DNA from: Escherichia coli
Lineage (GTDB): Bacteria > Pseudomonadota > Gammaproteobacteria > Enterobacterales > Enterobacteriaceae
Strand: one strand, 5' to 3'
Assembly: GCF_017348835.2 (NCBI RefSeq)
Contig: NZ_CP071375.1
Length of the DNA: 64,000 nt
The notes under the pieces: generated by a model
What the model saw: the letters and a program-made list of their open reading frames with translations, nothing else
What the model was told of the DNA's origin: nothing
Databases searched by the model: none
Made by a program: the position numbers and the translations under genes
Shown here: positions 1 to 64,000 of the stretch, one piece after another
Position numbering within the stretch: position 1 is the first letter of the stretch
Layout: every line of letters starts with the position of its first letter

Positions 1-864
1 TGTTTGCGCGAAAACAGCATTGCCCATTTTCTTACCGGAAATATCCACTACCGCTTTCAGCACCTGATTGTTTTCCAGCTCCTGAGCAATTTCGGTTGTC
101 ATATCCGAACCGAAAACAGCAATTTTTCCGGCCTGATTTTGATTACGTACCGCTTTTACCGCGCCGAGTGTCGCACCGCCCGACTCCCCCATAATGGCGT
201 TGAGATCCGGCGTGGAGATAATCAGTTTTTCACCAACGGAAATCGCTTTATCTAAAACAGTCCCTTCCTGATTAGCGACAATTTGCGCGCCGGGAACGCG
301 GGATTTTAATACTTCTTCAAATCCTTTACGTCGCTGCACACAAACTTCAAAGGCTTCGCAATTGATGACGGCAATTTTTGGCTGGTCAATTTTATTGGCA
401 ATAAAATAATCGGCGGCAGCGTTACCCAGTTTTTTACCAAATTCCAGCGGGTCACCCACCAGATATGCCGAGACATATTTATCGACGCCCTTTTGATTAA
501 TACAGGTGTTGTAGCAAATCACCGGAATACCCGCTTCACTGGCGCGACGAACGGTACGGCTACTGCCATTTTCAGACACTGCCGATAAAATAATGGCATC
601 GACATTACGCGCCACGAGGGTATCAACAAAGGTACTTTCTTTCGAAATATCACCCTGGGCGTTAGTTTCAATTAACTGTACCTGTACTGAAGAATCTTTT
701 GCCGCATCCTGAACGCCCTGACGCACTCCAGCGTAATATCCCTGAGTATCAAGGTATATTGCGCCAATGGTCATTTCTTTTTCCGCAGCCCTGGCAAATA
801 AAGCGCTACCTAATAGCGTAGCCATTAATAATAGATTACGGGTTGTTCTCATTTTTTTAGGCAT
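1..864 (-). CDS. yphF: Sugar ABC transporter periplasmic binding protein, N-terminal part (3' end lies outside window)
   Basis: Reverse strand translates MPKKMRTTRNLLLMATLLGSALFARAAEKEMTIGAIYLDTQGYYAGV..., a signal peptide plus periplasmic-binding fold; AGGAGG precedes the ATG at 864 by only 4 nt, alternative ATG at 852; frame stays open to position 1. Confidence 0.75.
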   Translation of the reverse strand, partial: MPKKMRTTRNLLLMATLLGSALFARAAEKEMTIGAIYLDTQGYYAGVRQGVQDAAKDSSVQVQLIETNAQGDISKESTFVDTLVARNVDAIILSAVSENGSSRTVRRASEAGIPVICYNTCINQKGVDKYVSAYLVGDPLEFGKKLGNAAADYFIANKIDQPKIAVINCEAFEVCVQRRKGFEEVLKSRVPGAQIVANQEGTVLDKAISVGEKLIISTPDLNAIMGESGGATLGAVKAVRNQNQAGKIAVFGSDMTTEIAQELENNQVLKAVVDISGKKMGNAVFAQT

Positions 865-960
865 AGAGCCTCCTGTAGGGTTTTTATTAACAACGGCTTA
901 TTCTAATTATTTTGTGATGAGCGGCAGCGCGTGCCGCTCAAATATTACAGTTAATAGGGT

Positions 961-3900
961 TTAGTGAACGTAGTTAAAAATAAAAGGCATCACAGTGGTG
1001 AATAATGCCGCTTTCGGCCAGGCCGGATTAATCGCCGTCAATTCAGCGCGAGCAGACTCATATTGCGCAACCTCCCCGAGTCCCGCGGACGCCAGCATCG
1101 CCACCATCAGGCATTTTTCTTTATGCTGCTGTTGTAAATCGCCATACAGCGACAACAAGTCAGGTTGCGAGACGGCAAAGAAATCCGCTTCGATACTGGT
1201 TTTCGCCATCTCTTGCGCCCACTGTTTCATTTCACTAAACAGTTGCTGTGCGATTTGTTGTTCGCCCAGCAGTCGCAGCGCCATTCCTTGCCAGAAGAGA
1301 TAATCAACCGGCTGATCGTTGTAATAACTGTGAATGTTAATGGTGCGATCGCCAGTCGCCGCCAGACGTAAAAAACGCGTCGCTTCAGTTTCATCGCCCT
1401 GCGCGTTGGCGCATATCGCCTGCCAGAACCAGATGTCGTTATCAGTTTGCCCCGGTAAACGGCCTTCGCTTAAATTCTCCGGATAATGCAGCGCGGCATG
1501 AAGCAGTTCGCTGGCCTGCTGCGGCTGTCTGGCATCAAGATGCTGCCAGGCGCGTAATAACTGGTTGAGGATAAACTGACTGGTGACCTTCCCTTCCCCG
1601 CCTTCCCACGGGTGGAATTTGCGCGTGGCGAGAATGTCCGCCGCTTTGTCTGCCTGCCCCGTGAGATGCCACAAATTGAGCAGTTCTGCGGTCATGTCGT
1701 CGCGTTTCAGCGCAATTTCCAGATTATTTTCCAGACGCGCCAGTCGTTTCTCCGGTGTGGCTCCACTTAACTTATCAAGCAAATCCCGTTCGAAAAGCAG
1801 ACGTGCATCCTGCGGCGCAAGCTGATAAGCATTATCAAGATAACGCGCGGCCAGCTCATAATCGTGTTGCTTATTCCACGCATGGATCGCTAACCCGCGC
1901 CAGCCGTCGGCAAACTCCGGCGACATCTCTACGCAACGTTGCCATAAGGCAATGGCTTTGTTGTAGCTACGTTTGTTGTAGTAGAAGCAGGCCAGTAAAT
2001 GGCGAGCAAACCAGCACTCTTCAATCCTCTCCAGCGCCGCCACTTCTTCCAGCGTATTCGGGAAACGGACAAACTGCGGGAAGACATCAATGGCTTTTGC
2101 GACCAGTTCGCCACGTTCGGCTTTTGGCAGCAAGCTGGCTTGCAGGTAAAGCGGCAGCGTGCGCTGGCAGTCCAGTGCGTTCAGCATCTCTGCCGCCAGG
2201 GTGGGCATTCCCCAGTTAATCAGTTGCCCGGCGGTCATCAGGGCGTTAACGTCGCGTCCCTGACACAGACCGCGCCACTGCGCGAGAGCTGATTCGCTAC
2301 GACCATCGAACCAGTTCAGCCACCACAGAGTGGCGTTCAGCGGATAATCGCGCAGCAGTTTCTCGCGCTGCAAACGCGCGTTGTCCTGACGACCACTTAA
2401 CACCAGCAGCAGATTATGCAGGCAAAGCACTTCCTGATTGGTTGGGCAGGCGCGAAGACTTTGTTGGCAAAAATCCAGACCCGCGTCGAAGTTACCATTA
2501 CGCGCCGCCAGTCGTGCCAGACCATAATAGCCTCCGGCTTTACTGTTGCCGCTCCAGACCGCACGCCAGAAATCCTCTTCGGCTTGTTGATATTGTCCCT
2601 GACGTTCGTAAGCACTGGCGCGAATCAAACTGGCCTGTCCGCACTGCGGATTTTTGTTCAGCGCATGTGCGCGTTTCAGCGCCTGAGTGGCATACGCCAC
2701 CGCTTGCGGGAAATCTGCGCGGTTATACTCCAGCATCGCCAGCGCCAGATTACAGCGGTAATCCAGCGGATCCAGCGCCACGCCGCGCAGGTAGTAATCG
2801 AACGGTGAACGGCTAGCGTGATGATATTGCTCCAGATGCTGACCGATAAACCAGGCTTCATCTGTACTGGTAATGTCTTGTGCTGCCAGTGGCGCTTTGG
2901 CGACGTCCGGCAACGGCAACTCTTGCGGCTGATGTTCCTGATAACTCAGTACAATATTGCCGTCGGCATCGGAGAGCTCAATGGTCAGCCTTTCAGGATT
3001 GATACCTTGCAACACGCCCTGGATGGCGGTCGCAGGCATCAGTGCCACGGCATCATCAAGTAACGCGTTGCATTTGCCGATTTTGCGGATCGCCAGACGG
3101 TATCCGTTCAACGGAGAGATGGCATACAGCCCCCACTCAATCCCCCGCTCACTACGCTGGAGTTTGATTACCGCATCGCGGGAGGCGTTTTGCACCATGC
3201 CCAGAGAATGGTAAGGCAGGAAAAACTGCTCAAAACGCTTCTCTTCGTAAGCATCAAGCCAGGTAAAATCAGGCTGGTTATCGGCAAAAATACCGGTCAT
3301 CAGTTCGATATACGGGCCGTTATTATCAGTTAGGCTCTTATCCCACGCCTGGCCAAATTCACTGTGTCCCCAGCTCCACTGCTTTTTACCTGGCGCAATA
3401 TGGTGGTTGGCAACGTGTAGCAAACCACCATCTTCATCGTGACACCACGCGCCAACAAAATCGTACTGTGATTTTTCAGCCATATATGAGGTTGGAACGG
3501 GCACATTTTTATAGCGAGAAATGTCCACTCCAGCGGAGTAGTCCACTTTGTAGTAAGTGCCGGTGGCGATGGGGAAAGCGGAGACGGCCCGTTTGCCGTG
3601 ATCAAACACCGCAGTCACATCCGGCGGGAAAACGCTCTGATGCCCTTCACCCCCTTTCACTGCCGGGTTGGCCCACCACAAGAAATGACGCGGCGTGGCG
3701 TTGCCGTTATAGACGCGGCTGGCGATTTCCAACGCCGCCCGTTCAGGACGCAGTGTGAAACCTGTCATCACCTGTAAACCGTGCATCGGCTCCGTTTCGC
3801 CGACCCACACCGTCTGTGCGCCGTCTTCATGGGCTTCGAGGGTGAAATCAACGGGCATAAAGGTGGTCGGGCGATGGTGTTGCGGCCAGTTAAACTCAAT

Positions 3901-4335
3901 CCCGCCAGAGATCCACGGTCCCAGCAGCCCCACCAGCGCAGGTTTAATGACTTCATTGTGATAGACAAAATCGCGTTGTTTCACTTTATCCCATGCGCGA
4001 TGCACCCGACCGCCCAGTTCCGGCAGGATCATCACTTTGATGTAGTCGTTTTCCAGCCACACCGTCTGCCAGGATTTCAGGGTTTTCTGCTCGCTCAGCG
4101 TATCGGTCACGCCGTAGGGATAAACCGCGCCGGACGATCCCTGATAAACGCGATTTTCCAGGAACATGGGATGTATATCCTGCGGCCCGGTTTCATAGGT
4201 CGGGATCTCAACGCGCTCTTGCCACACTTTTACTGGAGTCATGGTGCCCTCAATATTAACAAGACATACTGAATTAAAAGATTTGTGGCAGTGTATTGAA
4301 CAATCTGGCAATGTTTTCGCGGAATAATCACGCAA
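961..4335 (-). CDS. yphG: Large TPR-repeat/DUF-containing protein YphG (1124 aa)
   Basis: Longest ORF in track; an in-frame ATG at 4242 (MTPVKVWQ...) is preceded by GAGGG and may be the true start. Confidence 0.85.
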   Translation of the reverse strand: MRDYSAKTLPDCSIHCHKSFNSVCLVNIEGTMTPVKVWQERVEIPTYETGPQDIHPMFLENRVYQGSSGAVYPYGVTDTLSEQKTLKSWQTVWLENDYIKVMILPELGGRVHRAWDKVKQRDFVYHNEVIKPALVGLLGPWISGGIEFNWPQHHRPTTFMPVDFTLEAHEDGAQTVWVGETEPMHGLQVMTGFTLRPERAALEIASRVYNGNATPRHFLWWANPAVKGGEGHQSVFPPDVTAVFDHGKRAVSAFPIATGTYYKVDYSAGVDISRYKNVPVPTSYMAEKSQYDFVGAWCHDEDGGLLHVANHHIAPGKKQWSWGHSEFGQAWDKSLTDNNGPYIELMTGIFADNQPDFTWLDAYEEKRFEQFFLPYHSLGMVQNASRDAVIKLQRSERGIEWGLYAISPLNGYRLAIRKIGKCNALLDDAVALMPATAIQGVLQGINPERLTIELSDADGNIVLSYQEHQPQELPLPDVAKAPLAAQDITSTDEAWFIGQHLEQYHHASRSPFDYYLRGVALDPLDYRCNLALAMLEYNRADFPQAVAYATQALKRAHALNKNPQCGQASLIRASAYERQGQYQQAEEDFWRAVWSGNSKAGGYYGLARLAARNGNFDAGLDFCQQSLRACPTNQEVLCLHNLLLVLSGRQDNARLQREKLLRDYPLNATLWWLNWFDGRSESALAQWRGLCQGRDVNALMTAGQLINWGMPTLAAEMLNALDCQRTLPLYLQASLLPKAERGELVAKAIDVFPQFVRFPNTLEEVAALERIEECWFARHLLACFYYNKRSYNKAIALWQRCVEMSPEFADGWRGLAIHAWNKQHDYELAARYLDNAYQLAPQDARLLFERDLLDKLSGATPEKRLARLENNLEIALKRDDMTAELLNLWHLTGQADKAADILATRKFHPWEGGEGKVTSQFILNQLLRAWQHLDARQPQQASELLHAALHYPENLSEGRLPGQTDNDIWFWQAICANAQGDETEATRFLRLAATGDRTINIHSYYNDQPVDYLFWQGMALRLLGEQQIAQQLFSEMKQWAQEMAKTSIEADFFAVSQPDLLSLYGDLQQQHKEKCLMVAMLASAGLGEVAQYESARAELTAINPAWPKAALFTTVMPFIFNYVH

Positions 4336-4353
4336 TTAACTAAACAAGGTTTA

Positions 4354-5553
4354 GTGAAGATGAGAGCCTGCATTAACAATCAACAGATTCGCCACCATAA
4401 CAAATGCGTGATTCTGGAACTGCTGTACCGGCAAAAGCGCGCCAATAAATCAACGCTGGCCCGGCTGGCGCAAATTTCGATTCCGGCAGTCAGTAATATT
4501 TTGCAGGAACTGGAAAGCGAAAAACGGGTGGTGAATATCGACGATGAAAGCCAGACGCGCGGGCATAGTAGCGGTACATGGCTGATTGCGCCGGAAGGTG
4601 ACTGGACGCTGTGTCTGAACGTGACGCCCACCAGTATTGAGTGTCAGGTTGCTAATACTTGTTTAAGTCCGAAAGGTGAATTTGAGTATTTACAGATTGA
4701 TGCACCGACGCCGCAGGCGCTGCTGTCCGAAATCGAAAAATGCTGGCATCGCCACCGTGAATTGTGGCCGGACCGCACCATCAATCTGGCGCTGGCAATC
4801 CACGGTCAGGTTGATCCTGTGACCGGAGTGTCGCAAACCATGCCGCAAGCGCCCTGGACAACGCCGGTTGAGGTGAAGTATCTGCTGGAAGAGAAGCTCG
4901 GCATTCGGGTGATGGTCGATAATGACTGCGTGATGCTGGCGCTGGCGGAGAAATGGCAAAATAATTCGCAGGAACGGGATTTCTGCGTGATCAACGTTGA
5001 TTACGGCATTGGCTCGTCGTTCGTGATTAACGAGCAAATTTATCGCGGCAGTTTGTATGGTAGCGGACAGATTGGTCACACCATCGTTAATCCGGATGGC
5101 GTCGTCTGCGACTGTGGACGTTATGGCTGCCTGGAAACCGTCGCCTCGTTAAGCGCATTAAAAAAACAGGCGCGGGTATGGCTAAAATCACAACCGGTTA
5201 GTACTCAACTTGATCCTGAAAAACTGACTACAGCGCAGTTAATCGCTGCCTGGCAGAGTGGAGAACCGTGGATCACCAGCTGGGTTGACCGCAGTGCCAA
5301 TGCCATTGGTTTGAGTCTGTATAACTTCCTCAACATCCTCAATATTAATCAGATTTGGTTGTACGGTCGCAGTTGTGCCTTTGGTGAGAACTGGCTTAAT
5401 ACTATTATTCGCCAGACAGGATTTAACCCGTTCGACCGCGACGAAGGACCGAGCGTGAAAGCGACGCAAATTGGCTTCGGGCAATTAAGCCGCGCACAAC
5501 AGGTGCTGGGAATTGGCTATTTGTATGTTGAGGCGCAGTTACGACAGATTTGA
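4354..5553 (+). CDS. yphH: ROK (NagC/Mlc-like) family transcriptional regulator
   Basis: N-terminal HTH (KSTLARLAQISIPAVSNILQELE) and ROK sugar-kinase-like body with CDCGRYGCLE zinc motif; start may be ATG at 4360. Confidence 0.85.
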   Translation: MKMRACINNQQIRHHNKCVILELLYRQKRANKSTLARLAQISIPAVSNILQELESEKRVVNIDDESQTRGHSSGTWLIAPEGDWTLCLNVTPTSIECQVANTCLSPKGEFEYLQIDAPTPQALLSEIEKCWHRHRELWPDRTINLALAIHGQVDPVTGVSQTMPQAPWTTPVEVKYLLEEKLGIRVMVDNDCVMLALAEKWQNNSQERDFCVINVDYGIGSSFVINEQIYRGSLYGSGQIGHTIVNPDGVVCDCGRYGCLETVASLSALKKQARVWLKSQPVSTQLDPEKLTTAQLIAAWQSGEPWITSWVDRSANAIGLSLYNFLNILNINQIWLYGRSCAFGENWLNTIIRQTGFNPFDRDEGPSVKATQIGFGQLSRAQQVLGIGYLYVEAQLRQI

Positions 5554-5616
5554 TGGCGCGATAACGTAGAAAGGCTTCCCGAAGGAAGCCTTTTTTCAAC
5601 AGATTAACCGTTTCGC

Positions 5617-6870
5617 TTATGCGTAAACCGGGTAACGTGCGCAGATGTCGAGAACTTTACCTTTGATACGCTCGATAACGGCTTCATCATTGATGCTGTC
5701 CAGCACGTCACACATCCAGCCAGCCAGTTCTTTCGCTTCTGCTTCTTTGAAGCCGCGACGCGTAATCGCCGGAGTACCCACGCGAATACCGGAGGTCACA
5801 AACGGGCTCTTCGGATCGTTCGGTACGCTGTTTTTGTTGACGGTGATGTTAGCACGGCCCAGAGCGGCGTCTGCTTCTTTACCGGTCAGGTTTTTATCTA
5901 CCAGATCAACCAGGAACAGATGGTTATCAGTACCGCCGGAAACCACTTTGTAGCCGCGTTCCAGGAACACTTCTACCATCGCTTTAGCGTTTTTAGCGAC
6001 CTGCTGCTGGTAAGTTTTGAACTCAGGCTCCATCGCTTCTTTCAGAGCAACCGCTTTACCGGCGATTACGTGCATCAACGGACCGCCCTGACCACCAGGG
6101 AAAACGGCAGAGTTCAGTTTTTTGTACAGCTCTTCGCTACCACCTTTCGCCAGGATCAGGCCGCCGCGCGGACCCGCCAGGGTTTTGTGAGTGGTGGTAG
6201 TAACAACGTGAGCATGAGGAACCGGGTTCGGGTAGACGCCAGCAGCAACCAGGCCCGCAACGTGCGCCATATCAACGAACAGGTAAGCACCGATGCTGTC
6301 AGCGATTTCACGCATTTTCGCCCAGTCAACCACGCCGGAATATGCAGAGAAGCCACCGATAATCATTTTCGGTTTGTGTTCTTTGGCTTGTTTTTCCAGA
6401 TCGGCGTAGTCGATATGACCGGTAGCATCAATACCGTAAGGAACGATGTTGTACAGTTTACCGGAGAAGTTAACCGGAGAACCGTGAGTCAGGTGACCGC
6501 CATGCGCCAGGTTCATACCCAGAACGGTATCACCTGGTTCCAGCAGCGCGGTGTAGACCGCAAAGTTAGCCTGGGAGCCGGAGTGCGGCTGGACGTTAGC
6601 GTAGTCAGCGCCGAACAGTTCTTTCGCACGATCGATCGCCAGTTGTTCAACGATATCAACATACTCGCAACCGCCGTAGTAGCGTTTGCCCGGATAACCT
6701 TCAGCATATTTGTTGGTCAGCTGAGAACCCTGCGCCTGCATTACGCGCGGGCTGGTGTAGTTTTCGGAGGCGATCAGTTCGATGTGCTCTTCCTGACGTA
6801 CTTTTTCCTGCTCCATAGCCTGCCACAGCTCGGCATCATAATCGGCAATGTTCATTTCACGCTTTAACAT
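5617..6870 (-). CDS. glyA: Serine hydroxymethyltransferase
   Basis: [23 protein letters not shown]... with PLP-lysine region [14 protein letters not shown]; start trimmed to the second ATG, which has proper SD spacing. Confidence 0.97.
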
Positions 6871-7148
6871 CCGCATCTCCTGACTCAGCTAACAATAAAA
6901 TTTTTGGCCTTTATAGGCGGTCCTGTTGGACAACGGCGAACAGTATAACCGAATCATTGTGCGATAACAGGTCTTGACAAAGGAATTTACGCAAACGATT
7001 ACCTTCAGGCTACGCAAGGCTTTGGAGAATAAAGAGCTTGCAACCGGAAACGGATTTCTTTTCAGGTTTGTGATGCAAATTTTTCACTTCATCACATTCT
7101 TTCTGAAAAACACCAAAGAACCATTTACATTGCAGGGCTATTTTTTAT

Positions 7149-7173
7149 AAGATGCATTTGAGATACATCAATT
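7149..7173 (+). promoter_or_regulatory. NsrR operator in hmp promoter
   Basis: AAGATGCATTTGAGATACATCAATT inverted-repeat-like site immediately upstream of hmp start. Confidence 0.6.
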
Positions 7174-7197
7174 AAGATGCAAAAAAAGGAAGACCAT

Positions 7198-8388
7198 ATG
7201 CTTGACGCTCAAACCATCGCTACAGTAAAAGCCACCATCCCTTTACTGGTGGAAACGGGGCCAAAGTTAACCGCCCATTTCTACGACCGTATGTTTACTC
7301 ATAACCCAGAACTCAAAGAAATTTTTAACATGAGTAACCAGCGTAATGGCGATCAACGTGAAGCCCTGTTTAACGCTATTGCCGCCTACGCCAGCAATAT
7401 TGAAAACCTGCCTGCGCTGCTGCCAGCGGTAGAAAAAATCGCGCAGAAGCACACCAGCTTCCAGATCAAACCGGAACAGTACAACATCGTCGGTGAACAC
7501 CTGTTGGCAACGCTGGACGAAATGTTCAGCCCGGGGCAGGAAGTGCTGGACGCGTGGGGTAAAGCCTATGGTGTACTGGCTAATGTATTTATCAATCGCG
7601 AGGCGGAAATCTATAACGAAAACGCCAGCAAAGCCGGTGGTTGGGAAGGTACTCGCGATTTCCGCATTGTGGCTAAAACACCGCGCAGCGCGCTTATCAC
7701 CAGCTTCGAACTGGAGCCGGTCGACGGTGGCGCAGTGGCAGAATACCGTCCGGGGCAATATCTCGGCGTCTGGCTGAAGCCGGAAGGTTTCCCGCATCAG
7801 GAAATTCGTCAGTACTCTTTGACTCGCAAACCGGATGGCAAAGGCTATCGTATTGCGGTGAAACGCGAAGAGGGTGGGCAGGTATCCAACTGGTTGCACA
7901 ATCACGCCAATGTTGGCGATGTCGTGAAACTGGTCGCTCCGGCAGGTGATTTCTTTATGGCTGTCGCAGATGACACACCAGTGACGTTAATCTCTGCCGG
8001 TGTTGGTCAAACGCCAATGCTGGCAATGCTCGACACGCTGGCAAAAGCAGGCCACACAGCACAAGTGAACTGGTTCCATGCGGCAGAAAATGGCGATGTT
8101 CACGCCTTTGCCGATGAAGTTAAGGAACTGGGGCAGTCACTGCCGCGTTTTACCGCGCACACCTGGTATCGTCAGCCGAGCGAAGCCGATCGCGCTAAAG
8201 GTCAGTTTGATAGCGAAGGTCTGATGGATTTGAGCAAACTGGAAGGTGCGTTCAGCGATCCGACAATGCAGTTCTATCTCTGCGGCCCGGTTGGCTTCAT
8301 GCAGTTTGCCGCGAAACAGTTAGTGGATCTGGGCGTGAAGCAGGAAAACATTCATTACGAATGCTTTGGCCCGCATAAGGTGCTGTGA
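7198..8388 (+). CDS. hmp: Flavohemoglobin (NO dioxygenase)
   Basis: [33 protein letters not shown]... globin domain plus FAD/NAD reductase domain; AAGGAAG SD. Confidence 0.97.
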
Positions 8389-8393
8389 TTTGA

Positions 8394-8419
8394 TGTTGCC
8401 GGATGGAAACATCCGGCAA
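8394..8419. terminator. REP-like hairpin between convergent hmp and glnB
   Basis: GTTGCCGGATG-GAAA-CATCCGGCAAC perfect hairpin; no obvious T-run. Confidence 0.4.
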
Positions 8420-8432
8420 CCCTTGACGCGGT

Positions 8433-8807
<375 letters not shown>

Positions 8808-8831
8808 CTAAACGTAACACATAACGCCAAT

Positions 8832-10166
8832 TCATTCCTTGAAATCGTTTGCATCCAGCTCGTGTCGGGAAAGCAGTTTATAAAATTCTGTCCGGTTGCG
8901 CCCCGCCATTCTCGCCGCGTGGGTGACGTTGCCTTTGGTAATTTGCAGCAGCTTACGCAAATAGTTGAGTTCAAACTGATTACGTGCCTCAACAAAGGTT
9001 GGCAGCGCCGTATTTTCGCCCTCCAGCGCCTGCTCTACTAATGCATCACTAATCACCGGAGATGAGGTCAGCGCCACGCACTGTTCAATCACGTTGACCA
9101 ACTGGCGCACATTACCCGGCCAGCTCGCGGTCATCAGGCGTTTCATTGCATCGGTGGAGAACGCGCGGACAAACGGTTTATGTCGCTCTGCCGCCTGGCG
9201 CAACAGGTGATTTGCCAGTAGCGGAATGTCTTCTGTGCGCTCTGCCAGAGCCGGAATTTTCAGGCTGACAACGTTAAGGCGGTAATAGAGATCTTCACGG
9301 AATTCCCCGCGCGCCATCGCTTTTGGCAGGTCGCGGTGAGTGGCGGAAATAATCCGCACGTCGATATCAATATCGCGGTTACTGCCCAGCGGGCGCACTT
9401 TACGCTCCTGCAACACGCGCAGCAGTTTGACCTGCAACGGTGCGGGCATATCGCCAATCTCATCGAGAAATAGCGTACCGCCTTCCGCCGCCTGGAATAA
9501 ACCTTCGCGATTGCTGACAGCGCCAGTAAACGCGCCACGCGCATGACCAAACAGCTCCGACTCCAGCAATTGCTCGGGCAATGCGCCACAGTTAATAGCA
9601 ATAAATGGTTTGCTATTGCGCGGGCTGGCGTTGTGGATAGCCTGGGCGAAAATCTCTTTCCCGGTGCCGCTCTGACCGTTAATCAAAACGCTAACGTCTG
9701 ATTGCGCCACCAGCCGCGCCTGTTCCAGCAAACGCAGCATCAGCGGGCTGCGGGTGACAATCGCCTCGCGCCAGCGTTCGTCGGTGGCTGGCGCGGATTG
9801 TTCCAGCGCATCATCAATTGCCTGATATAGCGCGTCTTTATCAACAGGCTTGGTGAGGAAACTAAAAACGCCCTGCTGTGTTGCAGCAACGGCATCGGGA
9901 ATAGAACCATGCGCGGTAAGAATAATTACCGGCATTCCCGGCTGCACTTTCTGGATTTCAGCAAACAGCTGCATACCGTCCATTTCATCCATCCGCAGGT
10001 CGCTGATGACTAAATCTACTTTTTCGCGATTCAGTACCCGTAATCCTTCAGCGCCACTTTCCGCCGTGACCACGCTGTAGCCTTCGCTGGTCAGGCGCAG
10101 GCCAAGCAGTTTCAGCAATCCCGGATCGTCATCGACCAATAATAAATGCGCAGGTTTATGGCTCAT
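8832..10166 (-). CDS. glrR: Sigma54-dependent response regulator GlrR (YfhA)
   Basis: Receiver domain ([11 protein letters not shown]...), AAA+ sigma54-activation domain (GESGTGKE, GAFTGA) and C-terminal HTH; start trimmed to [10 protein letters not shown]. Confidence 0.93.
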
Positions 10167-10869
10167 CAGGAGTGACCTCATGGGTGGATGGCGCGGGCTT
10201 TTCACCCTCGTGCGGCGTATCCGGCGAGAAATTTCCAGCCGGTTTGCGGGTCGAGAGCTGGCGTTCAATATCGGTCAGGTTTTCCAGCTTGCGGGTGGTG
10301 AGTTCCAGTTGCTGCTGTAGAACGTGATGTTGCTGGCGCAAAGTATCCAGCTCGCTGTCACTGGACTGCTGGAGTTTGCTGTAGCGTTGGCGCTCTTCCG
10401 CCAGTTGCAGTTGCAGCGCCTGACCGTCGCGCCAGAGTTGATACAGAGGGCGAACCTGTGCCGGGATCTCGGTACTTAACGCTTCAATACGCGCGACCAG
10501 CTGGCGGCGCTCATACGGCGTAATTTTGGCGTCGGCGAGCAAAATCCCTTGCTTAAAGGTATTTTGCCAGCTGCCGTCGTCATATTGGCGGGCTTGCTGA
10601 CGCGACTGCGCAGGCATTAAACGATCAGCACAATCCATCGCCCGCAGCCAGTAAAGCGGATTGGTTTCGGTTGATTTACCTTGCAGCGCCCAGATGTCGC
10701 TACATTCAGTAGAAAGATAGTCAGCCAGTTGATAAACCGGAATTTTTTCTTCTGCTGGCGTATCAATGGCTGGCTTATTGTGATTCTGCACGCAACCCAG
10801 CAATGCCAGACATGGCAGCCCTGCCAGCCACAGCCGTCGGGGCAATAATCGTTGAAAAATGTGTCGCAT
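10156..10869 (-). CDS. qseG: Lipoprotein QseG/YfhG
   Basis: MRHIFQRLLPRRLWLAGLPCLALLGCVQ lipobox; stop overlaps the glrR start by 11 nt. Confidence 0.9.
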   Translation of the reverse strand: MRHIFQRLLPRRLWLAGLPCLALLGCVQNHNKPAIDTPAEEKIPVYQLADYLSTECSDIWALQGKSTETNPLYWLRAMDCADRLMPAQSRQQARQYDDGSWQNTFKQGILLADAKITPYERRQLVARIEALSTEIPAQVRPLYQLWRDGQALQLQLAEERQRYSKLQQSSDSELDTLRQQHHVLQQQLELTTRKLENLTDIERQLSTRKPAGNFSPDTPHEGEKPAPSTHEVTPDEP

Positions 10870-11033
10870 ATTCACCAGACTTAAAGCCTATCCCAGTGGG
10901 CGTAATTGTTGCAGACAGTCTGGACATGGACAGCGCGGAGAAACCGGAGCGTACATGTCGTACGTGAGGATTTCGAGCACTGCCCGGGGCCGAACTGACA
11001 AATAAAATAGCCTGATGGGATAGGCTGTTAGCA

Positions 11034-12461
11034 TTATTTCGTGTTTTTCGACGACGGTAATTCAATGCGGAAACAAACGTCTTGCCCGCTCTCGTCGACC
11101 AGATACAGTTCCCCTTGCATACGGCGAATACAATCCCTGGCAATGCTTAATCCCAGACCGCTGCCCTTCACCGCCCCTTTTCGCTGGTGGCTTCCCTGAA
11201 AAAAGGGTTCGAAGATCATGGCGCGTTCCTCTTGCGGAATGGGCGTGCCTGTATTGATGACATCAATATAAACCCGCGCACCATGTAAACTGCTGCGAAG
11301 GCAAATGTTACCGGATTCAGCCCCGTAGTGCACCGCATTGGAGTAAAGATTATCCAGTACGCTCATCAGCAGCATTGGCTCCGCCAGGCAAGCTGTTGCT
11401 TTGAGATCGACGTCGGTATGCATCATTTTAGCCCGTGCGGGCAGGCTATGAGCAGAAACCACTGTCTCCACCAGCGGTGCTAATTCAACATTCTCCAGTT
11501 CCACCGCACTGTCCGCCTGTTTACGGTTGTAATCAAGCAGTTGTTCGATCAGTTTTTGCAAATTGCGGCTGCTGCTATCAAGAATGCTCACCACCTCTTT
11601 TTGCTCTGGCGTAAGCGGCCCGACAACCTGATCAGCCAGTAATTCAGTGCCCTCGCGCATACTCGCCAGTGGCGTTTTTAATTCATGAGATAAATGTCTT
11701 AAAAATTGATGGCGTTGGGATTCCAGCCATGACAGGCGCTCACTTAACCAAAGAATACGTTGCCCAACCGAGCGTAACTCGCTCGGTCCACTGAACGAAA
11801 CGCTATTGCCCAGAGAACGCCCTTCCCCCAACCGGTTGATCATCCTCTCGATATTTTTCACCGGACCAATAATCATACGCGTGAAAAGCAGTACCATTAC
11901 CAGACTCACCAGAAATAGCACCAGCGATTGCCAACCAAAATATTGCCCACGTTCGGCGATTTCACGCTGAAGTTGCTGCCCACGAGAGAACACCACTGTG
12001 CGCGTGGCCTGCACCATTTCGGTATTGGCACTGGCAAAGGCTTCAAGACGCGCGGCGGCAGCAGCATCGGGACCACTGTTGTTGCACTGAAGTTGGGCCA
12101 GATTGTTCAAGTCCTGACGCAATGCCTGGTAAAGTTTATCGTCTGGCAGTACGCCTGCGTGGGCATCGAGCATTTCGCTGTAACGCTTGCGCTGGCTTTG
12201 ATAAACCTTCGCAAGCGTAGGGTCGTCCAGCACGCAATACTGACGGTAGCTACGCTCCATCTCCAGCGCCGCGTTGGTCATCGCTTCACTGCGCCGGGCA
12301 TCGATAAGCGTAGTGCGGTTGACCAGCGCCGCCTGGTCGCTAAGCGCATTCAGGCTTTGCCAGGCTTGCCATGCCAGCACCAACAGGGGTAGCAGAATCA
12401 GCAAAAATGCCAGCATTACCAGTTGTCGTAATGAGCGGGGAAAAACGGGCCAGCGTTTCAA
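11034..12461 (-). CDS. glrK: Sensor histidine kinase GlrK (YfhK/QseE)
   Basis: HAMP and HisKA (HELKTPL) plus HATPase motifs; N-terminus MKRWPVFPRSL requires a TTG start at 12461. Confidence 0.88.
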   Translation of the reverse strand: MKRWPVFPRSLRQLVMLAFLLILLPLLVLAWQAWQSLNALSDQAALVNRTTLIDARRSEAMTNAALEMERSYRQYCVLDDPTLAKVYQSQRKRYSEMLDAHAGVLPDDKLYQALRQDLNNLAQLQCNNSGPDAAAAARLEAFASANTEMVQATRTVVFSRGQQLQREIAERGQYFGWQSLVLFLVSLVMVLLFTRMIIGPVKNIERMINRLGEGRSLGNSVSFSGPSELRSVGQRILWLSERLSWLESQRHQFLRHLSHELKTPLASMREGTELLADQVVGPLTPEQKEVVSILDSSSRNLQKLIEQLLDYNRKQADSAVELENVELAPLVETVVSAHSLPARAKMMHTDVDLKATACLAEPMLLMSVLDNLYSNAVHYGAESGNICLRSSLHGARVYIDVINTGTPIPQEERAMIFEPFFQGSHQRKGAVKGSGLGLSIARDCIRRMQGELYLVDESGQDVCFRIELPSSKNTK

Positions 12462-12517
12462 GGTGTTACTCTCGTCAGACGCGAATAGCCTGATGCTAAC
12501 CGAGGGGAAGTTCAGAT

Positions 12518-12703
12518 ACAACAAAGCCGGGAATTACCCGGCTTTGTTATGGAATAAGGCGGTGCCTAACTCGACGTTTCGCCCGATGGTTGATATAGCT
12601 ACGCTGATATCAGAAGTTGGACGGCAGGCACCTTGTTGTGCGTCATTCGAATTTTATGTAGCACGTCCCGAAGGGGCTGACATAAGTCGGTGAATGAGCC
12701 ACT
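12518..12703 (-). ncRNA. glmY: GlmY small RNA
   Basis: Reverse strand reads AGTGGCTCATTCACCGACTTATGTCAGCCCCTTCGGGACGTGC... ending in terminator AAAGCCGGGTAATTCCCGGCTTTGTTGT; ends approximate. Confidence 0.85.
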
Positions 12704-12713
12704 GGTTACTATT

Positions 12714-12731
12714 ATGCAGTAACTGTGCCAA
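12714..12731 (-). promoter_or_regulatory. Sigma54 (-24/-12) promoter of glmY
   Basis: Reverse strand TGGCAC-N5-CTGCA placed 12/24 nt upstream of the GlmY 5' end. Confidence 0.7.
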
Positions 12732-12819
12732 TAAAGAAAATAGTTTGGTAACGTACTGATTATACGTTGTTTTGAGGGATTTATGGCTTCTTCGCTATTT
12801 GAATGTAAATCAGCCACTG

Positions 12820-12933
12820 TGTCGCTAAAAAGAGACAACTTAAGATAAACTTATTAGATGACATTAAAATCAATGAGTTAAATGTCACCAAAAAGCGACA
12901 CAGCAAACCACCCATTGTCGTGATTTACAGACA
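12820..12933 (-). promoter_or_regulatory. Three GlrR binding sites upstream of glmY
   Basis: Three TGTC-N10-GACA motifs at 12820-12837, 12883-12900 and 12916-12933. Confidence 0.7.
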
Positions 12934-12934
12934 C

Positions 12935-12958
12935 AAAAAAGCTCCCGGAGTTGGGAGC
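12935..12958 (-). terminator. purL rho-independent terminator
   Basis: GCTCCC-loop-GGGAGC hairpin followed by TTTTTT on the reverse strand. Confidence 0.7.
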
Positions 12959-12982
12959 TTATAATAGCGGTTGGTATTTAAT

Positions 12983-13013
12983 GCCGGATGCGGCGTGAAT
13001 GCCTCATCCGGGC
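12983..13013. repeat. REP element
   Basis: GCCGGATGCGGCGTGAATGCCTCATCCGGGC matches the REP palindromic unit. Confidence 0.65.
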
Positions 13014-13036
13014 TGCAAAACCAATGGGCTGACGAC

Positions 13037-16000
13037 TTACCCCAACTGCTTACGTGCATTGCGGAAAATGCGCATCCATGGGCCATCCTCGCCCCAGTTT
13101 TCCGGATGCCAGGAGTTGCTGACAGTACGGAAAACACGTTCCGGGTGCGGCATCATAATGGTGACTCGACCGCTTTCAGTCGTGACCGCCGTAATACCGT
13201 TCGGAGAACCGTTCGGGTTAGCCGGGTAGGTTTCAGTGACTTTACCGAAGTTATCGACATAGCGCAGTGCCACCAGCCCTTTGCTTTCCAGCGCCGCCAG
13301 ATGCGCCGCATCACGCACTTCAACGCGCCCTTCACCGTGAGAGACAGCAATCGGCATCTGTGAGCCCACCATCCCCTGCAATAGCAGCGACGGGCTTTGG
13401 GTCACTTCAACCAGGCTGAAACGCGCTTCAAAGCGATCGGAGGTATTGCGCACAAAACGTGGCCACAACTCACTACCTGGGATCAGTTCACGCAGATTAG
13501 ACATCATCTGGCAACCGTTACATACCCCCAGCGCCAGCGTTTGCGGACGGTGGAAGAAGGTTGCAAACTCATCGCGTACACGGTCATTGAACAGGATAGA
13601 CTTCGCCCAACCTTCACCGGCACCCAGCACATCACCGTAGGAGAAACCACCGCACGCGACCAGGGCGTGGAAATCCTCCAGGCCCGTGCGTCCAGCCAGC
13701 AGGTCGCTCATATGCACGTCGATAGCATCGAAGCCTGCACGGTGGAAAGCTGCCGCCATTTCAACATGCGAGTTCACGCCCTGCTCACGCAGCACAGCAA
13801 CTTTCGGACGTGCGCCAGTGGCAATATACGGTGCTGCCACATCTTCGTTGATATCGAACGACAGTTTTACATTCAGGCCCGGATCGGCGTCGTTAGATTT
13901 CGCCTGGTGCTCCTGGTCGGCACACTCCGGGTTGTCACGCAGGCGCTGCATCTGCCAGGTAGTTTCTGCCCACCAGACACGCAACGTAGTGCGGCTTTCG
14001 CTGAATACAGTCTGCCCGTTGGCGGTAATCACAAAACGGTCACCGGAAACCGCCTGCCCAACATAATGGACGCAATCCGCAAGCCCATGCTGTGCCAGTA
14101 CGGATTCGACCGCTTCACGGTCAGCGGCACGAACCTGAATCACCGCACCCAGTTCTTCGTTAAACAACGCCGCCAGGCGATCGTCACCCAGAGTGGCTAT
14201 ATCCGCGTCAATGCCGCAATGACCAGCAAAGGCCATTTCCGCCAGCGTTACCAGCAGGCCGCCATCAGAGCGGTCGTGATACGCCAGCAGCTTACGCTGT
14301 GCAACCAGCGCCTGAATCGCGTCATAGAAGCCTTTCAGTTGCGCGACATCGCGTACATCTGCCGGTTTGTCGCCAAGCTGACGATAAACCTGCGCCAGCG
14401 CCGTTGCGCCCAGCGCGTTATTGCCTTTGCCCAAATCAATCAGCAGCAGTGCGTTATCTTCGGTAGAAAGCTGCGGCGTGATGGTGTGACGTACATCTTC
14501 CACGCGGGCAAATGCAGAAATCACCAGCGACAGCGGCGACGTCATTTCGCGCTCTTCGTTACCTTCCTGCCAGCGGGTTTTCATCGACATAGAGTCTTTA
14601 CCCACCGGGATCGTCAGGCCCAGCGCCGGACAAAGCTCTTCGCCCACGGCTTTAACGGCTTCATACAGGCCCGCATCTTCACCAGGGTGGCCTGCCGCCG
14701 CCATCCAGTTGGCGGAAAGTTTAATGCGTTTGATATCGCCAATCTGTGTTGCGGCAATATTGGTTAACGCTTCACCGACCGCCAGACGGGCAGAGGCGGC
14801 GAAATCCAGCAGCGCAACCGGCGCACGCTCGCCAATCGCCATCGCTTCACCGTAGTAGCTGTCGAGGCTGGCGGTAGTGACCGCGCAGTTAGCGACCGGC
14901 ACCTGCCACGGCCCCACCATCTGATCGCGCGCCACCATGCCGGTTACGCTGCGGTCACCGATGGTCACCAGGAAAGTTTTCTCCGCCACGGTCGGCAGAT
15001 GCAGTACGCGTTTCACCGCGTCTGCAATGGTGATCCCTTCACGGACCAGCGCATCGCCCTTCGCTTTCAGCGTTTGTACATCGCGGGTCATCTTCGGCGT
15101 TTTACCAAGCAGGACGTCCAGCGGCAGATCGATCGGCTGATTATCAAAATGACGATCGTGCAGAGAAAGATGCAGTTCTTCGGTCGCTTCACCAATCACC
15201 GCGTAGGGTGCGCGCTCACGCTTACACAGTTCGTCAAACAGCGGTAATTGATCGGCAGCAACCGCCAGCACGTAGCGTTCCTGGGATTCGTTACACCAGA
15301 TTTCCAGCGGGCTCATGCCCGGTTCGTCGCTTAGAATATCGCGCAGTTCAAATTTACCGCCGCGCCCGCCGTCGCTCACCAGTTCCGGCATCGCGTTAGA
15401 AAGACCGCCAGCGCCGACGTCGTGGATAAACAGGATTGGGTTGGCATCACCAAGCTGCCAGCAACGGTCGATCACTTCCTGGCAGCGACGCTCCATCTCC
15501 GGGTTGTCGCGCTGTACGGAAGCAAAGTCGAGGTCGGCATCAGACTGACCTGACGCCATGGAAGACGCCGCTCCGCCGCCAAGACCGATGTTCATTGCCG
15601 GGCCGCCGAGAACGACCAGTTTCGCACCGACGTTGATCTCGCCTTTTTGTACGTGATCGGCGCGAATGTTGCCGATCCCGCCCGCCAGCATGATCGGTTT
15701 GTGATAACCGCGCAGCTCTTCGCCATTGTGGCTGTTCACTTTTTCTTCATAAGTACGGAAGTAGCCGTTCAGTGCCGGACGACCAAATTCGTTGTTAAAC
15801 GCCGCACCGCCCAGCGGGCCTTCGGTCATGATGTCCAGCGCGGTGACAATGCGCTCAGGCTTACCGAAATCTTCTTCCCACGGCTGTTCGAAGCCAGGAA
15901 TTCGCAGGTTGGAAACGGAGAAACCAACCAAACCCGCTTTCGGCTTCGCGCCGCGCCCGGTGGCACCTTCATCGCGGATTTCACCGCCGGAACCGGTCGC

Positions 16001-16924
16001 CGCGCCCGGCCACGGAGAAATCGCCGTCGGGTGGTTGTGAGTTTCGACTTTCATCAGAATATGCGCCGGTTCCTGATGGAAATCGTAGCGGCCCGTTTCG
16101 TGGTCAGCAAAGTAGCGGCCCACTTCAGAACCTTCCATTACGGCGGCGTTATCTTTATAAGCAGAGAGAACGTGATCTGGCGTGGTTTCGAAAGTATTTT
16201 TGATCATCCTGAACAGCGATTTCGGCTGCTGTTCACCGTCGATAATCCAGTCGGCATTAAAAATTTTGTGGCGGCAGTGCTCAGAGTTCGCCTGAGCGAA
16301 CATATACAGCTCGATGTCGTTCGGGTTACGACCAAGCTTTGTGAAAGCATCCTGCAGATAGTCAATTTCATCTTCCGCCAGAGCCAGGCCAAGACGCAGG
16401 TTAGCGTCGATCAGCGCCTGACGGCCCTGCCCCAGCAAATCAACGCTGGTAACCGGAGTCGGTTGATGGTGGGCAAACAACTGCTCTGCATCATCTAACG
16501 CAAAAAAGACCGTTTCCATCATGCGGTCGTGCAGTTCAGCGGTAACCTGCTGCCATTGTTCATTGGTCAGCGTACCGGCTTCTATATAGTAAGCAACGCC
16601 GCGCTCAAGGCGGTTTACCTGTTGTAGCCCGCAGTTATGGGCAATATCGGTCGCTTTCGAAGACCAGGGAGAGATGGTGCCAGGACGCGGGGTCACCAGC
16701 AGGAGTTTGCCTTGCGGGGCGTGGCTGGCGAGTGCCGGGCCATATTTCAGCAGGCGTTCAAGTTGTGCGTGCTCATCATCGTTTAACGGCGCATTGAGGT
16801 CAGCAAAATGGACATACTCGGCGTAAATATTGTGAACCGGGAGCCTGGCAGCCTGAAAACGTGCCAGCAGTTTGTTGATTCGGAATGCCGACAATGCAGG
16901 CGAACCACGCAGAATTTCCATCAT
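13037..16924 (-). CDS. purL: Phosphoribosylformylglycinamidine synthase
   Basis: 1295 aa, [23 protein letters not shown]..., C-terminal glutaminase domain. Confidence 0.97.
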
Positions 16925-17000
16925 AAGTCTCTCGTCTTCTAAGCTTTCGGTGTACCCAAGGGGGGGAAACGGGCGTCATTATAAAGAATCTGATGCGCTG

Positions 17001-17016
17001 ACGAAACCGTTTGCGT
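17001..17016. promoter_or_regulatory. PurR operator in purL control region
   Basis: ACGAAACCGTTTGCGT palindrome matching the PurR box. Confidence 0.6.
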
Positions 17017-17181
17017 GGAAATAAAATCACCATCGTGAATTAGCAACGCGTGCCGCCAATGGCTGTAATAAGTTGCCATCTGGCGCAGGTTTACGCAAAA
17101 TGCCGCTCATTTATGAGTAAACCTTTCACTATTATTACGTTTTTTCAAGCTGGGACGCGCACGACACAGAGAATTAACTAA

Positions 17182-19283
<2,102 letters not shown>

Positions 19284-19295
19284 CTATGCTTTACT

Positions 19296-19931
19296 CTATT
19301 CCAGTTGCTGAAGTTCACCGCGCGGGGTTACTCGCCAACGATGCTGACAGAAATAAAGCAGCGGATTGTCCTGATTACTGTCGCTATAGCCACTGTACAG
19401 CCGCAGCGGCGTGCCGATTTTGCGCTCCAGTTGTGCGACCTTTTCATGTCCCAGACAACGCATCGTCAATACCCAACCACCATAGCCACGCTGAATTTGG
19501 CTGGCGATAAGATTAACCCGCGGCAGCCAGGGCGTATCGAAATAAACCGCTTCAACCAGCGGCTGCGGAGAGCCGGTAATCAACCAGATATCAGCATCGG
19601 AACTTAACAGGTAGGTGGTTAATCGCTCCTGAACCAGCGGAAAGGCGGTAACATTGTCACGAAACCAGCGTACGAAATCGGCCTGCAACGCCTGCAAACG
19701 CGCTTCATTGTGACCAAAAGTGCATCCCCACAGAAGCAGACTCATCGGCCAGCGTGCCGCACGACCTTTTATCAATAACGCAATGGCTATAATCGGCAAC
19801 AACGGCAGGACAAGTAACGCATTCAGCGGTTGGCGACGCAGTAAATAGCGCAGAAAACTGCCGAACATATCCTGCTGATGCAATGTTCCATCTAAGTCAA
19901 AAAACACCACACGACGCTCGTGAGTTGCCAA
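19296..19931 (-). CDS. pgpC: Phosphatidylglycerophosphatase C (HAD family)
   Basis: 211 aa, HAD motif VVFFDLDGTL. Confidence 0.88.
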   Translation of the reverse strand: MATHERRVVFFDLDGTLHQQDMFGSFLRYLLRRQPLNALLVLPLLPIIAIALLIKGRAARWPMSLLLWGCTFGHNEARLQALQADFVRWFRDNVTAFPLVQERLTTYLLSSDADIWLITGSPQPLVEAVYFDTPWLPRVNLIASQIQRGYGGWVLTMRCLGHEKVAQLERKIGTPLRLYSGYSDSNQDNPLLYFCQHRWRVTPRGELQQLE

Positions 19932-20139
19932 ACCATACTCCTCTGGACTGAAACATCCTGATTAATTTTCGCTACTACATAGCCTAACAGATAGATCATC
20001 ACTTTTCCGGCAACAATCGACCGCATCATGGCTAACTGGAATTTTTAATTCATGGCAATTAGCGGCAATGGAATATAAAATTCACTCGCGTGTGTCTCAT
20101 ATTGCCTGTTGTCGCCACTATTTCATCGCGAGGAAAGAT

Positions 20140-20988
20140 ATGAACGGCTTACTTCGTATCCGTCAGCGTTACCAGGGGCTTGCCCAGAGTGATAAAAAAC
20201 TGGCGGATTATCTGCTGCTACAACCTGATACGGCGCGCCATTTAAGCTCTCAGCAACTGGCCAACGAAGCCGGAGTCAGTCAGTCCAGCGTCGTGAAGTT
20301 CGCGCAAAAACTCGGCTATAAAGGTTTTCCGGCGCTTAAGTTGGCGTTGAGTGAAGCGCTGGCAAGCCAGCCGGAATCGCCCTCCGTGCCCATTCATAAC
20401 CAAATCCGCGGTGATGATCCGTTACGGCTGGTCGGCGAAAAACTGATTAAAGAAAATACTGCCGCTATGTACGCAACGCTAAACGTTAATAGTGAAGAGA
20501 AACTGCATGAATGCGTAACAATGTTGCGCTCTGCGCGGCGGATAATTCTGACCGGTATTGGCGCTTCGGGTCTGGTGGCGCAAAACTTTGCCTGGAAGCT
20601 GATGAAGATTGGCTTCAATGCTGCCGCAGTGCGCGATATGCATGCGCTACTCGCTACCGTACAGGCGTCGTCCCCTGACGATCTGTTATTAGCCATTTCT
20701 TACACCGGTGTACGACGCGAGTTAAACCTGGCGGCAGATGAGATGCTGCGAGTGGGCGGAAAAGTGCTGGCGATTACCGGCTTTACTCCCAATGCCCTGC
20801 AACAGCGTGCTTCTCATTGCCTGTATACCATTGCCGAAGAACAAGCGACAAACAGTGCTTCAATCTCTGCTTGTCACGCGCAGGGAATGTTAACGGATTT
20901 GCTGTTCATTGCGCTGATTCAGCAGGATCTGGAACTGGCACCAGAACGTATTCGTCATAGTGAAGCGCTGGTGAAAAAACTGGTCTGA
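20140..20988 (+). CDS. yfhH: RpiR/MurR-family transcriptional regulator with SIS domain
   Basis: N-terminal HTH (LANEAGVSQSSVVKFAQKLGYKGF) and SIS domain; start trimmed to ATG after AGGAAAG. Confidence 0.85.
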   Translation: MNGLLRIRQRYQGLAQSDKKLADYLLLQPDTARHLSSQQLANEAGVSQSSVVKFAQKLGYKGFPALKLALSEALASQPESPSVPIHNQIRGDDPLRLVGEKLIKENTAAMYATLNVNSEEKLHECVTMLRSARRIILTGIGASGLVAQNFAWKLMKIGFNAAAVRDMHALLATVQASSPDDLLLAISYTGVRRELNLAADEMLRVGGKVLAITGFTPNALQQRASHCLYTIAEEQATNSASISACHAQGMLTDLLFIALIQQDLELAPERIRHSEALVKKLV

Positions 20989-21007
20989 GTAAAGAATGCG
21001 CGTATAA

Positions 21008-21304
<297 letters not shown>

Positions 21305-21497
21305 TATTCTACTCTGGAAGTAGAGTATTAATTATTTTACTGGGAAGCCTTAACGCCATTATATTTATTTAATTGATGACATTAGCATAATCATTCACTA
21401 AGTTAATTTATATAGTATCTGCCCAGACACTTATTTATAGTTATTAAAGGCGCGTCCGATTGGTTCACCGGACGCACCTTAAGTACGTTTCCTTGTG

Positions 21498-21578
21498 TTA
21501 TAAGAACAGAAGGATCAGCTGTAAAACAGCAATGATGATTTTGATGACCCGTTTAATCAGGTATCGGCAATCAGTCAT
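21498..21578 (-). CDS. shoB: Type I toxin ShoB (26 aa membrane peptide)
   Basis: Reverse strand translates MTDCRYLIKRVIKIIIAVLQLILLFL*. Confidence 0.85.
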   Translation of the reverse strand: MTDCRYLIKRVIKIIIAVLQLILLFL

Positions 21579-21899
21579 TCGTTTTTCCTTAAACAAGGAA
21601 TGCAGCCGTTCAGATTAGCCCTTACATCTCCCCAAAACTGAACGTGCGAGTTATTGGAATCGAGTGCTGCACTCCACACCAGAGCTTTGACGACACCACT
21701 CGTTTCAATGGGGGAATTCAGTGGCATGGTGTAAAGCACAGCAAAATTGCCAATAACGAAACCGATTTTAATGTACTTATCAAAAAGCGGTCACGTTAAT
21801 CTTTTCATCAATGTCGATTTCTTCGTAAAGGCTCGCGTTTTTTATGTCAGAGATTGCAAGTTGCTTGTACAGGTCAACGAAATTGATCCATAATCATTT

Positions 21900-21977
21900 T
21901 CGTTGGAATCGTGTGCTGCACAAAATTAAAGTTAAAAAGTAAAACCCCCGTTCCTTACCAGTTCGGGGGTTTTACTT
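21900..21977 (+). ncRNA. ohsC: OhsC antisense sRNA (antitoxin of shoB), approximate
   Basis: Placement inferred from CATAAT -10 at 21888-21893, the 19-nt repeat at 21903-21921 and the terminator at 21945-21973; ends not verified. Confidence 0.4.
21941..21975. terminator. Bidirectional rho-independent terminator (acpS / ohsC)
   Basis: AAAACCCCCG-loop-CGGGGGTTTT with A/T runs on both sides. Confidence 0.7.
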
Positions 21978-21999
21978 TATAAAGAGAACGGTATTATTT

Positions 22000-22380
22000 T
22001 TAACTTTCAATAATTACCGTGGCACAAGCATAGTGGCGCTCATCGGCAAGCGTTACATGCATATTTATAACGCCGAGCTTTTCCGCCAGTTTTAATGCCT
22101 CACCCCATAGCCGTAGCCGTGGTTTGCCGAGCTCATCATTGAATACTTCAAACTGATTAAACGCCAGACCATTGCGGATCCCGGTGCCAAACGCTTTTGC
22201 CGCCGCTTCTTTCACAGCAAAACGCTTCGCCAGAAAACGCACCGGCTGGTGGTGCGTTTTCCAGATAGCCCATTCGTTATCGCTTAATACGCGGCGTGCC
22301 AGGCGATCACCGGATCGGGCGATCACTGCTTCTATGCGAGCGATCTCCACAATATCCATACCTAAACCTAATATTGCCAT
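22000..22380 (-). CDS. acpS: Holo-ACP synthase
   Basis: [17 protein letters not shown]..., 126 aa. Confidence 0.95.
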
Positions 22381-23111
22381 TAGCCACGCGCTTCCAGCAT
22401 CAGACGCTTCATTTCTGCCACCGCATCTTTCAGTCCGGTCATCACTGCACGACCAATAATGGCATGACCGATATTCAGTTCATGCATCTCAGGGATGGCA
22501 GCAATGGCTTTCACGTTGTGATAGGTCAGACCGTGTCCGGCGTTAACTTTCAGACCGAGACTAGCGGCAAAGGTCGCGGCTTTGACGATACGCGCCAGCT
22601 CTTGCGCCTGTTCGGCGTCAGTTTTGGCATCAGCATAGCAACCAGTGTGGATCTCGATAAACGGTGCGCCAACCTCTGCCGCAGCTTTGATCTGCTCTTC
22701 ATCGGCGTCGATAAACAGAGAAACCTGAATCCCGGCATCCGCCAGACGTTTGCAGGCATCTCGCATTTTGTCACGCTGCCCTGCGACGTCCAGGCCGCCT
22801 TCGGTCGTGACTTCCTGACGCTTTTCCGGTACCAGGCAGCAAAAATGTGGCTTCGTCTCAACGGCGATCGCCAGCATCTCTTCGGTCACTGCCATCTCCA
22901 GATTCATGCGGGTATCCAGCGTCTGACGCAGGATGCGCACATCGCGGTCAGTAATGTGGCGGCGATCTTCACGTAAATGCACGGTAATGCCGTCTGCTCC
23001 CGCCTGCTCAGCAATAAACGCCGCCTGCACCGGATCCGGGTAAGCAGTACCGCGTGCGTTACGCAGCGTTGCAATATGGTCAATGTTGACGCCTAACAGT
23101 AATTCAGCCAT
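22380..23111 (-). CDS. pdxJ: Pyridoxine 5'-phosphate synthase
   Basis: [21 protein letters not shown]...; start trimmed. Confidence 0.95.
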
Positions 23112-23122
23112 GACAATCCTCA

Positions 23123-23851
23123 TCATTCATAATGTGTTTTCACCGTTCGCTTAGGCATAAACTGCCGGAACAGTTCCCTGCTCTTTAATGGTTTACCGCC
23201 AAGATACGGCTTAAGCGCCATGCGGGTAAAGCGTTTCGCGGCGCGCAGTGTGTCTGCGTCAGGAAATTCCCGCGCGTTTAACGCTTTTAACTGCCTTCCG
23301 GTGAACGTTTTATTGTCGATAACGACGCTTGCGATAAACCCTTTTTCTTCGCGATAACGATACGTCATGGTGTCATCTACCGGCTCGCCGCTACCCGCAC
23401 AATGGGTAAAATTGACGCCATAACCCAGATGCCCGAGCAGTGCCAGTTCAAAGCGGCGCAGCGCGGGTTCTGGCGTACCAGTGACCCCTGCAAGAGACTG
23501 AATGCAGTGCAAGTAATCGAAAAAGAGTTCAGAGAAGCGCGTCTCGTATTCCAGTACGCGGGAGAGAAGTTCGTTGATGTACAGACCGCTGTAAAGCGTG
23601 ATACCGCTTAATGGCAGCGCCAGCGAGACGGCTTCAGCACTGCGCAGCGTTTTGACTTCGCCACGCCCGCCAAAACGTAGCAAGAGAGGGGTGAAAGGCT
23701 GTAATGCACCTTTCAGGGTAGAGCGTTTAGAGCGTGCGCCTTTGGCAACCAGACGCACGCGACCCGATTCCTCCGTGAAGACGTCCAGCATCAGGCTGGT
23801 TTCGCTCCACGGGCGACTATGCAGGACAAATGCGCGCTGCCAGCCTTCCAT
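23123..23851 (-). CDS. recO: DNA repair protein RecO
   Basis: [38 protein letters not shown]..., 242 aa. Confidence 0.95.
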
Positions 23852-23862
23852 CGGAGTTACTC

Positions 23863-25475
<1,613 letters not shown>

Positions 25476-25717
25476 TCAGCACACGAAACAGACCTGATAT
25501 ACATGGCTCTGCTAACTGCTTCGCTGCAGTTTCAGTTTAGCGGTATATGGGAACCAACGCTGTTTCGTGTGCCGTGGCAACCTGGAGGTGCCAACCTTAA
25601 ACTTCGGGGGAATATTCTATACACAACGACGGGGGATGTCGTTAGCCACGGGAGATTTATCTCATAAATAATTCACGTTGTCGCCGTAACGGCGACAACG
25701 TGAACGAAGATGAGCTA

Positions 25718-26692
25718 TTAATGGATGCCGCCAATGCGACTTAAGCGCACACCTGTCGGCCATTCGCCTTCTTGCTTATCGAAGCTCATCCAGATAGCCG
25801 TTGCCCGACCGACCAGATTCGCTTCAGGCACAAAGCCCCAGTAACGGCTGTCCGCGCTGTTGTCGCGGTTGTCGCCCATCATGAAGTATTGTCCCGGAGG
25901 AACAATCCAGGTTGCCAGTTGTTGCCCTGGCTGCTGGTAATACATCCCCACCTGATCCTGCGCAATCGGCACTGTCAGAATGCGGTGCGTCACATCACCC
26001 AGTGTCTCTTTACGCTCGGAAAGACGAATTCCATTTTCTTTGGTTTCGTTTTTCGGCACTTCAAAGAATCCGCTGGTCGCTTCCCCACCATTACGGCGTG
26101 AGAAGGTCTGAACGAAATCGCTCGGCTCCACGTTTGAGTAGGTGACCGGCAGCGCGTTTTCACACGCCTGGCCGGAACTGCATCCCGGTTGAATCGTCAG
26201 CTCTTTTGAGACCGGATCGTAAGTGACTTTATCGCCCGGTAAACCCACCGCGCGCTTGATGTAATCAAGCTTTGGATCTTCCGGATATTTAAAGACCACG
26301 ATATCGCCGCGTTTCGGATGACCGGTTTCGATCAGCGTTTTCTGGTAGATAGGATCTTTAATGCCATAAGCAAACTTCTCTACCAGAATAAAATCACCGA
26401 TTAACAGAGTCGGCATCATCGAACCTGACGGGATCTGGAACGGTTCATAAATAAACGAACGCACAATCAATACGATAGCCAGTACCGGAAAAACAGAAGC
26501 ACCGGTTTCCAGCCAGCCAGGCTTCGGCGCAACCTTTTTCAACGTTGCTTTATCCAGTGAGTCACCGGCAGCCGCCTGCGCCGCTGCCTGACGTTCCCGC
26601 CGTTTAGGTGCGAAAAAGAATTTATCCACGCACCATAAAATGCCCGTCACCAGTGTGGCAATCACCAGAATCAGGGCAAACATATTCGCCAT
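25718..26692 (-). CDS. lepB: Signal peptidase I
   Basis: 324 aa, catalytic region SGSMMPTL. Confidence 0.96.
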   Translation of the reverse strand: MANMFALILVIATLVTGILWCVDKFFFAPKRRERQAAAQAAAGDSLDKATLKKVAPKPGWLETGASVFPVLAIVLIVRSFIYEPFQIPSGSMMPTLLIGDFILVEKFAYGIKDPIYQKTLIETGHPKRGDIVVFKYPEDPKLDYIKRAVGLPGDKVTYDPVSKELTIQPGCSSGQACENALPVTYSNVEPSDFVQTFSRRNGGEATSGFFEVPKNETKENGIRLSERKETLGDVTHRILTVPIAQDQVGMYYQQPGQQLATWIVPPGQYFMMGDNRDNSADSRYWGFVPEANLVGRATAIWMSFDKQEGEWPTGVRLSRIGGIH

Positions 26693-26707
26693 GCCAACTC
26701 CTAAGGG

Positions 26708-28507
<1,800 letters not shown>

Positions 28508-28704
28508 AAAGTATGATTATTGTGCCTTAATGCCCGGTTAACCAGGCTTTTAGAAGTCGCTGTTCTGAGCTTAACGTCTGTATTAATAGAAACGCCGCAT
28601 TCTACACTACAACATTGAGGCGAGGAAATGTTCATACCGTATGGATTGTGGTATCTGGAAACGTCCTCGCATTTGTTATGCAAAATGCAACAAAGCCAGT
28701 GAAA

Positions 28705-29184
28705 TCACTGGCTCGCGTCTTCCGAAGATGTTTCAAATCGCACAAGGCCAGGCGGCAATGCCACGCTTAAGATGATCGGTTGCCATTCTGCCCGGGCAGC
28801 AAACTTACGCGAGTAGCCACGCGCAATCAGGAACCCGCCAATACCGCCGAGGACCGCACCACATAATGCTGCGACGTCAGAAGCAAAGAGTAGCTGAAAT
28901 AGCGAAGCGATGAGGAATAATCCCACCAGCGGCGACATATAAACCAGTAATGCGGAGCTAAGCAGGCTGCCTTCGGCGATCCCTAATTCCACTTTTTGCC
29001 CCGGCACTAACGGCTCATCACAGGGTACGACAATGGTATGCGTGGTTTGCGGGCCAAGTTTATTCAACACGCGGCTACCGCAACCGGCGCGTGAAGCGCA
29101 GCTGCTGCATGAGGCTTTAACATCACAACTGACCAGCGCCTGCCCGTTTTGCCAGGAGACGACGGTAGCCCACTCTTTGATCAT
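28705..29184 (-). CDS. rseC: SoxR-reducing / sigma-E regulatory protein RseC
   Basis: 159 aa, position in rpoE-rseABC operon. Confidence 0.9.
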   Translation of the reverse strand: MIKEWATVVSWQNGQALVSCDVKASCSSCASRAGCGSRVLNKLGPQTTHTIVVPCDEPLVPGQKVELGIAEGSLLSSALLVYMSPLVGLFLIASLFQLLFASDVAALCGAVLGGIGGFLIARGYSRKFAARAEWQPIILSVALPPGLVRFETSSEDASQ

Positions 29185-30137
29185 TGCGCTGCCCCGAACT
29201 TAATATTCTCGGCAATGCGTTTCGCCGTTTGCGGCGGCAGTTCACCGACAATGGTGATTTCGGCGTTATCACGTACGCTTGTACTGACGGTTCTGCGTCC
29301 GGTGCGCAACATCTGATCGGTGCTCGATGGCGTAGCGCGGTTAACGTTTACCGAGAAGCTGAATAATCCGTCGGAATAGAGACGTGATTCGATAGGCATG
29401 TTGTCCATCGTCGGTAGCGGACGTCGACTACTGGAAACTTCGCTAAAACCCTGTGGTAACCAGGTTGGCGTCCAGCTGAATTTAGCTTTTTCACCTACAG
29501 GAACAGAAAGCAACGGCGGCAAATTTGCCTTCGCCAGCGTCTGCATACTGCTGCTGATATCCTGATTGACGTTAAAAGCAATCACGCGAAATTGTTCCAG
29601 CGTTTCACCATCGCGATCAAGGAGATCAACCCTCATCGGTAATTTCGATTCGGTGTCCATCCACACGATGTAGCTGTAGCGTGTACCATCTCGGGCAACC
29701 ACGCGAATGACTTCGCAAAGACGATCAGCAATACGCGTGCGCCCGACGGAGATAAAGTCGTAGTAAGGAGAAAGGCGTTTGAAATCGGTATAGATGAGCG
29801 ATGGCAGAGAATCAACAATGTAATCGCCATTAAGCGTGAACGGTTCAAGTCCCGGTTCAAAATAGCTGATTTCATTGCCGCGCTGTACCACTTCCCGGCG
29901 CGGGCCATCCATTTGCAACAATTGTGCAAGAGGACGGTTATCGAGGCGTGCATGTCGATAACGCAGAGACTCAACACCCTGTTTATTGATGCTGATGAAT
30001 GACAGCTCGTAATTCAGTGACTGACTGGCCAGGTTCATCTGCTGTAATAACGCCCCGGACGCGGGAGTGGCCGAGGCGTTAGCAGAGAATAACAGGCTAC
30101 CTGTCACTAATGACATGGCAAACCAAAGTTGCTTCAT
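29181..30137 (-). CDS. rseB: Sigma-E regulatory protein RseB
   Basis: 318 aa periplasmic protein with signal peptide; start overlaps rseA stop. Confidence 0.93.
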   Translation of the reverse strand: MKQLWFAMSLVTGSLLFSANASATPASGALLQQMNLASQSLNYELSFISINKQGVESLRYRHARLDNRPLAQLLQMDGPRREVVQRGNEISYFEPGLEPFTLNGDYIVDSLPSLIYTDFKRLSPYYDFISVGRTRIADRLCEVIRVVARDGTRYSYIVWMDTESKLPMRVDLLDRDGETLEQFRVIAFNVNQDISSSMQTLAKANLPPLLSVPVGEKAKFSWTPTWLPQGFSEVSSSRRPLPTMDNMPIESRLYSDGLFSFSVNVNRATPSSTDQMLRTGRRTVSTSVRDNAEITIVGELPPQTAKRIAENIKFGAAQ

Positions 30138-30790
30138 TACTGCGATTGCGTTCCTAAAGTTTGAATTCCTGGCACCTGTACAGCGGCTTGCTGGGTTTGC
30201 GCCTGCTCAAACTGAAGCTGTTCAGAGTGGAGTCGGCGTTGCAGTTCGTAATCCTGCAACATTGCATTAATGCGACGACGCTGCTCCTGTACCTGCTGCT
30301 GTTGACCATTATTTGCGGTCGCTTCAGAAGGTACTCCCAGGCTAACCGGGCTGGCTTTACCCATCATCGGCAGTGTATTAAATACCGGCGTTTCGGGCTG
30401 CTGGGACGTTTCTTCAGATTGTCCATTATAGTGCTGGACGCCAACGATAACTGCAAGCGATACGCATGCGGCTACGCCCATTTGGGTAAGCTGTGCCGCC
30501 CACGGACGTACTTTCTGCCAGAATGGCATTTTCTGCCATTGATGCGGCGCAGGCTGGGCTTCCGGGATCAATGTCGCCGGTTGACGTACTGGCTCTTCTT
30601 CAATGGCGGCCATCACGCGTGAAGAGATATCGAAATGGAGTACCTCGGGAGTATCACCCCGCATTGAGTCACGGATTAAGTGATAGCTTTCCCAGGTTTT
30701 CTGCATTTCTGGGTTATGAGCCAGTTCGTTAAGCAGCTCACTATCCAGCGTTTCGCCATCCATTAAAGCGGAAAGTTGTTCTTTCTGCAT
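30137..30790 (-). CDS. rseA: Anti-sigma-E factor RseA
   Basis: MQKEQLSALMDGETLDSELLNELAHNPEMQ...; start trimmed to ATG at 30790. Confidence 0.93.
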   Translation of the reverse strand: MQKEQLSALMDGETLDSELLNELAHNPEMQKTWESYHLIRDSMRGDTPEVLHFDISSRVMAAIEEEPVRQPATLIPEAQPAPHQWQKMPFWQKVRPWAAQLTQMGVAACVSLAVIVGVQHYNGQSEETSQQPETPVFNTLPMMGKASPVSLGVPSEATANNGQQQQVQEQRRRINAMLQDYELQRRLHSEQLQFEQAQTQQAAVQVPGIQTLGTQSQ

Positions 30791-30822
30791 GCCTAATACC
30801 CTTATCCAGTATCCCGCTATCG

Positions 30823-31398
30823 TCAACGCCTGATAAGCGGTTGAACTTTGTTATCAATAGCTTCCCTCGCTCGGAAGATACGTGAACGCACCGTACCTAC
30901 CGGACAATCCATGATAGCGGCTATCTCTTCATAGCTCAGGCCATCCAGCTCCCGCAAGGTTATTGCCATGCGTAAATCTTCCGGGAGGGACTCAATAGTT
31001 CGGAAAACTATCTGTCTCAGTTCTTCTGACAACATTAAGTTCTCAGGGTTCGAAATTTCTTTCAACGCGCCGCCACTTTCGAAGTTTTCAGCTTCAATGG
31101 CATCCACATCACTGGAAGGTGGACGACGCCCCTGAGCAACCAGGTAATTTTTCGCTGTATTTACAGCAATCCGATACAGCCATGTATAAAAAGCGCTATC
31201 TCCCCGGAACGAATCCAGCGCACGATAGGCTTTAATAAAAGCTTCTTGTACCACATCGGGAACATCACCCGACGGCACATAGCGGGAAACCAGACTCGCC
31301 ACTTTATGCTGATAGCGCACTACCAGTAAGTTAAAGGCTTTCTGATCTCCCTTCTGGACCCGTTCAACCAGGACCTGGTCCGTTAACTGCTCGCTCAT
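30823..31398 (-). CDS. rpoE: RNA polymerase sigma-E (sigma-24)
   Basis: MSEQLTDQVLVERVQKGDQKAFNLLVVRYQHKV...; start trimmed. Confidence 0.96.
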   Translation of the reverse strand: MSEQLTDQVLVERVQKGDQKAFNLLVVRYQHKVASLVSRYVPSGDVPDVVQEAFIKAYRALDSFRGDSAFYTWLYRIAVNTAKNYLVAQGRRPPSSDVDAIEAENFESGGALKEISNPENLMLSEELRQIVFRTIESLPEDLRMAITLRELDGLSYEEIAAIMDCPVGTVRSRIFRAREAIDNKVQPLIRR

Positions 31399-31480
31399 CC
31401 GAGGTAAAGTCTCCCCAAACCAAATTTCCACGCGCTATCGAAACGCCACTCCATTAGCTGCAATTTGAGCAAGCAAAGGG

Positions 31481-31508
31481 TTAGAGTGTCTCGTTTTTGT
31501 AAAGTTCC
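31481..31508 (-). promoter_or_regulatory. Sigma-E-dependent rpoE P2 promoter
   Basis: Reverse strand GGAACTT-N16-TCTAA matches the sigma-E consensus. Confidence 0.7.
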
Positions 31509-31782
31509 GTAACGCATCTGTTTTTGTTTGTCATGCTGTAGACGGATCATTATCTATCATTATAAGTCTACAGAATCTGAACATCGCATTATCTGTGTAG
31601 AAATGCCCATTTAACTGCCTGAAGAGTAACCCAACGGCCTTTTTATTTCACCACCTAATCCTCCACCAGCCAGTAACTTCTCTTTTTCTCGCCGCCCTGC
31701 GTCAGCGTGTTTAGCCACTGTAACAAATATTAAAATAGCAGGTGTTTATTCGCACAACATGATGCTATGCTGACCAAACCGT

Positions 31783-34150
<2,368 letters not shown>

Positions 34151-34281
34151 GAAAATAAAACCTTGCAGGAAAAACGGCGATAGCACCGGGTGAGAACAAT
34201 ACCCGAGAAGCGATATCCATACAAACAGATGAAGATTGCAGCCGTAACGTCTATAATCAGCGCCCCACACAGAGGTAGAAC

Positions 34282-35616
34282 ATGACTGTAACGACTTTTT
34301 CCGAACTTGAACTCGACGAAAGCCTGCTGGAAGCCCTCCAGGATAAAGGTTTCACTCGCCCGACCGCCATTCAGGCTGCCGCCATTCCGCCTGCGCTCGA
34401 TGGCCGTGATGTACTCGGTTCTGCGCCGACAGGCACCGGTAAAACGGCGGCGTATCTGCTGCCAGCGTTGCAGCACCTGCTCGATTTCCCCCGTAAGAAA
34501 TCCGGTCCGCCGCGTATTTTGATCCTCACCCCAACTCGCGAGCTGGCGATGCAGGTGGCCGATCATGCCCGCGAACTGGCGAAACATACGCATCTGGATA
34601 TCGCCACCATCACCGGCGGCGTAGCCTATATGAACCACGCGGAAGTGTTCAGCGAAAATCAGGACATCGTGGTCGCCACGACCGGACGTCTGCTGCAATA
34701 CATAAAAGAAGAGAACTTCGATTGCCGCGCGGTTGAAACGCTGATCCTCGACGAAGCAGACCGTATGCTGGATATGGGCTTCGCTCAGGATATCGAACAT
34801 ATTGCTGGCGAAACGCGCTGGCGTAAACAGACCCTGCTCTTTTCGGCAACGCTGGAAGGCGATGCGATTCAGGACTTTGCCGAGCGTCTGCTGGAAGATC
34901 CGGTGGAGGTTTCTGCCAATCCGTCCACCCGTGAGCGCAAAAAAATTCATCAGTGGTATTACCGCGCCGATGACCTGGAACATAAAACCGCATTGCTGGT
35001 GCATCTGTTAAAACAGCCGGAAGCGACCCGCTCAATTGTGTTTGTGCGTAAGCGTGAGCGTGTGCATGAGCTGGCAAACTGGCTGCGCGAAGCGGGCATC
35101 AACAACTGCTATCTCGAAGGTGAGATGGTACAGGGCAAGCGTAACGAAGCGATCAAGCGTTTGACCGAAGGTCGCGTAAACGTACTGGTTGCAACCGATG
35201 TTGCCGCGCGCGGTATCGACATTCCTGACGTCAGCCACGTCTTTAACTTCGATATGCCGCGCAGTGGCGATACTTATTTGCACCGTATCGGACGTACCGC
35301 GCGCGCCGGTCGTAAAGGCACCGCAATTTCGCTGGTGGAAGCCCATGACCATTTGCTGCTGGGCAAAGTTGGTCGCTATATTGAAGAGCCAATTAAAGCT
35401 CGCGTAATTGATGAGTTACGCCCGAAAACGCGTGCACCAAGCGAGAAGCAGACCGGCAAGCCATCGAAGAAAGTACTGGCAAAACGCGCCGAGAAGAAAA
35501 AAGCTAAAGAGAAAGAGAAGCCGCGGGTGAAAAAACGCCATCGCGATACCAAAAATATTGGTAAGCGCCGTAAACCAAGCGGAACGGGCGTGCCACCGCA
35601 AACGACAGAAGAGTAA
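34282..35616 (+). CDS. srmB: ATP-dependent RNA helicase SrmB
   Basis: DEAD-box motifs [23 protein letters not shown]; 444 aa. Confidence 0.96.
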
Positions 35617-35620
35617 TCTC

Positions 35621-35650
35621 AATGCCGGGTTTAAGCCCGGCATTATTTTT
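35621..35650. terminator. Bidirectional terminator (srmB / yfiE)
   Basis: AATGCCGGGT-TTAA-GCCCGGCATT hairpin plus T-run. Confidence 0.7.
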
Positions 35651-36530
35651 ATCCCGGCAAAAAACAATCTTCAACACACTGAATAAAAATGTGCATCGCC
35701 GGGCTAACTGCTTTTCCGGCATGGTGAGCGCACATTGCCGTAATGGTCTGCGAGTGTTCGCCAAAAGGCAATTCAATTAATTCTCCGCTCTCAAGCTCTT
35801 TTTCCACCGCAAAGCGGGGCAAGTAACTGACACCGATATTCGCCGCGACACAACGTTTGATACTTTCAATGCTTAACAGCTCAATGGTGTTTTCCACCGT
35901 GATCCGCCGCTGGCGCAGCGTGCTCTCAAATATCTGCCGGAATACACATTGCGGTTCGTTGATAATAAAGCTACAGGCGTTATGTCTTCCCGGCTCAGTA
36001 AAATCGACATCTGCAATTTGCGGTGAAGCTACCAGCACCAGCGATTGCTCACCCAATTCTCGTCGGTTCAGGGCATCATCATTCCCTACGCGATAAAAAA
36101 CCCCGACATCGGCCTCATCATTCAGTAGCGCATCACGGATCACGTAACAGTTCAGAGACTGCAACGATAAACGCACTTTTGGGGCGCGTTGCCGAAAACG
36201 CTGCAACACCTGCGGCATTCGGTAAGAGAGCAACGTTTCGCCCGAAACAACGCGTAGTTCCCCGTCCGGATCCGACTCCTTTTTGGCAGCCTCACGAAGG
36301 GTATCCATCACTCTGGTGAGTTCATAAATGTGCGGCAGCAGCTTTTTACCTTCGCGAGTGAGGCACATCCGTCGGCCAATTTTCTCAAATAACTGTACCG
36401 AGAACTCCTGCTCAAGCTGCTGAATATGAAAAGTCACCGTCGATTGTGTACAGCACAATTTTTGCGAAGCTCGCAAAAAGGAACCCTCTTCCACCACGGT
36501 TTTAAGCGTAATAAAACGGCGCAAATCCAT
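35649..36530 (-). CDS. yfiE: LysR-family transcriptional regulator
   Basis: N-terminal LysR HTH (FLRASQKLCCTQSTVTFHIQQLEQEF); start trimmed to MDLRRF. Confidence 0.88.
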   Translation of the reverse strand: MDLRRFITLKTVVEEGSFLRASQKLCCTQSTVTFHIQQLEQEFSVQLFEKIGRRMCLTREGKKLLPHIYELTRVMDTLREAAKKESDPDGELRVVSGETLLSYRMPQVLQRFRQRAPKVRLSLQSLNCYVIRDALLNDEADVGVFYRVGNDDALNRRELGEQSLVLVASPQIADVDFTEPGRHNACSFIINEPQCVFRQIFESTLRQRRITVENTIELLSIESIKRCVAANIGVSYLPRFAVEKELESGELIELPFGEHSQTITAMCAHHAGKAVSPAMHIFIQCVEDCFLPG

Positions 36531-36632
36531 AACCCCAAACCTATCGAAAATATCGAATTTAGAATGTAAAAACATTCATTTTTTTAAATGTTCCGTGTCG
36601 GGTACTGTCTACCAAAACAGAGGAGATAACAA

Positions 36633-37220
36633 GTGACACCGACCCTTTTAAGTGCTTTTTGGACTTACACCCTGATTACCGCCATGACGCCAGGACCGAA
36701 CAATATTCTCGCCCTTAGCTCAGCCACAACGCACGGATTTCGTCAGAGTACCCGCGTGCTGGCAGGGATGAGTCTGGGATTTTTAATCGTCATGTTGCTG
36801 TGTGCGGGCATTTCGTTTTCACTGGCTGTTATCGACCCGGCAGCTGTGCATCTGTTGAGTTGGGCGGGGGCGGCATATATTGTCTGGCTGGCGTGGAAAA
36901 TCGCTACCAGTCCAACAAAGGAAGACGGGCTTCAGACAAAACCAATCAATTTTTGGGCCAGCTTTGCTTTGCAGTTTGTGAACGTCAAAATCATTTTGTA
37001 CGGTGTTACGGCACTGTCGACATTTGTTCTGCCGCAAACACAGGCGTTAAGCTGGGTAGTTGGCGTCAGTGTTTTGCTGGCGATGATTGGGACGTTTGGC
37101 AATGTGTGCTGGGCGCTGGCGGGGCATCTGTTTCAGCGATTGTTTCGCCAGTATGGTCGCCAGTTAAATATCGTGCTGGCGCTGCTGCTGATCTATTGCG
37201 CGGTACGCATTTTCTATTAA
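36633..37220 (+). CDS. eamB: Cysteine/O-acetylserine exporter (LysE/RhtB family)
   Basis: 195 aa, six hydrophobic segments; GTG start. Confidence 0.88.
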   Translation: MTPTLLSAFWTYTLITAMTPGPNNILALSSATTHGFRQSTRVLAGMSLGFLIVMLLCAGISFSLAVIDPAAVHLLSWAGAAYIVWLAWKIATSPTKEDGLQTKPINFWASFALQFVNVKIILYGVTALSTFVLPQTQALSWVVGVSVLLAMIGTFGNVCWALAGHLFQRLFRQYGRQLNIVLALLLIYCAVRIFY

Positions 37221-37228
37221 TGAAAAAA

Positions 37229-37254
37229 AGCGGAAGAGGTCGCCCTCTTCCGCT
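37229..37254. terminator. Bidirectional terminator (eamB / grcA)
   Basis: AGCGGAAGAGG-TCGC-CCTCTTCCGCT hairpin flanked by A/T runs. Confidence 0.7.
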
Positions 37255-37275
37255 TAGTAACTTGCTACTTAAGCC

Positions 37276-37659
37276 TTACAGGCTTTCAGTAAAGGTACGA
37301 GCGATAACGTCGCGCTGCTGTTCCGGAGTCAGAGAGTTAAAGCGAACTGCATAACCGGATACACGGATGGTCAGCTGCGGATATTTTTCCGGATGCTTAA
37401 CTGCATCTTCCAGAGTTTCACGACGCAGAACGTTAACGTTCAGGTGTTGACCACCTTCAACGCGAACTTCTGGTTTCACTTCTACTGGAACTTCACGGTA
37501 TTCAATGTCACCCAGTTTGCTTACTGCAACCACTTCATCTTCTGCATAACCTGCTTTTGCAACGATGCAACGCGCTTCGCCTTTTTCGCTGTCCAGCAGC
37601 CAGAAAGAGTTCAGCAGATCGTCGTTAGCGGCTTTAGTAATCTGGATACCTGTAATCAT
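37276..37659 (-). CDS. grcA: Autonomous glycyl radical cofactor GrcA (YfiD)
   Basis: [38 protein letters not shown]... with glycyl-radical motif RVSGYAV; start trimmed. Confidence 0.95.
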
Positions 37660-37766
37660 GTGATGCCTCCCCGGCAAAATTATTTGATTTGTTCAGCCTG
37701 TCGCGGCCAATTGGTAAAACCATTGTTGCTTGAGTGTATATATACTCCTCAACCACCCTTGATTCT

Positions 37767-37833
37767 TTGATTTAAATCAATAAAAACCACACATCGATTG
37801 TGGTTGTAAATGGATTTTATTGTTTTACATCAA
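37767..37833 (-). promoter_or_regulatory. Two FNR boxes in grcA promoter
   Basis: TTGATTTAAATCAA at 37767-37780 and TTGTTTTACATCAA at 37820-37833, spaced as for a dual-FNR promoter. Confidence 0.65.
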
Positions 37834-37963
37834 CTTATGCGGGTGTGAAATTTTACCAATTTACATTTTTTTGCACTCGTTTAAGTCTAAAAAATGAGCA
37901 TGATTTTGTTCTGTAGAAAGAAGCAGTTAAGCTAGGCGGATTGAAGATTCGCAGGAGAGCGAG

Positions 37964-38653
37964 ATGGCTAACGAATTAACCTGGCATGACGTGCTGGCTG
38001 AAGAGAAGCAGCAACCCTATTTTCTTAATACCCTTCAGACCGTCGCCAGCGAGCGGCAGTCCGGCGTCACTATCTATCCACCACAAAAAGATGTCTTTAA
38101 CGCGTTCCGCTTTACCGAGTTGGGTGACGTTAAAGTGGTGATTCTCGGCCAGGATCCTTATCACGGACCGGGACAGGCGCATGGTTTGGCATTTTCCGTT
38201 CGCCCCGGAATCGCCACTCCTCCGTCACTGCTGAATATGTATAAAGAGCTGGAAAATACTATTCCGGGCTTCACCCGCCCTAATCATGGTTATCTTGAAA
38301 GCTGGGCGCGTCAGGGCGTTCTGCTACTCAATACTGTGTTGACGGTACGCGCAGGTCAGGCGCATTCCCACGCCAGCCTCGGCTGGGAAACCTTCACCGA
38401 TAAAGTGATCAGCCTGATTAACCAGCATCGCGAAGGCGTGGTGTTTTTGTTGTGGGGATCGCATGCGCAAAAGAAAGGGGCGATTATAGATAAGCAACGC
38501 CATCACGTACTGAAAGCACCGCATCCGTCACCGCTTTCTGCGCATCGTGGATTCTTTGGCTGTAACCATTTTGTGCTGGCAAATCAGTGGCTGGAACAAC
38601 ATGGCGAGACGCCGATTGACTGGATGCCAGTATTACCGGCAGAGAGTGAGTAA
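37964..38653 (+). CDS. ung: Uracil-DNA glycosylase
   Basis: 229 aa, catalytic GQDPYH motif. Confidence 0.97.
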
Positions 38654-38700
38654 ATTTGCGGGAAAATGCCGGATGGCAGAGTTGCCACCCGGCTGATTTA

Positions 38701-39738
38701 TCAGGCTTTATTCTGACGCCACCATTCACCAAGCAAAACGCCTGTTGCAACAGAGATATTCAGCCCGGCAACGTTGCCCGTACCGTCAATCTTCACGCGC
38801 AGATCGTTCGGATCGCGTGCGGCATCCGGTAACCCTTCATATTCCTGACCCAGCACCAGTACCATTTTCGCTGGCAGGCTGGTTTTGAACAGCGGTTTCC
38901 CCTGCTCGCTGGAAGTTGTCACTACGGTGTAACCCGCCTGACGGAAATCATCCAGCACGTTAACAATGTTGTCGCCAGTAATCGGCTGAACGTGCTCTGC
39001 GCCGCCTTCTGCGGTACGGATAGCCGCACCCGACTCCAGCAGTGCCGCATCCTGCACCACAACGCCTTTCACGCCGAAGTGCGCACAGCTGCGCATCATG
39101 CCACCCAGGTTATGCGGGTTAGATTCGTTTTCCAGTGCCAGAACGCAATCCTGCGCACCTGCCTGGCTTACCCACTGCTGCACGGTTGTACCGTTACGCT
39201 TTTTGATCAGGAAGCAAACGCCGCCGTGATGTTCCGTGCCTGACGCTTTTGTCAATTCCGCTTCATCTACCACATGGTACGCTTTGCGGTTTGCTGCCAT
39301 CCAGCGCAAGGCTTCTTTAAAACGCGGCGTTACACTCTGGATAAACCAGGCGCGAACAATCGCTTCCGGACGGCTCTGGAACAGTGCCTGACAGGCGTTT
39401 TCGCCGTAGACGCGGGTTTCTTCCGCACGCTGACGACGCAAAACTTCCGGATCAATAAAACTTTTACCACTGATGCCACCGTGATCGGACTTTTCCGGCG
39501 TCTCATCACCCGGCGCGCGGGAAACCGTGCGCCACGGCGAATCTTCCCACTTGCGGTCACGGGGCTGACTCTGTTTGTCATCGCGGGCGGGGCGACGGCC
39601 ACCGTCAGCACGAGATTTTCCTGGACGCCCGCCCCCTTTCCCGGTACGCGGGTTGTGGGTACGTTTATCAGAATCATCATCACTGCGGACATACATCACT
39701 TTGACCTTGCCGCTTTTACCTTTCATTTCATCGTTCAT
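38701..39738 (-). CDS. yfiF: SpoU/TrmH-family RNA methyltransferase YfiF
   Basis: Arg/Gly-rich N-terminal region and C-terminal SPOUT methylase domain; start trimmed to MNDEMKGK. Confidence 0.85.
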
Positions 39739-39944
39739 GCTTTTCTCCACCAGCGCTGCGCGAAGCGCGCAGATTACCCGAAGTCCGCGCGGTTCGCCAT
39801 GATTTCGTACCAAAGCCTGCGACTATCATACCTATTGAATAAAACAGATTGTTGTCTGGAACAATGTCCCCGATAATATGTAACATATTAGAAACATACC
39901 GGCGTCGTTGCCGATAAGTCTCCTTACTCATCCCGAGGTTAGTT

Positions 39945-40364
39945 ATGAATACCGTTTGTACCCATTGTCAGGCCATCAATCGCATTCCCGACGATCGGAT
40001 CGAAGATGCGGCAAAATGCGGACGCTGCGGTCACGACTTGTTTGACGGAGAGGTGATTAATGCGACCGGTGAAACGCTCGACAAATTGCTGAAAGATGAT
40101 CTACCAGTGGTGATCGACTTCTGGGCACCGTGGTGCGGCCCCTGCCGTAATTTCGCACCAATTTTTGAAGATGTCGCGCAAGAGCGTAGCGGTAAAGTGC
40201 GCTTTGTGAAAGTGAATACCGAAGCTGAACGTGAATTAAGCAGCCGCTTTGGTATTCGCAGTATTCCGACGATCATGATTTTCAAAAACGGTCAGGTTGT
40301 CGACATGCTTAATGGCGCAGTACCGAAAGCGCCGTTCGACAGCTGGTTGAACGAATCTCTTTAA
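39945..40364 (+). CDS. trxC: Thioredoxin 2
   Basis: N-terminal zinc-finger Cys pairs (CTHC...CGRC) and WCGPC active site; 139 aa. Confidence 0.96.
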
Positions 40365-40370
40365 TCTTAC

Positions 40371-40396
40371 CGGGGCGCATCTTGTGCCCCGTTTTC
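40371..40396 (+). terminator. trxC rho-independent terminator
   Basis: CGGGGCGCA-loop-TGCCCCG hairpin followed by TTTT. Confidence 0.7.
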
Positions 40397-40432
40397 TCCT
40401 CTGCGACAATGGCGTTTTTTCGACGCTCTCTT

Positions 40433-41131
40433 ATGACCGAAAACGCTGTTCTCCAGTTACGCGCCGAGCGTATTGCGCGCGCAACACGTCCTTTTCTTGC
40501 CCGTGGTAATCGCGTTCGTCGCTGCCAACGCTGTCTTTTGCCAGAGAAATTATGTCTCTGTTCGACAATTACCCCAGCACAAGCAAAAAGTCGCTTCTGT
40601 TTGCTGATGTTCGACACCGAGCCAATGAAGCCCAGTAATACCGGGCGTCTGATTGCTGATATTTTGCCTGATACCGTTGCGTTTCAATGGTCGCGTACCG
40701 AACCCTCGCAAAATTTGCTGGATCTGGTACAAAACCCGGATTATCAGCCAATGGTGGTCTTTCCCGCCTCGTATGCTGATGAGCAACGGGAAGTGATCTT
40801 CACACCACCTGCCGGTAAGCCACCGCTGTTTATCATGCTCGATGGTACCTGGCCGGAAGCTCGCAAGATGTTTCGTAAAAGTCCGTATCTGGATAATCTT
40901 CCCGTCATTTCCGTCGATCTTTCCCGGCTTTCTGCCTATCGCCTGCGTGAAGCCCAGGCTGAAGGCCAATATTGTACTGCCGAGGTAGCCATCGCACTGT
41001 TAGATATGGCCGGCGATACCGGGGCGGCAGCAGGGTTAGGCGAGCATTTTACCCGCTTTAAAACACGCTATCTGGCAGGAAAAACGCAACATCTGGGTAG
41101 CATCACAGCAGAACAGTTAGAAAGCGTTTAA
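40433..41131 (+). CDS. yfiP: DTW-domain tRNA aminocarboxypropyltransferase (YfiP/TapT)
   Basis: Cys cluster CQRCLLPEKLCLC and DGTW motif; start trimmed to MTENAVLQLR. Confidence 0.85.
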   Translation: MTENAVLQLRAERIARATRPFLARGNRVRRCQRCLLPEKLCLCSTITPAQAKSRFCLLMFDTEPMKPSNTGRLIADILPDTVAFQWSRTEPSQNLLDLVQNPDYQPMVVFPASYADEQREVIFTPPAGKPPLFIMLDGTWPEARKMFRKSPYLDNLPVISVDLSRLSAYRLREAQAEGQYCTAEVAIALLDMAGDTGAAAGLGEHFTRFKTRYLAGKTQHLGSITAEQLESV

Positions 41132-41162
41132 AATCATTCGGTCACTTCTGCGGGAGACCGGT

Positions 41163-43823
41163 ATGAGTCAGCGAGGACTGGAAGCACTACTGCGACCAAA
41201 ATCGATAGCGGTAATTGGCGCGTCGATGAAACCCAATCGCGCAGGTTACCTGATGATGCGTAACCTGCTGGCGGGAGGCTTTAACGGACCGGTACTCCCG
41301 GTGACGCCAGCCTGGAAAGCGGTGTTGGGTGTGTTGGCCTGGCCGGATATTGCCAGCTTGCCCTTTACACCCGACCTTGCGGTTTTATGTACCAATGCCA
41401 GCCGTAATCTTGCTCTTCTGGAAGAGCTCGGCGAGAAAGGCTGTAAAACCTGCATTATTCTTTCCGCCCCGGCATCGCAACACGAAGATCTCCGCGCCTG
41501 CGCCCTGCGCCATAACATGCGCCTGCTTGGACCAAACAGTCTGGGTTTACTGGCTCCCTGGCAAGGTCTGAATGCCAGCTTTTCGCCGGTACCTATTAAA
41601 CGCGGCAAGCTGGCGTTTATTTCACAATCGGCTGCCGTCTCCAACACCATCCTCGACTGGGCGCAACAGCGTGAGATGGGCTTTTCCTACTTTATTGCGC
41701 TCGGCGACAGCCTGGATATCGACGTTGATGAATTGCTTGACTATCTGGCACGCGACAGTAAAACCAGCGCCATCCTGCTCTATCTCGAACAGTTAAGCGA
41801 CGCGCGACGCTTTGTTTCGGCGGCCCGTAGTGCCTCGCGTAATAAACCGATTCTGGTGATTAAAAGCGGACGTAGCCCGGCGGCACAGCGACTGCTCAAC
41901 ACGACGGCAGGAATGGACCCGGCATGGGATGCGGCTATTCAGCGTGCCGGTTTGTTGCGGGTACAGGACACCCACGAACTGTTTTCGGCGGTAGAAACCC
42001 TTAGCCATATGCGCCCGCTGCGTGGCGACCGGTTGATGATTATCAGCAACGGTGCTGCGCCTGCCGCGCTGGCGCTGGATGCCTTATGGTCACGCAATGG
42101 CAAGCAGGCAACACTAAGCGAAGAAACCTGCCAGAAACTGCGCGATGCACTGCCAGGACATGTGGCAATCTCTAACCCGCTCGATCTGCGCGATGACGCC
42201 AGCAGCGAGCATTATGTCAAAACGCTGGACATTCTGCTCCATAGCCAGGATTTTGATGCGCTGATGGTTATTCATTCGCCCAGCGCCGCTGCTCCCGCAA
42301 CAGAAAGTGCGCAAGCATTAATTGAAGCAGTAAAGCATCATCCCCGCAGCAAGTATGTTTCTCTGCTGACGAACTGGTGCGGCGAGCACTCCTCGCAAGA
42401 GGCACGACGTTTATTCAGCGAAGCCGGGCTGCCGACCTATCGTACCCCGGAAGGAACCATCACTGCTTTTATGCATATGGTGGAGTACCGGCGTAATCAG
42501 AAGCAACTACGCGAAACGCCGGCGTTGCCCAGCAATCTGACTTCCAATACCGCAAAAGCGCATCTTCTGTTGCAACAGGCGATTGCCGAAGGGGCTACGT
42601 CGCTCGATACCCATGAAGTTCAGCCCATCCTGCAAGCGTATGGCATGAACACGCTCCCTACCTGGATTGCCAGTGATAGCACGGAAGCGGTGCATATTGC
42701 CGAACAGATTGGTTATCCGGTGGCGCTGAAATTGCGTTCGCCGGATATTCCACATAAATCGGAAGTTCAGGGCGTCATGCTTTACTTGCGCACAGCCAAT
42801 GAAGTCCAGCAAGCGGCAAACGCTATTTTCGATCGCGTAAAAATGACCTGGCCGCAGGCGCGGGTCCACGGCCTGTTGGTGCAAAGTATGGCTAACCGTG
42901 CTGGCGCTCAGGAGTTGCGGGTTGTGGTTGAGCACGATCCGGTTTTTGGGCCGTTGATCATGCTGGGTGAAGGCGGTGTGGAGTGGCGTCCTGAAGATCA
43001 AGCCGTCGTCGCACTGCCGCCGCTGAATATGAACCTGGCCCGCTATCTGGTTATTCAGGGGATCAAAAGTAAAAAGATTCGTGCGCGCAGTGCGCTACGC
43101 CCATTGGATGTTGCAGGCTTGAGCCAGCTTCTGGTGCAGGTTTCCAACTTGATTGTCGATTGCCCGGAAATTCAGCGTCTGGATATTCATCCTTTGCTGG
43201 CTTCTGGCAGTGAATTTACCGCGCTGGATGTCACGCTGGATATCGCGCCGTTTGAAGGCGATAACGAGAGTCGGCTGGCAGTGCGCCCTTATCCGCATCA
43301 GCTGGAAGAATGGGTAGAATTGAAAAACGGTGAACGCTGCTTGTTCCGCCCGATTTTGCCAGAAGATGAGCCACAACTTCAGCAATTCATTTCGCGAGTC
43401 ACCAAAGAAGATCTTTATTACCGCTACTTTAGCGAGATCAACGAATTTACCCATGAAGATTTAGCCAACATGACGCAGATCGACTACGATCGGGAAATGG
43501 CGTTTGTAGCGGTACGACGTATTGATCAAACGGAAGAGATCCTCGGCGTCACGCGTGCGATCTCCGACCCTGATAACATCGATGCCGAATTTGCCGTGCT
43601 GGTTCGCTCGGATCTCAAAGGGTTAGGCTTAGGTCGACGCTTAATGGAAAAGTTGATTACCTATACGCGAGATCACGGACTACAACGTCTGAATGGTATT
43701 ACGATGCCAAATAATCGTGGCATGGTGGCGCTGGCCCGCAAGCTCGGGTTTAACGTTGATATCCAGCTCGAAGAGGGGATCGTTGGGCTTACGCTAAATC
43801 TTGCCCAACGCGAGGAATCATGA
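41163..43823 (+). CDS. patZ: Protein lysine acetyltransferase PatZ/Pka (YfiQ)
   Basis: 886 aa, N-terminal CoA-binding/acyl-CoA-synthetase-like domains and C-terminal GNAT domain. Confidence 0.93.
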   Translation: MSQRGLEALLRPKSIAVIGASMKPNRAGYLMMRNLLAGGFNGPVLPVTPAWKAVLGVLAWPDIASLPFTPDLAVLCTNASRNLALLEELGEKGCKTCIILSAPASQHEDLRACALRHNMRLLGPNSLGLLAPWQGLNASFSPVPIKRGKLAFISQSAAVSNTILDWAQQREMGFSYFIALGDSLDIDVDELLDYLARDSKTSAILLYLEQLSDARRFVSAARSASRNKPILVIKSGRSPAAQRLLNTTAGMDPAWDAAIQRAGLLRVQDTHELFSAVETLSHMRPLRGDRLMIISNGAAPAALALDALWSRNGKQATLSEETCQKLRDALPGHVAISNPLDLRDDASSEHYVKTLDILLHSQDFDALMVIHSPSAAAPATESAQALIEAVKHHPRSKYVSLLTNWCGEHSSQEARRLFSEAGLPTYRTPEGTITAFMHMVEYRRNQKQLRETPALPSNLTSNTAKAHLLLQQAIAEGATSLDTHEVQPILQAYGMNTLPTWIASDSTEAVHIAEQIGYPVALKLRSPDIPHKSEVQGVMLYLRTANEVQQAANAIFDRVKMTWPQARVHGLLVQSMANRAGAQELRVVVEHDPVFGPLIMLGEGGVEWRPEDQAVVALPPLNMNLARYLVIQGIKSKKIRARSALRPLDVAGLSQLLVQVSNLIVDCPEIQRLDIHPLLASGSEFTALDVTLDIAPFEGDNESRLAVRPYPHQLEEWVELKNGERCLFRPILPEDEPQLQQFISRVTKEDLYYRYFSEINEFTHEDLANMTQIDYDREMAFVAVRRIDQTEEILGVTRAISDPDNIDAEFAVLVRSDLKGLGLGRRLMEKLITYTRDHGLQRLNGITMPNNRGMVALARKLGFNVDIQLEEGIVGLTLNLAQREES

Positions 43824-43936
43824 GTAAGGTACTGGAAATGTTGACCACTTAATCGGGACTGGTGTTATTATTGCCCGCTTATGTCGTCTGCATTGCACAG
43901 AGGACCCTTCAATGAACAGAGAAGAAATGCACTGTG

Positions 43937-45292
43937 ATGTTGTCAAAATTTAAGCGTAATAAACATCAACAACACCTTGCCCAACTACCCAAGATTTCTC
44001 AATCAGTTGATGATGTCGATTTCTTTTACGCTCCCGCCGACTTCCGGGAGACGCTGCTGGAAAAAATAGCCAGCGCGAAGCAGCGCATTTGCATTGTCGC
44101 CCTGTATCTCGAACAGGATGACGGTGGCAAAGGCATTCTGAACGCGTTGTATGAAGCTAAAAGGCAGCGTCCGGAACTGGATGTGCGGGTGCTGGTCGAC
44201 TGGCATCGTGCACAACGTGGACGCATTGGCGCTGCGGCATCTAACACTAACGCTGACTGGTACTGCCGCATGGCGCAGGAAAATCCGGGCGTAGATGTTC
44301 CGGTTTATGGCGTTCCAATCAATACCCGTGAAGCCCTTGGTGTTCTGCACTTTAAAGGCTTTATCATCGACGATAGCGTACTTTATAGCGGTGCCAGCCT
44401 GAACGATGTTTACCTGCATCAGCACGATAAATATCGCTACGACCGTTATCATCTTATCCGTAACCGTAAGATGTCAGACATTATGTTTGAATGGGTTACA
44501 CAGAATATTATGAATGGCCGCGGCGTTAATCGTCTGGATGATGTTAATCGGCCAAAAAGCCCGGAAATCAAGAATGATATTCGTCTGTTCCGCCAGGAGC
44601 TGCGTGATGCCGCTTATCATTTCCAAGGCGATGCCGACAACGATCAGCTTTCCGTAACGCCGCTAGTGGGGCTGGGGAAATCGAGTCTGTTGAACAAGAC
44701 CATTTTCCATCTTATGCCTTGTGCCGAGCAGAAACTAACCATCTGTACGCCATACTTCAACCTGCCAGCAATCCTTGTGCGCAATATTATCCAGTTGCTG
44801 CGCGAAGGGAAAAAGGTCGAAATTATTGTTGGTGATAAAACCGCGAACGACTTCTACATTCCGGAAGATGAACCTTTCAAGATAATTGGCGCATTGCCTT
44901 ATCTCTATGAGATCAATCTGCGTCGTTTCCTGAGCCGTTTGCAGTATTACGTCAATACTGACCAGCTAGTGGTTCGGTTATGGAAAGATGACGACAACAC
45001 CTATCACCTAAAAGGGATGTGGGTTGATGATAAGTGGATGTTGATCACCGGTAATAACCTGAACCCGCGCGCCTGGCGTCTGGATCTGGAAAACGCCATT
45101 TTGATCCACGATCCACAACTGGAGCTTGCGCCGCAGCGAGAGAAAGAACTGGAGCTGATCCGCGAGCATACCACCATCGTTAAGCACTATCGCGATCTGC
45201 AAAGTATTGCCGATTATCCGGTGAAGGTTCGTAAACTCATCCGCCGTTTGCGCCGTATCCGCATCGACCGATTAATTAGCCGCATCCTGTAA
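43937..45292 (+). CDS. pssA: Phosphatidylserine synthase (PLD superfamily)
   Basis: MLSKFKRNKHQQHLAQLPK... with two HKD-type motifs; ATG at 43937 chosen over adjacent GTG. Confidence 0.95.
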   Translation: MLSKFKRNKHQQHLAQLPKISQSVDDVDFFYAPADFRETLLEKIASAKQRICIVALYLEQDDGGKGILNALYEAKRQRPELDVRVLVDWHRAQRGRIGAAASNTNADWYCRMAQENPGVDVPVYGVPINTREALGVLHFKGFIIDDSVLYSGASLNDVYLHQHDKYRYDRYHLIRNRKMSDIMFEWVTQNIMNGRGVNRLDDVNRPKSPEIKNDIRLFRQELRDAAYHFQGDADNDQLSVTPLVGLGKSSLLNKTIFHLMPCAEQKLTICTPYFNLPAILVRNIIQLLREGKKVEIIVGDKTANDFYIPEDEPFKIIGALPYLYEINLRRFLSRLQYYVNTDQLVVRLWKDDDNTYHLKGMWVDDKWMLITGNNLNPRAWRLDLENAILIHDPQLELAPQREKELELIREHTTIVKHYRDLQSIADYPVKVRKLIRRLRRIRIDRLISRIL

Positions 45293-45296
45293 TCAC

Positions 45297-45325
45297 AACC
45301 CCGTCCTGTACGGGGTTTGTTTTTT
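45297..45325 (+). terminator. pssA rho-independent terminator
   Basis: AACCCCGT-CCTGTA-CGGGGTT hairpin plus T-run. Confidence 0.7.
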
Positions 45326-45337
45326 GGAGGCCACGTT

Positions 45338-45661
45338 TTGCGTATTCTTTTTGTCTGTTCGCTATTGTTACTTTCTGGATGCAGCCATATGGCTAACGAT
45401 AGCTGGAGCGGGCAGGATAAAGCTCAACACTTTATCGCCTCGGCGATGCTTTCCGCCGCCGGAAATGAATATTCACAGCATCAGGGGATGAGCCGGGATC
45501 GCAGTGCCATGTTTGGATTGATGTTCTCTGTCAGTTTGGGGGCGTCAAAAGAGCTTTGGGATAGCCGCCCCGAAGGGAGCGGCTGGAGCTGGAAGGATTT
45601 GGCCTGGGATGTCGCCGGTGCAAGCACCGGCTATACCGTCTGGCAACTGACCCGTCACTAA
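45338..45661 (+). CDS. yfiM: Lipoprotein YfiM
   Basis: [15 protein letters not shown] lipobox; TTG start 7 nt after GGAGG; overlaps kgtP 3' end by 4 nt. Confidence 0.8.
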
Positions 45662-46956
45662 AGACGCATCCCCTTCCCTTTGCGATGTAGCATCAAAGAA
45701 ACCAGAAACGCCACCACGGCCATCAAGGTCACATACCAGAAGAAGGCTGTTTCCATTCCTATTGATTTCAGCGACAACGCTACGTACTCCGCCGAACCAC
45801 CAAATATAGCATTAGCGACCGCATATGACAGACCAACGCCTAATGCGCGAACCTGTGCCGGGAACATCTCAGCCTTCAGTATTCCACTGATTGATGTATA
45901 AAAACTCACTATCAGCAGGGCACACATCACCAGACCAAAAGCGGCATAAGGCGAGGAAACGTTTTGCAATGCTGAGAGAATAGGAACGGTAAAAATGGCT
46001 GCCAGCGAACCGAAACATAACATTGAGGTACGGCGACCAATCTTATCCGACAGCGCGCCAATGAGTGGTTGAATAAGCATGAATACAAACAATGCGGCAG
46101 TCATAATGCCACTCGCCACGTTGGCATGCATTCCCGCAGTATTTACCAGATACTTCTGCATATAAGTGGTGAAGGTATAGAAACAAAGGGAGCCCGCAGC
46201 GGTAAAACCGAGAACCATGATGAATGCACGGCGATTGCGCCATAATCCTTTCAGAGATCCAGCTTCTTTTAAAGCGCGCGTTTCTTGTTGCGAAGTTTCA
46301 TCTAACTGACGACGTAACCACAACGCCACAACAGCTAACACAGCTCCTAACGCGAAAGGAATACGCCATCCCCACTCTCTGAGTGCAGCGTCTTCCATGG
46401 TGTGTTGTAAAACCACGACAACCAGTAGGGCTAGCAGTTGTCCGCCGATCAACGTCACATACTGAAATGATGCGTAAAAACCTTTGCGCCCTTCAACGGC
46501 AACTTCACTCATATAGGTGGCGCTGGTGCCATATTCTCCGCCAACGGATAATCCCTGAAATAAACGCGCGAGAAGCAATAATGCCGGAGCCCACGTACCG
46601 ATTGTTTCATAACCAGGCAAACAGGCGATTACCAGTGAGCCGAAACACATCATACACACCGATAGCAGCATCGATTTTTTGCGACCATGTTTATCGGCTA
46701 TGCGGCCAAATAGCCAACCGCCTATTGGGCGCATCAGGAATCCCGCAGCAAAAACACCTGCTGTTTGTAGTAGTTGAGTCGTCGTGTTCCCGGAAGGGAA
46801 GAAGATGTGGGCAAAGTAGAGTGAACAGAACGAGTAGACATAGAAATCGAACCACTCGACCAGATTACCTGAAGAGGCCCCCACAATCGCCCAAATGCGG
46901 CGACGAGTATCACTACTTGTCAGTTTGCTGTCTGCCGTTACAGTACTTTCAGCCAT
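45658..46956 (-). CDS. kgtP: Alpha-ketoglutarate:H+ symporter (MFS)
   Basis: [41 protein letters not shown]..., 432 aa; start trimmed. Confidence 0.95.
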
Positions 46957-47240
46957 GCCATTATGTCTCCTGCCGTAATCCGATGCTTTTGTCGGTCGCT
47001 TTTGTTTATTTCTTTTGGTAAAGAAAATGTTATACATTTGTTGCGTATCATTATGCAACCTTAACCATGAATTTAGTTAGCAGGAAAATGGTTATTGAGG
47101 AGCTTAAGGATAAATTTCTGGTAAGGAGGACACGTATGGAAGTAGGCAAGTTGGGGAAACCGTATCCGTTGCTGAATCTGGCATATGTGGGAGTATAAGA
47201 CGCGCAGCGTCGCATCAGGCATTTTTTTCTGCGCCAATGC

Positions 47241-47266
47241 AAAAAGGCCATCCTGACGGATGACCT
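47241..47266 (-). terminator. rrnG operon terminator
   Basis: Reverse-strand hairpin AGGUCAUCC-GUCA-GGAUGGCCU followed by UUUUU, downstream of 5S. Confidence 0.65.
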
Positions 47267-47279
47267 TTCGCTTAATTTG

Positions 47280-47399
47280 ATGCCTGGCAGTTCCCTACTC
47301 TCGCATGGGGAGACCCCACACTACCATCGGCGCTACGGCGTTTCACTTCTGAGTTCGGCATGGGGTCAGGTGGGACCACCGCGCTACTGCCGCCAGGCA
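47280..47399 (-). rRNA. rrfG: 5S ribosomal RNA
   Basis: 120 nt matching E. coli 5S (TGCCTGGCGGCAGTAGCGCGGTGGTCCCACC...) on reverse strand. Confidence 0.97.
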
Positions 47400-47493
47400 A
47401 ATTCTGTCGTATTAACCCGCTTACCGCCGGTTAATCTAATCTGTATCAGGCTGAAAATCTTCTCTCAATCCGCCAAAACACCTTCGGCGTTGT

Positions 47494-50398
<2,905 letters not shown>

Positions 50399-50591
50399 TC
50401 ACAACCCGAAGATGTTTCTTGCGATCCATCATCTTGTTGCGAAAATTTGAGAGACTCACGAACAACTTTCGTTGTTCAGTGTTTCAATTTTCAGCTTGAT
50501 CCAGATTTTTAAAGAGCAAATATCTCAAACATCACCCGAAGATGAGTTTTGAGATATTAAGGCAGGTGACTTTCACTCACAAACCAGCAAG

Positions 50592-50667
50592 TGGCGTCCC
50601 CTAGGGGATTCGAACCCCTGTTACCGCCGTGAAAGGGCGGTGTCCTGGGCCTCTAGACGAAGGGGAC
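50592..50667 (-). tRNA. gltW: tRNA-Glu (UUC) in 16S-23S spacer
   Basis: Reverse strand GTCCCCTTCGTCTAGAGGCCCAGGACACCGCCCTTTCACGGCGGTAACAGGGGTTCGAATCCCCTAGGGGACGCCA. Confidence 0.96.
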
Positions 50668-50752
50668 GTATCAGTCTGCTTCGCAAGACGCCTTGCTTTT
50701 CACTTTCTATCAGACAATCTGTGTGAGCACTACAAAGAACGCTTCTTTAAGG

Positions 50753-52293
<1,541 letters not shown>

Positions 52294-52425
52294 TAAAAGT
52301 TTGATGCTCAAAGAATTAAACTTCGTAATGAATTACGTGTTCACTCTTGAGACTTGGTATTCATTTTTCGTCTTGCGACGTTAAGAATCCGTATCTTCGA
52401 GTGCCCACACAGATTGTCTGATAAA

Positions 52426-52438
52426 TTGTTAAAGAGCA
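52426..52438 (-). promoter_or_regulatory. rrn leader boxA antitermination element
   Basis: Reverse strand TGCTCTTTAACAA in the leader between P2 and 16S. Confidence 0.7.
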
Positions 52439-52475
52439 GTGCCGCTTCGCTTTTTCTCAGCGGCGCGAGGTGTGC

Positions 52476-52503
52476 ATAATACGCTTTCCCGCTACAGAGT
52501 CAA
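52476..52503 (-). promoter_or_regulatory. rrnG P2 promoter
   Basis: Reverse strand TTGACT-N16-TATTAT. Confidence 0.75.
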
Positions 52504-52594
52504 GCATTTATTTTTGCTTTCTCTGCCGGAATTCTCAGGAGAACCCCGCTGACCCGGCGGCGTGTTTGCCGTTGTTCCGTGTCAGTGGTGGCGC

Positions 52595-52645
52595 ATTATA
52601 GGGAGTTATTCCGGCCTGACAAGCGAAAAATATAAAAACTTTATC
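52595..52645 (-). promoter_or_regulatory. rrnG P1 promoter with UP element
   Basis: Reverse strand A/T-rich UP element, TTGTCA -35 and TATAAT -10. Confidence 0.8.
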
Positions 52646-52713
52646 GTTCGCTCATTTTTCAGACAAAACATCTTAAATATAGTCTTTTCCGTCTAACTTA
52701 TAGACAAAAACGA

Positions 52714-52737
52714 GCCCCGAAGGGCTCGTTTTATCAT
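52714..52737. terminator. clpB terminator hairpin
   Basis: ACGAGCCC-CGAA-GGGCTCGT with flanking T/A runs, directly after clpB stop. Confidence 0.7.
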
Positions 52738-55311
52738 TTACTGGACGGCGACAATCCGGTCTTCATTAACTTCCAGGCGAATCACTTTACCCGGAACCAA
52801 TTCACCAGACAGTATTTGCTGTGCCAGCGGGTTTTCGATCTGCTGCTGAATTGCACGTTTCAGAGGACGTGCACCATAGACCGGATCGTAACCGTTCTCG
52901 CTCAGCAGTTTCAGCGCCTCGTCAGAAATGTGGATTTCATAACCACGTTCTTCCAGACGTTTATACAGACGTTTCAATTGAATCTGCGCAATCGACGCAA
53001 TGTGCTGTTCACCCAGCGGATGGAAGACCACCACTTCATCGATACGGTTAATGAATTCCGGACGGAAGTTATGGCTAACCACACCGAGCACCAGCTCTTT
53101 CATGTGCGCATAATCCAGTTCACCGAAGCGTTCCTGAATCAGATCGGAACCGAGGTTAGAGGTCATAATGACAACCGTATTACGGAAGTCGACCGTTCTC
53201 CCCTGCCCGTCAGTCAGACGCCCATCATCCAGTACCTGCAACAGAATATTGAAGACATCCGGATGCGCTTTTTCCACTTCATCCAGCAGGATGACGGAAT
53301 ACGGACGACGACGCACCGCTTCGGTCAGGTAGCCACCTTCTTCATAACCGACATATCCCGGAGGCGCACCAACCAGACGAGACACCGAGTGTTTCTCCAT
53401 AAACTCGGACATATCGATACGGACCATCGCCTCGTCGCTATCAAACATAAAGTTCGCCAGCGCCTTACAAAGCTCTGTTTTCCCCACACCAGTTGGGCCG
53501 AGGAACAGGAATGAACCAATCGGGCGATTTGGATCCGCCAGCCCCGCACGGCTACGACGAATAGCGTTAGATACCGCATCAACCGCTTCGTTCTGACCAA
53601 TTACGCGATGGTGCAGTTCTTGCTCCATACGCAGCAGTTTTTCGCGCTCGCTTTCCATCATGCGAGAAACCGGAATCCCCGTCCAACGCGCCAGCACTTC
53701 AGCAATTTCAGCGTCGGTCACTTTATTACGCAACAGACGCATAGTTTTGCCTTCGAGCTGCGTTGCGGCTTCCAGTTGCTTTTCCAGTTCCGGGATTTTG
53801 CCGTATTGCAGTTCAGACATCCGCGCCAGGTCACCCACACGGCGAGCCTGTTCAATAGCGATTTTCGCCTGTTCCAGTTCCGCTTTAATGGTCTGCGTAC
53901 CAGAAAGCGATGCCTTCTCTGCTTTCCACTCTTCTTCTAACTCGGAGTACTGACGTTCTTTGTCGCTCAGTTCTTCGTTGAGCATATCCAGACGTTTTTT
54001 ACTGGCTTCATCAGACTCTTTCATTAACGCCTGTTGTTCCAGTTTGAGCTGGATGATACGGCGATCGAGTCGGTCGAGTTCTTCTGGTTTTGAGTCAATC
54101 TGCATACGAATGCTGGATGCTGCTTCATCGATCAGGTCGATGGCTTTATCCGGCAGCTGACGGTCAGCAATGTAGCGATGAGACAACGTCGCCGCTGCAA
54201 CAATTGCCGGGTCAGTAATTTGCACATGGTGGTGCAATTCGTAACGTTCTTTCAGGCCACGCAGAATCGCAATGGTATCTTCAACAGAAGGCTCGGCAAC
54301 AAACACTTTCTGGAAACGACGTTCCAGCGCAGCATCTTTTTCGATGTACTGGCGATATTCGTCAAGCGTCGTGGCACCTACGCAGTGCAATTCACCACGC
54401 GCCAGCGCCGGTTTCAGCATGTTTCCGGCGTCCATTGCGCCATCGGCTTTACCCGCGCCGACCATGGTATGTAATTCGTCGATAAACAGGATGACGTTGC
54501 CTTCCTGTTTGGCAAGGTCGTTAAGCACGCCTTTTAAACGTTCTTCAAACTCACCGCGATATTTCGCCCCAGCCACCAGCGCGCCCATATCCAGCGCCAG
54601 TACCCGGCGGCCTTTCAACCCTTCCGGCACTTCGCCGTTGATAATACGCTGCGCCAGACCTTCAACGATGGCAGTTTTACCGACGCCGGGTTCACCAATC
54701 AGTACCGGGTTATTTTTAGTACGACGTTGCAGCACCTGAATGGTACGGCGAATTTCTTCATCACGACCAATCACCGGATCGAGTTTGCCCTGTTCGGCTC
54801 GTTCGGTAAGGTCGATGGTATATTTTTTCAAAGCCTGACGTTGGTCTTCAGCACCTTGATCGTTCACGCTTTCACCTCCACGCATTTGTTCAATCGCTTG
54901 AGTAATGTTGGCGGTGGTCGCCCCTGCTGCTTTCAGGATGTCGGCCAGTGTGCCGCGAGACTCAAGTGCCGCCAGAACGAACAGTTCTGACGAGATAAAG
55001 TTATCACCACGTTTTTGCGCCAGCTTGTCGCAAAGATTAAGAACGCGCACCAGATCCTGTGATGGCTGGACATCACCACCAGTACCTTCAACCTGCGGTA
55101 AACGATTTAATGCCTGATTGATATCTGTGCGCAACTGGCCAGCATTTATGCCAGCGGATGTTAATAAAGGACTAACCGAACCCCCTTCCTGATTCAGCAG
55201 GGCGCTCATTAAATGAAGTGGTTCGATAAATTGGTTGTCGTGCCCGAGTGCAAGTGATTGGGCATCGGCAAGAGCAAGCTGGAATTTATTAGTAAGACGA
55301 TCCAGACGCAT
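52738..55311 (-). CDS. clpB: Disaggregase chaperone ClpB
   Basis: Two AAA+ modules (GEPGVGKT and GPTGVGKT Walker A); 857 aa; start trimmed to [10 protein letters not shown]. Confidence 0.97.
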
Positions 55312-55348
55312 AACTCCTCCCATAACGGATCAAAGTTGCTACTGGAGA

Positions 55349-55378
55349 TTAAATGAGGTCATCCCTCAATTATTCAAG
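55349..55378 (-). promoter_or_regulatory. Sigma32 heat-shock promoter of clpB
   Basis: Reverse strand CTTGAAT-N13-CCTCATTTA. Confidence 0.7.
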
Positions 55379-55440
55379 GTTATTGACCAGATTAATGTGA
55401 AAAGAAAATCACGCGTACCGGATCGTCTTGATTCTTTAGG

Positions 55441-56172
55441 TTATATCAGCCAAATGAAACTTGCCATACGACCGGTGGTCTTGTCGCGACGATAAGAGAA
55501 GAAAGTCTCATTTTCCGTATATGTACAACGGTCGCCGCCGAAAATTTGTTCAACACCAACGCTCGCCAGACGCTGCCGGGCAAGCTGATAAATGTCCGCC
55601 AGATACTTATCACCATGCTGAATGAAAGCTGTACTCGCTTCGGCGTCTACTGCCATAAACGCCTCGCGAACCTCCGCCCCCACTTCAAACGCGCGTGGAC
55701 CAATTGCCGGCCCTAACCAGGCGAGAATATTTTCTGGATTATCAGCAAAACAGGAAACTGTCTCTTCCAGCACGCCTGCGCACAGTCCACGCCAGCCAGC
55801 ATGAGCGGCGGCGACTTCCGTTCCCGCTCGATTGCAAAACAGCACAGGGAGGCAGTCGGCAGTCATCACTGCGCAAACCGTGCCGGGCGTATTGCTATAA
55901 GAGGCATCTGCTCGTTTTGAGGCATAAGGTTCGCCAGTAAGCTTAAGCACATCTTTGCCGTGTACCTGCTCAAGCCAGACCGGTTTAGAAGGCAAATTGC
56001 CCGCAGCAAAAAGTCGCTTGCGATTCTCCTCAACGTGATCCGGGTTATCGCCACAATGGGCACCGAGGTTGAGCGAGTCATACGGGGGCAAGCTCACGCC
56101 GCCGATACGAGTAGAGCTACAGGCCGCAACACCTTTTGGCAGCGGCCACTGCGGAACAATCAGCTTACTCAT
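55441..56172 (-). CDS. yfiH: Purine nucleoside phosphorylase/laccase-domain protein YfiH (PgeF)
   Basis: 243 aa, MSKLIVPQWPLPKGVAACSSTR... Confidence 0.9.
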   Translation of the reverse strand: MSKLIVPQWPLPKGVAACSSTRIGGVSLPPYDSLNLGAHCGDNPDHVEENRKRLFAAGNLPSKPVWLEQVHGKDVLKLTGEPYASKRADASYSNTPGTVCAVMTADCLPVLFCNRAGTEVAAAHAGWRGLCAGVLEETVSCFADNPENILAWLGPAIGPRAFEVGAEVREAFMAVDAEASTAFIQHGDKYLADIYQLARQRLASVGVEQIFGGDRCTYTENETFFSYRRDKTTGRMASFIWLI

Positions 56173-57149
56173 AACCAGTCCACTTCATCTTTATGCTCTT
56201 CGAAATCGGCGCGCATCACCTCAATCAGCTCCACCATATCTTGTGGAATAGGCGCATGCCATTCCATTTCGATACCGGAGATCGGGTGATAAAGACGCAG
56301 CATGGTTGCATGAAGCGCCTGGCGGTCAAATTTACGCAGCGTGGAGATAAACGCTTCCGAAGCACCTTTTGGCGGACGCGGACGGCCACCATAAACCGGA
56401 TCGCCCACCAGCGGATGAGTGATATGGGCCATATGCACGCGGATCTGGTGCGTACGTCCAGTTTCCAGACGCAACCGCAGACGCGTGTGCACACGGAAGT
56501 GTTCCATGATGCGATAGTGAGTCACCGCCGGTTTGCCCATCGGATGCACCGCCATGTGAGTACGTTTGGTCGGGTGGCGGCTGATTGGTTCATCTACTGT
56601 ACCGCCAGCGGTCATATGACCAATTGCCACCGCTTCATACTCACGAGTAATTTCACGCCTTTGCAAAGATTCGACTAAACGCGTCTGAGCCGGAACGGTT
56701 TTTGCCACAACCATCAGGCCAGTGGTGTCTTTATCCAGACGATGGACGATGCCCGCACGTGGTACATCGGCAATGGGCGGATAGTAATGAAGCAACGCAT
56801 TCAGTACCGTGCCATCCGGGTTACCCGCGCCAGGATGTACCACCAGATCGCGCGGTTTATTAATGACGATGATATATTCATCTTCATAGACGATATCCAG
56901 CGGGATATCCTGCGGTTCAAAACGCGCTTCTTCTTCAATCTCAGCATTGATGGCAACCTGCTCGCCACCCAATACTTTTTCTTTCGGCTTATCACAAACT
57001 TTGCCGTTTACCAGCACGCGCTGGTCGAGGATCCATTCTTTTATTCGCGAACGTGAATAATCCGGGAACATTTCGGCCAAAGCCTGATCTAAGCGTTGTC
57101 CGAGTTGGTTTTCGGACACCGTTGCAGTGAGCTGTACTCGTTGTGCCAT
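56169..57149 (-). CDS. rluD: 23S rRNA pseudouridine synthase D
   Basis: S4 domain plus RluA-family catalytic motif HRLDKDTTG; 326 aa. Confidence 0.95.
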   Translation of the reverse strand: MAQRVQLTATVSENQLGQRLDQALAEMFPDYSRSRIKEWILDQRVLVNGKVCDKPKEKVLGGEQVAINAEIEEEARFEPQDIPLDIVYEDEYIIVINKPRDLVVHPGAGNPDGTVLNALLHYYPPIADVPRAGIVHRLDKDTTGLMVVAKTVPAQTRLVESLQRREITREYEAVAIGHMTAGGTVDEPISRHPTKRTHMAVHPMGKPAVTHYRIMEHFRVHTRLRLRLETGRTHQIRVHMAHITHPLVGDPVYGGRPRPPKGASEAFISTLRKFDRQALHATMLRLYHPISGIEMEWHAPIPQDMVELIEVMRADFEEHKDEVDWL

Positions 57150-57283
57150 ATATACTGCTTCTTCGTTTATCGTTGGGGTTTTACGGCTTTGCCGTTTAAT
57201 ATAGTGTGCTATTGTAGCTGGTCTTAACCGGGAGCAGGAACAGAGAATCTCCCGTATTACATTTTGAGGAAAGTCAAAACGTC

Positions 57284-58021
57284 ATGACGCGCATGAAATA
57301 TCTGGTGGCAGCCGCCACACTAAGCCTGTTTTTGGCGGGTTGCTCGGGGTCAAAGGAAGAAGTACCTGATAATCCGCCAAATGAAATTTACGCGACTGCA
57401 CAACAAAAGCTGCAGGACGGTAACTGGAGACAGGCAATAACGCAACTGGAAGCGTTAGATAATCGCTATCCGTTTGGTCCGTATTCGCAGCAGGTGCAGC
57501 TGGATCTCATCTACGCCTACTATAAAAACGCCGATTTGCCGTTAGCGCAGGCTGCCATCGATCGTTTTATTCGCCTAAACCCGACCCATCCGAATATCGA
57601 TTATGTCATGTACATGCGTGGCCTGACCAATATGGCGCTGGATGACAGTGCGCTGCAAGGGTTCTTTGGCGTTGACCGTAGCGATCGCGATCCTCAACAT
57701 GCACGAGCTGCGTTTAGTGACTTTTCCAAACTGGTGCGCGGCTATCCAAACAGTCAGTACACCACCGATGCCACCAAACGTCTGGTATTCCTGAAAGATC
57801 GTCTGGCGAAATATGAATACTCCGTGGCCGAGTACTATACAGAACGTGGCGCATGGGTTGCCGTCGTTAACCGCGTAGAAGGCATGTTGCGCGACTACCC
57901 GGATACCCAGGCTACGCGTGATGCGCTGCCGCTGATGGAAAATGCATACCGTCAGATGCAGATGAATGCGCAAGCTGAAAAAGTAGCGAAAATCATCGCC
58001 GCAAACAGCAGCAATACATAA
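57284..58021 (+). CDS. bamD: Outer membrane assembly lipoprotein BamD
   Basis: [22 protein letters not shown] lipobox plus TPR-like repeats; 245 aa. Confidence 0.95.
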
Positions 58022-58058
58022 CAGAAACCTGAAACACAAAACGGCAGCCCTTGAGCTG

Positions 58059-59484
58059 TAATGCCAGTCAGTTAAGCAACTGACTGGCTCTTTTTCGGGG
58101 CTGTGGGGTATTTCCAGGGCCTCTCCTTTACCACTCTCGGGAAGGCCCTTTCCCTTCTTGTCGGTAATTTCACAAGTTGTCCCATACTTGCAAGATCGCG
58201 CATCAGCTCCGGTATACGTCCCGGTGAAGCGCCCTGCAATGTCATCAGCATTCTCATCACCATTCCGCATGATTCTGAGAAGCTCAGTTGATTTGGCCAG
58301 TAACCTTTCAGATGTTCCGCCATTTTAATCATCTGATATCTCACCAGATTATAAGCCAGTAAGACACCCCACAGCTCTTGCTCCACAAGCTCAGGCTTTT
58401 TACTTCTCAGCGTCAGCCTGCTCAGTTGCATCGTCTGTTTTATCTCCCTGTATCCCAGTTCGATTTCCCAGCGATGACTGTACAGATCCGCCATTTCTCC
58501 TCCGGGGAAGCGCATGGCGTCCGTCATCGACGTCAGCAGATGGCAGACTTTTCCTTTGCGCGTCACGGTCAGCAGGCGGGCTGTCACCTCATTTCCCAGT
58601 CCCGGCCACTTTTTTCGTGCCTGCGGGCTGGTTTTCAGCTTCACCAGATGATCGCCTTTACCCAGTTTTCTGATCTCTTCATATTGCGCTCCCTTTCTGA
58701 GAGGGATCATCCAGTGGCGGTGTTCTCCCGCCAGGCTCCAGGCATTTAACAATCCCAGTGAGTAATAACCTTTATCCATTAACGTCAGAGTGTTATCGCC
58801 GGTTTGTTCTATAAGTTGCTCAGCAAGCTCATTTTCGCTGTTCTTCATCGTGCCGAAGGCTGCAGCCGTCAGCAGATGGCTGGTCAGTTCCATCTGGCAG
58901 ACCATTTTGACCTGCGGGTAGAGCGCCGGGGTCCCGGCATGTGTCTGGCGAGGGAAGGCTGCATCGTTCTCTGGTGTATCCGGTGTGCGCCAGAACACAC
59001 CATCGATGGCCAGCAGGGTCAGGCCGCACCAGTGCGGATGCGGCGTGGCGTTATGCCAGAGCTGCGCTGTTTTCGTGAACACGCGGCGGACAGCCTCACT
59101 TCCCAGGCGCTGGCGGGCCTGAATAACAGCACTGGGGGCAACGAAGGTGCGATTGCCCGGCAGCATGATGTCCAGGCGATTCACAATCTGGTGAAGAGGT
59201 TCTTTACGCTCAAGCGCCATGCCAACAATACACCAGACCATCATTTCGAGGGGAAGACGGCGCTTGCGTAGCGTTACAGTACCTGATTCGGCAAGGCAAC
59301 GAGAGATGAGTTCGGGGTCGAGGTAATCTCCCAGAGAAGTCAGTGGGTTACGCAGAGAATCGTAACGGGATACCAGATCAAGAGCCTGTCCAATGTGCAT
59401 AAAAAAATCCGGAAACGAGTGAGCGTTTCCGGATTCTTACACAGCCACTGGATCGGTCAACTGATCCTTAACTGATCGGCATTA
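58059..59484 (-). mobile_element. IS4 insertion sequence, complete (1426 bp)
   Basis: Inverted termini TAATGCC...GGCATTA, single 442-aa transposase ORF, flanked by direct repeats CAGCCCTTGAGCTG at 58045-58058 and 59485-59498. Confidence 0.92.
58072..59400 (-). CDS. insG: IS4 transposase (DDE family)
   Basis: 442 aa, [50 protein letters not shown]..., recalled as IS4 InsG. Confidence 0.92.
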
Positions 59485-59677
59485 CAGCCCTTGAGCTGCC
59501 GTTTTTTTATTCTGTCAGTTGTGAAACTGAAGCGATTTAGTCGCTATCGATCTCATCAAATATGGCTCGCTTTGAGATATTCCTCAAGTAAAAAAACACC
59601 TCTTCCTGCGATTTCTCACAAAAAAGATTCGTTGACAAAAAGTGACAAAATTATGAGATTTCCATCACACATTTTGA

Positions 59678-60073
<396 letters not shown>

Positions 60074-60096
60074 TCCTTTATATTGAGTGTATCGCC

Positions 60097-60120
60097 AACG
60101 CGCCTTCGGGCGCGTTTTTT
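60097..60120 (+). terminator. raiA rho-independent terminator
   Basis: AACGCGCC-TTCG-GGCGCGTT hairpin followed by TTTTTT. Confidence 0.75.
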
Positions 60121-60121
60121 G

Positions 60122-60160
60122 TTGACAGCGTGAAAACAGTACGGGTACTGTACTAAAGTC
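60122..60160 (+). promoter_or_regulatory. pheL-pheA promoter
   Basis: TTGACA -35 at 60122-60127 and an A/T-rich -10 region upstream of pheL. Confidence 0.6.
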
Positions 60161-60176
60161 ACTTAAGGAAACAAAC

Positions 60177-60224
60177 ATGAAACACATACCGTTTTTCTTC
60201 GCATTCTTTTTTACCTTCCCCTGA
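60177..60224 (+). CDS. pheL: pheA leader peptide (15 aa, Phe-rich)
   Basis: ATG AAA CAC ATA CCG TTT TTC TTC GCA TTC TTT TTT ACC TTC CCC TGA = [15 protein letters not shown]. Confidence 0.93.
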
Positions 60225-60271
60225 ATGGGAGGCGTTTCGTCGTGTGAAACAGAATGCGAAGACGAACAATA

Positions 60272-60299
60272 AGGCCTCCCAAATCGGGGGGCCTTTTTT
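60272..60299 (+). terminator. pheA attenuator terminator
   Basis: GGCCTCCC-AAATC-GGGGGGCC hairpin followed by TTTTTT between pheL and pheA. Confidence 0.85.
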
Positions 60300-60322
60300 A
60301 TTGATAACAAAAAGGCAACACT

Positions 60323-61483
60323 ATGACATCGGAAAACCCATTACTGGCGCTGCGAGAGAAAATCAGCGCGCTGGATGAAAAATTATTAGCATTACTCGCA
60401 GAGCGGCGCGAACTGGCCGTCGAGGTGGGAAAAGCCAAACTGCTCTCGCATCGCCCGGTACGTGATATTGATCGTGAACGCGATTTACTGGAAAGATTAA
60501 TTACGCTCGGTAAAGCGCACCATCTGGACGCCCATTACATTACTCGCCTGTTCCAGCTCATCATTGAAGATTCCGTATTAACTCAGCAGGCTTTGCTCCA
60601 ACAACATCTCAATAAAATTAATCCGCACTCAGCACGCATCGCTTTTCTCGGCCCCAAAGGTTCTTATTCCCATCTTGCGGCGCGCCAGTATGCTGCCCGT
60701 CACTTTGAGCAATTCATTGAAAGTGGCTGCGCCAAATTTGCCGATATTTTTAATCAGGTGGAAACCGGCCAGGCCGACTATGCCGTCGTACCGATTGAAA
60801 ATACCAGCTCCGGTGCCATAAATGACGTTTACGATCTGCTGCAACATACCAGCTTGTCGATTGTTGGCGAGATGACGTTAACTATCGACCATTGTTTGTT
60901 AGTCTCCGGCACGACTGATTTATCCACCATCAATACGGTCTACAGCCATCCGCAGCCATTCCAGCAATGCAGCAAATTCCTTAATCGTTATCCGCACTGG
61001 AAGATTGAATATACCGAAAGTACGTCTGCGGCAATGGAAAAGGTTGCACAGGCAAAATCACCGCATGTTGCTGCGTTGGGAAGCGAAGCTGGCGGCACTT
61101 TGTACGGTTTGCAGGTACTGGAGCGGATTGAAGCGAATCAGCGACAAAACTTCACCCGATTTGTGGTGTTGGCGCGTAAAGCCATTAACGTGTCTGATCA
61201 AGTTCCGGCGAAAACGACGTTGTTAATGGCGACCGGGCAACAAGCCGGTGCGCTGGTTGAAGCGTTGCTGGTACTGCGCAACCACAATCTGATTATGACC
61301 CGTCTGGAATCACGCCCGATTCACGGTAATCCATGGGAAGAGATGTTTTATCTGGATATTCAGGCCAATCTTGAATCAGCGGAAATGCAAAAAGCATTGA
61401 AAGAGTTAGGGGAAATCACCCGTTCAATGAAGGTATTGGGCTGTTACCCAAGTGAGAACGTAGTGCCTGTTGATCCAACCTGA
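60323..61483 (+). CDS. pheA: Bifunctional chorismate mutase / prephenate dehydratase
   Basis: 386 aa, [39 protein letters not shown]... Confidence 0.97.
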
Positions 61484-61490
61484 TGAAAAG

Positions 61491-61518
61491 GTGCCGGATG
61501 ATGTGAATCATCCGGCAC
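61491..61518. terminator. Bidirectional terminator between convergent pheA and tyrA
   Basis: GTGCCGGATGAT-GTGAA-TCATCCGGCAC hairpin. Confidence 0.7.
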
Positions 61519-61525
61519 TGGATTA

Positions 61526-62647
61526 TTACTGGCGATTGTCATTCGCCTGACGCAATAACACGCGGCTTTCACTCTGAAAACGCTGTGCGTAATCGCCGAA
61601 CCAGTGCTCCACCTTGCGGAAACTGTCAATAAACGCCTGCTTATCGCCCTGCTCCAGCAACTCAATCGCCTCGCCGAAACGCTTATAGTAACGTTTGATT
61701 AACGCCAGATTACGCTCTGACGACATAATAATGTCGGCATAAAGCTGCGGATCCTGAGCAAACAGTCGCCCGACCATCGCCAGCTCAAGGCGGTAAATCG
61801 GCGAAGAGAGCGCCAGAAGTTGCTCAAGCTGAACATTTTCTTCTGCCAGGTGCAGCCCGTAAGCAAAAGTAGCAAAGTGGCGCAGTGCCTGAATAAACGC
61901 CATATTCTGATCGTGCTCGACGGCGCTAATACGATGCAACCGAGCGCCCCAGACCTGAATTTGCTCCAGAAACCATTGGTATGCTTCCGGTTTACGTCCA
62001 TCACACCAGACCACAACTTGCTTTGCCAGGCTACCGCTATCCGGACCAAACATCGGGTGTAACCCCAGCACCGGGCCATCATGCGCCGCCAGCATGGCCT
62101 GTAACGGCCCATTTTTCACTGATGCCAGATCGACCAGAATACAGTCTTGCGGTAAACGCGGTAATTTGCCGATAACTTGTTCTGTAACATGAATCGGCAC
62201 GCTGACAATCACCATACCGGCATCGGCAACAATCTCAGCCGCGCGATCCCAGTCATGTTGTTCAAGGATCCGCACCTGATAGCCAGAGAGCGTCAGCATC
62301 TTCTCGAACAAGCGCCCCATCTGTCCACCGCCACCAACAATGACTACCGGACGTAGTGAAGGACAAAGCGTTTTAAACCCTTTGTCGTTTTCACTGGAGT
62401 AGGACTCACGCATTACCCGACGCAGAACATCTTCAATCAGATCTGGCGGCACGCCGAGTGCTTCCGCCTCTGCACGCCGCGAGGCCAACATAGATGCCTC
62501 ACGCTCCGGAACATAAATAGGCAGTCCAAAGCGGCTTTTTACTTCGCCCACTTCGGCAACCAGTTCCAGACGCTTCGCTAATAAATTCAGCAGCTCTTTA
62601 TCGACTTCATCAATTTGATCGCGTAATGCGGTCAATTCAGCAACCAT
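61526..62647 (-). CDS. tyrA: Bifunctional chorismate mutase / prephenate dehydrogenase
   Basis: 373 aa, [37 protein letters not shown]...; NAD-binding IVGGGGQMG. Confidence 0.97.
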
Positions 62648-62657
62648 AATAAACCTC

Positions 62658-63728
62658 TTAAGCCACGCGCGCCGTCAGTTGCCCTTTGAGATCATGATGG
62701 ATCTCACGCAGCAAGGCATCAGTCATTTCCCAGCTAATGCAGGCATCGGTTACGGATACACCGTATTTCATTTCACTGCGCGGTTGCTCGGAAGACTGAT
62801 TGCCCTCGTGGATATTACTTTCGATCATCAGACCAATAATTGAGCGATTGCCATCTTTGATTTGAGCAACCACGGATTCTGCCACCGCAGGCTGACGGCG
62901 ATAATCTTTATTGGAATTACCGTGGCTGCAATCTACCATCAGAGACGGGCGCAGTCCCGCCTGTTCCATCTCTTTTTCACATTGCGCAACATCCGCAGGG
63001 CTATAGTTCGGCGCTTTACCACCGCGCAGGATCACATGCCCGTCCGGATTCCCCTGAGTTTGTAGCAACGCAACCTGCCCTGCCTGGTTAATGCCAACAA
63101 AACGGTGCGGCTGGGCGGCGGCGCGCATAGCGTTAATTGCCGTTGCCAGACTGCCATCGGTGCCGTTTTTAAAACCAACCGGCATGGAAAGCCCGGAGGC
63201 CATTTCACGGTGAGTTTGCGATTCCGTTGTACGAGCACCAATTGCTGACCAGCTAAACAGATCGCCCAGGTATTGCGGGCTATTCGGATCTAACGCTTCC
63301 GTCGCCAGTGGCAGTCCCATATTCACCAGCTCAAGCAGCAATTTACGCGCGATCTGCAGCCCGGCTTCTACATCAAAAGAGCCATCCATATGGGGATCGT
63401 TAATTAACCCTTTCCAGCCGACAGTGGTACGGGGTTTTTCAAAATAGACGCGCATTACCAGATAGAGGCTATCGCTGACCTCTGCGGCAAGGGCTTTAAA
63501 TCGACGAGCATATTCCAGAGCAGTTTCCGGATCATGAATGGAACAAGGACCACATACTACCAGCAGACGAGGATCGCGCCCGGCGATAATATCTGAAATG
63601 GTTTTACGCGAGTCAGCAATCTGGGCTTCTTGTTGCAGGCTTAATGGAAAAGCGGCCTTCAGTTGTGCCGGAGTCATTAAAACCTGTTCGTCGGTAATAT
63701 GTACGTTATTCAGCGCGTCTTTTTGCAT
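62658..63728 (-). CDS. aroF: DAHP synthase, Tyr-sensitive
   Basis: [20 protein letters not shown]...; start trimmed from 63797. Confidence 0.96.
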
Positions 63729-63822
63729 GATGGCGATCCTGTTTATGCTCGTTTGCGATAGTTGATCCTCAGCGAGGATGACGTAACGATAACACATAAA
63801 GTAAAGTTTTCAATCCATATTT

Positions 63823-63892
63823 CGTACATTTTTCTTTACATAAGCAATTTATTCGCGCTTTCAACCCTTGCCCCTGTATAGATAAATTTACA
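63823..63892 (-). promoter_or_regulatory. TyrR boxes in aroF control region
   Basis: Reverse-strand TGTAAA-N6-TGTACG at 63823-63840 and TGTATA-N6-TTTACA at 63875-63892. Confidence 0.65.
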
Positions 63893-63938
63893 CCACCTTT
63901 GAAAACAATCCGCTATGCTTTGAAAAAGGAGAAAGAAA

Positions 63939-64000
63939 TGATGAAAAAGTTTATCGCCCCCTTGTTGGCTTTACTGGTTAGCGGATGCCAGATTGATCCT
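63939..64000 (+). CDS. yfiL: Lipoprotein YfiL, N-terminal fragment (continues past window end)
   Basis: MMKKFIAPLLALLVSGCQIDP lipobox; AGGAGA SD upstream. Confidence 0.7.

What the first reader, a model, noticed from the sequence alone, without database searches (positions are those of the whole stretch)
4242..4360. Divergent yphG and yphH start codons only about 18 bp apart
With the longest ORFs, yphG starts at 4335 and yphH at 4354, leaving no room for two promoters and two ribosome-binding sites. An in-frame ATG at 4242 (MTPVKVWQ...) is preceded by GAGGG at good spacing, which would restore about 110 bp of intergenic sequence. Either the yphG start is over-extended, or the two genes have overlapping back-to-back control regions.
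Basis: seen in the sequence. Interest (0 to 1): 0.2.

Follow-up and report, generated by a model that had tools for sequence, protein, structure and literature searches.

The report
Over-extended yphG ORF; ordinary divergent promoter region
The 18-bp gap between yphG and yphH appears only if the longest possible ORFs are taken; the real starts (ATG 4242 and ATG 4360, as already annotated in RefSeq) leave an ordinary 117-bp divergent control region, which appears to hold a conserved binding site for the uncharacterised regulator YphH.

Summary
The sequence facts are right. The longest yphG ORF starts at TTG 4335, the longest yphH ORF at GTG 4354, and 18 bp lie between them. Neither is the real start.

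RefSeq (K-12 NP_417044.4 and PGAP genomes) already starts yphG at ATG 4242 (1093 aa) and yphH at ATG 4360, giving a 117-bp spacer.

Evidence that the 31-codon extension is non-coding:
- No homologue conserves it; conservation begins at VKVW, three residues after M32.
- In 20 orthologous loci the ATG and its Shine-Dalgarno are always present.
- 15 of those loci have an in-frame stop within 90 nt upstream, and a 16th has its stop at the TTG position with no alternative start.
- One relative keeps the DNA but shifts the frame.
- Variable sites show no codon periodicity (13/14/10, against 11/7/35 in yphG and 9/9/46 in yphH).

TTG 4335 lies inside a nearly invariant non-coding motif, TCACGCAAT.

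The divergent ROK-regulator/DUF5107 pair keeps a 109-119-bp spacer across Enterobacterales and Aeromonas. The spacer contains a -10-like TAnAnT for yphG and a 21-bp quasi-palindrome next to the yphH ATG. The only other strong copy of that palindrome in 64 kb lies at the yphG/yphF junction (948-968). I read it as a candidate YphH operator; this is inference.

The finding itself is ordinary and already resolved in current annotation.

The parts
961..4242 (-). yphG coding sequence (1093 aa, DUF5107 N-terminal domain plus TPR repeats), true start ATG 4240-4242
   Evidence: RefSeq K-12 NP_417044.4 and PGAP WP_153645545.1 map to these coordinates. Pfam DUF5107 scores 187.8 bits against a cutoff of 24.4. 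The 1093-aa form is on at least 1000 contigs and carries the name YPHG_ECOLI.
4243..4335 (-). Spurious 31-codon N-terminal extension of the longest ORF (TTG 4335); non-coding
   Evidence: No homologue conserves it. In-frame stops, or no start codon, occur in orthologues, and Enterobacter sp. BIGb0383 has a 1-nt indel. Variable sites by codon position are 13/14/10 of 31. The 1124-aa form was seen in a single record, EFI89599.1.
4247..4251 (-). Shine-Dalgarno GAGGG of yphG, 4 nt before ATG 4242
   Evidence: Read directly from the sequence. A GAGG/GGAG motif is present before the equivalent ATG in most of the 20 orthologous loci.
4360..5553 (+). yphH coding sequence (397 aa, ROK-family regulator), true start ATG 4360
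   Evidence: RefSeq annotation. The ATG is kept in 19 of 20 orthologues, whereas the GTG at 4354 is in frame only in E. coli and E. albertii, and several relatives have a stop 1-6 codons upstream of the ATG. Pfam ROK scores 113.9 bits.
4243..4359 (.). 117-bp divergent yphG-yphH control region
   Evidence: The spacer is 109-119 bp in 20 orthologous loci, and 114-119 bp in 18 of them. Conserved blocks are seen in alignment A2. The 201-bp stretch around it is at least 99% identical in 5393 of 5424 E. coli genomes.
4290..4295 (-). Candidate -10 hexamer of the yphG promoter (TACACT on the minus strand); inferred transcription start near 4283-4286
   Evidence: In alignment A2 the hexamer reads (T/C)A-n-A-(C/A)-T. 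The A at -11 and the T at -7 are invariant in 20 of 20 sequences, and the A at -9 is kept in 19 of 20. The assignment is inference: the consensus scan found no full promoter.
4328..4336 (.). Nearly invariant non-coding motif TCACGCAAT, which contains the TTG 4335 codon
   Evidence: Invariant or at least 90% conserved columns in A2. ATCACG is also kept next to the palindrome in Photobacterium indicum, which has no adjacent yphH. Function unknown.
4338..4358 (+). Candidate operator O1: 21-bp quasi-palindrome AACTAAACAAGGTTTAGTGAA, ending 1 nt before the yphH ATG. The inverted-repeat arms run a little wider, 4336-4345 and 4349-4358.
   Evidence: Inverted repeat of 10-nt arms, 90% complementary. 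Conserved in all 20 loci, consensus CAGTAAACGGGGTTTAGTGAA. Scores 28.5 bits with the full PWM and 19.3 bits with a PWM built without the E. coli clade.
4253..4273 (+). Weak direct copy of the same motif (TATTAACAAGACATACTGAA), 85 bp from O1, between the yphG Shine-Dalgarno and the candidate -10
   Evidence: Direct repeat D1, 16 nt, 75% identity, spacing 85. In the Enterobacter sp. Ag1/Cedecea/Citrobacter sp. FP75 clade, Citrobacter werkmanii/youngae, Hafnia and the Aeromonas group, the best other PWM hit is on the same strand at a constant 84-85 bp; per-species p is 0.003-0.073, and at most 0.05 in 9 of these 10 loci. In E. coli itself the score is weak (-1.1 bits).
948..968 (+). Candidate operator O2: CAGTTAATAGGGTTTAGTGAA, overlapping the yphG stop codon (961-963), about 85 bp upstream of the yphF start (about 864)
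   Evidence: The only other strong PWM hit in the 64-kb window: 29.6 bits, or 28.6 bits with a PWM that excludes the E. coli clade. The highest score in 200 shuffles was 21.0, mean 12.2. Conserved at the same place in E. albertii (26.8 bits) and Enterobacter sp. R1 (24.3 bits). No further site in 20 kb of K-12.

Best explanation
The 18-bp gap is an artefact of taking the longest ORF on each strand.

Shown:
- yphG is translated from ATG 4242, with Shine-Dalgarno GAGGG, and yphH from ATG 4360.
- The 93 nt between 4243 and 4335 are non-coding regulatory DNA.
- The two genes are a divergently transcribed pair: a ROK-family regulator and its neighbouring sugar-utilisation genes, separated by a 117-bp spacer whose length is conserved across genera.

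Inferred:
- The yphG promoter has its -10 at 4290-4295 on the minus strand. Transcription would then start near 4283, so the TTG codons at 4311 and 4335 would not be in the mRNA.
- A 21-bp quasi-palindrome abutting the yphH ATG (4338-4358), and a second strong copy at the yphG/yphF junction (948-968), are operators for YphH.
- YphH would thereby autoregulate and control yphG and yphFEDCB.
- It may act cooperatively with a weak copy 85 bp away (4253-4273), in the way NagC loops DNA between the nagE and nagB operators.
For: Annotation:
- K-12 MG1655 (NP_417044.4, 3282 nt) and a PGAP genome both place yphG at window 961-4242 and yphH at 4360-5553.
- The 1093-aa form is on at least 1000 contigs and is YPHG_ECOLI. 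The 1124-aa form was seen in one record.

Protein level:
- In a search with the first 300 residues of the long form, the 100%-identical hit covers only 90% of the query, that is, it starts at MTPVKVWQ, and only a few hits, which carry unrelated N-terminal extensions, reach 91-92%.
- In alignment A1 conservation begins at V35, and most homologues start 1-4 residues before it.

DNA level:
- All 20 orthologous loci have an ATG at, or one codon from, the 4242 position; most are preceded by a clear GAGG/GGAG Shine-Dalgarno.
- In-frame stops lie 9-90 nt upstream in 15 of them. Enterobacter sp. R1 has its stop at the TTG position and no alternative start codon.
- Enterobacter sp. BIGb0383 keeps the nucleotides CAGTATGTCTTGTTAATATTGAGGGC but has a 1-nt indel that shifts the frame.
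- Variable sites by codon position are 13/14/10 in the extension, against 11/7/35 in yphG and 9/9/46 in yphH.

Architecture:
- The divergent yphH is present in 20 loci with a 109-119-bp spacer.
- Conserved blocks and the -10-like pattern are in A2.

Operator:
- Palindrome.
- Two strong PWM hits only in 64 kb, with 948-968 at 28.6 bits against a shuffle maximum of 21.0.
- The motif with its ATCACG flank persists upstream of yphG in Photobacterium, where no yphH gene follows it.
- No RNA covariation.
- YphH is a ROK protein with an N-terminal winged-helix-like segment, described as the third, uncharacterised ROK repressor of E. coli (PMC4288165).
Against: - I found no experimental initiation or transcription-start data for these poorly expressed genes.
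- The consensus sigma-70 scan finds no full promoter in 4000-4600. No good -35 exists for the proposed -10, so the promoter assignment is weak and may need an activator.
- The weak motif copy at 4253-4273 scores below zero in E. coli itself.
- Nothing here shows that YphH, rather than another factor, binds the palindrome.
- The centre of the motif (GGAG/AAGG) doubles as the yphH Shine-Dalgarno, which inflates its conservation at that locus.
- The 20 loci are phylogenetically related, so counts of species overstate independent support.
Confidence: 0.93

Rival explanations
1. The long form is real: YphG is made as a 1124-aa protein from TTG 4335, and the two genes have start codons 18-24 bp apart with fully overlapping control regions.
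For: The frame is open from 4335 in E. coli and E. albertii. One GenBank record (EFI89599.1) annotates the 1124-aa form.
Against: - There is no Shine-Dalgarno before TTG 4335, and the codon directly before it is a stop.
- The extension is not conserved in any homologue.
- Close relatives have stops or a frameshift in it, and it shows no codon periodicity.
- The TTG lies inside a nearly invariant DNA motif that is conserved whatever the frame.
- An open 31-codon run has about a 0.15 chance probability.
Confidence: 0.01
2. Dual initiation: ATG 4242 is the main start, but a minor longer proteoform is made from TTG 4311 or 4335 on a transcript that starts further upstream, for example read-through antisense to yphH.
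For: In-frame TTG codons exist at -69 and -93 in E. coli. Alternative N-terminal proteoforms are documented in E. coli in general (titles found).
Against: - The TTG at -69 is GTG in E. albertii and absent in Enterobacter sp. R1 and ENT03.
- Neither codon has a Shine-Dalgarno.
- There is no selection on the frame.
- If the inferred -10 at 4290-4295 is right, both codons lie outside the mRNA.
Confidence: 0.02
3. The conserved 21-bp block before the yphH ATG acts as RNA: a 5'-UTR hairpin that masks the yphH ribosome-binding site. It would not be a DNA operator.
For: The arms 4336-4345 and 4349-4358 can pair, and the loop and right arm flank the AAGG Shine-Dalgarno. The block lies where the yphH leader should be.
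Against: - There is no covariation: 71% of cells are paired, equal to the shuffled mean of 70.9%, and the central pair is unpaired in 17 of 20 sequences.
- No Rfam family matches.
- The same motif recurs at 948-968, where both flanking genes are on the other strand.
- It also recurs upstream of yphG in Photobacterium, with no yphH downstream.
Confidence: 0.07
4. The palindrome is a real DNA site, but a factor other than YphH binds it, for example another sugar regulator or a nucleoid protein.
For: In Photobacterium indicum the site is present without an adjacent yphH. No binding data exist.
Against: - In 20 of the 21 loci whose upstream flank was complete, the site sits next to a divergent yphH; Phytobacter, with a truncated flank, shows a partial yphH match as well.
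- There are only two strong sites in 20 kb of K-12, both inside the yph cluster. That is the pattern of a local, cluster-specific regulator.
- The yphH gene could lie elsewhere in the Photobacterium genome; I did not test this.
Confidence: 0.2

Closest known systems
Over-extended start codons from longest-ORF gene calling, as corrected in curated E. coli K-12 annotation
   Same: A rare start codon (TTG) lies directly after a stop and has no Shine-Dalgarno. A downstream ATG has a Shine-Dalgarno and matches the homologue N-termini. RefSeq already uses the short form.
   Different: Nothing. This is a textbook case.
nagE-nagBACD divergent control region with NagC, a ROK repressor (Plumbridge & Kolb 1993, as described in PMC4288165)
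   Same: A ROK-family regulator is encoded next to sugar-utilisation genes. The divergent spacer is compact. One strong and one weak site lie about 8 helical turns apart, as where the weak nagE operator depends on cooperative binding with the strong nagB operator through a DNA loop.
   Different: - The regulator gene is itself one arm of the divergent pair here.
- The candidate site has TAAAC...GTTTA half-sites, not the TT(N9)AA signature at positions +/-5,6 of NagC and Mlc sites.
- YphH scores far below the NagC and Mlc equivalog cutoffs and lacks their conserved GR linker motif (PMC4288165).
- Binding and looping are untested.
Divergent repressor/operon pairs with back-to-back promoters, such as tetR-tetA (from general knowledge)
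   Same: A regulator gene and its target are transcribed divergently from a short shared spacer, with palindromic operators overlapping the promoters. This gives autoregulation.
   Different: The promoters here are non-consensus, and an additional operator-like site lies 3.4 kb away, before yphF.

Membership tests
Genuine coding N-terminal extension (4243-4335 as part of yphG) | Residues conserved in orthologues | tested here: not met
   The hits identical or near-identical to the query cover at most 90% of the long query, and none aligns to the extension. Alignment A1 shows conservation from V35 only.
Genuine coding N-terminal extension (4243-4335 as part of yphG) | Reading frame open and in phase in related species | tested here: not met
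   15 of 20 loci have an in-frame stop within 90 nt upstream, a 16th has its stop at the TTG position with no alternative start, and Enterobacter sp. BIGb0383 has a 1-nt indel.
Genuine coding N-terminal extension (4243-4335 as part of yphG) | Excess of third-position substitutions | tested here: not met
   13/14/10 variable sites at codon positions 1/2/3, against 11/7/35 in yphG and 9/9/46 in yphH.
Genuine coding N-terminal extension (4243-4335 as part of yphG) | Ribosome-binding site before the proposed start | tested here: not met
   The sequence upstream of TTG 4335 on the minus strand is ACTAAACCTTGTTTAGTTAA, with no GGAG-like run. GAGGG precedes ATG 4242.
Genuine coding N-terminal extension (4243-4335 as part of yphG) | Experimental initiation signal or N-terminal peptide | not testable with these tools
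   There are no entries for yphG or yphH in the supplements held.
ROK family (Pfam PF00480), for YphH | Score above the Pfam gathering cutoff | tested here: met
   113.9 bits against a cutoff of 22.9.
NagC or Mlc (NCBIfam equivalogs), for YphH | Score above the equivalog cutoff | tested here: not met
   NagC 111.5 bits against 650; Mlc 109.1 bits against 530. YphH is a separate ROK branch (PMC4288165).
NagC/Mlc-type operator | Quasi-palindrome with TT at -6,-5 and AA at +5,+6 around the centre | tested here: not met
   With the centre at 4347, positions -6,-5 read TA and +5,+6 read TA. The half-sites are TAAAC/GTTTA.
NagC-like two-operator looping | Two sites in helical phase in the divergent spacer, with cooperative binding | tested here: inconclusive
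   A second, weaker copy lies at a constant 84-85 bp in four clades, but its score in E. coli is weak. Binding is not testable here.
Sigma-70 promoter (for yphG) | -10 hexamer with A at -11 and T at -7, plus a -35 hexamer at 16-18 bp | tested here: inconclusive
   A -10-like TAnAnT is conserved in 20 of 20 sequences, but there is no acceptable -35 and no hit in the consensus scan.
DUF5107 (Pfam PF17128), for YphG | Score above the gathering cutoff | tested here: met
   187.8 bits against a cutoff of 24.4, covering residues 70-354 of the long form.
Known structured RNA (Rfam) | Match at or near the gathering score | tested here: not met
   Only two chance-level matches (E about 0.5) in 700-4700, neither in the spacer.

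The most novel reading that the evidence does not exclude
The 21-bp quasi-palindrome (consensus CAGTAAAC-N3/4-GTTTAGTG) at 4338-4358 and 948-968 is the so far undescribed operator of YphH, the third and uncharacterised ROK repressor of E. coli. Its half-sites differ from those of NagC and Mlc. It would define a small regulon (yphH, yphG, yphFEDCB), whose spacer length is held at about 117 bp by the need to phase a strong and a weak site for looping.
Probability: 0.5. Interest if true: 0.3.

Novelty: already known. Interest (0 to 1): 0.08.

Why it matters
As a start-codon question it does not matter much. The correct start is already in RefSeq, and the finding only shows why longest-ORF calls should not be trusted next to divergent genes.

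The by-product is of modest value. It gives a concrete, testable operator prediction for YphH, one of the E. coli transcription factors still listed as of unknown function (PMC9308461, PMC4288165). It also gives a map of the yphG-yphH control region that could guide promoter-fusion, EMSA or ChIP-exo experiments on the yph sugar-utilisation cluster.

Tried and rejected
- **Experimental data.** I looked for initiation or transcription-start data for yphG and yphH. The Ribo-RET preprint has no supplements held. A dRNA-seq comparison, a 2026 N-terminomics paper, Cappable-seq and SMRT-Cappable-seq have no occurrences of the gene names or of coordinates in this range. Full-text searches for yphG and yphH found no functional study.
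- **Consensus scan.** The sigma-70 and terminator scan of 4000-4600 gave 0 sites.
- **Rfam.** Nothing matched in the spacer.
- **RNA hairpin at 4336-4358.** No covariation.
- **CRP site around TCACG (4328-4332), by eye.** The left half-site would be TCGCG, which does not match. Rejected.
- **Sigma-54 promoter at TGGCAG-N4-TTGAA (4287-4301), by eye.** The spacing is one base short, GA replaces GC, and the GG is not conserved in A2. Rejected.
- **A 10-codon upstream ORF on the plus strand (ATG 4311, MFSRNNHAIN).** The ATG is CTG in E. albertii and absent in the others. Rejected as chance.
- **Pfam DUF5107 boundary.** The match starts at residue 70 of the long form, so it says nothing about the N-terminus.
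- **My recollection that UniProt lists YphG as 1124 aa.** ties the name YPHG_ECOLI to the 1093-aa sequence, so I do not use it.
Full report
**What is in the sequence.** The window is E. coli chromosome. Reading left to right, the region holds yphG (minus strand), yphH (plus strand) and glyA (minus strand).

- The longest minus-strand ORF runs 961..4335 (1124 aa). Its first codon is TTG at 4335.
- The longest plus-strand ORF for yphH starts at GTG 4354.
- 18 bases lie between them.
- An in-frame ATG at 4242 (MTPVKVWQ) is preceded by GAGGG, with 4 nt in between.

Two details weaken the long form at once. The codon directly before TTG 4335 is the stop TAA, so this is simply the first possible start after a stop. 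No purine-rich ribosome-binding site precedes it either. With the local composition (36% G+C), a 31-codon run without a stop has a chance probability of about 0.15.

**What current annotation says.** In K-12 MG1655 (NC_000913.3) yphG is 2679464-2682745 (NP_417044.4, 3282 nt, 1093 aa) and yphH is 2682863-2684056. The PGAP-annotated strain closest to the window gives the same result. Both map to window ATG 4242 and ATG 4360, which leaves 117 bp between the genes. The spacer in the window is identical to K-12.

An exact look-up shows that the 1093-aa sequence is on at least 1000 contigs and carries the name YPHG_ECOLI. The 1124-aa sequence was seen on one contig of one record, EFI89599.1.

- I searched with the first 300 residues of the long form. 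The 100%-identical hit covers only 90% of the query, that is, it begins at MTPVKVWQ, and the relatives at 62-81% identity mostly cover 86-90%. Only a few hits with unrelated N-terminal extensions of their own reach 91-92%.
- In the alignment of 20 sequences, conservation starts at V35 (VKVW.E..(I/L)PT). Most homologues begin 1-4 residues before it. The few with longer N-termini have unrelated sequence there.

**DNA-level test in orthologous loci.** A scan of one genome per species returned 21 gammaproteobacterial loci: Escherichia, Enterobacter-like isolates, Budvicia, Rahnella, Citrobacter, Cedecea, Hafnia, Phytobacter, Aeromonas and Photobacterium.
- In the 20 loci other than the E. coli representative, an ATG sits at the 4242 position or one codon upstream of it; in most it is preceded by a clear GAGG/GGAG motif.
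- In 15 of them an in-frame stop lies 9-90 nt upstream of that ATG.
- Enterobacter sp. R1 has its stop at the position of the E. coli TTG and no alternative start codon at all.
- Enterobacter sp. BIGb0383 (YphG 94% identical) keeps the nucleotides CAGTATGTCTTGTTAATATTGAGGGC but has a 1-nt insertion next to the ATG. The DNA is conserved while the frame is not.
- Among the six closest species, variable sites fall 11/7/35 (of 50 each) on codon positions 1/2/3 in the first 150 nt of yphG, and 9/9/46 in yphH. In the 93-nt extension they fall 13/14/10 (of 31 each).

The extension is non-coding.

**The yphH start.** Here too the longest ORF over-reaches. The ATG at 4360 is kept in 19 of 20 orthologues, and one has GTG at that position. 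The GTG at 4354 is in frame only in E. coli and E. albertii. Several relatives have a stop 1-6 codons upstream of the ATG.

**What the 117 bp are.** A divergent yphH orthologue is present next to yphG in 20 loci, and a 21st, Phytobacter, whose upstream flank is truncated, shows a partial match. Taking the conserved starts, the spacer is 109-119 bp long, and 114-119 bp in 18 of the 20 (my assignment of starts in the relatives is inference). This holds even though the middle of the spacer is barely alignable between clades.

Alignment A2 shows three conserved blocks.

1. **Next to yphG.** The Shine-Dalgarno followed by T.AACAA..CATA(G/C)T.AA (about 4252-4274).

2. **In the middle.** GGCAGT.TA (4287-4295). 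On the minus strand this reads (T/C)A.A(C/A)T, with the A at -11 and the T at -7 invariant in 20 of 20 sequences. That is the conservation pattern of a sigma-70 -10 hexamer. I infer that it is the yphG -10 (4290-4295), with a transcription start near 4283-4286 and a leader of about 41 nt. On that reading TTG 4311 and TTG 4335 are not even transcribed with yphG. There is no acceptable -35, and the consensus scan finds nothing. The promoter is therefore weak or activator-dependent, and this step remains inference.

3. **A 40-bp block running up to the yphH ATG.** Its consensus is CGC.CAATG.TCACGCAATACAGTAAACGGGGTTTAGTGAA. The supposed start codon TTG 4335 is part of the nearly invariant TCACGCAAT (4328-4336).

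**A candidate operator.** The last 21 bp of block 3 (4338-4358, AACTAAACAAGGTTTAGTGAA) form a quasi-palindrome. The arms are 4336-4345 and 4349-4358, 90% complementary, with a 3-nt spacer.

I built a weight matrix from this block in the 20 loci. It has exactly one other strong hit in the 64-kb window: 948-968, CAGTTAATAGGGTTTAGTGAA, at 29.6 bits. The next best hit scores 12.8 bits.

With a matrix built without the E. coli clade, the site at 948 scores 28.6 bits and the site at 4338 scores 19.3 bits. The best score in each of 200 shuffled windows averaged 12.2 and never exceeded 21.0.

The site at 948-968 overlaps the yphG stop codon and lies about 85 bp upstream of the yphF start. It is conserved at the same place in E. 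albertii (26.8 bits) and Enterobacter sp. R1 (24.3 bits). No further site occurs in 20 kb of K-12 from csiE to glyA.

In Photobacterium indicum there is no adjacent yphH. The palindrome with its ATCACG flank still sits about 90 bp upstream of yphG. The element therefore belongs to the yphG control region and not to a yphH leader.

An RNA-hairpin reading gets no support. 71% of cells are paired, against 70.9% in shuffles, and the central pair is unpaired in 17 of 20 sequences. Rfam has no match.

**A possible second, weak site and looping.** A 16-nt direct repeat of the right part of the motif lies at 4258-4273, 85 bp from the strong site. I used leave-clade-out matrices to look for the best second hit in each spacer. 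It is on the same strand at a constant 84-85 bp in four groups:
- the Enterobacter sp. Ag1/Cedecea/Citrobacter sp. FP75 clade;
- Citrobacter werkmanii and C. youngae;
- Hafnia;
- the Aeromonas group.

Per-species p is 0.003-0.073, and at most 0.05 in 9 of these 10 loci. In the E. coli clade this copy is degenerate, at -1.1 bits.

A strong and a weak site about eight helical turns apart in a divergent spacer is the arrangement described for NagC at nagE-nagB. There the weak nagE operator depends on cooperative binding and looping (PMC4288165). It would also explain why spacer length is conserved. This is a hypothesis, not a result.

**Comparison with known families.** YphH passes the Pfam ROK threshold (113.9 bits against 22.9). 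It is far below the NagC and Mlc equivalog thresholds (111.5 against 650, and 109.1 against 530). The literature held here calls it the third, uncharacterised ROK repressor of E. coli, on its own branch and lacking the GR linker motif (PMC4288165). It is still listed among the factors of unknown function (PMC9308461, PMC4797297).

The candidate operator does not have the TT/AA signature at positions +/-5,6 that defines NagC and Mlc sites. Its half-sites are TAAAC/GTTTA. It may work like a ROK operator pair, but it is not a NagC/Mlc-type site.

**Verdict.** There is no unusual 18-bp control region. What is really there is an ordinary compact divergent regulator/operon spacer. The only new element is a computational prediction of the YphH operator and of a second copy before yphF. 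That is a new member of a well-known kind and needs a simple binding experiment.

My confidence that 4242 is the start and that the extension is non-coding is about 0.95 or more. My confidence that the palindrome is a protein-binding operator is about 0.7, that YphH is the protein about 0.5, and in the -10 assignment about 0.5.

Noticed in passing
window 948-968 (K-12 2679451-2679471): A second strong copy of the 21-bp motif found upstream of yphH overlaps the yphG stop codon and lies about 85 bp before yphF. It is the only other hit above 13 bits in the 64-kb window, and it is conserved in E. albertii and Enterobacter sp. R1. This suggests an internal regulated promoter for yphFEDCB.
   Followed up: partly
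window 976-1009 (minus strand) and 920-940: A terminator-like hairpin plus T-run (GGCATTATTCACCACTGTGATGCC TTTTATTTTT) lies inside the last ~15 codons of yphG. A separate G+C-rich inverted repeat (GAGCGGCAGCGCGTGCCGCTC) lies in the yphG-yphF spacer. Either could separate the yphG and yphF transcripts.
   Followed up: no
window 5554-5616 compared with L002 9058-9254: The yphH-glyA spacer is 63 bp in the window strain and in strain PE164 but 197 bp in K-12. K-12 carries REP/BIME-like palindromic units there (GCCTGATGCGCTACGCTTATCAGGCC ... GTAGGCCGGATAAGGCG...). This is an ordinary REP insertion polymorphism.
   Followed up: partly
yphG N-terminal domain, window 3343-4242; loci L028-L086: The first 300 residues of YphG are 62-68% identical to proteins of Bacteroidota (Prevotella, Flavobacterium, Mucilaginibacter) and Bacillota (Paenibacillus, Butyrivibrio, Ruminiclostridium). 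That is unusually high cross-phylum conservation for a domain of unknown function, with long invariant runs such as KPALVGL.GPWI.GGIEFNWPQHHRP. It points to a strongly constrained enzyme or to lateral transfer.
   Followed up: no
L003, L005, L006 and L025 (neighbours of yphG orthologues): Outside Escherichia the genes downstream of yphG differ: an aldose epimerase plus an MFS sugar transporter, or a periplasmic sugar-binding protein. In Photobacterium the upstream genes are an N-acylglucosamine-2-epimerase-like protein and a cupin, in place of yphH. DUF5107 is consistently embedded in sugar-utilisation clusters.
   Followed up: no
window 4320-4336: CGGAAT and CGCAAT form a direct repeat 11 bp apart (consensus CGC.CAAT ... 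CACGCAAT in other genera), just left of the palindrome. The second copy is nearly invariant. I have no explanation; it could be part of the yphH promoter or a site for a second factor.
   Followed up: no

What the first reader, a model, noticed from the sequence alone, without database searches (positions are those of the whole stretch)
10156..12461. Non-ATG starts and overlap-coupled genes in the glrK-qseG-glrR operon and elsewhere
The expected N-termini of GlrK (12461), TadA (19238), MltF (17182) and YfiM (45338) are reached only with TTG starts, and EamB (36633) with GTG. In each case the ATG-initiated six-frame ORF is either longer than the known protein or absent. The qseG stop overlaps the glrR start by 11 nt, and rseA/rseB, era/rnc and rluD/yfiH share 1-4 nt overlaps, consistent with translational coupling. 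Automated ATG-only start calling would mis-annotate all of these.
Basis: partly seen in the sequence, partly recalled or inferred. Interest (0 to 1): 0.15.

Follow-up and report, generated by a model that had tools for sequence, protein, structure and literature searches.

The report
Known non-ATG gene starts in E. coli
The window is an ordinary, well-annotated stretch of the Escherichia coli chromosome in which several genes really do begin with the weak start codons TTG or GTG and several neighbouring genes overlap by a few bases; all of this is already in the curated annotation.

Summary
The window is E. coli chromosome, from yphF to aroF, and differs from strain PE164 at 13 positions. They match both RefSeq and the curated K-12 annotation: glrK, mltF, tadA and yfiM start with TTG, and eamB with GTG. 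The overlaps are qseG/glrR 11 nt, rseA/rseB 1 nt, rnc/era 4 nt and rluD/yfiH 4 nt.

Two corrections:
- A sixth non-ATG gene was missed: pgpC/yfhB, TTG at 19931.
- The claim that the ATG-initiated ORF is "longer or absent" holds only for tadA. The other four named genes (and pgpC) have shorter in-frame ATG forms.

Evidence for the starts:
- In 66-79 Enterobacteriaceae loci per gene the homologous codon is TTG or GTG, never ATG, for glrK, mltF, tadA and pgpC. Codon periodicity begins there.
- Published tetracycline ribosome profiling supports the tadA and yfiM TTG starts, and an N-terminal peptide also supports tadA.
- The qseE/glrK transcript starts 25 nt upstream of the TTG.
- The qseG/glrR overlap is conserved, mostly as ATGA; the 11-nt form is specific to Escherichia.

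Translational coupling is plausible but was not tested.

Side observations:
- An almost invariant 43-nt block surrounds the mltF TTG.
- A 152-nt dispersed repeat sits between glrK and qseG.
- Four TTG-start genes cluster locally.

Verdict: correct, ordinary and already known.

The parts
11034..12461 (-). glrK/qseE coding sequence (475 aa), starting with TTG at 12461-12459
   Evidence: RefSeq and K-12 annotation. The homologous codon is TTG in 73 and GTG in 6 of 79 loci, never ATG. Codon periodicity begins at this codon.
12469..12473 (-). Weak SD-like GAGAG, 8-12 nt upstream of the glrK TTG
   Evidence: Duplex energy with the anti-SD is -3.4 kcal/mol. The 'gaGag' motif is conserved in an otherwise divergent leader.
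12486..12486 (-). Published sigma-70 transcription start of qseEGF, 25 nt upstream of the start codon
   Evidence: PMC6075780. A homologous start was mapped after the same TTAGCAT element in Klebsiella (PMC3415461 supplement). I placed it on the window by counting; it was not measured here.
12520..12703 (-). glmY small RNA gene. Its terminator contains the upstream in-frame TTGs (12524, 12521) that begin the 496-aa mechanical ORF.
   Evidence: K-12 annotation mapped by offset. Rfam GlmY_tke1 hit at 12556-12703, 147 bits. Sequence read.
10156..10869 (-). qseG lipoprotein gene, ATG start
8832..10166 (-). glrR/qseF gene, ATG start. Its first 11 nt (10156-10166) overlap the end of qseG.
   Evidence: SD GAGG inside qseG, -6.3 kcal/mol. 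The upstream ATG at 10181 is present only in the Escherichia loci (4 of 5) among the 80 compared.
10880..11031 (.). 152-nt dispersed repeat with 16-nt terminal inverted repeats, inserted between glrK and qseG
   Evidence: Inverted repeat found. Median of 5 places per genome in 5425 E. coli genomes. The intergenic distance is 164 nt here against a median of 21 nt in other Enterobacteriaceae.
17182..18738 (+). mltF (518 aa), TTG start immediately after an in-frame TAA
   Evidence: TTG in 70 of 70 loci. The first in-frame ATG is codon 189.
17166..17208 (+). Nearly invariant nucleotide block (-16 to +27) around the mltF start
   Evidence: The hairpin model is inconclusive.
18735..19238 (-). tadA (167 aa), TTG start. 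A non-conserved in-frame ATG lies at 19271.
   Evidence: TTG in 52 and GTG in 14 loci. The upstream ATG is absent from more than half of the loci. Ribosome-profiling signal was 47/57/30 at the TTG against 0/0/0 at the ATG, and the N-terminal peptide matches the TTG form (PMC4909307).
   Evidence: TTG in 55 and GTG in 3 loci, plus loci shifted by one codon that also show TTG.
36633..37220 (+). eamB (195 aa), GTG start with a strong SD and an in-frame stop two codons upstream
   Evidence: GTG in Salmonella, Klebsiella and Yersinia; ATG in Aeromonas at the same codon. 77 of 120 homologues are 195 aa, and Met18 is Leu in most of them.
45338..45661 (+). yfiM (107 aa lipoprotein), TTG start with SD GGAGG
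   Evidence: The lipobox Cys15 lies before the first ATG, which is codon 18. The homologous codon is GTG or ATG in other genera. Ribosome-profiling signal is at the TTG and none at the old ATG.
30137..30137 (-). rseA/rseB 1-nt overlap (TAATG)
   Evidence: coordinates.
24765..24768 (-). rnc/era 4-nt overlap (ATGA)
   Evidence: coordinates.
56169..56172 (-). rluD/yfiH 4-nt overlap
   Evidence: coordinates.

Best explanation
These are genuine, already annotated E. coli genes whose translation begins at near-cognate start codons read by initiator tRNA. glrK, mltF, tadA, pgpC and yfiM use TTG; eamB uses GTG.

For glrK, mltF, tadA and pgpC the weak start class has been kept throughout Enterobacteriaceae. 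The most likely reason is that it holds synthesis of these low-abundance proteins down. That step is inferred.

In the glrK-qseG-glrR operon the transcript starts 25 nt before the glrK TTG. glrR starts inside the end of qseG, so ribosomes finishing qseG can reinitiate on glrR. This coupling is also inferred. The stop/start overlap is the ordinary ATGA type in most relatives and has drifted to 11 nt in Escherichia.
For: - Annotation: RefSeq and curated K-12 give identical starts.
- Start-codon conservation in 66-79 loci per gene: glrK TTG 73 / GTG 6; mltF TTG 70/70; tadA TTG 52 / GTG 14; pgpC TTG 55 / GTG 3. None has ATG.
- Periodicity: conservation with three-base periodicity starts at these codons and is absent upstream.
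- Switching: at least 13 TTG<->GTG switches on gene trees and none to ATG.
- yfiM and eamB: the homologous codons are start codons (ATG, GTG) in other genera. The N-terminal signal peptide with lipobox (YfiM) and the first transmembrane segment (EamB) need the non-ATG start.
- Experiment: PMC4909307 Table S2 supports the tadA and yfiM TTG starts.
- Transcript and abundance: the qseE transcription start is at -25, and QseE was undetectable in a global proteomics study cited by PMC6075780, which also cites 11 QseG and 36 QseF molecules per cell.
- Overlap: a qseG/glrR stop-start overlap is scored in all 80 loci, as ATGA in 53. Four-base co-directional overlaps are common and generally regarded as coupled (PMC2716372).
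Against: - I found no direct N-terminal or initiation-site data for GlrK, MltF, PgpC or EamB.
- The SD sequences of glrK (-3.4 kcal/mol) and mltF (-2.9 kcal/mol, poorly spaced) are weak.
- An in-vitro initiation map lists an extra in-frame TTG site inside mltF at +132, so additional minor products are possible.
- Selection for weak starts is inferred from substitution patterns on approximate gene trees.
- Coupling was not tested.
Confidence: 0.93

Rival explanations
1. The ATG-initiated forms are the real or co-equal products: TadA of 178 aa from 19271; GlrK from Met16; YfiM and EamB from codon 18. The TTG/GTG starts would then be annotation conventions.
For: In-frame ATGs exist at these places. 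The 2006 K-12 annotation used the ATGs for tadA and yfiM. Many automated calls give the truncated EamB (P0125) and YfiM (P0110). PMC4909307 reports that some E. coli genes have dual initiation sites.
Against: - The tadA ATG is absent from more than half of the loci, and the stretch between it and the TTG shows no coding periodicity.
- Ribosome-profiling signal at the old tadA and yfiM ATGs was 0/0/0.
- GlrK Met16, the PgpC ATG and EamB Met18 are not universally conserved, whereas residues 2-15 are conserved as protein.
- An ATG start in YfiM would remove its signal peptide and lipobox cysteine.
Confidence: 0.04
2. The invariance of the mltF TTG reflects a specific regulatory element rather than only low-expression tuning. 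This would be an RNA hairpin, or an operator bound by a protein or small RNA, covering -16 to +27 and controlling initiation.
For: - The 43-nt block is almost invariant in 54 distinct sequences.
- Synonymous codon choice at codons 2-12 is 0.87-1.0 conserved against a gene-wide mean of 0.64, and the first window ranks 1 of 333.
- The E. coli sequence folds into an imperfect AU-rich hairpin spanning essentially this block, with UUG at the apex (z = -1.95).
- 93% of cells are paired, against 25-48% for the slid controls. The terminal pair covaries: GC 30, AU 11, GU 5.
Against: - RNAalifold predicts no consensus structure.
- The helix is almost all A-U and marginally stable.
- Covariation is confined to one terminal pair.
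- The structure was derived from one of the sequences, which inflates the paired percentage.
- There is no Rfam match and no literature on small-RNA control of mltF.
- An unstructured AU-rich region that aids SD-independent initiation would also be conserved.
Confidence: 0.25
3. The local cluster of TTG starts (glrK, mltF, tadA, pgpC within 7.5 kb) reflects shared biology, for example joint sensitivity to initiation-factor-3 discrimination, rather than coincidence.
For: Four of five neighbouring genes use TTG, against about 2-3% genome-wide. That gives a nominal expectation of about 0.006-0.02 such runs per genome (my arithmetic from the base rates; note). The cluster is conserved across genera.
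Against: The pattern was defined post hoc. The genes lie in three transcription units with unrelated functions. No mechanism links chromosomal position to start-codon choice. The window as a whole is only marginally enriched.
Confidence: 0.08

Closest known systems
Annotated TTG/GTG-initiated genes of E. coli K-12 (curated NC_000913.3 / U00096.3 starts)
   Same: Coordinates, lengths and start codons are identical for all six genes. tadA and yfiM are among the starts revised between 2006 and 2014 and confirmed by tetracycline ribosome profiling.
   Different: Nothing differs in the starts. This strain differs from K-12 only by point substitutions, a one-codon-longer rseA and an IS4 copy elsewhere in the window.
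glmY-qseE(glrK)-qseG-qseF(glrR) locus of Enterobacteriaceae (Goepel et al. 2018, PMC6075780)
   Same: Same gene order, with glmY immediately upstream (Rfam hit), the published sigma-70 start 25 nt before the qseE start codon, and very low QseE abundance.
   Different: In E. coli a 152-nt dispersed repeat lies between glrK and qseG, and the qseG/glrR overlap is 11 nt. Most genera have about 21 nt between the genes and a 4-nt ATGA overlap.
Stop-start overlap (ATGA / TAATG) translational coupling in operons
   Same: The pairs are co-directional, overlap by 1 or 4 nt, and carry the downstream SD inside the upstream gene. PMC2716372 describes this class, and its reference list includes Chen et al. 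1990 on the rnc operon products RNase III and Era.
   Different: The qseG/glrR overlap here is 11 nt rather than 1 or 4.

Membership tests
Genes initiated at a near-cognate (TTG/GTG) start codon | In-frame TTG or GTG at the codon homologous to the start of orthologues, with coding-type conservation beginning there | tested here: met
   All six genes meet this. Four genes were compared in 66-79 loci each, and two genes in 4 loci each plus 120 protein homologues.
Genes initiated at a near-cognate (TTG/GTG) start codon | SD sequence 5-10 nt upstream | tested here: inconclusive
   The SD is strong for pgpC (-8.6), yfiM (-9.3) and eamB (-9.1), moderate for tadA (-6.1), weak for glrK (-3.4), and effectively absent for mltF (-2.9, about 10 nt away).
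Genes initiated at a near-cognate (TTG/GTG) start codon | Initiating ribosome or N-terminal peptide observed at that codon | not testable with these tools
   Literature only. tadA has ribosome profiling and a peptide; yfiM has weak ribosome profiling (PMC4909307). Nothing was found for glrK, mltF, pgpC or eamB.
QseE/GlrK-QseG-QseF/GlrR three-component operon | Gene order histidine kinase - lipoprotein - sigma-54 response regulator, directly downstream of glmY | tested here: met
   Annotation. GlmY Rfam hit of 147 bits. The synteny holds in 80 loci.
QseE/GlrK-QseG-QseF/GlrR three-component operon | Own sigma-70 promoter between the glmY terminator and the qseE start | not tested
   Taken from PMC6075780 and the Klebsiella transcription-start table. 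I noted the TTAGCAT element by eye only.
Translationally coupled overlapping gene pairs | Same strand, with the stop of the upstream gene overlapping or abutting the start of the downstream gene | tested here: met
   qseG/glrR 11 nt, rseA/rseB 1, rseB/rseC 4, rseD/rpoE 4, rnc/era 4, rluD/yfiH 4, pdxJ/acpS 1. The qseG/glrR overlap is conserved in 80 of 80 loci.
Translationally coupled overlapping gene pairs | Translation of the downstream gene depends on translation of the upstream gene | not testable with these tools
   This needs reporter fusions with premature stops in the upstream gene.

The most novel reading that the evidence does not exclude
The near-invariant 43-nt block around the mltF TTG start is an undescribed translational operator: a hairpin or a binding site for a protein or small RNA. 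More generally, glrK, mltF, tadA and pgpC form a conserved neighbourhood of genes whose weak start codons are actively kept from becoming ATG.
Probability: 0.2. Interest if true: 0.35.

Novelty: already known. Interest (0 to 1): 0.08.

Why it matters
It matters little beyond annotation hygiene. The check shows that the curated starts are right and that weak start codons can be held for long evolutionary periods. It also shows that ATG-preferring gene callers still produce truncated EamB and YfiM entries in public databases. The only lead with research value is the unexplained ultra-conserved initiation region of mltF.

Tried and rejected
- N-terminomics supplement of PMC13245402: none of the six genes appears.
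- INRI-seq supplement (PMC9825163): it lists only alternative sites, mltF +132 TTG and yfhG/qseG -9 CTG. Searches under older gene names or b-numbers found nothing.
- Literature search for the tadA/yfhC start codon: swamped by base-editor papers.
- Search for small-RNA control of mltF: nothing relevant.
- RNAalifold on the mltF initiation region: no consensus structure.
- Rfam at permissive threshold over 16900-17400: no match.
- Search for the published name of the 152-nt repeat (I recall 'RSA'): no paper found, so the name is unverified.
- The 496-aa mechanical glrK ORF from TTG 12524: rejected. Those TTGs are the U-tract of the glmY terminator and lie upstream of the mapped transcription start.
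- The upstream glrR ATG at 10181 (26-nt overlap): rejected. Among the 80 loci it occurs only in Escherichia (4 of 5).
Full report
**Identity of the window.** A 2.6-kb query around the finding matches 5425 of 5426 complete E. coli genomes and is 100% identical to strain PE164. The PE164 record differs from the window at 2 + 11 positions over the whole 64 kb. All 51 complete CDS annotated there translate cleanly in the window. The region runs from yphF to aroF and corresponds to K-12 coordinates minus 2,678,637.

**Check of the observation.** Annotated CDS coordinates were mapped onto the window and the first codon of each was read.
- The named starts are glrK 12461 TTG, mltF 17182 TTG, tadA 19238 TTG, yfiM 45338 TTG and eamB 36633 GTG.
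- The curated K-12 record has the same lengths and the same start codons.
- The totals are 45 ATG, 5 TTG and 1 GTG.
- The named overlaps are exact: qseG/glrR 10156-10166 (11 nt), rseA/rseB 1 nt, rnc/era 4 nt and rluD/yfiH 4 nt.
- Further overlaps exist at rseB/rseC (4), rseD/rpoE (4) and pdxJ/acpS (1). Three convergent pairs also overlap: mltF/tadA 4, yfiM/kgtP 4 and nadB/trmN 16.

One sentence of the finding is inaccurate. Only tadA has a longer ATG-initiated ORF, from ATG 19271, giving 178 aa. The other genes have shorter in-frame ATG forms: glrK codon 16, pgpC codon 22, yfiM codon 18, eamB codon 18 and mltF codon 189.

**Is it more than chance?** The 2006 K-12 annotation had 81 UUG starts (PMC4909307), about 2%. 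Five TTG in 51 genes then has a nominal P of 0.003-0.018. That corresponds to 0.2-1.3 such windows expected per genome, which is unremarkable. The tighter run, with glrK, mltF, tadA and pgpC among five neighbouring genes, is nominally much less likely. It was noticed post hoc, however, and involves three unrelated transcription units. I record it as unexplained rather than as a finding.

**Comparative evidence.** One scan of representative genomes with GlrK returned 80 Enterobacteriaceae loci with 10-kb flanks. These also carry purL, mltF, tadA and pgpC in most cases. The codon homologous to each E. coli start was read.

| Gene | TTG | GTG | ATG |
|---|---|---|---|
| glrK | 73 | 6 | 0 |
| mltF | 70 | 0 | 0 |
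| tadA | 52 | 14 | 0 |
| pgpC | 55 (plus loci shifted by one codon that also show TTG) | 3 | 0 |

- Downstream of these codons, conservation has the 1-2-3 pattern of coding sequence, for example 0.89/0.96/0.62 for glrK. Upstream it is flat at 0.51/0.51/0.58.
- The tadA upstream ATG is missing from more than half of the loci. GlrK Met16 is missing from several.
- On neighbour-joining gene trees the start switched between TTG and GTG at least 13 times and never to ATG. This suggests, by inference, that a weak start is maintained.
- This fits the very low abundance of QseE/GlrK. QseE was undetectable in a global proteomics study that measured 11 QseG and 36 QseF molecules per cell, as cited in PMC6075780.

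**yfiM and eamB.** Protein homologues keep the same N-terminus.
- YfiM: 58 of 120 homologues are 107 aa with the lipobox Cys at position 15.
- EamB: 77 of 120 homologues are 195 aa, and E. coli Met18 is Leu in most of them.
- The DNA of eight relatives shows the homologous codon is a start codon. For EamB it is GTG in Salmonella, Klebsiella and Yersinia and ATG in Aeromonas. For YfiM it is GTG in S. bongori and ATG in Enterobacter, Cronobacter and Pluralibacter.
- Both E. coli starts have strong, well-spaced SD sequences of about -9 kcal/mol.

**Experimental evidence from the literature.** The data come from PMC4909307.
- Table S2 lists tadA with a new TTG start 33 nt downstream of the 2006 ATG. 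Tetracycline-profiling signals were 47/57/30 at the TTG against 0/0/0 at the ATG. An N-terminal peptide matches the new annotation.
- The same table lists yfiM with a TTG 51 nt upstream of the 2006 ATG. Signals were 0/16.7/2.3 against 0/0/0.
It still occurs in automated calls: clusters P0125 (178 aa, 411 members) and P0110 (90 aa, 212 members) begin at the internal ATGs.
- I found no direct initiation or N-terminal data for glrK, mltF, pgpC or eamB.

**The glrK-qseG-glrR operon.**
- glmY lies directly upstream (Rfam hit, 147 bits).
- The in-frame TTGs at 12524 and 12521, which begin the 496-aa mechanical ORF, are the U-tract of the glmY terminator.
[quoted passage not shown] A homologous start was mapped in Klebsiella. 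The primary transcript therefore excludes those upstream TTGs.
- The leader carries only a weak but conserved GAGAG.
- A qseG/glrR stop-start overlap is scored in all 80 loci. It is 4 nt (ATGA) in 53 loci; 1, 8 or 14 nt in 16; apparently longer (58 or 79 nt) in 6; and 11 nt only in the five Escherichia loci.
- The glrR SD (GAGG, -6.3 kcal/mol) lies inside qseG.
- This is the standard architecture associated with translational coupling (PMC2716372). Coupling itself was not tested.

**Comparison with what is known, and novelty.** Everything in the finding is in the curated K-12 record and the cited papers. It is a correct reading of known biology and not a new feature.

**Side observations.**
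- The mltF start sits in a 43-nt block (17166-17208) that is almost invariant across 54 distinct sequences, including synonymous positions. Codons 2-12 are 0.87-1.0 conserved against a gene-wide mean of 0.64.
- The E. coli sequence folds into an AU-rich hairpin spanning essentially that block. RNAalifold finds no consensus structure, and covariation is limited to one terminal pair, so the cause is open.
- The 164-nt glrK-qseG spacer holds a 152-nt element with 16-nt terminal inverted repeats. It occurs about five times per E. coli genome. Most other genera lack it at this site, where the spacer is about 21 nt.

**Verdict.** Novelty is nil and interest is low.

Noticed in passing
window 17166-17208 (+): An almost invariant 43-nt block (CAGAGAATTAACTAA TTG AAA AAA TTA AAG ATT AAT TAT CTG) surrounds the mltF TTG start in 54 distinct Enterobacteriaceae sequences. 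Synonymous sites are frozen. A possible AU-rich hairpin has the start codon at its apex, but there is no consensus fold and almost no covariation.
   Followed up: partly
window 10880-11031: A 152-nt element with 16-nt terminal inverted repeats fills the glrK-qseG spacer. It occurs a median of 5 times (up to 8) per E. coli genome, is unannotated, and is absent at this site from E. albertii and most other genera. It is possibly the 'RSA' intergenic repeat; that name is from memory and unverified.
   Followed up: partly
window 12461, 17182, 19238, 19931: Four of five neighbouring genes (glrK, mltF, tadA, pgpC) use TTG, and this is conserved across genera. TTG and GTG interchange at least 13 times on gene trees, but ATG never appears.
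   Followed up: partly
window 17314 (+), inside mltF: An in-frame TTG at codon 45 is preceded by a strong SD (GGGGAGAG, -8.1 kcal/mol). A published in-vitro initiation map (INRI-seq, PMC9825163 supplement) lists an alternative mltF site at +132. It would give a MltF lacking its signal sequence.
   Followed up: no
window 58072-59400 (-): An IS4 transposase gene is inserted between bamD and raiA in this strain (annotated in PE164).
   Followed up: no
window 28389-29220 (+), 25391-25605 (-), 21902-21978 (+): Rfam gathering-score hits to AsrC (antisense to rseC), the rncO autoregulatory leader of rnc, and the OhsC antitoxin RNA next to shoB. All are known features.
   Followed up: no
window 30137-30790 (-): rseA is 217 codons here, against 216 in K-12 (654 versus 651 nt).
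   Followed up: no
protein clusters P0125 and P0110 (eamB 36684, yfiM 45389 in window terms): Large public clusters of EamB (178 aa, 411 members) and YfiM (90 aa, 212 members) begin at the internal ATG. These are automated mis-calls of the start.
   Followed up: yes

What the first reader, a model, noticed from the sequence alone, without database searches (positions are those of the whole stretch)
12518..12933. GlmY sRNA with sigma54 promoter and three GlrR sites, beside the glrK-qseG-glrR operon
The GlmY sequence and terminator are recognisable on the reverse strand. Its 5' end is preceded by TGGCAC-N5-CTGCA at -24/-12, and further upstream by three regularly spaced TGTC-N10-GACA palindromes matching the GlrR recognition pattern. 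The regulator, its kinase and the target sRNA are thus in one compact module. The purL terminator hairpin abuts the distal GlrR site, leaving very little unassigned sequence. This is an established system and not novel.
Basis: partly seen in the sequence, partly recalled or inferred. Interest (0 to 1): 0.25.

Follow-up and report, generated by a model that had tools for sequence, protein, structure and literature searches.

The report
E. coli glmY sRNA and its promoter

Summary
The observation and the interpretation both hold. The window is E. coli, 100% identical to strain PE164 over this stretch.

**What is on the minus strand**
- Rfam GlmY (RF00128) scores 147 bits against a gathering score of 33, at 12703..12556. 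The full 184-nt gene is 12703..12520.
- TGGCAC-N5-CTGCA lies at 12730..12715.
- The only three exact TGTC-N10-GACA matches in the 64 kb are at 12933..12916, 12900..12883 and 12837..12820 (-230, -197 and -134 relative to +1).
- glrK, qseG and glrR follow directly. GlrR and QseG pass their NCBIfam equivalog cut-offs.

**Conservation in other genomes**
- I fetched 120 loci from other species with a GlmY-only probe. 114 carry the sigma-54 motif, and 111 of those have the full 300 nt upstream.
- Of those 111, 101 keep ABS2 and ABS3 exactly 63 bp apart, and 95 also have ABS1 32-33 bp further upstream.
- Motif density upstream is about 35 times the background in the same loci.

- A sigma-70 -10 (CATAAT) overlaps the sigma-54 -12 element.
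- Two IHF-consensus sites flank ABS3 and hold their positions across genera.
- A REP-like palindrome lies between the purL stop codon and the purL terminator.
- The GlrR sites are in helical phase (33 and 63 bp apart), not evenly spaced.

All of this matches Gopel et al. 2011 (PMC3045617). Nothing here is novel.

The parts
12520..12703 (-). glmY gene, 184-nt primary transcript; +1 = 12703
   Evidence: Aligned to the K-12 ncRNA b4441, with one difference in 184 nt visible in the alignment. Rfam RF00128 covers 12703..12556. MFE -64.2 kcal/mol, z -5.5.
12556..12703 (-). Part matched by the Rfam model. Its length of 148 nt equals that of the processed, active GlmY form described in the literature.
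   Evidence: for the coordinates. PMC4152352: the 184-nt RNA is processed at its 3' end to a 148-nt form that acts in vivo. The exact processing site was not tested here.
12520..12548 (-). GlmY intrinsic terminator hairpin (12 bp, loop UAAUU), with the U-run partly inside the 3' arm
   Evidence: RNAfold. Not listed by the simple scanner.
12715..12730 (-). Sigma-54 promoter TGGCAC-N5-CTGCA (GG at -26/-25, GC at -14/-13)
   Evidence: Invariant in 7 E. coli alleles. Present in 114 of 120 fetched loci. The identical 17-mer TTGGCACAGTTACTGCA is listed as an in vivo sigma-54 ChIP-seq site for glmY in PMC4591121.
12711..12716 (-). Sigma-70 -10 hexamer CATAAT (-13..-8), overlapping the sigma-54 -12 element
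   Evidence: PMC3045617 names CATAAT as the characterised -10. It is conserved in Escherichia, Citrobacter, Enterobacter, Klebsiella and Salmonella loci and replaced in many more distant genera such as Yersinia, Serratia and Photorhabdus. The -35 is weak (TTTCTT, read), and the promoter scanner did not call it.
12749..12761 (-). IHF-consensus site AATCAGTACGTTA at -58..-46, between ABS3 and the promoter
   Evidence: Exact match to WATCARNNNNTTR. A match with at most 1 mismatch lies between -75 and -50, mostly at -59 to -56, in 26 of 39 genera.
12820..12837 (.). GlrR site ABS3, TGTCTCTTTTTAGCGACA (-134..-117)
12868..12880 (+). IHF-consensus site AATCAATGAGTTA (-177..-165), lying 2 nt from ABS2, between ABS2 and ABS3
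   Evidence: Exact match. The same offset and orientation occur in 35 of 39 genera, 22 of them exact.
12883..12900 (.). GlrR site ABS2, TGTCGCTTTTTGGTGACA (-197..-180)
   Evidence: This is the best conserved of the three sites.
12916..12933 (.). GlrR site ABS1, TGTCTGTAAATCACGACA (-230..-213)
   Evidence: The literature reports ABS1 as dispensable and less conserved.
12935..12960 (-). purL intrinsic terminator (8-bp stem plus T-run), abutting ABS1
12983..13013 (.). REP-like palindrome between the purL stop codon and the purL terminator
   Evidence: Sequence; the core GCCGGATGCGGCGTGAA. MG1655 lacks 18 nt of it. The name REP is from my own knowledge and was not tested against a library.
11034..12461 (-). 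glrK (qseE) sensor histidine kinase, TTG start, 58 nt after the glmY 3' end
   Evidence: RefSeq annotation of the identical record. HAMP, HisKA and HATPase_c domains. 474/475 identical to K-12 GlrK.
10156..10869 (-). qseG (yfhG) lipoprotein
   Evidence: NCBIfam QseG equivalog 359 bits against a cut-off of 234. Pfam Lipoprotein_20.
8832..10166 (-). glrR (qseF) sigma-54-dependent response regulator
   Evidence: NCBIfam GlrR equivalog 982 bits against a cut-off of 763. Pfam Response_reg, Sigma54_activat and AAA_lid_14.

Best explanation
This is the E. coli glmY locus.

**How transcription works (established for K-12; inferred for this allele)**
- Phosphorylated GlrR is the response regulator of the GlrK/QseG/GlrR system encoded immediately downstream. 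It binds the three in-phase TGTC-N10-GACA sites 117-230 bp upstream of +1.
- IHF bends the intervening DNA. The GlrR AAA+ oligomer can then contact RNA polymerase-sigma-54 bound at TGGCAC-N5-CTGCA and drive open-complex formation. Transcription starts at window position 12703.
- A weak sigma-70 promoter, whose -10 (CATAAT) overlaps the sigma-54 -12 element, gives basal transcription from the same start.

**What the RNA does**
- The 184-nt RNA ends at its own hairpin terminator and is trimmed to about 148 nt.
- That form acts as a decoy. It sequesters the RNase E adaptor RapZ, which protects the homologous sRNA GlmZ. GlmZ then activates glmS translation, and so the synthesis of cell-envelope precursors.

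**Shown here:** the identity, position and conservation of every DNA and RNA element, and the family membership of GlrR and QseG.

**Taken from the literature:** binding, activation, processing and the decoy mechanism.
For: - Rfam GlmY at 147 bits, with one difference from K-12 glmY in the alignment.
- The only three exact GlrR motifs in the window sit together at -230, -197 and -134.
- The sigma-54 element is at the right distance from +1. It is identical to the ChIP-seq-mapped sigma-54 site of glmY (PMC4591121).
- Half-sites and promoter are invariant across 7 E. coli alleles, while spacers and flanks vary.
- Across genera, 114 of 120 loci carry the sigma-54 motif. ABS2-ABS3 spacing is exactly 63 bp in 101 of 111 and ABS1-ABS2 spacing is 32-33 bp in 95. 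Motif density is 9.6 per kb against 0.27 per kb background. Half-sites carry 1.5-2.0 bits against about 0-0.4 in the flanks.
- IHF-consensus sites are positionally conserved.
- Orthology controls: Rfam calls GlmY in 20 of 20 loci, and glrK lies downstream in 92 of 101.
- GlrR and QseG pass their equivalog cut-offs. GlrK is 474/475 identical to K-12.
- Published experiments describe the same architecture: PMC3045617, PMC4152352 and PMC6075780.
Against: - Nothing substantive.
- The sigma-54 motif alone is not rarer than chance in 64 kb, and the -35 of the sigma-70 promoter is poor.
- I could not see the published figure or supplement that gives the exact IHF site coordinates. Equating my two consensus matches with 'IHF site 1/2' is therefore an inference.
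- This strain's allele is only about 97% identical to most E. coli over 12500-12970. Quantitative behaviour could differ from K-12.
Confidence: 0.97

Rival explanations
1. The RNA is the paralogue GlmZ, or a GlmY/Z-like pseudogene, rather than functional GlmY.
For: GlmY and GlmZ belong to one Rfam clan. A lower-scoring overlapping clan match was suppressed.
Against: - GlmY is the best-scoring clan member, at 147 bits over the full model.
- The gene differs at one position from K-12 glmY b4441.
- Synteny purL-glmY-glrK is as published for glmY. E. coli glmZ lies between aslA and hemY and has only a sigma-70 promoter.
- The region is present in 5425 of 5426 complete E. coli genomes.
Confidence: 0.01
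2. The three palindromes are chance matches, or are bound by a regulator other than GlrR, and glmY in this strain is driven essentially by the sigma-70 promoter alone.
For: - A sigma-70 -10 overlaps the promoter.
- In E. coli the sigma-70 promoter supports residual expression without GlrR or RpoN.
- A putative QseB site has also been proposed in this promoter.
Against: - Three exact matches within 114 bp, against 0.88 expected per 64 kb.
- Fixed spacing and half-site-specific conservation across 39 genera.
- The cognate sigma-54 activator is encoded 2.5 kb downstream.
[quoted passage not shown] Expression falls 4-5-fold without IHF or IHF site 1, to the level seen in a glrR mutant.
Confidence: 0.02

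Closest known systems
E. coli K-12 glmY locus (b4441) with overlapping sigma-54/sigma-70 promoters, three GlrR ABS and IHF sites (Reichenbach 2009; Gopel 2011, PMC3045617)
   Same: - Same gene order: purL-glmY-glrK-qseG-glrR-glnB.
- Same +1 and an identical sigma-54 17-mer.
- The CATAAT -10 is identical.
- The three TGTC-N10-GACA half-sites are identical and at the same positions.
- The mature RNA differs at one position.
   Different: Only allelic differences.
- Base changes in the ABS2 spacer, in the ABS2-ABS3 interval and downstream of ABS3.
- K-12 lacks 18 nt of the REP-like element upstream of the purL terminator.
- Most E. coli genomes are about 97% identical to this allele over 471 nt.
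glmY/glmZ promoters of Yersinia, Serratia, Photorhabdus and others (group I of Gopel 2011): strictly sigma-54- and GlrR-dependent
   Same: A sigma-54 element, three ABS spaced 32-33 and 63 bp apart, and an IHF-like site 2 nt from ABS2.
   Different: - In many of those genera the -13..-8 hexamer is not CATAAT (CATTAT, ATTAAG and others), so there is no overlapping sigma-70 promoter.
- The ABS block sits about 15-20 bp further from +1 (ABS3 at about -150).
Classical NtrC-type enhancer-dependent promoters such as glnAp2
   Same: A response-regulator bEBP binds palindromic upstream sites more than 100 bp from a -24/-12 promoter. IHF or intrinsic bending supports DNA looping.
   Different: The recognition sequence is different (TGTC-N10-GACA), the product is a small RNA rather than an mRNA, and a sigma-70 promoter is superimposed.

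Membership tests
GlmY sRNA (Rfam RF00128, clan CL00011) | Covariance-model score at or above the gathering threshold over the full model | tested here: met
   147.1 bits against 33, model positions 1-163 of 163, E 8e-33
GlmY sRNA (Rfam RF00128, clan CL00011) | Genomic context: downstream of purL and immediately upstream of glrK-qseG-glrR | tested here: met
   RefSeq annotation of the identical record. K-12 has the same order. glrK follows in 92 of 101 orthologous loci.
GlmY sRNA (Rfam RF00128, clan CL00011) | 184-nt primary transcript with a 3' terminator hairpin, processed to about 148 nt | tested here: inconclusive
   Length and hairpin are consistent, and the Rfam match is 148 nt long. Processing itself is known only from the literature.
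GlmY sRNA (Rfam RF00128, clan CL00011) | Acts as a RapZ decoy that protects GlmZ | not testable with these tools
   Literature only (PMC4152352; PMC7073468 abstract)
Sigma-54-dependent promoter | GG and GC dinucleotides 10 bp apart (TGGCAC-N5-TTGCW), with the GC about 12-14 nt upstream of +1 | tested here: met
   TGGCACAGTTACTGCA at 12730..12715, with GC at -14/-13. Conserved in 114 of 120 loci.
Sigma-54-dependent promoter | In vivo sigma-54 occupancy and dependence on rpoN | not testable with these tools
   Literature for the identical sequence in K-12: the ChIP-seq site OS24 and rpoN mutant data
Sigma-54-dependent promoter | A cognate enhancer-binding protein with a Sigma54_activat AAA+ domain | tested here: met
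   GlrR: PF00158 at 247 bits, and the NCBIfam GlrR equivalog at 982 bits against a cut-off of 763
GlrR (QseF) upstream activating sites | Three TGTC-N10-GACA palindromes more than 100 bp upstream of the promoter | tested here: met
   Exact matches at -230, -197 and -134. They are the only three in the window.
GlrR (QseF) upstream activating sites | Conservation of the half-sites and of their spacing in orthologous promoters | tested here: met
   Spacing of 63 bp in 101 of 111 loci, with 32-33 bp for ABS1-ABS2 in 95. About 35-fold enrichment over background. Half-sites 1.5-2.0 bits against about 0-0.4 in the flanks.
GlrR (QseF) upstream activating sites | Direct binding by GlrR and a requirement for promoter activity | not testable with these tools
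   Published EMSA and mutagenesis in K-12 and relatives
IHF-assisted enhancer looping | WATCARNNNNTTR sites flanking ABS3 | tested here: met
   Exact matches at 12868..12880 and 12761..12749, positionally conserved in 35 and 26 of 39 genera. Their identity with the published 'IHF site 1/2' could not be checked because the figure and supplement are not held.
Overlapping sigma-70 promoter (Reichenbach 2009) | A -10 CATAAT overlapping the -12 element, plus a usable -35 | tested here: inconclusive
   The -10 is present at -13..-8 and matches the published hexamer. The -35 matches only 2-3 of 6 positions, and the consensus scanner did not call the promoter.

The most novel reading that the evidence does not exclude
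This strain carries a minority promoter allele. Only 20 of 5425 matching E. coli genomes are at least 99% identical to it. It has changes in the ABS2 spacer, next to the upstream IHF-like site, and between ABS3 and the promoter. These could shift the balance between GlrR/sigma-54-driven and sigma-70-driven glmY expression relative to K-12.
Probability: 0.1. Interest if true: 0.12.

Novelty: already known. Interest (0 to 1): 0.07.

Why it matters
It matters only as a correct annotation. PGAP leaves glmY unannotated in the identical RefSeq record, so the sRNA and its regulatory sites are worth recording. The cross-genus survey independently reproduces the published promoter architecture. It adds a small quantitative detail: ABS2-ABS3 spacing is fixed at 63 bp, and the upstream IHF-like site sits exactly 2 nt from ABS2 in 35 of 39 genera. 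No open question is advanced.

Tried and rejected
- **Promoter/terminator scanner.** It found neither the GlmY terminator nor the sigma-70 promoter. The first miss appears to be an artefact of maximal stem extension, because RNAfold shows the hairpin. The second reflects a poor -35.
- **Supplementary alignments of PMC3045617.** They are not held, so the published IHF coordinates could not be compared.
- **Overlapping ORFs.** ORFs at 12599..12838 (-) and 12274..12693 (+) overlap glmY. I treated them as mechanical, because the stretch is a conserved structured RNA plus its promoter.
- **rpoE P2, the second known GlrR target, also in this window.** I looked for it upstream of rpoE. There were only two relaxed TGT-N12-ACA matches and no clear -24/-12 core with my patterns. 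The defining paper (Klein 2016, PMC5087721) is not held, so this is left unresolved.
- **GlmZ as an alternative identity.** Rejected on synteny and Rfam score.

Full report
**1. Observation**

Reading 12300-13200 on the minus strand shows, in order:
- the end of purL (stop codon at 13037);
- a REP-like palindrome (12983-13013);
- a hairpin plus T-run (12960-12935);
- three TGTC-N10-GACA palindromes;
- TGGCAC-N5-CTGCA;
- a structured RNA gene ending in a hairpin;
- the TTG start of a histidine-kinase gene at 12461.

Rfam places GlmY (RF00128) at 12703..12556. It scores 147.1 bits against a gathering score of 33, over the full model. Alignment to the K-12 annotation of glmY (b4441, 184 nt) gives 12703..12520, with one base difference. 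The RNA folds far better than shuffled versions (-64.2 kcal/mol, z = -5.5) and ends in a 12-bp hairpin.

The exact pattern TGTC-N10-GACA occurs three times in the 64 kb, all here: 12933..12916, 12900..12883 and 12837..12820. Shuffles give a mean of 0.88 per window. By my arithmetic, three matches inside any 114-bp span would arise with P < 5e-5. Relative to +1 the sites start at -230, -197 and -134. The spacings of 33 and 63 bp are about 3 and 6 helical turns, so the sites are in phase but not equidistant.

The sigma-54 pattern occurs once in the window, at 12730..12715. That count alone is not significant, because 23 of 100 shuffles give at least one match. Its position is what matters: GC at -14/-13 from the Rfam-defined 5' end.

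**2. Identity of the locus**

The stretch is E. coli.
- It is 100% identical to strain PE164, and the region is present in 5425 of 5426 complete genomes.
- RefSeq annotates purL, qseE/glrK, qseG, glrR and glnB in this order, but leaves glmY unannotated.
- The GlrR protein passes the NCBIfam GlrR equivalog (982 bits against a cut-off of 763). It has Response_reg, Sigma54_activat and AAA_lid domains.
- QseG passes its equivalog (359 bits against 234).
- GlrK has HAMP, HisKA and HATPase_c domains and is 474/475 identical to K-12 GlrK.

**3. Conservation within E. coli**

Seven alleles spanning the identity range were aligned.
- All six half-sites, the sigma-54 element and CATAAT are invariant.
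- Substitutions fall in the N10 spacers (ABS1, ABS2), between the sites, and in the REP-like region.
- The window's allele is a minority one. Only 20 genomes are at least 99% identical over 12500-12970, and most are about 97% identical.

**4.

I scanned one genome per species with a GlmY 5'-end probe (AGTNGCTCATTCANCNNNNTATG). The probe contains none of the promoter motifs and differs from GlmZ. It returned 120 loci, covering about 40 named genera of Enterobacterales plus five chance hits in unrelated taxa.

- **Sigma-54 element:** 114 of 120 loci have TGGCAY-N6-TGCW within 40 nt upstream of +1. The exceptions are the five chance hits and one Arsenophonus endosymbiont. Of the 114, 111 have the full 300 nt upstream.
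- **GlrR sites:** of those 111 loci, 101 have two sites (at most 1 mismatch each) exactly 63 bp apart. 95 also have a third site 32-33 bp further upstream.
- **Enrichment:** motif density upstream is 9.6 per kb, against 0.27 per kb in the remainder of the same loci.
- **Half-site specificity:** with one representative for each of 39 genera, half-site columns carry 1.5-2.0 bits and flanks about 0-0.4 bits. ABS2 is the best conserved site.
- **Orthology controls:** all 20 diverse loci tested score as GlmY in Rfam, at 120-171 bits. A glrK homologue follows on the same strand in 92 of 101 loci.

The refutation condition is not met.

**5.

(a) A sigma-70 -10 hexamer, CATAAT, lies at 12716..12711 (-13..-8) and overlaps the -12 element. 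It is the hexamer characterised in the literature. It is kept in Escherichia, Citrobacter, Enterobacter, Klebsiella and Salmonella. It is replaced in many more distant genera such as Yersinia, Serratia and Photorhabdus, which matches the published grouping. The -35 is weak, and the consensus scanner did not call the promoter.

(b) Two exact IHF-consensus matches flank ABS3.
- The first is at 12868..12880 and lies 2 nt from ABS2. It has the same offset in 35 of 39 genera.
- The second is at 12761..12749 (-58..-46). A similar site lies between -75 and -50, mostly at -59 to -56, in 26 of 39 genera.
- The paper describes two IHF-like regions flanking ABS3 and shows that IHF and 'site 1' are essential for the sigma-54 promoter. 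I could not see its figure, so the one-to-one mapping is an inference.

(c) A REP-like palindrome lies between the purL stop codon and the purL terminator.

**6. Mechanism**

These steps are established for K-12 and inferred for this allele.
1. GlrK, activated by the lipoprotein QseG, phosphorylates GlrR.
2. GlrR~P binds the three ABS.
3. IHF bends the DNA.
4. GlrR activates RNA polymerase-sigma-54 at the -24/-12 promoter, while a weak overlapping sigma-70 promoter starts at the same nucleotide.
5. Sigma-54 occupies this exact 17-mer in vivo in K-12.
6. GlmY (184 nt) is trimmed to 148 nt. It sequesters RapZ, which spares GlmZ from RNase E cleavage. GlmZ then activates glmS.

**7. Verdict**

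Observation confirmed, interpretation supported, system already known. The corrections are minor, as listed in section 5. Interest is low.

Noticed in passing
L006 (E. coli EPSSH018, NZ_CP125889.1), alignment columns about 515 onward: In this strain an IS1A element is inserted inside the glmY terminator stem. It separates glmY from glrK, and the record holds two places matching the query. This could alter GlmY 3' end formation.
   Followed up: partly
window 31432-31805 (rpoE-nadB intergenic); rpoE ORF 30823..31431 (-): rpoE, the second reported GlrR/QseF- and sigma-54-dependent target (PMC6075780), is also in this window. Only two relaxed TGT-N12-ACA matches (31799..31782 and 31725..31708) were found, and no clear -24/-12 core. 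The defining paper is not held.
   Followed up: partly
window 12983-13013: A REP-like palindrome lies between the purL stop codon and the purL terminator. K-12 MG1655 lacks 18 nt of it.
   Followed up: partly
window 12500-12970: This glmY promoter allele is rare. Only 20 of 5425 matching E. coli genomes are at least 99% identical, and most are about 97%. One change creates an extra lone TGTC half-site at 12863..12860 that K-12 lacks.
   Followed up: partly
L001 / NZ_CP114128.1 and 39 other RefSeq records: PGAP annotates no feature for glmY in these E. coli records ('none' under the match). The curated K-12 record does annotate it.
   Followed up: no
L102 (Yersinia pestis) 2309-2432: Rfam finds STnc490 (an Hfq-binding sRNA) between glmY and glrK. 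There glrK starts about 1.3 kb downstream of glmY, instead of about 240 nt as in E. coli.
   Followed up: no
window 28389-29220 (+), 25391-25605 (-), 21902-21978 (+), 55292-55430 (-), 60176-60301 (+), 47282-52294 (-): Other Rfam matches above the gathering score:
- AsrC, antisense to rseC
- rncO
- ohsC antitoxin RNA
- RyfD
- Phe leader
- a complete rRNA operon with a spacer tRNA and StyR-44
   Followed up: no

What the first reader, a model, noticed from the sequence alone, without database searches (positions are those of the whole stretch)
21498..21977. shoB/ohsC type I toxin-antitoxin locus with a 19-nt direct repeat
The reverse strand encodes the 26-aa ShoB toxin exactly (MTDCRYLIKRVIKIIIAVLQLILLFL). 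About 320 bp away on the + strand, a short transcription unit ending in a strong terminator (21945-21973) fits the OhsC antitoxin sRNA. The 19-mer TTGGAATCG(A/T)GTGCTGCAC occurs twice on the + strand, at 21654-21672 and 21903-21921. The first copy lies in the predicted long shoB 5' UTR, so its mRNA carries the complement; the second lies at the predicted OhsC 5' end. That gives 18 of 19 nt of trans-antisense pairing without physical overlap of the genes. The system is known; the repeat is directly visible, but the OhsC ends are my inference.
Basis: partly seen in the sequence, partly recalled or inferred. Interest (0 to 1): 0.3.

Follow-up and report, generated by a model that had tools for sequence, protein, structure and literature searches.

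The report
Known shoB–ohsC toxin–antitoxin locus
This is the already-described E. coli shoB/ohsC toxin–antitoxin pair, correctly read by the first stage. The only new point is that this strain carries a minority version in which the antitoxin RNA and its target on the toxin mRNA have both been rewritten in the same way.

Summary
The observation and the interpretation both hold. The (−) strand at 21498–21578 encodes ShoB exactly. Rfam places a full-length OhsC at 21902–21978 (+) with 101 bits. The 19-mer occurs at 21654–21672 and 21903–21921 with 18/19 identity, against 0.06 matches expected by chance. The window matches E. coli O157:H7, and K-12 is annotated with the same layout. The system is already known.

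Extra result: E. coli has two classes of the 19-mer. This window has TTGGAATCG(A/T)GTGCTGCAC and K-12 has TTGAGGGTGCATGCTGCAC. Seven positions differ, and they differ in both copies together. Among 5,426 complete genomes, 1,689 have both copies of the window type. 3,005 have both of the K-12 type, and 506 have K-12 plus a G·U variant. Only one genome mixes the classes, and it is a clean recombinant. Other Escherichia species carry the K-12 type, so the window allele is derived. It also carries a central U·U mismatch in those same 1,689 genomes.

Cognate duplexes are predicted at −34 and −41 kcal/mol, swapped pairs at about −22. A 2024 survey noted variation in the pairing region but did not check pairing genome by genome. 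Interest is low to moderate.

The parts
21498..21578 (-). shoB coding sequence (26 aa plus stop), a small hydrophobic type I toxin
   Evidence: translation; 0/81 nt differences from K-12 shoB. RefSeq annotates 'type I toxin-antitoxin system toxin ShoB' at this position.
21585..21590 (-). shoB ribosome-binding site AAGGAA (mRNA nt 169-174). It is predicted to sit in a hairpin with UUCCUU (window 21595-21600).
   Evidence: P(unpaired) is 0.08-0.13 in both the +1 and +41 forms. RBS AAGGAA is 100% conserved in 2,212 E. coli genomes (PMC11264685).
21447..21480 (-). shoB terminator hairpin (14-bp stem)
   Evidence: −25.3 kcal/mol, z = −6.35; inverted repeat I2.
21653..21672 (-). OhsC target site in the shoB 5' UTR (repeat copy 1; mRNA nt 86-105). 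The allele-specific block is 21657-21664.
   Evidence: RNase III cleavage inside the putative duplex has been shown in MG1655 in vivo (PMC6212723).
21727..21757 (-). 5' end of the primary shoB transcript (nt 2-32). It is predicted to pair with nt 78-109 and so cover the OhsC target. The published +40/+41 processing would remove it.
   Evidence: opening the target costs 21.1 kcal/mol in the full-length form and 5.9 in the +41 form. Covariation is not significant. Processing is taken from the literature.
21765..21794 (-). shoB sigma-70 promoter: −35 GTGACC (21794-21789), 18-nt spacer, −10 TAAAAT (21770-21765). The inferred start site is about 21758.
   Evidence: The same hexamers are reported as 99.9% and 99.6% conserved in E. 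coli (PMC11264685). The start site is inferred, ±1-2 nt.
21865..21894 (+). ohsC promoter: −35 TTGTAC (21865-21870; the minority variant, 33.1% of E. coli) and −10 CATAAT (21889-21894)
   Evidence: and the table in PMC11264685.
21902..21978 (+). OhsC antitoxin sRNA (77 nt). The seed is nt 1-20 (21902-21921, including repeat copy 2 at 21903-21921). The allele-specific block is 21906-21913. The terminator hairpin is 21936-21978.
   Evidence: RF02495, 101.3 bits. (K-12 ohsC annotation starts at the equivalent G). (fold).

Best explanation
This is the chromosomal shoB–ohsC type I toxin–antitoxin locus of E. coli, in its O157:H7-type allele.

shoB is transcribed leftward as an mRNA of about 314-320 nt with a 180-nt leader. 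OhsC is a 77-nt sRNA transcribed rightward from a divergent promoter 144 bp away. The first 20 nt of OhsC pair in trans with nt 86-105 of the shoB leader, 76 nt upstream of the start codon. In this allele the pairing is 10 bp, one U·U mismatch, then 9 bp.

The ribosome-binding site is locked in its own hairpin. In the primary transcript the OhsC target is also covered by the mRNA's own 5' end. Published work reports that 5' processing at about +41 gives the translatable form. In my folds the same truncation exposes the target.

OhsC binding to this upstream site then prevents ShoB synthesis. It most likely does so by occupying a ribosome standby or loading region, and by creating an RNase III substrate. 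If ShoB is made, it depolarises the inner membrane.

The two 19-mers are the specificity determinants. They have been rewritten together in this allele class.

Shown here: the sequence features, homology, pairing energetics, and covariation across genomes.
Taken from the literature: toxicity, repression, processing, and RNase III cleavage, all established in K-12.
Inferred: the transcript ends in this strain, and the standby mechanism.
For: Identity:
- ShoB ORF is exact.
- RF02495 matches at full length, 101.3 bits.
- The window is 100% identical to O157:H7 genomes that annotate shoB between yfhL and acpS.
- K-12 annotates the shoB CDS and the ohsC ncRNA in the same layout.

Pairing:
- The repeat is far above chance.
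- Duplex energy for OhsC nt 1-22 against the leader is −34.2 kcal/mol in the window and −41.4 in K-12. Swapped alleles give −21.5 and −23.0. Shuffled seeds give −15.6 ± 2.5.

Covariation:
- 5 of 20 pairs change on both sides.
- 95.8% of cells are paired, against 21-53% in slid registers.

Population counts:
- 1,689 genomes have both copies of the window type.
- 3,005 have both of the K-12 type.
- 506 have the K-12 type plus a G·U variant.
- 0 and 1 genomes are discordant.

Structure: opening the target costs 21.1 kcal/mol in the +1 form and 5.9 in the +41 form, and the SD is sequestered in both.

Literature:
- 19-nt complementarity between the OhsC 5' end and the shoB leader (PMC3919570).
- A ~320-nt inactive form and a ~280-nt active form (PMC5397157, PMC5066626, PMC7708055).
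- RNase III cleavage in the duplex region in vivo (PMC6212723).
Against: - No transcript data exist here for this strain. The shoB start site (about 21758) is inferred from the −10 hexamer.
- The 5'-end/target helix shows no significant covariation (1 compensatory pair; 121 of 500 shuffles do as well).
- How OhsC blocks translation has not been established for shoB, even in K-12. The papers only propose the standby model.
- In my folds, neither processing nor mimicked OhsC binding changes SD accessibility. A dinQ-like switch is therefore not predicted, and the standby site itself was not identified.
- The central U·U mismatch could weaken repression in this allele.
- The near-perfect concordance of the two copies could simply reflect tight linkage (249 bp) rather than selection.
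Confidence: 0.88

Rival explanations
1. The two allele classes are only linked neutral variation. A diverged ~260-bp segment (21657-21913) was brought in once by recombination from an unsampled relative. The two 19-mers stay concordant because they are 249 bp apart, not because mixed alleles are selected against.
For: - Divergence is confined to one contiguous segment. It is 35-37% in the 19-mers and 19.6% in the promoter spacer, against 3-3.7% in acpS and pdxJ.
- The window haplotype is further from K-12 than other Escherichia species are.
- The one discordant genome is a simple single-crossover recombinant with an intact shoB ORF, so mixing is not obviously lethal.
Against: - Inside the segment, the transcribed parts other than the blocks are nearly unchanged (1-4 differences in 86 nt of leader, 0 in 57 nt of OhsC body). 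Change is therefore targeted to the two pairing blocks and the untranscribed spacer.
- The 7 substitutions are the same in both copies, which in any lineage requires compensatory evolution or gene conversion.
- Only 1 recombinant was found among about 5,400 genomes.
Confidence: 0.45
2. OhsC acts mainly by triggering RNase III cleavage and decay of the shoB mRNA, not by blocking a standby ribosome site.
For: - RNase III cleavage sites were mapped in the putative shoB/OhsC duplex in MG1655 (PMC6212723).
- In the sister system, OrzO cannot repress zorO without RNase III (PMC3919570).
- A 19-20 bp duplex is close to the length RNase III needs.
Against: - For tisB/IstR-1, cleavage accompanies but is not required for translational block, according to the review text.
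- The central U·U in this allele would make a poorer RNase III substrate, yet it is present in all 1,689 window-type genomes.
Confidence: 0.35
3. A dinQ-like structural switch. After 5' processing, the freed target segment pairs with the anti-SD and opens the RBS. OhsC binding recaptures it, so the closed SD hairpin reforms.
For: Kristiansen et al. note four sequence elements in the shoB leader that allow a dinQ-like fold (PMC5066626).
Against: In my folds of both alleles the SD hairpin (UUCCUU/AAGGAA) stays closed in the +1 form, the +41 form and the OhsC-bound mimic (P(unpaired) 0.08-0.22). No target:anti-SD pairing appears.
Confidence: 0.15
4. The (+) strand unit at 21900-21978 is not an independent sRNA. 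It is only the bidirectional terminator of the convergent acpS gene, and the repeat is incidental.
For: The hairpin folds equally well on the (−) strand, where it is followed by U5 just after the acpS stop. Rfam gives a sub-threshold palindromic hit on (−).
Against: - The covariance-model match is full-length and includes the non-terminator 5' half.
- A promoter with a 100%-conserved −10 sits 7 nt upstream of +1.
- K-12 annotates ohsC as an ncRNA.
- The seed co-varies with its target.
Confidence: 0.02

Closest known systems
shoB–ohsC of E. coli K-12 MG1655 (b4687 / b4608; Fozo et al. 2008, PMID 18710431)
   Same: The ShoB peptide is identical and the CDS has 0/81 nt differences. The OhsC body is identical (0/57). 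The shoB promoter hexamers, the ohsC −10 and the RBS match those reported for MG1655 in PMC11264685; the ohsC −35 is the minority TTGTAC variant. The yfhL–acpS location, divergent non-overlapping layout and spacing (324 vs 323 bp) are also the same.
   Different: - 7 of 8 nt in the core of both pairing elements are replaced (GAATCG[A/T]G here, AGGGTGCA in K-12).
- Pairing is 10(1)9 with a U·U mismatch instead of 19-20 continuous bp, giving a predicted duplex of −34 instead of −41 kcal/mol.
- The K-12 seed can form a 5-bp hairpin (GUGCA-UGC-UGCAC) that is weaker here.
- The inter-promoter spacer is 19.6% diverged, including the region where K-12 has a CpxR box over the ohsC −35.
zorO–orzO / zorP–orzP (E. 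coli O157:H7)
   Same: A divergent sRNA whose 5' 18 nt pair far upstream in a ~174-nt leader. The active mRNA is 5'-processed. A short variable block (V1) in the seed sets specificity between the paralogous pairs (PMC3919570, PMC5397157).
   Different: The toxin and sRNA sequences are unrelated to ShoB and OhsC. In Zor/Orz the specificity variants coexist as tandem paralogues in one genome. Here they are alternative alleles of a single-copy locus in different strains.
tisB–istR-1
   Same: A divergent sRNA pairs about 100 nt upstream of a sequestered RBS. The primary transcript is inactive and the processed form (+42) is active. The duplex is cleaved by RNase III.
   Different: The standby mechanism is proven for tisB and only proposed for shoB. 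tisB is LexA-controlled, whereas shoB/ohsC has reported CpxR boxes (PMC9600279).
dinQ–agrB
   Same: A long structured leader in which the 5' end pairs with the antitoxin target. Processing at +44 activates translation.
   Different: The dinQ switch works by alternative pairing with the anti-SD. That is not predicted for shoB in my folds.

Membership tests
shoB–ohsC type I toxin–antitoxin locus | 26-aa hydrophobic ShoB peptide ORF | tested here: met
   The translation is exact and the CDS is identical to K-12. No Pfam or NCBIfam HMM exists for it, so identity rests on direct sequence comparison and RefSeq annotation.
shoB–ohsC type I toxin–antitoxin locus | OhsC sRNA homologue (Rfam RF02495) | tested here: met
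   101.3 bits against a gathering score of 50, model positions 1-77 of 77, at 21902-21978 (+).
shoB–ohsC type I toxin–antitoxin locus | Divergent, non-overlapping genes in the yfhL–acpS intergenic region | tested here: met
   yfhL ends at 21304 and acpS is at 22000-22380 (−). The same neighbours are found in 5,343 or more E. coli genomes and in K-12.
shoB–ohsC type I toxin–antitoxin locus | About 19 nt of complementarity between the OhsC 5' end and the shoB 5' UTR | tested here: met
   18/19 plus a terminal G·U, at −34.2 kcal/mol against −15.6 ± 2.5 for shuffled seeds. Compensatory changes occur across alleles.
shoB–ohsC type I toxin–antitoxin locus | Both RNAs are transcribed with the mapped ends (OhsC ~77-79 nt; shoB ~320 and ~280 nt) | not testable with these tools
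   Promoter hexamers and terminators are present and the predicted shoB mRNA is 314 nt. The ends were mapped only in K-12 (literature).
shoB–ohsC type I toxin–antitoxin locus | ShoB overproduction is toxic and OhsC represses it | not testable with these tools
   This is experimental work (Fozo 2008, cited). No experiment is known to me for the window-type allele pair. EDL933 ohsC was cloned only as a negative control for zorO.
Standby-site-regulated type I toxins (tisB/istR-1 type) | The antitoxin competes with ribosome standby binding upstream of a sequestered RBS | tested here: inconclusive
   The sequestered RBS and the distal target are predicted. No standby site was identified, and the mechanism is only proposed for shoB.

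The most novel reading that the evidence does not exclude
The window carries a naturally re-specified antitoxin/target pair. The core of the OhsC seed and of its shoB target were replaced in concert (7 nt each), together with a promoter spacer that is about 20% diverged. This gives an allele predicted to be orthogonal to the ancestral K-12 type, and one that retains a central U·U mismatch. If selection, rather than linkage alone, keeps the two halves together, the locus would be a within-species example of co-evolving RNA–RNA specificity with allelic incompatibility in a single-copy chromosomal type I system. The one recombinant strain (Z1323CEC0015) would then be a natural 'antitoxin-mismatched' mutant.
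Probability: 0.3. Interest if true: 0.5.

Novelty: already known. Interest (0 to 1): 0.27.

Why it matters
The locus adds nothing new, because shoB/ohsC is annotated and published.

The allele analysis adds a small piece of value. [quoted passage not shown] The counts here show that pairing is preserved genome by genome in essentially all of about 5,400 complete genomes. They also show that the variation is a concerted switch between two specificity classes, and that the minority class (about 31% of genomes, including O157:H7) is derived.

This amounts to a ready-made natural compensatory-mutation experiment supporting the predicted OhsC–shoB interaction. It also suggests a simple 2×2 cross-repression test.

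Tried and rejected
1. Inverted-duplication origin. I considered that OhsC arose by inverted duplication of the shoB promoter and 5' leader. Both RNAs start in TTTCGTT and both pair with the same target (repeats D2, I4, I5). Local alignment of the two promoter/5' regions is not above chance (score 16; 215/1000 shuffles in the window allele and 195/1000 in K-12). Rejected.

2. Covariation for the intramolecular 5'-end/target helix. Only one compensatory pair was found, which is not significant. The helix is kept as an energy-based prediction only.

3. Protein-based searches. ShoB is too short for the search for related loci and the search for homologous proteins, and no Pfam or NCBIfam model hits it. 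I used a degenerate DNA pattern instead. That pattern requires the N-terminal 10 residues to be conserved, so absence outside Escherichia is weak evidence.

4. Simple terminator scan. It found nothing in 21300-22100 because both hairpins fall outside its loop or tail rules. Folding shows them clearly.

5. Literature gaps. Fozo 2008 and the Fozo 2012 review are not held, so I cannot exclude that the allele covariation was mentioned there. The held supplement of the 2024 paper contains neither block sequence. A search for 'ohsC' plus 'compensatory' returned only neuroscience papers.

6. Count consistency. The totals from the four chimeric megablast searches disagree by 73 genomes (1.3%). Likely causes are IS-split loci (20 genomes with two places) and partial coverage. 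The counts are approximate lower bounds.

Full report
**What is in the sequence**

The (−) strand at 21498–21578 translates to MTDCRYLIKRVIKIIIAVLQLILLFL*. The 19-mer TTGGAATCG(A/T)GTGCTGCAC occurs on the (+) strand at 21654–21672 and 21903–21921. There is no other match in the 64 kb window, even with three mismatches allowed. The chance expectation is 0.06 matches, and 0 of 100 shuffles gave two.

Rfam's ohsC_RNA model (RF02495) matches 21902–21978 (+) over its whole length at 101.3 bits, against a gathering score of 50. Repeat copy 2 is therefore nt 2–20 of the sRNA. The sRNA ends in a 15-bp hairpin at 21936–21978.

**Identity and context**

The 701-bp region is 100% identical to E. coli O157:H7 genomes. 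5,425 of 5,426 complete E. coli genomes hold the locus, always on the chromosome, with shoB annotated between yfhL and acpS. K-12 MG1655 annotates the shoB CDS on (−) and the ohsC ncRNA on (+), 323 bp apart, starting at the G that corresponds to window 21902.

The consensus scan finds the promoters described in the literature.
- shoB: −35 GTGACC, 18-nt spacer, −10 TAAAAT (21794→21765, − strand).
- ohsC: TTGTAC/CATAAT (21865–21894, + strand).
- The ohsC −35 here is the 33.1% minority variant reported by PMC11264685.

If shoB transcription starts about 7 nt after the −10 (around 21758) and ends at the 14-bp terminator hairpin at 21447–21480, the mRNA is about 314 nt. The leader is then 180 nt. 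This fits the published ~320-nt primary transcript.

**How it works**

OhsC nt 1–20 pair with shoB mRNA nt 86–105, which lie 76 nt upstream of the AUG. In this strain the pairing is 10 bp, a U·U mismatch, then 9 bp, predicted at −34.2 kcal/mol. Shuffled seeds give −15.6 ± 2.5.

Folding gives three results.
- The RBS (AAGGAA, 21585–21590) sits in a hairpin with UUCCUU.
- In the full-length transcript, nt 2–32 pair with nt 78–109 and cover the OhsC target.
- Opening the target costs 21.1 kcal/mol in the +1 form and only 5.9 in a +41 form.

This agrees with the published findings. The ~320-nt form is translationally inactive, and a form processed about 40–41 nt downstream is active. OhsC is proposed to block a standby site, as IstR-1 does for tisB (PMC5066626, PMC5397157, PMC7708055).

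RNase III cleavage within the putative duplex has been seen in vivo in MG1655 (PMC6212723). The exact mode of repression remains unproven for shoB. The candidates are standby block, cleavage, or a dinQ-like switch. My folds do not predict any change in SD accessibility on processing or on OhsC binding, which argues against the dinQ-type switch. The 5'-end/target helix has no significant covariation support.

**Two allele classes**

An alignment of ten E. coli alleles shows two classes of the 19-mer. The window has TTGGAATCG(A/T)GTGCTGCAC. K-12 has TTGAGGGTGCATGCTGCAC, which is 19/19 between its two copies. Seven positions differ, and they differ in both copies together.

I used chimeric megablast queries in which each half can seed only if its own block matches exactly. 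Across 5,426 complete genomes the counts were as follows.

| Copy 1 / copy 2 | Genomes |
|---|---|
| Window / window | 1,689 |
| K-12 / K-12 | 3,005 |
| K-12 / AGGGTGCG (gives a G·U pair) | 506 |
| Window / K-12 | 0 |
| K-12 / window | 1 |

- The discordant genome (NZ_CP148423.1) is a clean recombinant. Its crossover lies between 21850 and 21870, and its shoB ORF is intact.
- Genomes that matched only one half, where I checked them, were IS1 insertions splitting the locus.
- On distinct alleles, 5 of 20 intermolecular pairs show changes on both sides. 95.8% of cells pair, against 21–53% in slid registers.
- In the variable block, the unpaired cells come from the recombinant. The window's U·U is the only other one.
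- Swapped allele pairs are predicted at only −21.5 and −23.0 kcal/mol, with 5(4)11-type interrupted pairing.
- In the closest tested system, Zor–Orz, 5(2)11 pairing fails. Repression needs at least 15 continuous paired nt, or at least 17 paired nt around one unpaired nt, and a 9(1)8 mutant is attenuated (PMC3919570).

By analogy, the window's 10(1)9 pairing should be functional, perhaps weakened, and the two allele classes should not cross-repress. That last step is inference.

**Polarity and pattern of divergence**

A degenerate ShoB N-terminus pattern found the locus in six species-representative genomes, all Escherichia. They are E. albertii, E. whittamii, two unnamed Escherichia species, and two divergent genomes labelled 'E. 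coli'.

All carry the K-12-type block or 1–2-nt variants of it. The window block is therefore derived and restricted to about 31% of E. coli. The table gives window-vs-K-12 divergence by segment.

| Segment | Divergence |
|---|---|
| shoB CDS | 0% |
| OhsC body | 0% |
| Rest of the leader | 1–5% |
| The two 19-mers | 35–37% |
| Untranscribed spacer between the two start sites | 19.6% |
| acpS / pdxJ | 3–3.7% |

In the spacer and seeds the window is further from K-12 than the other Escherichia species are.

Two readings remain open. The segment may be an import of a co-evolved module from an unsampled lineage, held together by linkage. Alternatively, there may have been in-situ concerted change, with selection against mixed alleles.

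**Comparison with what is known, and verdict**

The system is shoB–ohsC, first described by Fozo et al. 2008. It is annotated in RefSeq and has an Rfam family, so the finding is already known.

The 2024 survey (PMC11264685) noted large variation in the pairing regions and said that adequate pairing could not yet be confirmed for shoB–ohsC. I found no description of the concerted allele switch in the papers held. Fozo 2008 and the 2012 review are not held, so I cannot exclude that it is described there.

The allele result is a modest increment. It gives natural compensatory evidence for the predicted interaction and suggests a straightforward cross-repression experiment. Interest is low to moderate.

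Noticed in passing
NZ_CP148423.1 (locus L011), equivalent to window 21657-21913: This is the single E. coli genome among about 5,400 that combines a K-12-type shoB target with a window-type OhsC seed. It is a clean recombinant with its crossover between window 21850 and 21870, and its shoB ORF is intact. The predicted duplex is only about −22 kcal/mol, so it may be a natural strain with a mismatched antitoxin.
   Followed up: partly
window 21759-21901: The untranscribed spacer between the shoB and ohsC start sites differs from K-12 by 19.6% and from every other Escherichia lineage by 15-21%. Flanking genes differ by 3-4%. The K-12 sequence GTAAAAGATCAGTAC over the ohsC −35 reads GTACAGGTCAACGAA here. 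A CpxR box (CB2) was reported in that region (PMC11264685, PMC9600279), so CpxR control of ohsC may differ in this allele.
   Followed up: partly
window 21875-21905: A 13-nt inverted repeat, CAACGAAATTGAT / ATCATTTTCGTTG (92% complementary, 5 nt between the arms), brackets the ohsC −10 and reaches OhsC +1 to +4. By hand count it is about 8/13 complementary in K-12, so it seems particular to the window haplotype. It could be an operator or just chance.
   Followed up: no
window 21936-21982, both strands: The OhsC terminator is nearly palindromic. On the (−) strand it folds equally well (−25.4 kcal/mol) and is followed by U5, directly after the acpS stop codon (22000). It probably serves as a bidirectional terminator for ohsC and the convergent pdxJ-acpS transcript. 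This explains the sub-threshold (−)-strand ohsC hit in Rfam and the 'short ohsC matches' mentioned in PMC11264685.
   Followed up: partly
window 21300-21430 (yfhL–shoB spacer): In three E. coli genomes (L007-L009) this spacer is replaced by a very different sequence, while shoB and its terminator stay conserved. This is a second hypervariable patch next to the locus.
   Followed up: no
L010 (NZ_CP144930.1), L018 (NZ_CP135595.1), L019 (NZ_AP027800.1), H6 (NZ_CP082835.1): Insertion sequences recur in this locus in other strains. IS1 is annotated at the locus in three genomes, and no shoB is annotated in the two fetched (L018, L019). An IS5-family ISKpn26 element sits where shoB would be in L010, where no shoB is annotated and an ohsC seed remains (an apparent antitoxin-only genome).
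   Followed up: partly
window 21498-21596 (−): The mechanical ORF list extends ShoB upstream to a TTG, giving 32 aa (MFKEKR + ShoB). That TTG lies inside the predicted anti-SD/SD hairpin and has no RBS of its own, so the annotated ATG at 21578 is the likelier start.
   Followed up: no
window 12556-12703, 25391-25605, 28389-29220, 47282-52294, 55292-55430, 60176-60301: Other Rfam hits above gathering score fix the chromosomal context: GlmY, the rnc leader (rncO), AsrC (antisense RNA of rseC mRNA), a complete rRNA operon (5S, 23S, tRNA, 16S on the − strand), RyfD, and the Phe leader. All are ordinary for this part of the E. coli chromosome.
   Followed up: no

What the first reader, a model, noticed from the sequence alone, without database searches (positions are those of the whole stretch)
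47122..47198. Candidate 20-codon ORF with consensus Shine-Dalgarno between kgtP and the rrnG terminator
On the + strand, TAAGGAGG (47122-47129) is followed after 6 nt by ATG GAA GTA GGC AAG TTG GGG AAA CCG TAT CCG TTG CTG AAT CTG GCA TAT GTG GGA GTA TAA (47136-47198), encoding MEVGKLGKPYPLLNLAYVGV. A perfect SD at ideal spacing is uncommon by chance in a 320-bp intergenic region, and it is too short for the six-frame track. It is divergent from kgtP and convergent with the 3' end of rrnG. I cannot tell from sequence alone whether it is already catalogued as an E. coli small protein, and no clear sigma70 promoter is visible upstream.
Basis: seen in the sequence. Interest (0 to 1): 0.4.

Follow-up and report, generated by a model that had tools for sequence, protein, structure and literature searches.

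The report
Known E. coli small-protein gene yfiS
The 20-codon reading frame is real but already catalogued as the E. coli small protein YfiS; the only new point is that it looks like the left-over tail of an acetyltransferase gene (yjaB) that gained its own ribosome-binding site and start codon.

Summary
TAAGGAGG (47122-47129), a 6-nt spacer, ATG (47136) and 20 codons ending at TAA (47196-47198) lie between kgtP and the 5S gene of rrnG.

It is not new. MG1655 RefSeq annotates the identical peptide MEVGKLGKPYPLLNLAYVGV as yfiS (b4783). Two papers attribute it to the Weaver et al. 2019 initiation-profiling screen, one of them listing it as western-blot validated.

What I add:
- YfiS residues 2-19 match the last residues of the GNAT acetyltransferase YjaB (16/18). 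A 41-nt tract is 40/41 identical to K-12 yjaB and 41/41 to other yjaB alleles, in frame.
- A relic at the same position in Citrobacter amalonaticus has no Shine-Dalgarno sequence (SD) and no ATG. Salmonella has a different gene there.
- Within Escherichia the frame is unstable: three substitutions and a 4-nt spacer in about 23% of E. coli genomes, ATG changed to ATA in one strain, a frameshift in a divergent lineage, and stop loss in E. albertii.
- The ORF diverges faster than its non-coding flank.

Most likely it is a translated gene relic, partly kept similar to yjaB by gene conversion, with no demonstrated function. Interest is low because the gene is already known.

The parts
47122..47129 (+). 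Shine-Dalgarno octamer TAAGGAGG, fully complementary to the last 8 nt of 16S rRNA
   Evidence: The same octamer at 50753-50760 is the complement of the 16S 3' end. Variants elsewhere: TGAGGAGA (MLI107), TATGGAGG (R32), TAAGGAGA (L010), TGAGATGA (E. albertii); absent in C. amalonaticus.
47130..47135 (+). 6-nt spacer ACACGT between SD and start codon
   Evidence: It is only 4 nt (AAGT) in the Eco-15-type allele, which matches 1250 of 5426 complete E. coli genomes.
47136..47198 (+). yfiS ORF: 20 codons plus TAA, encoding MEVGKLGKPYPLLNLAYVGV
   Evidence: The peptide is identical to MG1655 yfiS b4783. There are two synonymous differences from K-12.
47151..47191 (+). Tract near-identical to the 3' end of yjaB (codons 6-19 of yfiS), in the same reading frame, with stop codons at the same offset
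   Evidence: 40/41 identical to yjaB of strain XJ5.2 and of K-12. 41/41 identical to yjaB of LTC201 and WGS1363. At protein level 16/18 identity to YjaB 129-146, E = 2e-10.
47195..47221 (.). REP-type repeat abutting and overlapping the stop codon
   Evidence: The query 47190-47232 finds at least 40 places per E. coli genome, the reporting cap. It is missing in HS13-1, where the ORF ends GCG TAG as yjaB does. IS1397 and IS110 lie just downstream in some strains.
47239..47271 (-). rrnG terminator hairpin followed by a U-run. The same palindrome is the only candidate terminator for yfiS on the + strand.
   Evidence: Fold gives -22.8 kcal/mol, z = -4.06. Use as the yfiS terminator is inference.
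47282..47397 (-). 5S rRNA gene (rrfG), convergent with yfiS
   Evidence: Rfam RF00001, 90.4 bits; K-12 annotation.
45658..46956 (-). kgtP (alpha-ketoglutarate permease), divergent neighbour; 179 bp separate the two start codons
47017..47043 (.). Most conserved block of the spacer (GGTAAAGAAAATGTTATACATTTGTTG), probably kgtP promoter or operator. It carries -10-like hexamers on both strands.
   Evidence: Conserved in Escherichia, Citrobacter and Salmonella. The function is inferred. The promoter scan found nothing that passed its threshold.

Best explanation
This is yfiS, an already annotated 20-residue small-protein gene of E. coli.

How it works, and what is shown versus inferred:
- Inferred: an mRNA starts somewhere in the 179-bp kgtP-yfiS spacer. 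The promoter is not mapped.
- Shown in sequence: the 8-nt SD can pair with the whole 16S 3' end and sits 6 nt before AUG.
- Shown by others: initiation-complex ribosome profiling and a chromosomal SPA tag detected the product.
- Shown in sequence: translation ends at a TAA that lies in the first bases of a REP element.
- Inferred: transcription ends at, or runs through, the rrnG terminator palindrome.

Origin (about 0.85): the ORF is the remnant of the last ~19 codons of a yjaB-like GNAT acetyltransferase gene lying downstream of rrnG.
- The remnant is older than Escherichia, because a version without SD or ATG sits at the same place in Citrobacter amalonaticus.
- The ATG and SD arose in the Escherichia lineage.
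- Codons 6-19 have been re-homogenised with the intact yjaB gene by ectopic gene conversion, most recently in the allele carried by this window and by K-12.

Function (about 0.55-0.6): the peptide has no conserved cellular role. It is a translated relic, or proto-gene, expressed because it happens to have a very strong ribosome-binding site.
For: Identity:
- Same peptide, position and orientation as b4783; named YFIS_ECOLI.
- Listed as western-validated and attributed to Weaver et al. 2019.

Origin:
- The 99-nt query hits a second place in nearly every genome, the 3' end of yjaB, on the same strand with stop codons in register.
- BLASTP gives 16/18 identity, E = 2e-10.
- The 41-nt tract is 41/41 identical to some yjaB alleles.
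- Identity is mosaic. Codons 1-5 differ from yjaB at 6-8 of 15 nt in all alleles. Codons 6-18 differ at only 1 (window), 2 (K-12), 4 (MLI107) or 6 (Eco-15, HS13-1, R32) of 39 nt, synonymous sites included.
- The C. amalonaticus relic RVTGRAEVDDPGRPYPLLHLRYQGA matches YjaB 123-147 (72% identity, E = 6e-7). It lies between the same conserved spacer motif and the rrn terminator, with GCA where E. coli has ATG and no SD.
- Some GenBank pipelines named the 43-aa in-frame version 'acetyltransferase YjaB' or 'GNAT family'.

Weak constraint:
- Window versus Eco-15: kgtP 5' coding 97.3%, non-coding spacer 97.0%, yfiS ORF 87.3% identical.
- The yjaB 3' end is at least 95% identical in 5402 of 5423 genomes. 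The yfiS query is only 80-90% identical in 1263 genomes.
- The Eco-15 allele (K5N, P9T, P11S, 4-nt spacer) matches 1250 of 5426 genomes.
- Other changes: start ATA in R32, a 9-nt deletion in TUM2330, a frameshift to 12 codons in the divergent lineage L010, and no stop plus a degenerate SD in E. albertii.
Against: - Within E. coli proper the 20-codon frame, the ATG and a GGAG-type SD are kept in most alleles seen.
- Among sampled alleles synonymous changes are about as frequent as non-synonymous ones. That is fewer non-synonymous changes than neutrality predicts. The count is small and confounded by gene conversion from a gene that is itself under selection.
- A 2-nt insertion moved the spacer from 4 to 6 nt in the commonest alleles, which could reflect selection for translation.
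- Homology to yjaB upstream of codon 2 is not statistically supported in E. coli.
- No expression data could be examined directly here.
- Only a handful of alleles were read base by base. Allele frequencies come from BLAST identity bands.
Confidence: 0.78

Rival explanations
1. YfiS is a functional trans-acting small protein maintained by selection in E. coli. One version: a free copy of the last beta-strand of YjaB that binds YjaB, another GNAT, or an unrelated partner.
For: - The product was detected as a tagged protein.
- It has a perfect SD.
- The frame is kept in most E. coli alleles read.
- Its sequence stays close to the YjaB tail.
- The spacer lengthened from 4 to 6 nt in the major alleles.
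Against: - The ORF diverges faster than the adjacent non-coding DNA.
- About 23% of genomes carry K5N, P9T and P11S together.
- The start, frame or stop is lost in R32, L010 and E. albertii.
- The similarity to yjaB includes synonymous sites, so it points to gene conversion rather than selection on the peptide.
- There is no Pfam, transmembrane or other recognisable feature in the 20 residues.
Confidence: 0.17
2. The element acts in cis and the peptide is irrelevant. Options: divergent transcription or translation of yfiS modulates the kgtP promoter; it buffers antisense read-through from rrnG; or, on a long kgtP leader, the complement CCUCCUUA sequesters the kgtP SD.
For: - yfiS and kgtP share a 179-bp spacer with -10-like hexamers on both strands of one conserved block.
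- In a hypothetical 200-nt kgtP leader the minimum-energy fold pairs GUGUCCUCC with the kgtP SD region.
Against: - That fold is not better than shuffles (z = -0.50).
- The conserved promoter-like block lies about 80-105 nt on the kgtP side of the SD (47017-47043 versus 47122). It is also conserved in Salmonella, where no yfiS exists. A kgtP leader reaching 47129 is therefore unlikely.
- The SD is degenerate in E. albertii.
- No transcription start data were available.
Confidence: 0.04
3. It is a chance ORF that is not translated.
For: - It is very short.
- No promoter is recognisable.
- PGAP does not annotate it in most RefSeq genomes.
Against: - The SD-ATG geometry is very unlikely by chance.
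- Published initiation profiling and a western blot of the tagged protein are cited by two independent papers.
- It is curated in the MG1655 RefSeq record and named Protein YfiS (RepID YFIS_ECOLI) in UniRef.
Confidence: 0.01

Closest known systems
YfiS (b4783, YP_010051193.1, YFIS_ECOLI), an E. coli K-12 small protein from the Weaver et al. 2019 initiation-profiling screen
   Same: Identical 20-residue peptide, the same SD, and the same position and orientation between kgtP and rrfG.
   Different: Two synonymous nucleotide differences (GTA/GTG at codon 3, AAA/AAG at codon 8). The window is not from K-12: it is 97.2% identical to K-12-type strains over 421 nt.
YjaB (b4012), a GNAT peptidyl-lysine N-acetyltransferase; PDB 2KCW
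   Same: YfiS residues 2-19 match YjaB 129-146 at 16/18 positions. The DNA tract is 40-41/41 identical and in frame, with stops in register. Both genes are convergent with an rrn operon (rrnE for yjaB, rrnG for yfiS).
   Different: YfiS has only the C-terminal ~19 residues. It has no acetyl-CoA-binding core and no Pfam GNAT match. It has its own SD and ATG where YjaB has Ser128 (TCT). There is no yjaA equivalent between it and the 5S gene.
Other non-conserved small ORFs found by ribosome profiling in E. coli (Weaver 2019 set: YqgH, YhiY, PssL and others)
   Same: Found by the same screen, detected only as tagged proteins, function unknown. pssL is in this same window.
   Different: For yfiS a parent gene can be named. 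I found no published statement of that in the searchable library.
MicroProteins / interfering peptides derived from a domain of a larger protein (concept from plant and animal work; from my own knowledge)
   Same: A short ORF that duplicates one structural piece of a larger protein encoded in the same genome.
   Different: There is no evidence here of interaction or dominant-negative action, and the sequence is poorly conserved. This is an analogy only.

Membership tests
YfiS (annotated E. coli small protein) | Peptide sequence MEVGKLGKPYPLLNLAYVGV | tested here: met
   Translations of window 47136-47198 and of MG1655 2725925-2725987 are identical.
YfiS (annotated E. coli small protein) | Locus between kgtP and rrfG, divergent from kgtP | tested here: met
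   RefSeq feature table and alignment; 5S rRNA located by Rfam.
YfiS (annotated E. coli small protein) | Experimental evidence of translation (start-codon ribosome peak, tagged protein on a western blot) | not testable with these tools
   Literature only. RiboReport Table/Fig. 5 lists yfiS among the western-validated sORFs of Weaver et al. 2019. A supplement of PMC10746267 lists it as well. The original mBio paper and its tables were not held.
GNAT acetyltransferase (YjaB family) | Complete GNAT fold with the acetyl-CoA-binding motif A (Pfam Acetyltransf_1/7/10) | tested here: not met
   YjaB matches Acetyltransf_10/7/1 over residues ~34-130. YfiS, the 43-aa in-frame extension and the Citrobacter relic give no Pfam match at E <= 10. 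YfiS is a fragment, not a member.
GNAT acetyltransferase (YjaB family) | Sequence homology to the YjaB C-terminus | tested here: met
   BLASTP 16/18, E = 2e-10; DNA 40-41/41.
Leader peptide / upstream ORF controlling a downstream gene | A co-directional structural gene or attenuator downstream of the short ORF | tested here: not met
   Downstream there are only a REP, the rrnG terminator and the convergent 5S gene.
Hydrophobic membrane small proteins / type I toxins | A hydrophobic stretch of about 18 or more residues able to span the membrane | tested here: not met
   Read directly from the sequence: the longest uncharged stretch is PYPLLNLAYVGV (12 residues, two of them prolines).
Known non-coding RNA families (Rfam) | A covariance-model match in 46800-47500 other than rRNA | tested here: not met
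   Only the 5S rRNA and a sub-threshold RNAI match on the terminator hairpin (19.7 bits against a gathering score of 47).

The most novel reading that the evidence does not exclude
YfiS is a domesticated copy of the last beta-strand of the lysine acetyltransferase YjaB, kept similar to its parent by gene conversion. It would act as a micro-protein that inserts into or competes with the GNAT fold of YjaB (or a related acetyltransferase) and so tunes protein acetylation. The locus would also be a dated example of a small-protein gene born from a pseudogene fragment.
Probability: 0.06. Interest if true: 0.55.

Novelty: already known. Interest (0 to 1): 0.15.

Why it matters
As a gene call it adds nothing: yfiS has been in the K-12 annotation since the 2019 ribosome-profiling work.

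The modest value lies in its origin. The ORF can be traced to the tail of yjaB. An orthologous relic without translation signals exists in C. amalonaticus. Start, frame and stop come and go among Escherichia lineages. Together these make yfiS a concrete case of a translated small ORF created from a gene remnant.

This bears on a current question: how many of the ~150 E. coli small proteins are functional, and how many are translated by-products? It also warns that tagged-protein detection and a perfect SD do not imply a conserved function.

Tried and rejected
- **Homology to yjaB upstream of the ORF.** Local DNA alignment of 46957-47150 against the rest of yjaB scored 20, against 17.6 +/- 2.1 for shuffles; 80 of 500 shuffles reached it. 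This is not significant. MAFFT's apparent upstream matches are therefore not claimed. Only the Citrobacter relic extends homology back to YjaB residue 123.
- **Pfam** on YfiS, the 43-aa in-frame ORF and the Citrobacter relic: no hits.
- **Rfam** on 46800-47500: only 5S rRNA.
- **Promoter and terminator scan:** no sigma-70 match in the spacer. The only promoter-like hit (46917-46944) and both + strand terminator-like hits lie within kgtP or its leader.
- **mRNA folding** of the yfiS transcript region (z = -1.41) and of a hypothetical long kgtP leader (z = -0.50): nothing beyond shuffles.
- **AlphaFold2 on YjaB without an alignment:** pLDDT 42, unusable except as a weak hint of two terminal strands. 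YfiS itself is too short for the tool.
- **Original Weaver et al. mBio paper and the EcoSal small-proteome review:** not held. The preprint text does not name yfiS and has no supplements held.
- **KgtP-anchored genome scan:** Salmonella was recovered through the protein route. E. fergusonii and Shigella were not examined.
- **Relic of the Salmonella DUF4385 gene in the window:** none found by tblastn at E <= 1e-3.

Full report
**1. Observation**

The window reads TAAGGAGG at 47122-47129, then ACACGT, then ATG at 47136, followed by 20 sense codons and TAA at 47196-47198. The peptide is MEVGKLGKPYPLLNLAYVGV.

- kgtP ends its divergent reading frame with its start codon at 46954-46956 on the minus strand.
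- The 5S rRNA gene of rrnG is at 47282-47397 on the minus strand.
- The 5S gene is preceded, in rrn direction, by a strong hairpin plus U-run at about 47239-47271.

The octamer occurs only twice in the 64-kb window. Shuffles give 0.93 per window on both strands. The second copy, at 50753-50760, is the complement of the 3' end of the 16S gene. The SD is therefore the longest possible match to the anti-SD.

Of the three AGGAGG-N4-9-ATG sites in the window, one opens a 2-codon frame, one is the start of a long, protein-sized ORF near 864 on the minus strand, and one is this ORF.

**2. It is already catalogued**

- MG1655 RefSeq annotates yfiS (b4783, YP_010051193.1) at 2725925-2725987 (+), between kgtP and rrfG.
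- Its translation is identical to the window ORF. The DNA differs at two synonymous sites.
- UniRef names the peptide YFIS_ECOLI.
- RiboReport (PMC8921622) lists yfiS among 31 western-blot-validated sORFs of Weaver et al. 2019, with a TIS read count of 33 and DeepRibo rank 61.
- Supplementary file 7 of PMC10746267 lists yfiS with the same coordinates and peptide under 'Weaver et al. 2019 sORFs'.
- The Weaver preprint describes the method: Onc112 and retapamulin start-codon peaks, then chromosomal SPA tags and anti-FLAG blots, with 36 of 38 tagged candidates detected.

I could not read the published tables. PGAP does not call the ORF in ordinary RefSeq E. coli genomes, which is why a sequence-only reader could not know.

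**3. What the ORF is made of**

A 99-nt query (SD plus ORF) finds two places in nearly every E. coli genome. The second is the 3' end of yjaB, the GNAT lysine acetyltransferase two genes downstream of rrnE. It lies on the same strand as the query, and the two stop codons are at the same offset.

- YjaB ends ...GRSEVDDLGKPYPLLNLAYVGA. YfiS residues 2-19 match YjaB 129-146 at 16 of 18 positions (E = 2e-10).
- At DNA level, 47151-47191 is 40/41 identical to K-12 yjaB and 41/41 identical to the yjaB alleles of LTC201 and WGS1363. Those alleles also end in Val as YfiS does.
- Identity is mosaic. Codons 1-5 differ from yjaB at 6-8 of 15 nt in every allele. Codons 6-18 differ at 1 (window), 2 (K-12), 4 (MLI107) or 6 (Eco-15, HS13-1, R32) of 39 nt, synonymous positions included.
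- Such a sharp-edged tract that includes silent sites is the signature of ectopic gene conversion, not of selection on a peptide.
- Alleles of more distant lineages (E. albertii, L010, Eco-15, R32) share TAT TCN YTG TTG where the window has the yjaB-like TAT CCG TTG CTG. The window/K-12 allele therefore looks like the most recently converted one. This last step is inference.
- Upstream of codon 2, similarity to yjaB is not significant in E. coli.
- YfiS lacks everything that defines a GNAT. Pfam domains of YjaB span residues ~34-130, and YfiS gives no match. From the known GNAT topology, and weakly from a low-confidence model (strands 122-130 and 136-144, pLDDT 42), YfiS corresponds to the end of beta-6, the turn and beta-7.
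- Some automatic GenBank annotations of the 43-aa in-frame version were already named 'hypothetical acetyltransferase YjaB' or 'GNAT family'.
- I found no paper that links yfiS and yjaB.

**4. Age and stability**

KgtP-anchored loci show that kgtP abuts an rrn operon across Enterobacteriaceae; most draft contigs stop there.

*Outside Escherichia:*
- In Citrobacter amalonaticus the spacer holds RVTGRAEVDDPGRPYPLLHLRYQGA, which matches YjaB 123-147 (72% identity, E = 6e-7).
- This relic is in the same orientation as yfiS and at about the same distance from the conserved TTAGCAGG motif.
- It has GCA where E. coli has ATG, and TAAGAGTGACGG where E. coli has TAAGGAGG.
- Other Citrobacter species have lost it and carry REPs instead.
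- Salmonella enterica and S. bongori, and also Klebsiella, Enterobacter, Leclercia, Siccibacter and Phytobacter loci, have a 151-aa DUF4385 gene co-directional with kgtP. No YjaB relic was found in any of these loci, and the Salmonella loci were checked specifically.

*Within Escherichia:*

| Source | SD and spacer | Peptide / outcome |
|---|---|---|
| Window, K-12 | TAAGGAGG, 6 nt | 20 aa, MEVGKLGKPYPLLNLAYVGV |
| MLI107 | TGAGGAGA | P11S |
| Eco-15 type | 4-nt spacer | K5N, P9T, P11S |
| HS13-1 | as Eco-15 | as Eco-15, but ends GCG TAG like yjaB; no REP |
| R32_14_1F | TATGGAGG | start codon ATA |
| TUM2330 | as window | 9-nt deletion, 17 aa, IS1397 downstream |
| L010 | TAAGGAGA | frameshift to 12 codons |
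| E. albertii | GAGATGA | no stop for more than 56 codons |

L010 is deposited as E. coli, but its kgtP 5' DNA is only 88.7% identical to the window.

*Frequencies and divergence:*
- The Eco-15 allele matches 1250 of 5426 complete genomes, 945 of them at >=99% identity.
- Identity bands for the window allele are: >=99% in 615 genomes, 95-99% in 2747, 90-95% in 801, and 80-90% in 1263. In 391 genomes less than 80% of the query is covered.
- Between the window and Eco-15, kgtP coding DNA is 97.3% identical, the non-coding spacer 97.0% and the ORF 87.3%.
- The parental yjaB tail is at least 95% identical in 5402 of 5423 genomes.

The ORF is therefore the fastest-changing piece of the locus.

**5. 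Surroundings**

- The stop codon sits in the first bases of a REP element; 47190-47232 has at least 40 copies per genome, which is the reporting cap.
- This spot attracts IS1397 and IS110 insertions.
- The best-conserved spacer block (47017-47043) is shared with Salmonella, which has no yfiS. It is therefore probably the kgtP promoter or operator. It carries -10-like hexamers on both strands, so a shared bidirectional promoter is possible but untested.
- No Rfam family other than 5S rRNA matches.
- Folding shows nothing beyond shuffles for the yfiS mRNA or for a hypothetical long kgtP leader in which CCUCCUUA would pair with the kgtP SD.

**6. Interpretation**

Identity as yfiS is certain. Translation in K-12 rests on the published record.

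The best-supported account of what it is: a fragment of a yjaB-like gene left downstream of rrnG before Escherichia and C. amalonaticus diverged. It gained an ATG and an SD in the Escherichia lineage and has been patched repeatedly from the intact yjaB. I put this at about 0.85.

Whether the peptide does anything is open.
- Against a conserved role: rapid divergence, three joint substitutions in a quarter of genomes, and independent loss of start, frame or stop in relatives.
- For a possible young, lineage-specific role: persistence of the 20-codon frame and a GGAG-type SD in most E. coli alleles, and the 4-to-6-nt spacer change.

I put 'translated relic without selected function' at roughly 0.55-0.6, a trans-acting function at roughly 0.17 and a cis role at roughly 0.04.

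**7. Verdict**

The gene is already known, so novelty is 'already known' and interest is low (0.15). The origin from yjaB, and the birth-and-decay pattern, are a small addition worth one line in a small-protein catalogue.

Noticed in passing
window 50753-50760 (+): The only other TAAGGAGG in the window is the complement of the 3' end of the 16S rRNA gene of rrnG (TAAGGAGGTGATCCAACCGCAGG...). The yfiS SD is therefore an exact 8-nt complement of the anti-SD encoded 3.6 kb away.
   Followed up: yes
window 43912-43953 (+): A 13-codon ORF, MNREEMHCDVVKI, overlaps the start of pssA. It is identical to pssL (b4782) of MG1655, which is annotated with the b-number immediately preceding yfiS (b4783).
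   Followed up: partly
window 47067-47198 (+): An in-frame upstream ATG with no SD gives a 43-aa ORF ending in YfiS. GenBank records call it 'hypothetical acetyltransferase YjaB' or 'GNAT family'. In O157:H7 records it is fused to 71-205-aa spurious ORFs that run antisense to kgtP.
   Followed up: yes
L093 and L094 (yjaB 3' end of E. coli LTC201 and WGS1363), positions 121-240: Some E. coli yjaB alleles end ...GCA TAT GTG GGG GTG TAG (YjaB A147V). They share GCA and the terminal Val with yfiS. This could be gene conversion in the reverse direction, from yfiS into yjaB.
   Followed up: partly
L090 942-1397, L092 405-860; also L020, L022, L024, L031, L035, L040, L041, L044, L045: In Salmonella, Klebsiella, Enterobacter and other genera a 151-aa DUF4385 gene lies between the rrn operon and kgtP, co-directional with kgtP. 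Escherichia and Citrobacter lack it.
   Followed up: partly
window 47017-47043 and 47070-47084: Two conserved spacer blocks. GGTAAAGAAAATGTTATACATTTGTTG is shared with Citrobacter and Salmonella. AATTTAGTTAGCAGG is shared with Citrobacter only. They are probably kgtP control elements; no regulator is assigned.
   Followed up: partly
L006 602-892 and L008 566-872 (E. coli HS13-1 and TUM2330): IS110-family and IS1397 insertions lie immediately downstream of yfiS in some strains, at the REP site, separating yfiS from the rrn terminator.
   Followed up: no
window 47122-47134 (- strand) versus 46960-46970 (- strand): On the kgtP-sense strand the yfiS SD reads CCUCCUUA, which is complementary to the kgtP SD region (CAGGAGAC). 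They pair in the minimum-energy fold of a hypothetical 200-nt leader, but the fold is no better than shuffles, and no transcription start that far upstream is known.
   Followed up: partly
window 45658-47058 (-): The kgtP frame stays open upstream to a TTG at 47058 (466 aa). CFT073-type records annotate a 463-aa KgtP (P0141) instead of the 432-aa protein. This is probably over-extension.
   Followed up: no

Follow-up and report, generated by a model that had tools for sequence, protein, structure and literature searches.

IS4 inserted in the bamD terminator of Escherichia coli: a recurrent target site, with probably little effect on bamD and raiA

An insertion sequence that lands inside a transcription terminator raises the question of whether transcripts of the upstream gene still stop near their old end, whether the downstream gene is affected, and why the element has settled there. 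This is the situation found between bamD and raiA in the window analysed in this work, i.e., a stretch of 64,000 nucleotides of E. coli DNA (contig NZ_CP071375.1), where the first-pass annotation had described a complete IS4 of 1426 bp encoding an intact transposase of 442 aa. Coordinates, inverted repeats, and Pfam matches all agree with that description. The locus is organized as follows:

57284-58021, plus strand: bamD coding sequence, 245 aa (Pfam YfiO, 5.8e-88), annotated as bamD in strain PE164
58045-58058, no strand: left copy of the target-site duplication, 14 bp, CAGCCCTTGAGCTG
58059-59484, minus strand: IS4, with its IRR end (transposase stop) toward bamD and its IRL end (transposase start) toward raiA
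58059-58076, no strand: IRR, 18-bp terminal inverted repeat, matching IRL at 16 of 18 positions
58072-59400, minus strand: IS4 transposase (InsG-type), a single uninterrupted and intact ORF of 442 aa
59467-59484, no strand: IRL, 18-bp terminal inverted repeat
59485-59498, no strand: right copy of the target-site duplication, 14 bp, CAGCCCTTGAGCTG
59732-60073, plus strand: raiA coding sequence, 113 aa (Pfam Ribosomal_S30AE)

The element measures exactly 1426 bp and is delimited by TAATGCC...GGCATTA. Its ends, TAATGCCAGTCAGTTA and TAATGCCGATCAGTTA, carry the signature -AATR--------WTW that defines the ends of the IS4 subgroup (Table 1 of PMC2266710). The transposase, whose gene is convergent with bamD, matches PF13006 (Nterm_IS4, 6.3e-33) and PF01609 (DDE_Tnp_1, 1.4e-31), and differs from the K-12 IS4 transposase by four amino acids; at the nucleotide level, 1411 of the 1426 positions (98.9%) are identical to the IS4 of MG1655, with 15 substitutions and no indels. 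The region 40000-64000 of the window is 100% identical to the genome of E. coli PE164, a pig isolate (NZ_CP114128.1), in which the raiA-bamD interval already has the RefSeq annotation "IS4-like element IS4 family transposase". The element is IS4 itself, already annotated and located at a place that agrees with what is known of its target choice, and taken alone a known and RefSeq-annotated element at such a site would carry little weight. No second IS4 copy was found within the window, and about six IS4 places are present in the closest matching genome. The earlier suggestion that IS4 is active or was so recently is plausible, given that the site is polymorphic among close relatives and that the transposase is intact.

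A side observation concerns the annotated start of the transposase. At position 59417 of the window (IS4 coordinate 1359) there is a G where K-12 has an A, which converts the TTG of the K-12 transposase strand into TCG. This change would explain why the PGAP product is here a protein of 442 aa starting at ATG, whereas PGAP has a product of 448 aa that starts at TTG for IS4 copies of K-12, IAI39, and various further genomes.

The direct repeat CAGCCCTTGAGCTG is perfect and cannot be extended on either side. When the IS and one copy of the repeat are deleted, a bamD-raiA spacer of 270 bp is obtained, equal in length to that of MG1655 and two SNPs apart from it, which bears out the empty K-12 site of about 270 bp that had been postulated. 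A single-piece match to the reconstructed empty site, taken as 616 bp, exists in 5016 of the 5426 complete E. coli genomes; in five of these the identity is 100%. The rejoined flanks restore the hairpin ACGGCAGC-CCTTGA-GCTGCCGT followed by T7, the sequence reading AAAACGGCAGC-CCTTGA-GCTGCCGTTTTTTT. It begins 20 nt past the bamD stop codon and consists of an 8-bp stem (6 G-C pairs), a 6-nt loop, and the T7 run, with a predicted energy of -14.0 kcal/mol for the hairpin alone and of -18 kcal/mol when the A/U extension is included (z = -4.4 versus shuffles). At the sequence level, the pre-insertion site is an intrinsic (Rho-independent) terminator, and the insertion point falls inside its stem-loop, as the first-pass annotation had proposed. 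What is left of this terminator on both sides of IS4 is the following:

58042-58059, plus strand: left remnant, in which the 5' arm is complete and is followed by the loop and 4 nt of the 3' arm (5-bp stem, -5.6 kcal/mol)
59477-59508, plus strand: right remnant, with the weak stem CGGCA/UGCCG plus GC (-5.7 kcal/mol)

The left remnant has no T-run, and the right one, with z = -0.5 in a 48-nt context, keeps the original T7 at 59502-59508. Thus, the earlier statement that neither flank has the full hairpin holds, and its description of the left side as the 5' arm and loop has to be completed with the four retained nucleotides of the 3' arm, owing to which the CAGC/GCTG mini-stem is present in both copies.

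With regard to length, the subgroup has been described with target duplications of 10-13 bp (PMC2266710). The 14-bp duplication found here is 1 bp longer, and duplications of 11-12 bp were seen at other IS4 sites; the 14 bp widen the range of the subgroup and are no argument against the assignment of the element to IS4.

The element brings structures of its own, two of them hairpins, that bear on the fate of the transcripts:

58063-58096, plus strand: terminator-like hairpin at the IRR end, GCCAGTCAGTT-AAGC-AACTGACTGGC (11-bp stem, 4-nt loop, -17.5 kcal/mol)
59401-59435, minus strand: IRL-proximal hairpin (stem of 12 bp, -17.2 kcal/mol), with U7 and, directly behind it, the transposase AUG
59433-59460, minus strand: promoter-like site in IRL, found by consensus match (TTGACC, 16-nt spacer, AAGAAT, upstream TG)

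The IRR-end hairpin (58063-58088) lies on the bamD strand only 4 nt inside the IS and is followed by TCTTTTTC (TCTTTTT). In the scan for terminator-like sites it came out among the top-listed ones, the stability of its stem equals or exceeds that of the lost stem, and it is identical in the IS4 of K-12, with the stop codon of the transposase, which is read from the other strand, located in its loop. The T-tract that follows, UCUUUUUC, is less favourable than the U7 of the lost terminator, a point that counts against replacement of the terminator. On balance, these predictions suggest that the 3' end of bamD has likely been moved about 45 nt downstream rather than extended by read-through. In the inverted orientation, which is found in other genomes as described below, the bamD transcripts would meet the hairpin-plus-U7 of the IRL end about 50-85 nt inside the IS, and this would be a stronger element than the IRR-end one.

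The IRL-proximal hairpin faces inward and is terminator-like on the transposase strand. K-12 differs in it by one loop-closing change from G-C to G-U at position 59417, the hairpin being kept in both versions. The predicted start of the promoter-like site falls within the 5' arm of this hairpin, and folding indicates that the native transposase leaders would have no fold (0 to -1 kcal/mol) and that transcripts reading in from outside would form the terminator. IS10 and IS50 are protected from outside activation, and by analogy we infer that the IRL hairpin may give IS4 a similar protection.

As for raiA, the sequence that precedes it was read directly:

59499-59731, plus strand: raiA upstream region, 233 bp, unaltered

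This region contains two TTGACA hexamers, at 59632-59637 and 59674-59679. A possible CRP site, TGAGA-N6-TCACA at 59654-59669, was also considered and discarded, its spacing to the TTGACA hexamers being unlike that of standard class I or class II sites. Within the IS, no promoter-like site was detected on the plus strand and, since the raiA ATG is still preceded by its 233 bp in unchanged form, an effect on raiA is unlikely. The displacement of raiA from bamD by 1.4 kb, noted earlier, is therefore real as a structure and has no evident consequence. Downstream of raiA there are two RNA elements, both untouched by the IS. The Phe leader (Rfam RF01859, 132 bits) and pheL are located at 60176-60301, upstream of pheA as expected, and the sRNA RaiZ is annotated in MG1655 over the 3' end of raiA (NC_000913.3, 2737381-2737542). 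In the Rfam scan of 56000-64000 the Phe leader was the single hit; neither the IS nor its junctions matched any RNA family.

The insertion is not restricted to the source strain. IS4 occupies the same position of the bamD terminator in 405 of the 5426 complete E. coli genomes (7.5%), a frequency that overstates the number of events because many of these genomes are surely clonal descendants. The orientation of the window accounts for 69 genomes by its left junction and for 69 by its right junction, and the opposite orientation, counted with a synthetic junction in which IS4 is inverted at the same base, for 336. Together, the empty (5016) and occupied (405) sites cover all but a handful of the genomes. 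About five or six distinct configurations could be documented from the sampled loci that were read. A 14-bp duplication was found in S43, ECNB21-M121, and an O121 strain, and VR50 combines the inverted orientation with a duplication of 12 bp. In IAI39 and AR_0013 the duplication measures 13 bp, CAGCCTTGAGCTG, and lies on a terminator allele that lacks one C of the loop; this allele is present in both copies of the repeat, so that it must be older than the insertion. In addition, IS4 is found in either orientation with each of the two alleles of a SNP in the nearby flank (ATTCTGTC versus ATTCTGTT). Outside E. coli, on contig L022 of Kosakonia oryziphila REICA_142, IS4 adjoins AAAAAAACGGCAGCCATTGGCTG, a flank located 245 nt upstream of the diverged raiA of this organism and beside pheA, which identifies it as the orthologous terminator. 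The three duplication lengths (12, 13, and 14 bp), the loop allele, and the Kosakonia insertion point to repeated independent hits, and we conclude that the bamD terminator is a recurrent, sequence-directed target of IS4 and not the scene of a one-off event.

The sequence that directs these hits can be read from the sites themselves. IS4 reportedly follows the rule AAA-N20-TTT, said to have been described by Mayaux and co-workers in 1984 for an insertion in the attenuator terminator of pheST. The bamD site can be written as AAAA-CGGCAGCCCTTGAGCTGCCG-TTTT with N = 20, the duplication being centred on the dyad inside this interval, and its layout, AAAA-CGG[CAGCCCTTGAGCTG]CCG-TTTTTTT, fits the rule. 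We have re-derived the motif from 17 independent non-E. coli flanks aligned at the IRL junction. AAA is present within -23 to -14 in 13 of the 17 flanks, versus a background of 12.7% in the same contigs (p = 3e-9), and there is a G at -1 in 15 of them. The flanks are C-rich at -14 to -12, and once the window and one contaminant contig are added, A reaches up to 16 of 19 sequences at -20 to -16. The non-E. coli flanks come from a scan of species-representative genomes for IS4 ends that yielded Kosakonia, Photorhabdus, and the contaminant contig, with one flank per site, and returned no E. coli loci; the Photorhabdus copy showed no clean second end or duplication and was left out as a complete site. 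Conserved arms in IS4 targets have also been described by De Palmenaer et al., 2008 (PMC2266710).

The comparison was extended to four further complete E. coli sites, and all of them fit the target rule or part of it. At the insG site of K-12, AAA-N20-TTT comes with a duplication of 12 bp. The adhE terminator site reads AAACGG[CCCCTTCTGGGG]CCGTTT, with CCGTTTTTTT as right flank. The gspK/glcA hairpin site reads CCCC[CAGCCTAGCTG]GGGGTTTT; its hairpin, CAGC-CTA-GCTG, is followed by TTTT. The fourth site, located downstream of cysC, also begins with CAGC and has no T-run. Two of these sites are also recurrent: the IS4 junction was found in 190 complete E. coli genomes at the adhE-tdk spacer and in 220 at the gspK-glcA region, with one orientation counted in both cases, and both contain hairpins with T-runs. 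IS4 was matched in 2686 of the 5426 genomes, at about 5310 chromosomal places that are not all full-length, and among the matches listed the records are annotated as IS4 or IS4-like transposase.

In the mechanism that we propose, IS4 selects an A-run, a GC-rich dyad of roughly 20 bp, and a T-run, the same layout that an intrinsic terminator has when an A-tract precedes it. Staggered cuts, symmetric about the dyad and placed 5' of CAGC on each strand, yielded the 14-bp duplication. The insertion splits the bamD terminator, the bamD transcripts are predicted to stop at the IRR hairpin of IS4, and raiA keeps all its own upstream DNA.

The length of the duplication in IS4 has long been known to vary, and the sites analysed here suggest a possible reason. 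In the CAGC...GCTG targets with both flanks read, a small sample, loops of 3, 5, and 6 nt go with duplications of 11, 13, and 14 bp, and whatever the loop length the junctions are always just outside the four-base arms. The single-flank Kosakonia junctions of contigs L022 and L009 likewise end directly after GCTG, and VR50, with its 12 bp, is the exception. The cut positions could therefore follow the half-site sequence or the hairpin structure, and not a fixed stagger. A bolder proposal, possible in our opinion and rather doubtful, is that IS4 reads the stem arms, either as independent half-sites or as an extruded hairpin or cruciform, and that together with its inward terminators it behaves as a 'terminator-swapping' element. 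If this were true, IS4 would be able to colonise terminators without de-insulating the neighbouring genes. In any case, the allelic series at the bamD site (12, 13, and 14 bp, in both orientations) constitutes a natural experiment on the choice of cuts by an IS4-type transposase.

Three other explanations have to be weighed against an ordinary insertion into a preferred target. The first-pass annotation had suggested that bamD transcripts may read into the IS, and a stronger version of this idea would be that bamD termination is lost, that transcripts run antisense to the transposase mRNA and maybe up to raiA, and that the expression of raiA or of the transposase is changed. It is true that the original hairpin of -14 kcal/mol is destroyed, that the left remnant (-5.6 kcal/mol) lacks a T-run, and that any read-through would be antisense, since the transposase gene is convergent with bamD. 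However, this suggestion had overlooked the 11-bp hairpin of -17.5 kcal/mol with TCTTTTT located on the bamD strand 4 nt inside the IS, and is weakened by it. Moreover, transcripts escaping from that hairpin would next meet the plus-strand version of the IRL hairpin (-18.3 kcal/mol), and the right remnant with its T7 is still ahead of raiA. We consider the loss of termination unlikely.

The other two explanations concern the recurrence. An occupancy of 7.5% of the complete genomes, in lineages that presumably span several phylogroups, might suggest that IS4 is adaptive here, e.g., by tuning the expression of raiA or bamD, and has been repeatedly fixed by selection. This is very improbable in view of the fact that both orientations occur, with different IS ends toward each gene, that the raiA upstream region is intact, and that the same motif is found at unrelated sites such as the adhE terminator (190 genomes) and gspK/glcA (220 genomes), as well as in flanks from a different genus. 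The alternative of a single ancestral insertion, spread by descent and recombination without any hotspot, would agree with the fact that most sampled junctions are identical and have the 14-bp duplication, but it would not account for the two orientations, for duplications of 12, 13, and 14 bp, for an insertion in a distinct pre-existing loop allele that appears on both copies of the repeat, or for the insertion at the orthologous Kosakonia site, and it hardly deserves credit. A one-off or selected event was thus rejected on account of the two orientations, the three duplication lengths, and the comparably occupied IS4 sites elsewhere.

In our opinion, it is highly probable that the locus reflects an ordinary transpositional insertion of IS4 into a preferred terminator target, with predicted terminators at the ends of the element and a near-neutral outcome. 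Because candidate replacement hairpins are present at the IS ends and the DNA upstream of raiA is intact, the insertion is probably close to neutral, as its persistence also suggests, and near-neutrality would in turn explain why the insertion persists and recurs. In practice, annotators should not take a split terminator as lost bamD termination. The bamD-raiA spacer is a recurrent landing pad of IS4 that can be used as a strain marker. The literature search on IS4 at bamD/raiA and on the IS4 target papers of the 1980s returned nothing directly on the site, and in the literature searched no mention was found of the bamD terminator as a recurrent site or of a 14-bp duplication. In Shigella sonnei reference strains, an inversion flanked by IS4 has been reported with raiA as the first listed gene (PMC12795559), which suggests that IS4 lies beside raiA in this species too and is used there as a substrate for recombination.

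Two observations on other assemblies arose from the scan of IS4 ends. Kosakonia oryziphila REICA_142 contains, on 16 contigs, at least 16 IS4 ends with a 30-mer identical to that of E. coli IS4; 12 of the 16 contigs stop about 90-350 nt into the IS, and in the other four the end lies within a longer contig. This indicates that IS4 has expanded in a plant-associated enterobacterium and that an almost identical element has recently spread by horizontal transfer. The second observation concerns a 265-bp contig of Methylobacterium mesophilicum NBRC 15688 (NZ_BPQU01000128.1), in which the flank ...GTTACAAACACCAGAACCAAGAT|TAATGCC corresponds exactly, in reverse complement, to the insG insertion site of E. 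coli K-12. Judging by this sequence, the contig almost certainly represents contaminating E. coli K-12 DNA in the assembly of Methylobacterium.

Among the known systems, the closest is the IS4 of K-12 itself (insG; IS4 family, IS4 subgroup in ISfinder), which has the same 1426 bp, the same 18-bp repeats starting with TAATGCC, the same end hairpins, and a 442-aa transposase with the Nterm_IS4 and DDE domains; it differs from the copy of the window in its chromosomal site and in its duplication, 12 bp versus 14 bp. The bamD target is likewise a terminator hairpin, as the pheST attenuator reportedly is in the case of Mayaux and co-workers. IS231A, a member of the IS4 family, reportedly targets a GGG-N5-CCC dyad with bent, AT-rich DNA on either side, a finding attributed to Hallet and co-workers in 1994, and IS10 has a symmetric hotspot consensus. 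The likeness to IS4 would lie in a short GC-rich dyad between A/T tracts and in symmetric staggered cuts about one helical turn apart, whereas the consensus sequences differ and the stagger of IS4 is more variable (11-14 bp seen here). Finally, some insertion sequences are known to target extragenic palindromes, such as IS1397 and ISKpn1, which insert in REP/BIME elements, and ISRm22, of the IS4 family (PMC1525189). Like them, IS4 prefers intergenic palindromes downstream of genes, a low-cost landing site, but its targets here are unique-copy terminators with A/T runs, in contrast to the repeated REP family used by IS1397 and ISKpn1.
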